Source: a virus (Duplodnaviria; Heunggongvirae; Uroviricota; Caudoviricetes). From it: 6,621 bases of DNA. Positions 1 through 6,621 of this stretch are shown piece after piece. Numbering within the stretch: the first letter of the stretch is position 1; each line of letters opens with the position of its first letter. Made by a program: the position numbers and the translations under genes. The notes below the pieces were generated by a model. It did not search any database. It had not been told where the DNA came from and worked only from the letters and a program-made list of their open reading frames with translations. The stretch lies in the IMG/VR virus record IMGVR_UViG_2740892234_000004; one strand, 5' to 3'.

Positions 1-9
1 CTCTCCCCC

Positions 10-41
10 AAATAAAAAGGCCTGCGATTACCAGCAGGCCT
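10..41 (-). terminator. Intrinsic terminator downstream of ren (tR2-like position)
   Basis: Inverted repeat AGGCCTGC (18-25) / GCAGGCCT (34-41) with 8-nt loop; on the minus strand the hairpin is followed by a U-tract (complement of AAATAAAAA at 10-18). Lies 26 nt past the ren stop (67-69). Confidence 0.7.
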
Positions 42-66
42 GTTATTAGCTCAGTAATGTAGATGG

Positions 67-357
67 TCATCTTTTAACTCCATATACCGCCAATACCCGT
101 TTCATCGCGGCACTCTGGCGACACTCCTTAAAAATCAGGTTCGTGCTCATCTTTCCTTCCCGTTCTTCCCTGGTAGCAAACCGGTAATACACCGTTCGCC
201 AGACCTTACCTTCGATAACCAGAAGACCTGCCCGTGCCATTTTAGCCGCGGCCTGATTTATGCTGGTTACTGTTGCGCCTGTTAGCGCGGCAACGTCCGG
301 CGCACAGAAGCTCTTGTGCGTCTCCAGATAATGAATAATTGCTTCTTTGCCCGTCAT
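67..357 (-). CDS. ren: Ren protein (lambda-type), 96 aa, complete
   Basis: Translation MTGKEAIIHYLETHKSFCAPDVAALTGATV...VYGVKR matches my recollection of lambda Ren almost residue for residue. Start ATG (355-357) overlaps the P stop (354-356) as ATGA, as in lambda. Stop TGA at 67-69. Confidence 0.85.
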   Translation of the reverse strand: MTGKEAIIHYLETHKSFCAPDVAALTGATVTSINQAAAKMARAGLLVIEGKVWRTVYYRFATREEREGKMSTNLIFKECRQSAAMKRVLAVYGVKR

Positions 358-391
358 AGACTTGCTCCTTTCAGTCCGAACTTAGCTTTGA
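354..391 (-). CDS. P: Replication protein P, extreme C-terminal fragment (truncated by N run)
   Basis: Reverse translation gives ...KAKFGLKGAS-stop, the lambda P C-terminus; the fragment ends at the N run 392-401. Confidence 0.75.
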
Positions 392-442
392 NNNNNNNNN
401 NATTATGCGTCCTCAGGTAATGAATAATTGCCTCTTTGCCCG

Positions 443-903
443 TCATACACTTGCTCCTTTCAGTCCGAACTTAGCTTTGATTTCTGCGATCTTCGCCAGA
501 GCCTGTGCACGATTTAGAGGTCTACCGCCCATGACAGGAAGTTGTTTTACTGGTTCAGGGATCGCCTCACCACGGTTAATTCTCGCAGTCATATGGACAA
601 GCTCATCTGCGGCCTTACGGCGTAATTCCGCATCAGTAAGCGCATTGGCCCGCATGTTCTGATACAGGTTGGTAACCAGCCAGTAGTGCGCGTTTGATTT
701 CCACGGATAAGACTCCGCATCCGGATACAGGCCTCGCTTCCGGCAATACTCGTAAACCATATCAACCAGCTCGCTGACGTTTGGCAGTCCGGCGATAACG
801 GATGCTTCTTCCCGGCACCATGCAACAAACTGCCCGGGTGATGGCAGAAATGGTCGATTCTGCCGACGGGCTACGCGCATTCCTGCGTTAACCTGTTCCA
901 TCG
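443..903 (-). CDS. P: Replication protein P (DnaB-loader), C-terminal ~150 aa plus stop; 5' end lost in N run. A second ren 5' fragment lies at 402-446
   Basis: Translation MEQVNAGMRVARRQNRPFLPSPGQFVAWCREEAS...ELVHMTARINRGEAIPEPVKQLPVMGGRPLNRAQALAKIAEIKAKFGLKGASV matches lambda P C-terminus. Stop at 443-445 overlaps a ren start ATG at 444-446; 402-442 reverse-translates to MTGKEAIIHYLRTHN (ren N-terminus, allele differing from 67-357). Confidence 0.85.
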
Positions 904-913
904 NNNNNNNNNN

Positions 914-1145
914 AATTTCTGCGATCTTCGCCAGCGCCTGAACACGATTTAGAGGTCTGCCGCCCATGACAGGAAGTTGTTTTACTGGTTCAGGTATCGT
1001 CTCACCACGGTTAATTCGCGCTGTCATACAGGTCAGTTCATCGGCAGCCTTGCGTCGTAATTCCGCGTCAGTCAGCGCATTGGCCCGCATGTTCTGGTAC
1101 AGGTTGGTAACCAGCCAGTAGTGCGCGTTCGATTTCCACGGATAA
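914..1145 (-). CDS. P: Replication protein P, internal fragment, second allele of the region 479-713
   Basis: About 90% identical at DNA level to 479-713, with multiple substitutions; encodes ...MRANALTDAELRRKAADELTCMTARINRGETIPEPVKQLPVMGGRPLNRVQALAKIAEI. Bounded by N runs on both sides. Confidence 0.8.
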
Positions 1146-1155
1146 NNNNNNNNNN

Positions 1156-1213
1156 GTTCTGGTCACGGTTAGCCAGACTCGCCGGGAAAGTTGCCAGTAA
1201 CTGGCTGAACACA
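1156..1213 (-). CDS. P: Replication protein P, short N-terminal-region fragment (third allele)
   Basis: Encodes VFSQLLATFPASLANRDQN; differs by substitutions from the equivalent stretches in 1224-1396 and 1407-1647. Confidence 0.7.
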
Positions 1214-1223
1214 NNNNNNNNNN

Positions 1224-1396
1224 TGGTGATCCCGTTTTCCCGGAAAGCCAGAACCCACTGGCGGCGGATTTCGTTCAGTTCATTCTGGTCCCGGTTAGCC
1301 AGGCTCGCCGGGAAAGTTGCCAGTAACTGGCTGAACACACCATTGATAATCTGCGCTACCTGCTGTACCTGCGGCTTTTCGTCGTACTGTTCCGGC
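1224..1396 (-). CDS. P: Replication protein P, N-terminal-region fragment
   Basis: Encodes PEQYDEKPQVQQVAQIINGVFSQLLATFPASLANRDQNELNEIRRQWVLAFRENGIT, i.e. lambda P residues around 24-80. Confidence 0.8.
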
Positions 1397-1406
1397 NNNN
1401 NNNNNN

Positions 1407-1647
1407 AGGTGATCCCGTTTTCCCGGAAAGCCAGAACCCACTGGCGGCGGATTTCATTCAGTTCGTTCTGGTCCCGGTTAGCCAGACTCGCCGGGAAAGT
1501 TGCCAGTAACTGGCTGAACACACCGTTGATGATCTGCGCTACCTGTTGTACCTGCGGCTTTTCGTCGTACTGTTCCGGCATGTTATTGGCGATCCGGCGC
1601 ATCTGCTCACGGTCAAAATTAACCATCTGTGCGGCGATGTTTTTCAT
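1407..1647 (-). CDS. P: Replication protein P, N-terminal 80 aa with start codon
   Basis: Encodes MKNIAAQMVNFDREQMRRIANNMPEQYDEKPQ... Start ATG at 1645-1647 overlaps the O stop (1644-1646) as ATGA. Confidence 0.85.
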
Positions 1648-1749
1648 AGCTCCACCCCGTAAATCCAGTCAGTGTTCGTCAGGTCGAGTTTTGGTTTTCC
1701 GGCTGTCACGCCAGCCTGTTGCTTGTTACGGTTGATTTCGAGTTGGGTC
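1644..1749 (-). CDS. O: Replication initiator O, C-terminal fragment with stop
   Basis: Reverse translation ends ...LDLTNTDWIYGVEL-stop, as for lambda O C-terminus; truncated upstream by N run 1750-1759. Confidence 0.8.
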
Positions 1750-1759
1750 NNNNNNNNNN

Positions 1760-1822
1760 GTTGGTGATCCGACGCATCTGCTCACGGTCAAAGTTAACCA
1801 TCTGTGCGGCGATGTTTTTCAT
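1760..1822 (-). CDS. P: Replication protein P, 5' fragment with start codon (another allele)
   Basis: Encodes MKNIAAQMVNFDREQMRRI...; ATG at 1820-1822 overlaps the O stop at 1819-1821. Confidence 0.75.
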
Positions 1823-1999
1823 AAATCCACCCCGTAAATCCAGTCAGTGTTTGTCAGGTCGAGTTTTGGTTTTCCAGCTGTCACGCCAGCCTGTTGCTTG
1901 TTACGGTTGATTTCGAGTTGGGTCCACTTGTCGCGGAGTTTGGCCGGACTTAGCACGTTACCGGACCAGAAGTTGTCCTGGCATGCCCAGCGGAACAGC
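1819..1999 (-). CDS. O: Replication initiator O, C-terminal fragment with stop (allele ending ...DWIYGVDL)
   Basis: Encodes LFRWACQDNFWSGNVLSPAKLRDKWTQLEINRNKQQAGVTAGKPKLDLTNTDWIYGVDL-stop, matching lambda O C-terminus. Confidence 0.85.
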
Positions 2000-2009
2000 N
2001 NNNNNNNNN

Positions 2010-2586
2010 GATCCACCCCGTAAATCCAGTCTGTGTTTGTCAGGTCGAGTTTTGGTTTGCTGGCTGTCACGACTGCCTGTTGCTTGTTACGGTTGATTTC
2101 GAGCTGGGTCCACTTGTCGCGGAGTTTGGCCGGGCTCAGCACGTTACCGGACCAGAAGTTGTCCTGGCATGCCCAGCGGAACAGCACGCACATGTCGCGG
2201 TGGTTACGTCCGTCACGTTCACGCATCAGGCGGATATCGTTAGCCCACCCAGCAAAATTCGGTTTTCTGGCTGATGGTGCGATAGTCTTCACCATGTCAA
2301 ACATCCACTCTGCGGCGGTCAGGTCTTCTGCTGTCCCCCACTTGCTGCCGCTCTGAATTGCAGCATCCGGTTTCACCACAGAAAGGTCGTTTTCTGGCTG
2401 GTCAGAGGATTCGCCAGAATTCTCTGACGAATAATCTTTTCTTTTTTCTTTTGTAATAGTGTCTTTTGTGTCCCCCTGTTTTGAGGGATAGCAATCCCCC
2501 AATTTGAGGGATGTTTTATCCCTCGTTTTAGGGGATTTTCCCTCGTTTTGAGGGATGCACCATTCTGAGATGTTTTTATTTGGTCC
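2010..2586 (-). CDS. O: Replication initiator O (lambda-type), internal fragment of ~190 aa containing the origin; no start or stop inside the fragment
   Basis: Encodes GPNKNISEWCIPQNEGKSPKTRDKTSLKLGDCYPSKQGDTKDTITKEKRKDYSSENSGESSDQPENDLSVVKPDAAIQSGSKWGTAEDLTAAEWMFDMVKTIAPSARKPNFAGWANDIRLMRERDGRNHRDMCVLFRWACQDNFW..., matching lambda O; bounded by N runs. Confidence 0.85.
2431..2555. repeat. Lambda-type replication origin: four ~17-18 bp iterons plus adjacent AT-rich region, inside O
   Basis: Iterons TCCCCCTGTTTTGAGGGA (2471-2488), TCCCCCAATTTGAGGGA (2495-2511), TCCCTCGTTTTAGGGGA (2519-2535), TCCCTCGTTTTGAGGGA (2539-2555), each with dyad symmetry, preceded by AT-rich 2431-2470. Architecture matches ori-lambda. 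Confidence 0.8.
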
Positions 2587-2596
2587 NNNNNNNNNN

Positions 2597-3172
2597 CGCA
2601 GCATCCGGTTTCACCACAGGAAGGGCATTTTCTGGCTGGTCAGAGGATTCGTCAGAATTCTCGGACGAAAAAGGTTTTATATTGTCTTTTGTTAGTTTGT
2701 CTTTTGTGTTTACCTGATTCGGGTAAGTGCCTTTACCTGATTTGGGTAAACTTTTCTTACCTGACTCAGGTAAATTTACCTCTTTCAGGTAAACTTTATT
2801 TTTCTTACCTGATTCGGGTAATGTTGACCATTCACTGACCACATTATTGATGCCGATATTCCGCCCGCTCTGAATAAGAATCCCACGCTTTACCAGAACG
2901 CTTTTTGCAGCAGAACACTTGTGCGGCAATATCCCGGTCAATTCGGAAAGTTGCTCGTTGCTCACCCAATCCAGTTTTTTATTAAAGCCATATGTTTTGC
3001 GCATGACAGCCAGGAAGACCAGAAGCTGGTGCTGTTTTAATCCGGCCAGCATTACAGCTTCCAGCAACTCATTTGCAATGCGCGTATAACCATCATCGAG
3101 ATCTGCCACGCGCGGCTCCTTTTGTGCCACATCCGGCACTGGAAAATTGAATATCTCAGCAGTGTTTGCCAT
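2597..3172 (-). CDS. O-like replication initiator, N-terminal DNA-binding domain of a non-lambda specificity; 3' end lost in N run
   Basis: ATG at 3170-3172 preceded by GGAGG (about 4 nt spacer). Encodes MANTAEIFNFPVPDVAQKEPRVADLDDGYTRIANELLEAV...MRKTYGFNKK..., parallel to the lambda O N-terminus (…NVADLDDGYARLSNMLLEA…LRKTYGWNKP…) but diverged. The linker SSENSDESSDQPENALPVVKPDAA is near-identical to lambda O. The ORF-track start at 3262 is an upstream in-frame extension I do not believe. Confidence 0.8.
2668..2821. repeat. Second, distinct iteron-type replication origin: five 17-bp TTACCT..AGGTAA iterons plus AT-rich region, inside the O-like gene
   Basis: Iterons TTACCTGATTCGGGTAA (2710-2726), TTACCTGATTTGGGTAA (2733-2749), TTACCTGACTCAGGTAA (2757-2773), TTACCTCTTTCAGGTAA (2776-2792), TTACCTGATTCGGGTAA (2805-2821); AT-rich stretch about 2668-2709. 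Iterons encode the repeated LPESGK peptide in the O-like protein. Confidence 0.75.
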
Positions 3173-3258
3173 AATTCCTCCCGCAATGAGTGTGTTACGA
3201 TTTGCACCTGAAAGTCGGTTCTGTTCGCGCAGACCGGCTTTCGCCATTTCTGAACCTG

Positions 3259-3804
3259 TCATATTGCCCCCAGCATGGTGGTGACCATCGCCATCAGTGG
3301 ACCAGCCAGATCCGGGTCCACACGAAACATCGACACAATGCCTTCACTCATCTCCTTCAGTTTCTGGTGGCGTGGTGCGTTGAGAATGACAGCCTGTTTT
3401 GCCTCACTGAGTTCCTTTTCCATTTCAGCCAGCCGAGCCATGAAGCTATCCTGCCCAACCAGGTGGCCGCGATATTCCAGCGGTAGTACCGCCAGAATTG
3501 CCGGGGTCAGTTCACGCACGTTATTTCGGTATTTTTCAGAATCGAATTTGTTATCGAGGAAGCGGAACAGCTTCTGGCGTGCACGGCTGACATCATCAGG
3601 GAAATCGATGGTGCCGCCGCCCTGCTCCCGATACTCATTCACAATGAGTGCGGCAACAACATCCTGATTATCTGCAGCCGACCAGGCGCGAACGGCATCA
3701 CGGATTTTTTCGTGGCCTGGCGCCTGTTTTGTTTGAGAACGATTTATCACCGCAGTCGGGCTAAATCCGCTAGTCTGTTGGTATGTAAGTGATTGCATAG
3801 TCAT
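3259..3804 (-). CDS. YdaT-like protein in the cII position (lysogeny-establishment regulator analog), 181 aa
   Basis: Located between cro-like gene and O, where lambda has cII, but far longer than lambda CII. Segments AALIVNEYREQGGG and LTPAILAVLPLEYRGHL resemble what I recall of Rac-prophage YdaT (recollection, not searched). Start could be the ATG at 3802-3804 or the ATG two codons downstream (3796-3798), which has better SD spacing. Confidence 0.6.
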   Translation of the reverse strand: MTMQSLTYQQTSGFSPTAVINRSQTKQAPGHEKIRDAVRAWSAADNQDVVAALIVNEYREQGGGTIDFPDDVSRARQKLFRFLDNKFDSEKYRNNVRELTPAILAVLPLEYRGHLVGQDSFMARLAEMEKELSEAKQAVILNAPRHQKLKEMSEGIVSMFRVDPDLAGPLMAMVTTMLGAI

Positions 3805-3828
3805 TGCCTTATCAGTTAACGCCGCAGT

Positions 3829-4056
3829 TTAGGCGGCAGAATTACTCGCGTTAAACAATGGTGCGAGGTCGGGACGAATATCTGCTGGTTTAATCTTTCC
3901 ACCAGTGGCTGAGACAATTTTCATTACATAGCGGGCATCAATTCCGCCACCGTGTAGCCAACGCCAAACAGTGGGTTGGGCTACACCGCATAGATCTGCC
4001 AGTCGTTTTTGACTACCTGTAATACTGATTGCGAGTTGAATGGTTTGATTTGTCAT
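3829..4056 (-). CDS. Cro-like / YdaS-like HTH transcriptional regulator, ~75 aa
   Basis: Small basic protein MTNQTIQLAISITGSQKRLADLCGVAQPTVWRWLHGG... with a helix-turn-helix signature; diverges from the cI-like gene across a promoter/operator region. AGGA about 7 nt upstream of ATG 4054-4056. The ORF track begins at a TTG (4060-4062) two codons upstream. Confidence 0.75.
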   Translation of the reverse strand: MTNQTIQLAISITGSQKRLADLCGVAQPTVWRWLHGGGIDARYVMKIVSATGGKIKPADIRPDLAPLFNASNSAA

Positions 4057-4087
4057 TATCAATTCCTATTGGTATTGCAATGAATAG

Positions 4088-4116
4088 ATAATAGCAATGC
4101 GTATTAACCCAATCAA
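4088..4116 (-). promoter_or_regulatory. PR-like promoter driving the cro-like gene
   Basis: On the minus strand: -35 TTGATT (complement of 4111-4116), 17-nt spacer, -10 TATTAT (complement of 4088-4093); about 25 nt upstream of the cro-like RBS. Overlapped by operator-like motifs. Confidence 0.45.
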
Positions 4117-4125
4117 TAGCAAAAC
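4090..4125. promoter_or_regulatory. Operator-like motifs (OR): AATAGCAATGCGTATTAA (4090-4107) and AATAGCAAAAC (4115-4125)
   Basis: Both motifs recur downstream at 6013-6050 (16/18 and 11/11 identical); they overlap the -10 and -35 of the PR-like promoter. A perfect palindrome ATTGCAAT lies at 4074-4081. Confidence 0.4.
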
Positions 4126-4130
4126 GTGTT

Positions 4131-4166
4131 TTGACCATCAATACGCAAGCGTATAAATTAAAACTT
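4131..4166 (+). promoter_or_regulatory. PRM-like promoter for the repressor, likely producing a leaderless transcript
   Basis: -35 TTGACC (4131-4136), 15-17 nt spacer, -10 TATAAAT (4152-4158); predicted start about 4165-4167 coincides with the ATG at 4167, and there is no SD, as for lambda cI from PRM. Confidence 0.45.
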
Positions 4167-4859
4167 ATGAAAAAAGAAACTCTTGCTGATCGCTTAAACC
4201 TAGCGATGGAACAATCTGGAATGTCTCAAGGCGCTCTTGCAAAGGCGTCTGGCGTAGCTCAACCCACAATCTGGAGACTGACAAGCGGCAACGCGCGCGG
4301 CTCAACAAAAATTGTTGAAATAGCTAATGCATTGGGTGTTCGAACTGAGTGGCTCTCATCAGGCATAGGCCCGATGAGAAATGACGGTCAACAATCAGGG
4401 AAGCCTGCTGTCAACCATTCCAAATACTTCAAGATTGACGTTCTTGATATAGAAGTCAGTGCCGGGCCGGGTGTCATCAATCGTGAGTTTGTAGAAGTTC
4501 TACGCTCGGTTGAGTACTCGTTTGACGATGCTCGTCACATGTTCGATGGCAGGAAGGCGGAAAATATCCGCATCATTAACGTGCGTGGTGACAGCATGTC
4601 AGGAACGATCGAACCAGGTGATCTGCTGTTCGTTGATATCACGGTTAAATCTTTCGACGGTGATGGTATCTATGCGTTTCTGTACGACGACACAGCCCAT
4701 GTAAAGCGTCTGCAAATGATGAAGGATAAGCTGCTGGTTATCTCTGATAACAAGAGCTACTCACCTTGGGACCCGATCGAGAAAGACGAGATGAACCGGG
4801 TGTTCATCTTCGGTAAGGTTATTGGGAGCATGCCGCAGACGTATAGGAAGCATGGGTAG
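4167..4859 (+). CDS. cI-like prophage repressor: N-terminal HTH plus C-terminal S24 (LexA-like) autopeptidase domain; 230 aa from ATG 4167
   Basis: HTH region LADRLNLAMEQSGMSQGALAKASGVAQPTIWRLTSG; candidate Ala-Gly cleavage site (VSAGPG, codons 4461-4466); catalytic Ser in GDSM (4593-4595) and Lys in VKRL (4704-4706). The ORF-track start at 4131 is a TTG that is itself the -35 hexamer, so I prefer ATG 4167. Confidence 0.85.
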   Translation: MKKETLADRLNLAMEQSGMSQGALAKASGVAQPTIWRLTSGNARGSTKIVEIANALGVRTEWLSSGIGPMRNDGQQSGKPAVNHSKYFKIDVLDIEVSAGPGVINREFVEVLRSVEYSFDDARHMFDGRKAENIRIINVRGDSMSGTIEPGDLLFVDITVKSFDGDGIYAFLYDDTAHVKRLQMMKDKLLVISDNKSYSPWDPIEKDEMNRVFIFGKVIGSMPQTYRKHG

Positions 4860-4932
4860 CCATACAATAGAAGTTTTAAGATTTAAGACAATATCGTAAA
4901 TTAACTGTATATGTGATCAGGTGAATGCCATA

Positions 4933-5874
4933 ATGGATGCGGGCAACAATTCGGAAACCAATGATATGAAGTTCAGGATAGTATACGACGGTCCGGCACT
5001 GGAAACGCATGAAATGAACGTGCGAGACCTTGCTCCTGCCCTTCTATCACTATCAGATGCATTAGAGGAAGCCGGTAAAACTCTCTACGGAAACAAGACT
5101 GTTGTTTCTGTAAAAGTCAATGCATCATTTAAAGCTGGCTCATTTGGAATAGATCTGGTTGCCTCATCTACATCTTGGTTCAAACAGGCTGTTGATTTTT
5201 TATCCGGCGATTCAGCAACAGCCGCTGCGAATTTGATTGCTTTTATTGGACTCTGTCCTGGTTCTAAAGAAAAAATATGCAAAGGCCTAATTCAACTGAT
5301 AAAATGGATAGGTCCAAGGAAAATAAAAAAATTACACAATTTGCCTGATAGCAACATCGAAGTCTTTGTTGATGACGAAAGCGAGATCTACGACAGTAAC
5401 GTTATTGAACTTTATAAAAATATTAAACTTCGCTCTTCATTACAAGAAGTTATAAGTAAGCCATTAGAGCAGGAAGGCATTGACAGCTTTGCCTCTACTG
5501 TCGATGATGGTTTGACATTCATGACGATCAACAAGCAAGAAGCACATTATTTCAAAGTCAATCTACCAGCAGAATCAATAATTTCAGAGTACACAGTAGA
5601 GAAAGCCCTTCAAATTAAAAATATTTCCTTCAATGAAGGAAGCCGGTGGCGGTTTTCTGATGGTGCCAGTAGCTTTTTGGCTGAAATAAAAGACCAGAAA
5701 TTCATCAGCGATATTGATAACAACACCTTAAATTTTTCTAAAGGTGATATGTTACTTGTAGATTTAAAAGTAACTCAATATATGATCGGAGATGCCATAA
5801 AAACCATATTCGAAATTGAGCATGTAAAAAAACAGTTGAATCCTCAAAGGCAAATAGATCTTCCATTCGAATAA
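4933..5874 (+). CDS. Orphan protein of unknown function (313 aa from ATG 4933; 317 aa from GTG 4921) in the rexAB-equivalent slot downstream of the repressor; candidate lysogenic-conversion or phage-exclusion moron
   Basis: Long uninterrupted ORF, same strand as repressor, 61-73 nt downstream of its stop. AGGTGA (4918-4923) lies 9 nt before ATG 4933; another candidate start is ATG 4966 (MKFRIVYDG...). Followed immediately by a strong intrinsic terminator. Visibly AT-rich. I recognise no catalytic motif, Walker box or transmembrane segment by eye. Confidence 0.7.
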   Translation: MDAGNNSETNDMKFRIVYDGPALETHEMNVRDLAPALLSLSDALEEAGKTLYGNKTVVSVKVNASFKAGSFGIDLVASSTSWFKQAVDFLSGDSATAAANLIAFIGLCPGSKEKICKGLIQLIKWIGPRKIKKLHNLPDSNIEVFVDDESEIYDSNVIELYKNIKLRSSLQEVISKPLEQEGIDSFASTVDDGLTFMTINKQEAHYFKVNLPAESIISEYTVEKALQIKNISFNEGSRWRFSDGASSFLAEIKDQKFISDIDNNTLNFSKGDMLLVDLKVTQYMIGDAIKTIFEIEHVKKQLNPQRQIDLPFE

Positions 5875-5879
5875 AGATA

Positions 5880-5906
5880 CCCGGCCACCGTGCCGGGTTT
5901 TCTTTT
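5880..5906 (+). terminator. Rho-independent terminator ending the repressor/moron transcription unit
   Basis: Stem CCCGGC (5880-5885) / GCCGGG (5892-5897), 6-nt loop, then TTTTCTTTT (5898-5906); begins 6 nt after the stop codon at 5872-5874. Confidence 0.8.
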
Positions 5907-6012
5907 GCCTCCCCTCATCACACAAACCGTTCAAAAAACCACCACGACCTCGCTTCAGTTATCGCTATGCGATTCAAGTCACAAAATTAATTCTTTTTGC
6001 CATCAAACATTT

Positions 6013-6078
6013 AATAGCAAAACACATCTAACAATAGCAATAAGTATTAATATCACCAATAGCAATAGCTATTATCAC
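6013..6078. promoter_or_regulatory. OL-like operator cluster with possible PL-like promoter
   Basis: AATAGCAAAAC (6013-6023), AATAGCAATAAGTATTAA (6033-6050), AATAGCAAT (6058-6066), plus TATCACC twice (6051-6057, 6072-6078). Weak rightward promoter candidate: -35 TTAATA (6047-6052), 17 nt, -10 TATTAT (6070-6075). Confidence 0.35.
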
Positions 6079-6350
6079 CATGTCGCAACAACACAACGAT
6101 ACGGCAACCACCTGATTCACCGTTGCGATGACCGCTTAGATCCGCAGCTTGAATTTCAGCAGGCTCCGGGGAGTGCGAGGGGTGAAACGGACGCGTGAAC
6201 GTCGGTGTGACCAGCTGAAATCAACTCAACACTTCATACCTCAGTTGCTTCAACGAGGCGACTTAGTTATGACAACCGGCGGCCATCCACCGCCAGATAC
6301 TGCGCAACCCCTTATTTGTTCAGCAGCCCAGCTTACGGGCAGGAGTTTTT

Positions 6351-6557
6351 ATGGTTCATCAACATTACGGAACGCAGACCGTTAATCGCGGTGCGGTCAT
6401 GCCAGGAATGCTGGTCAAACACAAAGATGGAACCTGGACTGCATCAGCTAATTTACGCGGACGGCTTTATCTGCATCGCGGCATCGAGCGCACTTATACC
6501 CGTGATTTGCTCGTGGAAGTTTTTCTCGACGGACGCGGCAACGGCCTGAATCACTAA
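6351..6557 (+). CDS. Hypothetical small protein, 68 aa
   Basis: ATG at 6351 preceded by AGGAG (6341-6345) with 5-nt spacer; stop TAA 6555-6557. Lies downstream of the OL-like region, in the position of a first leftward early gene. No recognisable motif; not Arg-rich like lambda N. Confidence 0.5.
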
Positions 6558-6621
6558 TCCCCTTTCCTGTTTACCTAATCAGCCTGGCATTTCGCGGGCG
6601 ATATTTTCACAGCCATTTTCA

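Follow-up and report, generated by a model that had tools for sequence, protein, structure and literature searches.

A LAPAL-family gene in the repressor-adjacent cargo slot of an E. coli lambda-like prophage is a candidate superinfection-exclusion or abortive-infection factor

Organization of the immunity region

The window (the whole stretch of DNA analyzed here, 6,621 nucleotides in length) comes from a lambda-like prophage of E. coli, and the gene of interest lies between the repressor and the left operator; the features of the region are listed in Table 1. The repressor matches the Pfam profiles Peptidase_S24 (E 1.5e-18) and HTH_3 (E 1.5e-6) as well as the phrog_4 repressor family (E 1e-69), and RefSeq annotates an XRE-family regulator at the equivalent coordinates of locus L001; the cro-like gene corresponds to an HTH protein in the L001 annotation. 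The OR-like region between the two contains promoter-like sites, called by scanning, on the minus strand (4116..4088) and the plus strand (4131..4159), and it has a 49-nt repeat in common with positions 6033-6081. The operator-like sequence AATAGCAA is present in five copies in the window, against 0.24 expected. At the position equivalent to the kil-like gene, L001 has a 'phage encoded cell division inhibitor protein', and the genes for Gam, Bet and Exo come next, as they do in complete genomes. Because the pair formed by cI and its cargo gene is flanked on both sides by operator-like repeats, the slot is exactly equivalent to the rexAB slot of lambda, as the original prediction had it; it lies between cI and the OL-like operator cluster, and its bounds are the repressor stop codon and the shared terminator.

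Table 1. Features of the prophage immunity region, in window coordinates.
Feature	Position	Strand	Basis
cro-like early regulator, divergent from repressor	3829..4062	-	YdaS_toxin/HTH profile E 1e-14, phrog_35
OR-like control region: AATAGCAA operator-like repeats at 4090, 4115; divergent promoter-like sites	4088..4159		
cI-like repressor, HTH_3 + Peptidase_S24, 230 aa	4167..4859	+	Pfam, phrog_4
Cargo-specific leader, 29% GC, Shine-Dalgarno AGGTGA at 4919-4924	4860..4932	+	sequence, GC content, scan
PDC-S42 / LAPAL-family gene, 313 aa	4933..5874	+	ORF, PADLOC, NF053583, phrog_3243, AF2 model
Central hydrophobic segment, residues 89-108 (FLSGDSATAAANLIAFIGLC)	5197..5256	+	hydropathy, pLDDT
C-terminal OB-fold domain, residues 215-302	5575..5838	+	predicted
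Intrinsic terminator of repressor-cargo unit	5879..5906	+	scan, folding energy, homology to cargo variants
OL/PL-like region: AATAGCAA operator-like repeats at 6013, 6033, 6058; promoter-like site 6047-6075	6008..6081		
kil-like cell-division inhibitor, first gene of leftward early operon	6351..6557	+	ORF, L001 annotation

The gene follows the repressor directly on the same strand, starting 73 nt past the cI stop codon and ending 4 nt before the terminator. The ORF listing of the window gives it as a 317-aa frame beginning at a GTG (4921..5874, plus strand), but the ATG at 4933, which lies behind the Shine-Dalgarno sequence with an 8-nt spacer and is the start chosen in RefSeq (L001 12074-13015), yields a protein of 313 aa with the N-terminus MDAGNNSETNDMKF..., close to the predicted length of about 315 aa. 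A 302-aa version starting at M12 is also found in deposited records. The gene is intact, and it is the single ORF in the cassette extending from the cI stop codon to the terminator; the RefSeq annotation has no second CDS there. An additional 102-aa ORF at 5890-6198 was dismissed as spurious since it overlaps the terminator and the operator region and is absent from the RefSeq annotation, and neither Rfam nor tRNA scanning of the window yielded a match. The base composition of the gene (GC 37.7%, GC3 34%) is low relative to that of cI (GC 48%, GC3 52%), as is typical of acquired cargo.

Scanning of the 73-nt spacer called neither a terminator-like nor a promoter-like site, and from the absence of such signals between cI and the gene we infer that the two are co-transcribed. 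The unit is closed by the strong intrinsic terminator that the original prediction had described, a hairpin (5879-5898) whose 7-bp stem includes 6 G-C pairs and precedes TTTTCTTTT; it folds with an energy of -16.6 kcal/mol (z = -3.2 relative to shuffled sequences).

The slot as a site of exchangeable cargo

Alignment with other E. coli prophages defines the boundaries of the variable segment closely. Homology to other cargo variants stops at 4858/4859, exactly at the cI stop codon, and resumes at 5867-5880, at the terminator, which every cargo variant shares and which the empty slot also has; the interval originally singled out, 4860-5910, thus corresponds almost exactly to the exchangeable cassette together with the shared terminator. 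Among 5,426 complete E. coli genomes, 34 carry the gene in this slot. Its content varies among prophages with near-identical flanks, and includes PDC-M63A/B, PDC-M11A/B, a DUF3800 protein, small hypothetical proteins, BamD- and BamE-annotated proteins, or nothing at all. PDC-M63 and PDC-M11 are themselves PADLOC defence candidates. Judged by these sequence comparisons the cI-to-terminator slot is a cargo hotspot, and the positional argument of the original prediction is borne out and strengthened, two of the alternative occupants being defence candidates.

Family relationships

The 313-aa protein is a full-length member of three sequence families. It matches the PADLOC model PDC-S42 with an E-value of 3.2e-86 (residues 11-312 aligned to positions 3-300 of the 302-position profile), which is its sole PADLOC match at E-values up to 10, the PD-T4, PD-T7 and PD-Lambda models giving none; it scores 270.5 bits against a cut-off of 60 with NCBIfam NF053583 (LAPAL_fam); and it matches PHROG 3243 (phrog_3243) with an E-value of 1.2e-116. 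The LAPAL motif itself, D32-L33-A34-P35-A36-L37, is invariant or nearly so across the family. A Pfam search gave nothing credible (the best match is DUF2004, E 0.11), and the best match in a sequence search of the PDB has an E-value of 5.3. The statement that the protein carries no recognizable motif holds for Pfam. As a full-length member of the PADLOC, NCBIfam and PHROG families, the gene is not the unrecognized, new candidate that it was taken to be: it is already listed as one. PDC-S42, NF053583 and PHROG 3243 are nevertheless uncharacterized bioinformatic labels, and our literature search found no paper naming any of them and no experimental report.

The PDC systems were described by the PADLOC authors as 145 candidates, chosen for lying inside or next to BREX, DISARM and type I RM systems. 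In our assessment the candidate status of PDC-S42 is one of guilt by association only, which counts against the proposed function. These candidates were derived independently of prophages, and we count the full-length match as support for an anti-phage role. The family is large and uniform, with proteins of roughly 300 aa that occupy prophage accessory slots and positions beside defence genes; our scan of 185,579 species genomes found it in 324, and its sequences form 5,260 clusters. It ranges from Proteobacteria to Firmicutes, Actinobacteria and CPR bacteria, and is present in phages of Lactobacillus, Listeria and Bifidobacterium.

Predicted protein structure

An AlphaFold model (AF2, pLDDT 83.6) divides the protein into an N-terminal domain, which contains the family-invariant YDGPAL...DLAPAL sequence, a hydrophobic linker, a middle domain and a C-terminal OB fold modeled as a five-stranded barrel with a helix between strands 3 and 4. 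The OB-fold domain bears most of the invariant residues (F233, K238, W239, G244, D254, F257, K270 and D272), and the most conserved aromatic and basic residues of the family (F233, K238, W239, F257, F268 and K270) lie within it, suggesting that this domain may bind single-stranded DNA or RNA. The protein has no signal peptide, lipobox or enzymatic motif. Since the family conserves no catalytic motif, its mode of action is probably binding and not catalysis.

The central hydrophobic segment is modeled with low confidence (pLDDT 49-61 across residues 89-108), as it is in a second AF2 model of a family member, P0085, in which the segment is strongly hydrophobic (pLDDT 45-62). No transmembrane helices are predicted in the 313-aa protein, whose best 19-residue Kyte-Doolittle mean is 1.31 relative to a threshold of 1.6. 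The original prediction of no membrane helices is upheld for the protein in the window. In the family, however, a charge-free hydrophobic segment rich in Gly/Ala/Leu is conserved at approximately residues 85-115, and it reaches 1.6 in 44% of 256 members. Glycine-zipper motifs are only modestly enriched (107 of 256 members, compared to 76 +/- 6 in shuffled sequences) and are absent from the window protein, and the glycine-zipper idea was rejected. The same two properties of the window protein, a hydrophobic segment below the transmembrane threshold and the lack of a glycine zipper, speak against the exclusion or abortive-infection function proposed below.

Searches of the PDB and BFVD gave no informative structural match for the N-terminal and middle domains. 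In a Foldseek comparison with BFVD the model aligns over 311 columns with a DUF6575 protein of Siphoviridae sp. ctoic9 (E 2.9e-8) and also with Q6NE06 of Leptospira phage LE1 (E 4e-5), the TM-scores being only 0.30-0.39. One validated PD system is cited as having a DUF6575 domain (Vassallo et al. 2022, PMC9519451); none of 46 family members matches DUF6575 at the sequence level. Thirteen of the 46 members have weak matches to Pfam DUF7946 at N-terminal positions 10-97; the best of these (E 0.0022), which covers only the N-terminal half of the profile, scores 18.5 bits against a gathering threshold of 27 bits, and the window protein has no match. The OB-fold single-stranded nucleic-acid binders PriB, SSB/Rim1, RPA, Stn1/Ten1 and the anticodon-binding domains of class IIb aaRS differ from the protein in that identity is 9-16%, there is no SSB or tRNA_anti Pfam match, and the OB fold forms the last third of a three-part protein.

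Comparison with known prophage exclusion systems

Like lambda RexA and RexB, the gene occupies the interval from cI to OL, is read in the same direction as cI and precedes the operon terminator, and by inference it would likewise provide an exclusion function made in the lysogen. It differs in being one gene rather than two and in having no polytopic membrane partner corresponding to RexB; comparison with RexA gives an hhalign probability of 0.2%, there is no Pfam RexA or RexB match, and homology was rejected. BstA of prophage BTP1 resembles it in being encoded by a single gene of about 300 aa directly 3' of the prophage repressor (PMC8585504), and membership of the BstA-type family had been raised as a possibility. 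BstA proteins, which are widespread in Gram-negative prophages, combine a KilA-N-like N-terminus with the BstA C-terminal domain, and the BstA system includes aba, a functionally defined DNA element for self-immunity that overlaps the start of the gene (PMC8585504). The 313-aa protein has neither a KilA-N nor a BstA_C domain (Pfam, E up to 1), and with an hhalign probability of 0.1% against an Acinetobacter BstA_C protein that relationship is discarded. It also differs from SieB-like membrane exclusion proteins in having no predicted transmembrane helices, and we conclude that it is unrelated to RexA, BstA or SieB. Tab, a tail assembly blocker, was considered as an analogue and set aside, since its gene lies between terminase genes and is known only from close relatives of phage JBD26.

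Genomic contexts of homologues

We surveyed the context of homologues at 70 species-representative loci, in which neighbours were taken as the longest naive ORFs and are noisy in GC-rich genomes. The contexts are heterogeneous and many neighbours are housekeeping genes; at one locus the homologue lies between carA and carB. An S24 gene is upstream in only four of the 70 loci, and an S24 or HTH gene in four to five, so the suggestion that homologues might consistently sit beside repressors is rejected; this heterogeneity also weighs against an exclusion function. Some loci resemble the one in the window: in unrelated prophages, two different ones of Pseudomonas and one of Halopseudomonas, as well as on two metagenome contigs, the homologue comes directly after an S24 repressor, and in an E. 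coli Rac-like prophage it follows a RacR-like repressor. In Lactobacillus phage A2, Listeria phage 188 and Bifidobacterium phage PMBT6 it adjoins the integrase, and in Burkholderia it follows a same-strand 162-aa gene with no Pfam match.

Family members also occur outside prophages, some of them adjoining defence genes. The upstream neighbours include MADS proteins (mad3/mad8), HEC-05, OLD/AriA/PtuA-like ATPases, RM methylases and a PD-Lambda-5 component, and in Acinetobacter a BstA_C protein is encoded about 1.2 kb from the homologue. A homologue separates the G-like gene (Phage_tail_S) from the I-like gene (Mu-like_Pro) in two Mu-like prophages, and in a Methylobacter Mu-like element it is in the early region, upstream of mor. 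Such positions in Mu-like lytic-phase regions fit any accessory function, counter-defence included, and to that extent tell against exclusion.

Proposed function and alternative explanations

We consider an anti-phage role for the protein to be fairly probable. With slightly less confidence, we favour the more specific proposal that the gene is an accessory cargo gene of the lambdoid prophage immunity operon, encoding a single-protein superinfection-exclusion or abortive-infection factor. Most likely, transcription reading through from the repressor promoter would express the gene in the lysogen, and the single protein would act in superinfection exclusion or abortive infection against other phages. 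The C-terminal OB fold would be the likely sensor or binding module, recognizing either single-stranded nucleic acid or a phage protein present at the time of infection, and the output module would consist of the N-terminal YDGPAL...DLAPAL domain together with the central segment, which is charge-free and rich in Gly/Ala/Leu. This module might oligomerize or insert into the membrane and so halt the infected cell, or it might occlude a replication intermediate of the phage. This mechanism, an OB-fold sensor coupled to a non-enzymatic effector, we put forward tentatively and regard as doubtful. A still more detailed version, which we consider decidedly improbable, is that a single polypeptide does the work of RexA plus RexB: its OB fold would sense a phage-specific single-stranded nucleic acid intermediate or an SSB- or recombinase-type protein of the phage, whereupon the buried Gly/Ala/Leu-rich segment would be released, would oligomerize in the inner membrane or perturb it, and would thereby abort the infection.

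If protection were shown, PDC-S42 would pass from a candidate to a validated defence family, and the cI-to-terminator slot would be a compact and easily mined defence hotspot, at least three of its cargos being independent PADLOC candidates. Since the family has no characterized relative and no enzymatic motif, protection would probably reveal a new OB-fold-based principle of sensing or effector action; should the RexA plus RexB analogy be true, it would represent a new non-enzymatic defence mechanism, and the family carrying it would number more than 5,000 sequence clusters. The spread of the family offers many natural variants for work on mechanism, and finding no protection would be a useful negative for guilt-by-association predictors.

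A function in lysogenic conversion or host physiology outside of phage-phage conflict, or a selfish, addiction-type hitch-hiker of permissive slots, is rather unlikely. It would accommodate the many homologues amid housekeeping genes, including that between carA and carB, and the wide scatter of the family, and the BamD- and BamE-like annotated cargos of the same slot may be conversion functions. However, defence genes recur as neighbours and two of the co-slot cargos are independent defence candidates; the protein has no signal peptide, lipobox or enzymatic motif, and there is no conserved partner antitoxin ORF among the ORFs of the window and in L001. A somewhat smaller likelihood attaches to a counter-defence or lytic-cycle fitness factor, whose OB fold would help its own phage, for example by sequestering a host signalling molecule or ssDNA or by inhibiting a host nuclease. 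Anti-defence proteins are typically small non-enzymatic binders, and the three Mu-like loci, one of them early and two within the G/I interval, count in favour of this reading; that interval is the accessory slot of anti-CRISPR genes in Pseudomonas Mu-like phages. Yet the gene belongs to the repressor transcription unit in the window, as it does in at least seven other prophages; there it points away from the lytic operons and precedes the operon terminator, as lysogen-expressed genes do. The family was picked up from within host defence loci, some members lie near defence genes outside prophages, and at 313 aa the protein exceeds most known sponges and Acr proteins.

The remaining alternative, that the gene encodes a virion component, derives only from the curated NCBIfam product name, 'LAPAL motif-containing putative phage structural protein', and from the two Mu-like loci that fall inside a run of head-morphogenesis genes. 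We regard it as very improbable. The lambdoid copies belong to the immunity region, at a distance from the structural genes and in the opposite orientation, and prophages with the same backbone have other cargo in the slot or none; a virion component could not be so dispensable. The gene also occurs outside prophages, its product has no structural-protein fold match in the PDB or BFVD, and the 'structural protein' wording of NF053583 is contradicted by the genomic context.

The cargo gene and its position beside the repressor

The gene lying between the cI-like repressor and the operon terminator, referred to here as the cargo gene, is listed as an open reading frame at 4921..5874, but its 313-aa product as quoted in the original prediction begins at the ATG at 4933, preceded by AGGTGA at 4919-4924; the RefSeq start for the identical protein WP_000338655.1 is the same ATG. 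It starts 73 nt beyond the cI stop codon, and scanning of this spacer revealed neither a terminator-like nor a consensus promoter-like site. Four nucleotides after the cargo stop codon is a hairpin (7 bp, 6 GC; -16.6 kcal/mol, z = -3.2) followed by TTTTCTTTT, and the description of a gene directly following the repressor on the same strand and closed by a terminator therefore holds. Its GC content is 37.7% (GC3 34%), compared with 48% (GC3 52%) for cI. The exact protein is encoded on at least 1,000 contigs and is annotated as 'hypothetical' every time.

The sequence AATAGCAA is present in five copies in the window, where 0.24 would be expected; two lie between cro and cI and three past the terminator, and the two operator-like sites share a 49-nt segment with 73% identity. 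Both clusters are overlapped by promoter-like hexamers, and in complete genomes kil, gam, bet and exo come next; the layout is therefore cro, OR, cI-cargo-terminator, OL/PL and kil. This arrangement is the same as that of lambda cI-rexA-rexB, and the positional reasoning that had placed the gene in the rexAB slot is not only correct but now stronger, although the cargo protein is unrelated to RexA and is without a RexB-like partner.

In E. coli STEC388 (NZ_CP041425.1, 3561438-3563263) the cargo gene is broken by IS1A, giving a two-piece match over 1,826 bp. A 17-nt imperfect inverted repeat (4916-4932 and 6100-6116, 82% complementary) has one arm at the start of the gene and the other on the distal side of the OL-like region, probably by chance.

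Coordinates of the cargo gene, its surroundings and related loci
Feature	Sequence	Position	Strand	Remarks
cI-like repressor	window	4167-4859	+	230 aa; HTH_3 and Peptidase_S24 (E 1.5e-18); phrog_4
Cargo gene	window	4933-5874	+	313 aa
AATAGCAA, OR side	window	4090, 4115		cro-cI interval
AATAGCAA, OL/PL side	window	6013, 6033, 6058		past terminator
N-terminal unit	cargo protein model	residues 12-80		strand-helix-strand-strand
Second part	cargo protein model	residues 83-118		low confidence
Middle domain	cargo protein model	residues 119-210		alpha/beta
C-terminal domain	cargo protein model	residues 215-302		five-strand barrel, helix between strands 3 and 4 (OB)
Filled slot	E. coli prophage L101	1075-2477
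Filled slot	E. coli prophage L102	1074-2490
Filled slot	E. coli prophage L104	926-1774
Filled slot	E. coli prophage L105	834-1553
Second insertion	E. coli AF22 prophage L001	4628-8036		opposite strand; between replication genes and nin region
Homologue, Mu-like prophage	Halothiobacillus L042	4341-7131		between Mu G-like (Phage_tail_S) and I-like (Mu-like_Pro) genes
Homologue, Mu-like prophage	Vreelandella L087	4306-7089		between Mu G-like (Phage_tail_S) and I-like (Mu-like_Pro) genes
Homologue islet	Acinetobacter pittii and relatives, L005-L009	8001-11067		with HIRAN and BstA_C proteins
Homologue after carA	Nitrospinota MAG L030	3865-8524		before 866-aa ORF

Exchange of slot contents among E. 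coli prophages

When the segment 4167-6557 was searched in 5,426 complete E. coli genomes, its flanks were matched in 2,236 and the entire stretch in only 34. Prophages that share the kil region and have a repressor either the same or 90% identical carry various cargos in the slot: a DUF6932 protein with a 310-aa protein (PADLOC PDC-M63A/B), a 353-aa protein with an ASCH protein (PDC-M11A/B), a DUF3800 protein, a pair of small hypothetical proteins, BamD- or BamE-annotated proteins, or nothing, as in L103. Pairwise BLAST homology stops at window position 4858/4859, the cI stop codon, and restarts at 5867-5880, at the cargo stop codon and terminator, so that the terminator is part of the backbone and the exchange of cargo is confined exactly to the interval from the repressor to the operon terminator. 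Such precision is the best available evidence, albeit indirect, that the cargo gene is co-transcribed with cI. The interval from cI to the terminator is thus a compact hotspot for candidate defence genes. A separate insertion in the E. coli AF22 prophage encodes a 'SNIPE associated domain-containing protein' (432 aa) and an 'HD domain-containing protein' (515 aa), and is probably a further site for accessory or defence cargo.

Family membership and predicted structure

The gene had been considered unrecognised, but this does not stand: the protein has a full-length match to PDC-S42 (E 3.2e-86), its sole PADLOC match, scores 270.5 bits against NCBIfam NF053583 'LAPAL motif-containing putative phage structural protein' (cut-off 60), and belongs to phrog_3243. 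All three, of which it is a member, are labels without function. The PDC set comprises 145 untested candidates, nominated for the location of their genes inside or next to BREX, DISARM and type I RM loci (bioRxiv 10.1101/2024.01.29.577857). A literature search gave no mention of PDC-S42, the LAPAL motif, or the protein accession, NCBIfam or PHROG number; the candidate is already catalogued and never characterised. The family is large and uniform, with 5,260 clusters (50% identity) at E up to 1e-3 in a profile search, the best 150 of which are nearly all full-length proteins (about 300 aa), and relatives are encoded on 324 stretches of GTDB species-representative genomes, including CPR bacteria, Melainabacteria and Desulfobacterota.

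An AlphaFold2 model from a 58-sequence alignment (pLDDT 83.6, pTM 0.66) has four parts. The N-terminal unit carries the invariant motifs Y18-D19-G20-P21-A22-L23 and D32-L33-A34-P35-A36-L37, and the OB domain holds most of the invariant residues (F233, K238, W239, G244, D254, F257, K270 and D272); the family alignment contains no conserved His, Cys, Ser or Glu suggestive of catalysis. In a BFVD structure search the model resembles, weakly but over its full length, a DUF6575 phage protein (E 2.9e-8, TM 0.3) as well as Leptospira phage LE1 Q6NE06. DUF6575 is among the domains of the systems validated by Vassallo et al. (PMC9519451), but PADLOC and Pfam profile searches gave no sequence support for a link to the cargo family. 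Pfam DUF7946 matches the N-terminal domain weakly in 13 of 46 members, every one below threshold.

The earlier view that the protein has no membrane helices is fair for the window protein, whose best 19-residue hydropathy mean is 1.31 (residues 89-107). The maximum is at about residues 80-99 in all 256 family members, in which the longest charge-free run has a median of 21 aa and extends up to about 40 aa; this Leu-, Gly- and Ala-rich run begins at residues 70-115 in 80% of them and attains 1.6 in 44%, with modest enrichment only of glycine-zipper-like motifs. Neither of the AF2 models, of two family proteins, places the segment confidently, and as a lead we note that it may act conditionally as a membrane or oligomerisation element.

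Genomic locations of homologues

Homologues follow an S24 repressor directly in two different Pseudomonas savastanoi prophages, and with a small intervening ORF follow a repressor in Halopseudomonas and two metagenome contigs; a 60%-identical homologue follows a RacR-type repressor in a Rac-like E. coli prophage, and one in Burkholderia follows a same-strand 162-aa gene that has no Pfam match. Relatives with 27-33% identity in Lactobacillus phage A2 (ORF19), Listeria phage vB_LmoS_188 (gp27) and Bifidobacterium phage PMBT6 adjoin the integrase or fall within the lysogeny module. Another is upstream of mor in a Mu-like element, and two Mu-like prophages carry homologues in an interval that in Pseudomonas Mu-like phages is the accessory slot of anti-CRISPR loci. 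The Acinetobacter islet, in which the homologue is followed by a same-strand weak-HIRAN protein (210 aa), a 78-aa ORF and a convergent BstA_C protein (304 aa), is kept among strains while the DNA outside is variable.

Among the closer relatives that were sampled, homologues often adjoin a repressor, though not universally. At 70 species-representative loci the genes immediately next to the homologue vary, and the upstream one is S24 in 4 and HTH_3 in 5, counts that are rough because the neighbour was taken as the longest naive ORF. Defence-type neighbours at these loci include mad3/mad8 (3 loci), HEC-05, OLD/AriA/PtuA-like ATPases, type I, II and III RM components, MzaA, PDC-M63B and PD-Lambda-5_B, and many of the remainder are housekeeping genes. 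Overall, the homologues constitute a mobile single gene that enters prophage accessory slots and defence neighbourhoods. A Nitrospinota MAG has an odd and apparently solitary insertion within a housekeeping operon, with the homologue apparently lying between carA (CPSase small chain, GATase) and what is probably carB; CPSase large-chain domains occur in 1 of 71 downstream neighbours.

Possible roles of the cargo protein

The protein is not of the BstA type, for although it shares position and size class with BstA it has neither the KilA-N nor the BstA_C domain; nor is it a SieB-type membrane protein. We lean towards an anti-phage role, in which a single protein expressed in the lysogen would act as an exclusion or abortive-infection factor, through binding and not catalysis. 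Sensing or binding would fall to the OB fold, with a single-stranded nucleic acid or a phage protein as ligand, and the N-terminal domain and hydrophobic segment would provide the output; this particular mechanism is tentative and, in our view, less likely than not. What the analysis establishes is the anatomy of the locus, the exchange at the slot, the family membership and the fold; lysogenic expression, the anti-phage function, the ligand and the effector are inferred. On this reading the cargo gene would be a repressor-linked exclusion gene of a prophage, encoding a protein from an unrelated family that is uncharacterised.

A counter-defence or lytic fitness factor is kept alive as an explanation by the location between G-like and I-like genes in the two Mu-like prophages, and we nonetheless think it quite unlikely; some other conversion or selfish function seems rather improbable as well, if a little less so. 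That the protein is structural, as its NCBIfam name would have it, is very hard to credit, as this wording conflicts with the genomic context.

Other features of the window

The region 392-2596 is interrupted eight times by a run of N, each exactly 10 long (at 392, 904, 1146, 1214, 1397, 1750, 2000 and 2587), and between these are adjacent 88-98% identical duplicates of fragments of replication O/P-like genes. It looks like a scaffold in which short variant contigs, coming from several related prophages, have been joined, and not a true tandem duplication, and ORFs within it (XXXX in translations) are unreliable. The cro-like and cII-like genes (3259-4062, minus strand) match Pfam YdaS_toxin and YdaT_toxin, names that are probably misleading; in PHROGs the first is classed as a transcriptional repressor and the second as a CII-like activator.

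What the first reader, a model, noticed from the sequence alone, without database searches (positions are those of the whole stretch)
4860..5910. The orphan gene is a low-GC compositional island with moron-like architecture
Hand counts on a few 60-nt lines inside the ORF give roughly 25-45% G+C (for example the lines starting at 5281 and 5401 are about 25-27%), against about 48% in the repressor and 55-60% in O/P. The gene is preceded by an AT-rich spacer (4860-4920) with weak promoter-like hexamers (AAGACA 4885-4890, 17 nt, TATATG 4908-4913) and followed by its own terminator. That promoter-gene-terminator layout with foreign composition is typical of a horizontally acquired moron that can be transcribed independently of PRM.
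Basis: seen in the sequence. Interest (0 to 1): 0.6.

Follow-up and report, generated by a model that had tools for sequence, protein, structure and literature searches.

The report
Swappable AT-rich prophage cargo gene
The low-GC stretch is a real, recently exchanged cargo cassette in the well-known variable slot just after the repressor gene of a lambda-like E. coli prophage; it encodes an uncharacterised candidate anti-phage protein preceded by a conserved SOS-type (LexA-like) operator, and the terminator after it belongs to the phage backbone, not to the gene.

Summary
The G+C dip is real: the ORF is 37.7% G+C (GC3 34%) against 47% for cI and 51-55% for most of O/P. Its edges are sharp, at the cI stop codon (4859) and just before the hairpin at 5879. 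The gene is not an orphan: it belongs to a large family (NCBIfam LAPAL_fam, PADLOC PDC-S42, PHROG 3243), an untested anti-phage defence candidate. The terminator is not its own: among 86 related loci, 16 different AT-rich cargo types (31-40% G+C) lie between the same cI 3' end and the same terminator, as with lambda cI-rexAB-tImm. At least seven types match defence or candidate-defence models. The cassette is 99.7-100% identical across prophages whose flanks are 85-98% identical, which indicates recent lateral exchange. The proposed -35 hexamer is not conserved. The proposed -10 is the left arm of a conserved 20-nt LexA-box-like palindrome (4903-4922) that accompanies the gene in 9 of 10 enterobacterial homologue loci. 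Most likely this is an immunity-operon cargo gene read from PRM, with additional SOS-responsive control. Protein function is unproven; only a C-terminal OB-like fold is recognisable. The kind of element is ordinary; the SOS box is a new detail.

The parts
4167..4859 (+). cI-type repressor (HTH plus S24 peptidase; 230 aa from the RefSeq start, mechanical ORF from TTG 4131). It forms the left boundary of the cargo slot.
   Evidence: Pfam Peptidase_S24 1.5e-18 and HTH_3 1.5e-06; RefSeq start in L016; Ala-Gly at residues 99-100 and GDSM at 141. Homology with phages carrying other cargo ends at its stop codon, TAG 4857-4859.
4860..5878 (+). Exchangeable AT-rich cargo cassette (leader plus one gene), 1019 nt, about 37% G+C.
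   Evidence: Breakpoints; 99.7-100% identity in 34 E. coli genomes against 85-98% for flanks; one of 16 cargo types in the same slot.
4860..4932 (+). 73-nt leader between the cI stop and the cargo start codon (28.8% G+C). It is cassette-specific and contains no terminator.
   Evidence: Alignment A1; terminator scan; leader composition.
4897..4902 (+). TAAATT, a possible -10 hexamer abutting the box (weak; the -35 is poor).
   Evidence: 'GTAAATT' is conserved immediately 5' of the box in the six leaders where the box ends 10 nt before the ATG; positions -8 to -1 have identity 0.61. It was not reported by the promoter scan. Inference only.
4903..4922 (.). LexA-box-like palindrome AACTGTATATGTGATCAGGT (CTG-N10-CAG).
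   Evidence: 14.5 bits on a matrix built from 21 E. coli SOS boxes (their range 12.9-27) and the best site in the window; P=0.0005 in shuffled leaders and 0.003 in dinucleotide-shuffled cargo. Conserved at a fixed distance from the ATG in 9 of 10 enterobacterial homologue loci. Arms are 92-94% identical against 29% for the upstream leader and 42% for third codon positions. It matches the uvrA box at 14 of 18 positions (PMC3009722).
4919..4924 (+). Shine-Dalgarno AGGTGA, 8 nt before ATG 4933.
   Evidence: Read from the sequence.
4933..5874 (+). Cargo gene: 313-aa LAPAL-family / PDC-S42 / PHROG 3243 protein (identical to WP_000338655.1). Soluble and acidic; LAPAL motif at residue 33; C-terminal OB-like barrel at about 215-302.
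5879..5907 (+). Backbone intrinsic terminator (ACCCGGC-caccgt-GCCGGGT followed by TTTCTTTTG), equivalent in position to lambda tImm. It is shared by all cargo types and is not part of the cassette.
   Evidence: Scan; conserved in 7 of 7 phages with different cargo and in the 86 loci with 16 cargo types.
6033..6075 (+). OL/PL-like region: an operator-like repeat shared with OR, plus a promoter-like site, which starts the kil-gam-bet-exo operon.
   Evidence: The 17-mer at 4090-4106 recurs at 6033-6049 with 2 mismatches; promoter-like TTAATA-17-TATTAT at 6047-6075; downstream genes in L016.
6351..6557 (+). kil (cell-division inhibitor), the first gene beyond the slot on the conserved right flank.
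   Evidence: phrog_294 1.3e-37; RefSeq annotation.

Best explanation
Window 4860-5878 is a 1.02-kb AT-rich cargo cassette. It occupies the variable slot between the repressor gene and OL/PL of a lambda-like E. coli prophage, the position where lambda carries rexAB. SHOWN: the slot is bounded by two conserved backbone elements, the 3' end of cI and an intrinsic terminator. Between them, related phages carry at least 16 unrelated AT-rich cargos, all on the cI strand, and many match known or candidate defence or toxin-antitoxin modules. This particular cargo has recently moved between diverged prophages, including ones of a different immunity type. The cassette consists of a 73-nt leader and one 313-aa gene of the LAPAL / PDC-S42 family. 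In more distant relatives (41-78% identity) the gene again sits downstream of a prophage repressor of another type (directly after it in four backbones, with one small ORF between in a fifth). INFERRED for expression (about 0.8): in a lysogen the gene is co-transcribed with cI from PRM, because it has the same orientation, there is no intervening terminator, and the transcript would end at the shared terminator before PL. INFERRED for control (about 0.55): the conserved LexA-type box at 4903-4922, overlapping the ribosome-binding site and abutting a weak -10-like TAAATT, adds SOS control. LexA would damp read-through and/or repress a weak leader promoter, so RecA activation, by DNA damage, prophage induction or an infecting phage, would raise expression. 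INFERRED for function (about 0.5): the product is a soluble anti-phage protein (superinfection exclusion or abortive infection) that acts by binding rather than catalysis, through a C-terminal OB-like barrel, since no enzymatic domain is detectable. The low G+C is a property of the whole slot's cargo pool and not a peculiarity of this gene.
For: Boundaries and shared terminator. Slot diversity: 16 cargo types in 86 loci, 618-1783 nt, 31-40% G+C, all genes co-oriented with cI and ending a few nt before the terminator. Defence content of the slot: PDC-M11 (annotated GevT/GevA), PDC-M66 (HipA/HipD), PDC-M63, a CapP/RmrA-like protease, a PD-T4-6/mad6 kinase, and PDC-S42 here. Recent exchange: 0-3 mismatches in 1019 nt against 2-15% divergence in flanks, and the same protein behind four cI alleles. 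No plus-strand terminator between cI and the gene; OL/PL lie beyond the terminator. Repressor linkage of homologues in other backbones; lysogeny-module position in Gram-positive phages. SOS-like box; reference boxes checked against PMC3009722. Defence-candidate status: each PDC family has at least one member embedded in BREX, DISARM or type I RM (10.1101/2024.01.29.577857); an Acinetobacter homologue lies two genes (about 1.2 kb) from a BstA_C-domain protein. [quoted passage not shown] Fold: OB-like C-terminal domain.
Confidence: 0.6

Rival explanations
1. One reading: an autonomous moron with its own constitutive sigma-70 promoter (AAGACA-17-TATATG) and its own terminator, transcribed independently of PRM in the lysogen.
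For: AT-rich foreign composition. The leader belongs to the cassette and not to the backbone. In Pantoea, where no repressor precedes the homologue, it has the box upstream and a terminator of its own downstream, so the family can exist as a self-contained unit.
Against: The terminator is shared by 16 cargo types. The hexamers match at 8 of 12, lack the T at position 6 of the -10, and were not picked up by a scan that found fewer sites than chance expects. AAGACA is not conserved in homologous leaders (upstream identity 0.29), and TATATG is conserved only as part of the palindrome. No empty slot was seen among 86 loci, so this is cargo replacement and not insertion.
Confidence: 0.1
2. The conserved 20-27-nt block is not a LexA operator. 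It could be the site of another factor, a Dam/GATC-dependent switch, or a DNA-level self-immunity element like the aba element at the 5' end of bstA.
For: The right arm GATCAGGT, with GATC in 9 of 10 loci, is conserved beyond what LexA needs. In BstA the anti-BstA element spans 29 bp upstream plus the first 34 bp of the gene, a comparable position (PMC8585504). The score is at the low end for SOS boxes.
Against: The left arm TACTGTATAT is a perfect LexA half-site. The conservation pattern of two arms with a variable centre fits CTG-N10-CAG. The Pantoea copy lacks GATC yet is a near-consensus SOS box at 22.2 bits. The window's box equals the validated uvrA box at 14 of 18 positions, including TCAGG. 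Strong LexA-like boxes also occur in two unrelated cargo types of the same slot.
Confidence: 0.15
3. The protein is an SOS-controlled antirepressor or induction factor for prophages whose repressors cannot self-cleave, as in Gifsy-type phages (own knowledge: Lemire et al. 2011).
For: In four other backbones the gene follows short HTH repressors of 130-155 aa without an S24 domain, and three of these (L141, L143, L148) carry the SOS-like box; the Salmonella one (L146) does not.
Against: In this window the repressor has an S24 domain with Ala-Gly and GDSM motifs, so it should self-cleave. Sibling phages with the same cI carry unrelated cargo in the slot, so the gene is dispensable for induction. 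There is no similarity to known antirepressor families in Pfam. The family also occurs outside phage immunity regions, and PADLOC built its model from members embedded in BREX, DISARM or RM systems.
Confidence: 0.07
4. The protein serves the phage itself at induction, as an OB-fold single-strand-DNA-binding or recombination/replication accessory factor made when SOS is on.
For: OB-fold matches are mostly SSB, RPA and PriB. There is putative SOS control. The gene lies next to the kil-gam-bet-exo operon.
Against: It shares a slot with toxin-antitoxin, kinase and other defence-type cargo and is present in only 34 of 5426 E. coli genomes. It lies upstream of the terminator, in the repressor operon and not the PL operon. 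The OB similarity is weak and generic.
Confidence: 0.1
5. It is a virion structural protein, as the NCBIfam name 'putative phage structural protein' suggests.
For: The NCBIfam NF053583 name. One homologue follows Mu-type head genes (portal, Mu F, Phage_tail_S) on a rearranged Mu-like prophage.
Against: In every lambdoid and Gram-positive phage context examined it lies in the immunity or lysogeny module and never among structural genes. In the Mu-like case it sits at a junction with convergent early genes. There is no fold match to structural proteins.
Confidence: 0.02

Closest known systems
Lambda cI-rexA-rexB-tImm immunity operon (rexAB abortive-infection cargo)
   Same: Same slot and layout: cargo immediately downstream of cI on the same strand, no terminator in between, a terminator before OL/PL, and the PL operon beyond. 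PMC8585504 explicitly names this interval as the rexAB site and a mosaic hotspot.
   Different: One gene instead of two. No PADLOC hit other than PDC-S42 and no membrane segment, so it is not a RexA/RexB homologue. It carries an SOS-type box in the leader. Lambda's second promoter for rexB (PLit; own knowledge) has no demonstrated counterpart here.
BstA of Salmonella prophage BTP1, with its aba self-immunity element
   Same: A single-gene prophage defence located directly downstream of cI, presumed to share the repressor promoter, followed by a Rho-independent terminator, and carrying a short functional DNA element at its 5' end (PMC8585504). An Acinetobacter LAPAL homologue lies two genes from a BstA_C-domain gene.
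   Different: No sequence similarity (only PDC-S42 hit in PADLOC). The 5' element here looks like a LexA operator and not like aba. No function has been demonstrated.
Classical morons of lambdoid phages (promoter-gene-terminator units with atypical composition; own knowledge: Juhala et al. 2000, Cumby et al. 2012, the latter cited in PMC8585504)
   Same: An extra, compositionally foreign gene between conserved backbone genes, found in only some relatives.
   Different: The terminator is a backbone element shared by all cargos. No empty slot was seen, so this is replacement and not insertion. An independent promoter is unproven.
SOS-regulon operators such as the uvrA box, and LexA-controlled prophage genes (own knowledge: 186 tum, Gifsy antirepressors)
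   Same: CTG-N10-CAG palindrome with a perfect left half-site and 14 of 18 identity to the uvrA box. It is placed over the translation and putative transcription start region and is conserved across genera.
   Different: LexA binding and SOS induction were not tested. The right arm is over-conserved and contains GATC. It sits inside an operon already driven by PRM.
PADLOC PDC-S42 / NCBIfam LAPAL_fam (NF053583) / PHROG 3243
   Same: Full-length, high-scoring member of all three; LAPAL motif at residue 33.
   Different: None structurally. The family itself has no tested function, and the 'structural protein' name conflicts with the genomic contexts seen here.
Other cargos of the same slot, e.g. 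the PD-T4-6-type Ser/Thr kinase, GevT/GevA and HipA/HipD modules
   Same: Identical flanks, orientation, size class and AT-richness.
   Different: Unrelated proteins. Most of them lack an SOS-like box; 12 of 16 types have none at or above 14.5 bits.

Membership tests
Moron (autonomous promoter-gene-terminator insertion) | Extra gene between backbone genes that are conserved in relatives | tested here: met
   Flanks are conserved and the cargo differs in six phages and 86 loci. However, the slot was never empty, so this is replacement and not insertion.
Moron (autonomous promoter-gene-terminator insertion) | Nucleotide composition unlike the surrounding phage genome | tested here: met
   37.7% against 47-55% G+C; GC3 34% against 44-66%.
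Moron (autonomous promoter-gene-terminator insertion) | Own promoter | tested here: inconclusive
A conserved operator-like box with an adjacent weak -10 (TAAATT) hints at a regulated promoter. No consensus promoter was found in three loci.
Moron (autonomous promoter-gene-terminator insertion) | Own terminator | tested here: not met
   The hairpin at 5879-5907 is identical behind 16 different cargo types.
Moron (autonomous promoter-gene-terminator insertion) | Expressed from the repressed prophage | not testable with these tools
   Needs transcript mapping in a lysogen.
LAPAL_fam (NF053583) / PDC-S42 / PHROG 3243 | Full-length HMM match above the curated cut-off | tested here: met
   NCBIfam 270.4 bits (cut-off 60), profile positions 1-290 of 292; PADLOC 287.5 bits, 3-300 of 302; PHROG 389.9 bits.
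LAPAL_fam (NF053583) / PDC-S42 / PHROG 3243 | LAPAL sequence motif near the N-terminus | tested here: met
   RDLAPALLSL, with LAPAL at residue 33 of the 313-aa protein. D32, L33, A34, P35, A36 and L37 are invariant or nearly so in 50 homologues.
Anti-phage defence system | Genomic association with defence genes or hotspots | tested here: met
   It shares its slot with at least six PADLOC-matching cargo types. PDC families are defined by embedding in BREX, DISARM or RM type I. An Acinetobacter homologue lies near a BstA_C gene.
Anti-phage defence system | Reduces phage plating or burst when expressed | not testable with these tools
   PDCs are explicitly untested, and no paper was found on PDC-S42 or LAPAL.
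Lambda-type immunity-operon cargo (rexAB-like placement) | Located between cI and a terminator that precedes OL/PL, co-oriented with cI, with no intervening terminator | tested here: met
Lambda-type immunity-operon cargo (rexAB-like placement) | Homology to RexA or RexB | tested here: not met
   PDC-S42 is the only PADLOC hit at E up to 1; no Pfam hit; no transmembrane segment.
LexA (SOS) regulon member | CTG-N10-CAG operator scoring within the range of validated boxes | tested here: met
   14.5 bits against a range of 12.9-27, and the best site in the window; P=0.0005 (leader) and 0.003 (cargo). Reference sites were checked in PMC3009722.
LexA (SOS) regulon member | Operator conserved in orthologous loci | tested here: met
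   Present in 9 of 10 enterobacterial loci at a fixed offset; arms 92-94% identical against 29% for the neighbouring leader. Absent in distant homologues.
LexA (SOS) regulon member | LexA binding and RecA-dependent induction | not testable with these tools
   Needs EMSA or footprinting, and reporter or RNA assays in lexA mutants.
OB-fold nucleic-acid-binding proteins | Five-stranded beta-barrel with a helix between strands 3 and 4 that superposes on known OB domains | tested here: inconclusive

The most novel reading that the evidence does not exclude
The enterobacterial LAPAL / PDC-S42 gene is a single-protein anti-phage or anti-competitor system whose expression is gated by LexA. On this reading, SOS wiring is a recurrent design of cargo in the lambdoid cI-PL slot: 4 of 16 cargo types carry LexA-like boxes against about 0.2 expected. 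Prophages would then hold part of their defence arsenal in reserve and release it when RecA is activated, by an infecting phage or during simultaneous induction of rival prophages in polylysogens such as STEC. The protein would work through a new three-domain architecture ending in an OB-like sensor domain.
Probability: 0.3. Interest if true: 0.6.

Novelty: new member of a known kind. Interest (0 to 1): 0.4.

Why it matters
The kind of element is already known: accessory and defence cargo in the repressor-proximal hotspot of lambdoid prophages (rexAB, bstA, stk-like kinases). The composition finding therefore mainly shows that the slot's whole cargo pool is AT-rich and exchanged by recombination between two short conserved arms, the cI 3' end and the terminator. 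Two points are worth taking forward. First, the slot offers at least nine cargo types with no match in PADLOC, which makes them cheap candidates for new defence genes. Second, an untested and very large protein family (more than 5000 clusters at 50% identity) comes with a strongly conserved SOS-type operator in Enterobacterales. That gives a concrete, testable handle on when the gene is expressed and so on what it is for. If LexA control is confirmed, it would connect prophage defence cargo to the SOS response, which bears on competition among the many lambdoid prophages of pathogenic E. coli.

Tried and rejected
- Pfam on the protein, on 50 homologues and at lenient thresholds gave nothing above noise: DUF7946 in 6 of 50 at E about 0.01, plus single chance hits.
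- A profile search against PDB sequences gave 0 hits.
- A search for domain fusions across 1.84 billion representatives found none: the top 150 hits are essentially all single-block proteins of about 300 aa.
- Rfam on the window gave nothing meaningful.
- Literature searches: 'PDC-S42' returned 0 papers, 'LAPAL' returned only unrelated uses, and 'GevT/GevA' was swamped by unrelated terms. The paper describing the PhiR lambdoid phage panel could not be identified.
- Promoter scans around the box in the window, Pantoea and E. coli homologue loci found no consensus sigma-70 site.
- A CRP half-site reading of TGTGA in the box was rejected by inspection of the alignment: only 3 of 10 leaders keep it and there is no second half-site.
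- The GTG at 4921 and the ATG at 4966 were considered as start codons and rejected in favour of ATG 4933, on the basis of the Shine-Dalgarno spacing, RefSeq and database proteins of 313 aa, and the ATGGAT/ATGGAA start conserved in homologues.
- The idea that the SOS box is a family-wide feature was rejected: it is absent from 32 other beta/gammaproteobacterial loci.
Full report
CONTEXT. The window is the immunity region of a lambda-like prophage, read on the leftward strand. On the minus strand lie ren-, P- and O-like genes, a YdaT/CII-like gene (3259-3804) and a YdaS/Cro-like gene (3829-4062). On the plus strand lie a cI-type repressor with HTH and S24 peptidase domains (4131/4167-4859), the ORF in question, and kil (6351-6557). 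Positions 2597-6621 form one contiguous piece that is 99.95% identical to a prophage next to dsdC in E. coli 2013C-3264 (NZ_CP027544), where kil is followed by gam, bet and exo. Positions 1-2596 are eight overlapping fragments of ren-P-O joined by runs of ten N. That part is a scaffolding artefact and does not touch the finding.

The ORF is 37.7% G+C with GC3 of 34.3%, and the spacer 4860-4920 is 26.2%. By comparison, cI is 47.3% (GC3 51%), kil 51.7%, P-like 54.6% and O-like 45-51%. The region 4860-5910 is 37.8% against 49.7% for the rest of the window. The lowest-GC 954-nt window of the whole sequence falls inside the ORF. The quoted 60-nt lines are 28% and 23% G+C. The hexamers and the hairpin are at the stated coordinates.

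WHERE THE ISLAND BEGINS AND ENDS. Six deposited phages share the cI and kil flanks but carry other genes in between: PhiR30_1, 4A7, Perceval, PhiR47_2 (annotated GevT/GevA), PhiR5_1 (annotated HipA/HipD) and PhiR26_1. Pairwise BLAST and alignments show that homology stops at the cI stop codon (4858/4859) and resumes at 5867-5880. All seven sequences share the hairpin CCCGGC-N6-GCCGGG followed by TTTTCTTTT. The spacer therefore belongs to the cassette and the terminator belongs to the backbone.

I used the terminator as an anchor in IMG/VR, which gave 80 more loci. Among the 86 loci that have both anchors there are 16 unrelated cargo types. They are 618-1783 nt long and 31-40% G+C. All their genes are co-oriented with cI and end a few bases before the terminator, and no slot is empty. 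Low G+C is thus a property of the whole cargo pool of this slot.

An operator-like 17-mer from OR (4090-4106) recurs at 6033-6049, next to a promoter-like site at 6047-6075, so OL/PL lie beyond the terminator. This is the lambda arrangement cI-rexAB-tImm | OL-PL. The literature already describes the cI-N interval as a mosaic hotspot that holds rexAB and bstA and presumably uses the repressor promoter (PMC8585504).

HORIZONTAL EXCHANGE. The 1019-nt cassette occurs in 34 of 5426 complete E. coli genomes, always at 99.6% identity or better. In five of these prophages it shows 0-3 mismatches, while cI is 96.4-97.8% identical, the terminator-PL interval 85-94% and kil 96-98%. One of the five has a different immunity type with unrelated cro and cI N-terminus. 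In L019, differences run up to 4850 and start again at 5907, with none in between. Recombination in the conserved arms is the obvious mechanism. This is an inference.

THE GENE IS NOT AN ORPHAN. It matches NCBIfam NF053583 'LAPAL motif-containing putative phage structural protein' (270 bits, cut-off 60), PADLOC PDC-S42 (3.4e-86) and PHROG 3243 (1.3e-116). It has no Pfam domain. The identical 313-aa protein (WP_000338655.1 / P0001) starts at ATG 4933, eight bases after AGGTGA, and homologues keep an ATGGAT or ATGGAA start. A profile of 50 homologues finds 5238 clusters at 50% identity among 1.84 billion representatives. The best 150 are nearly all about 300 aa, each matched in a single block covering almost the whole protein, and none carries a sizeable unmatched region that would suggest a fused domain.

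PDC families are untested candidates. They were chosen because at least one member is embedded in a BREX, DISARM or type I RM system (10.1101/2024.01.29.577857). No paper mentions PDC-S42 or the LAPAL family.

GENOMIC CONTEXTS OF HOMOLOGUES. Homologues of 56-78% identity in four other backbones again lie immediately after the prophage repressor. In those backbones the repressor is a short HTH protein without an S24 domain, and kilR lies downstream in three of the four (the fourth contig ends at the gene). A 41%-identical homologue lies downstream of an S24 repressor, one small ORF away. In Lactobacillus phage A2, a Listeria phage and a Bifidobacterium phage, the homologue lies in the lysogeny module next to the integrase. 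In Acinetobacter it lies at a prophage edge two genes from a BstA_C-domain gene. None of these positions is among structural genes, so the NCBIfam name looks wrong. The only contrary hint is a rearranged Mu-like prophage.

THE SLOT IS A DEFENCE HOTSPOT. Besides PDC-S42, cargo types match PDC-M11A/B, PDC-M66A/B, PDC-M63A/B, a second PDC-M66B-like pair, a CapP/RmrA-like protease and a PD-T4-6/mad6-type kinase. Nine types match nothing in PADLOC.

The protein is acidic and has no membrane segment. Invariant residues are mostly hydrophobic or glycine, with D19 and D272 as the invariant charged ones. There is no catalytic signature. A binding or sensing role is therefore the most economical guess, and it is only a guess.

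A CONSERVED SOS-TYPE BOX IN THE LEADER. When I compared leaders across backbones, one block stood out: (G)TAAATT followed by TACTGTATAT-NN-GATCAGGT. In the window it is AACTGTATATGTGATCAGGT at 4903-4922.

I built a weight matrix from 21 E. coli LexA boxes. I recalled these from memory and then checked them against Tables 4 and 7 of PMC3009722. On this matrix the site scores 14.5 bits, within the reference range of 12.9-27 and the best in the window. The probability is 0.0005 in shuffled leaders and 0.003 in dinucleotide-shuffled cargo. It equals the uvrA box at 14 of 18 positions, and the four differences lie in the loosely constrained centre.

Nine of ten enterobacterial homologue loci carry the box, ending either 10 nt or 27-29 nt before the ATG. 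These come from Pseudocitrobacter, Trabulsiella, Yersinia, Serratia, Lonsdalea, Pantoea, E. coli and others. Scores run from 9.1 to 22.2 bits. The Pantoea copy, TACTGTATAAAAAAACAGGT, is close to the consensus. Only 0.5% of 2177 control windows reach 12 bits.

Pairwise identity is 0.94 and 0.92 in the two arms, 0.47 in the 3-nt centre and 0.29 in the upstream leader. Within the gene it is 0.42 at third codon positions and 0.78 at first and second positions. This is the footprint of a dimeric DNA-binding site under strong selection.

CAVEATS ON THE BOX. The right arm is more conserved than LexA needs and carries a GATC. No consensus sigma-70 promoter flanks the box; there are only weak -10-like hexamers, TAAATT 5' of the box in one leader class and TATAAT or TATTAT 3' of it in the other. 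The box is missing in the Salmonella homologue and in 32 other beta/gammaproteobacterial loci, though one Burkholderia locus has a 20.7-bit box 162 nt upstream.

Two unrelated cargo types of the same slot also contain very strong LexA-like boxes (22.0 and 23.6 bits), and none of 3200 shuffled cargos reached 20 bits. A fourth type has a 14.6-bit site. That makes 4 of 16 types against about 0.19 expected.

MOST LIKELY MECHANISM. Shown: this is a cargo cassette in the repressor-proximal hotspot, bounded by the cI stop codon and a shared terminator, and recently exchanged.

Inferred: it is transcribed with cI from PRM in the lysogen. A LexA-type operator in the leader adds SOS responsiveness, by relieving a roadblock and/or a weak internal promoter. 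The product is a non-enzymatic anti-phage protein.

An AT-rich cassette in E. coli may also be subject to H-NS silencing, as reported for other prophage immunity cargo (10.64898/2026.09.05.749240). I could not test this. Rival explanations and their weights are given separately.

VERDICT. The 'orphan' label and the 'own terminator' are wrong. The proposed promoter is better explained as part of a conserved SOS-type operator. The element is a new, uncharacterised member of a known kind. Its main value is as a well-defined, testable candidate, together with a slot that holds several other unknown cargos.

Noticed in passing
window 1-2596: Eight runs of exactly ten N (392, 904, 1146, 1214, 1397, 1750, 2000, 2587) separate short fragments that map to overlapping positions of the same ren-P-O region at 90-100% identity. 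This looks like scaffolded alternative copies from several lambdoid prophages, so ORFs called across these joins are artefacts.
   Followed up: yes
L001 (PhiR30_1) cargo position 199-218; L024 cargo position 256-275; L027 cargo position 758-777: Two unrelated cargo types of the same slot carry very strong LexA-like boxes: TACTGTAATTTTATACAGCT at 22.0 bits and AACTGGTTATTTATACAGTT at 23.6 bits. Both appear to lie inside or at the start of coding regions. A third type has a 14.6-bit site. None of 3200 shuffled cargos reached 20 bits.
   Followed up: partly
window 4915-4922 and homologous leaders (L141, L143, L149-L153): The right arm of the box is conserved as GATCAGGT, with a Dam site (GATC) in 9 of 10 loci. 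This exceeds what LexA recognition requires and is not explained by the Shine-Dalgarno role in the leader class where the box ends 27 nt before the ATG.
   Followed up: partly
window 4933-5874; NCBIfam NF053583: The NCBIfam product name 'putative phage structural protein', now propagated in RefSeq, conflicts with all the lambdoid and Gram-positive phage contexts seen, where the gene lies in the immunity or lysogeny module.
   Followed up: yes
L229:7001-7927 (Nitrospinota MAG): A 38%-identical homologue sits between carA and carB, the small and large subunits of carbamoyl-phosphate synthase. It overlaps the carA stop by 4 nt, and no phage genes are within 7 kb.
   Followed up: no
L018 (E. coli STEC17-183), equivalent of window 4934; hits H20/H69 (E. 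coli STEC388): In STEC17-183 the start codon is ACG instead of ATG, and RefSeq calls a shorter CDS. In STEC388 the cassette is split by an IS1A element. These may be signs of occasional inactivation.
   Followed up: partly
search of 50,697 deposited phage genomes: No isolated phage genome in the INPHARED collection encodes a close relative of this protein; there are only three Gram-positive phages at 27-33% identity. Yet the cassette is present in 34 complete E. coli genomes and several IMG/VR prophage contigs.
   Followed up: no
L010-L012 (Acinetobacter pittii), 6001-9067: The homologue forms a small island with a HIRAN-domain protein and a BstA_C-domain protein at a prophage edge, which could be a local defence cluster.
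   Followed up: no
slot cargos L029, L023, L024, L003, L006, L027, L028, L032, L097: Nine of the 16 cargo types in the cI-terminator slot have no PADLOC match. Several encode small membrane-like or lipoprotein-like products. They are unexplored candidates for new prophage accessory or defence genes.
   Followed up: no
window 6033-6075 and 4090-4106: The operator-like repeats AATAGCAAT(G/A)(C/A)GTATTA are shared between OR and the region beyond the terminator. The mechanical 102-aa ORF at 5890-6198 spans the terminator and this OL/PL region and is probably not a gene.
   Followed up: partly
L141:4946-4970, L143:4960-4985: Rac-like backbones with short repressors carry the same CCCGGCC-N-GCCGGG terminator family after the LAPAL gene (CCCGGCCACCGAGCCGGG and CCCGGCCATCGCGCCGGG). 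This suggests that the terminator-to-kil side of the backbone is shared across otherwise different lambdoid groups.
   Followed up: no
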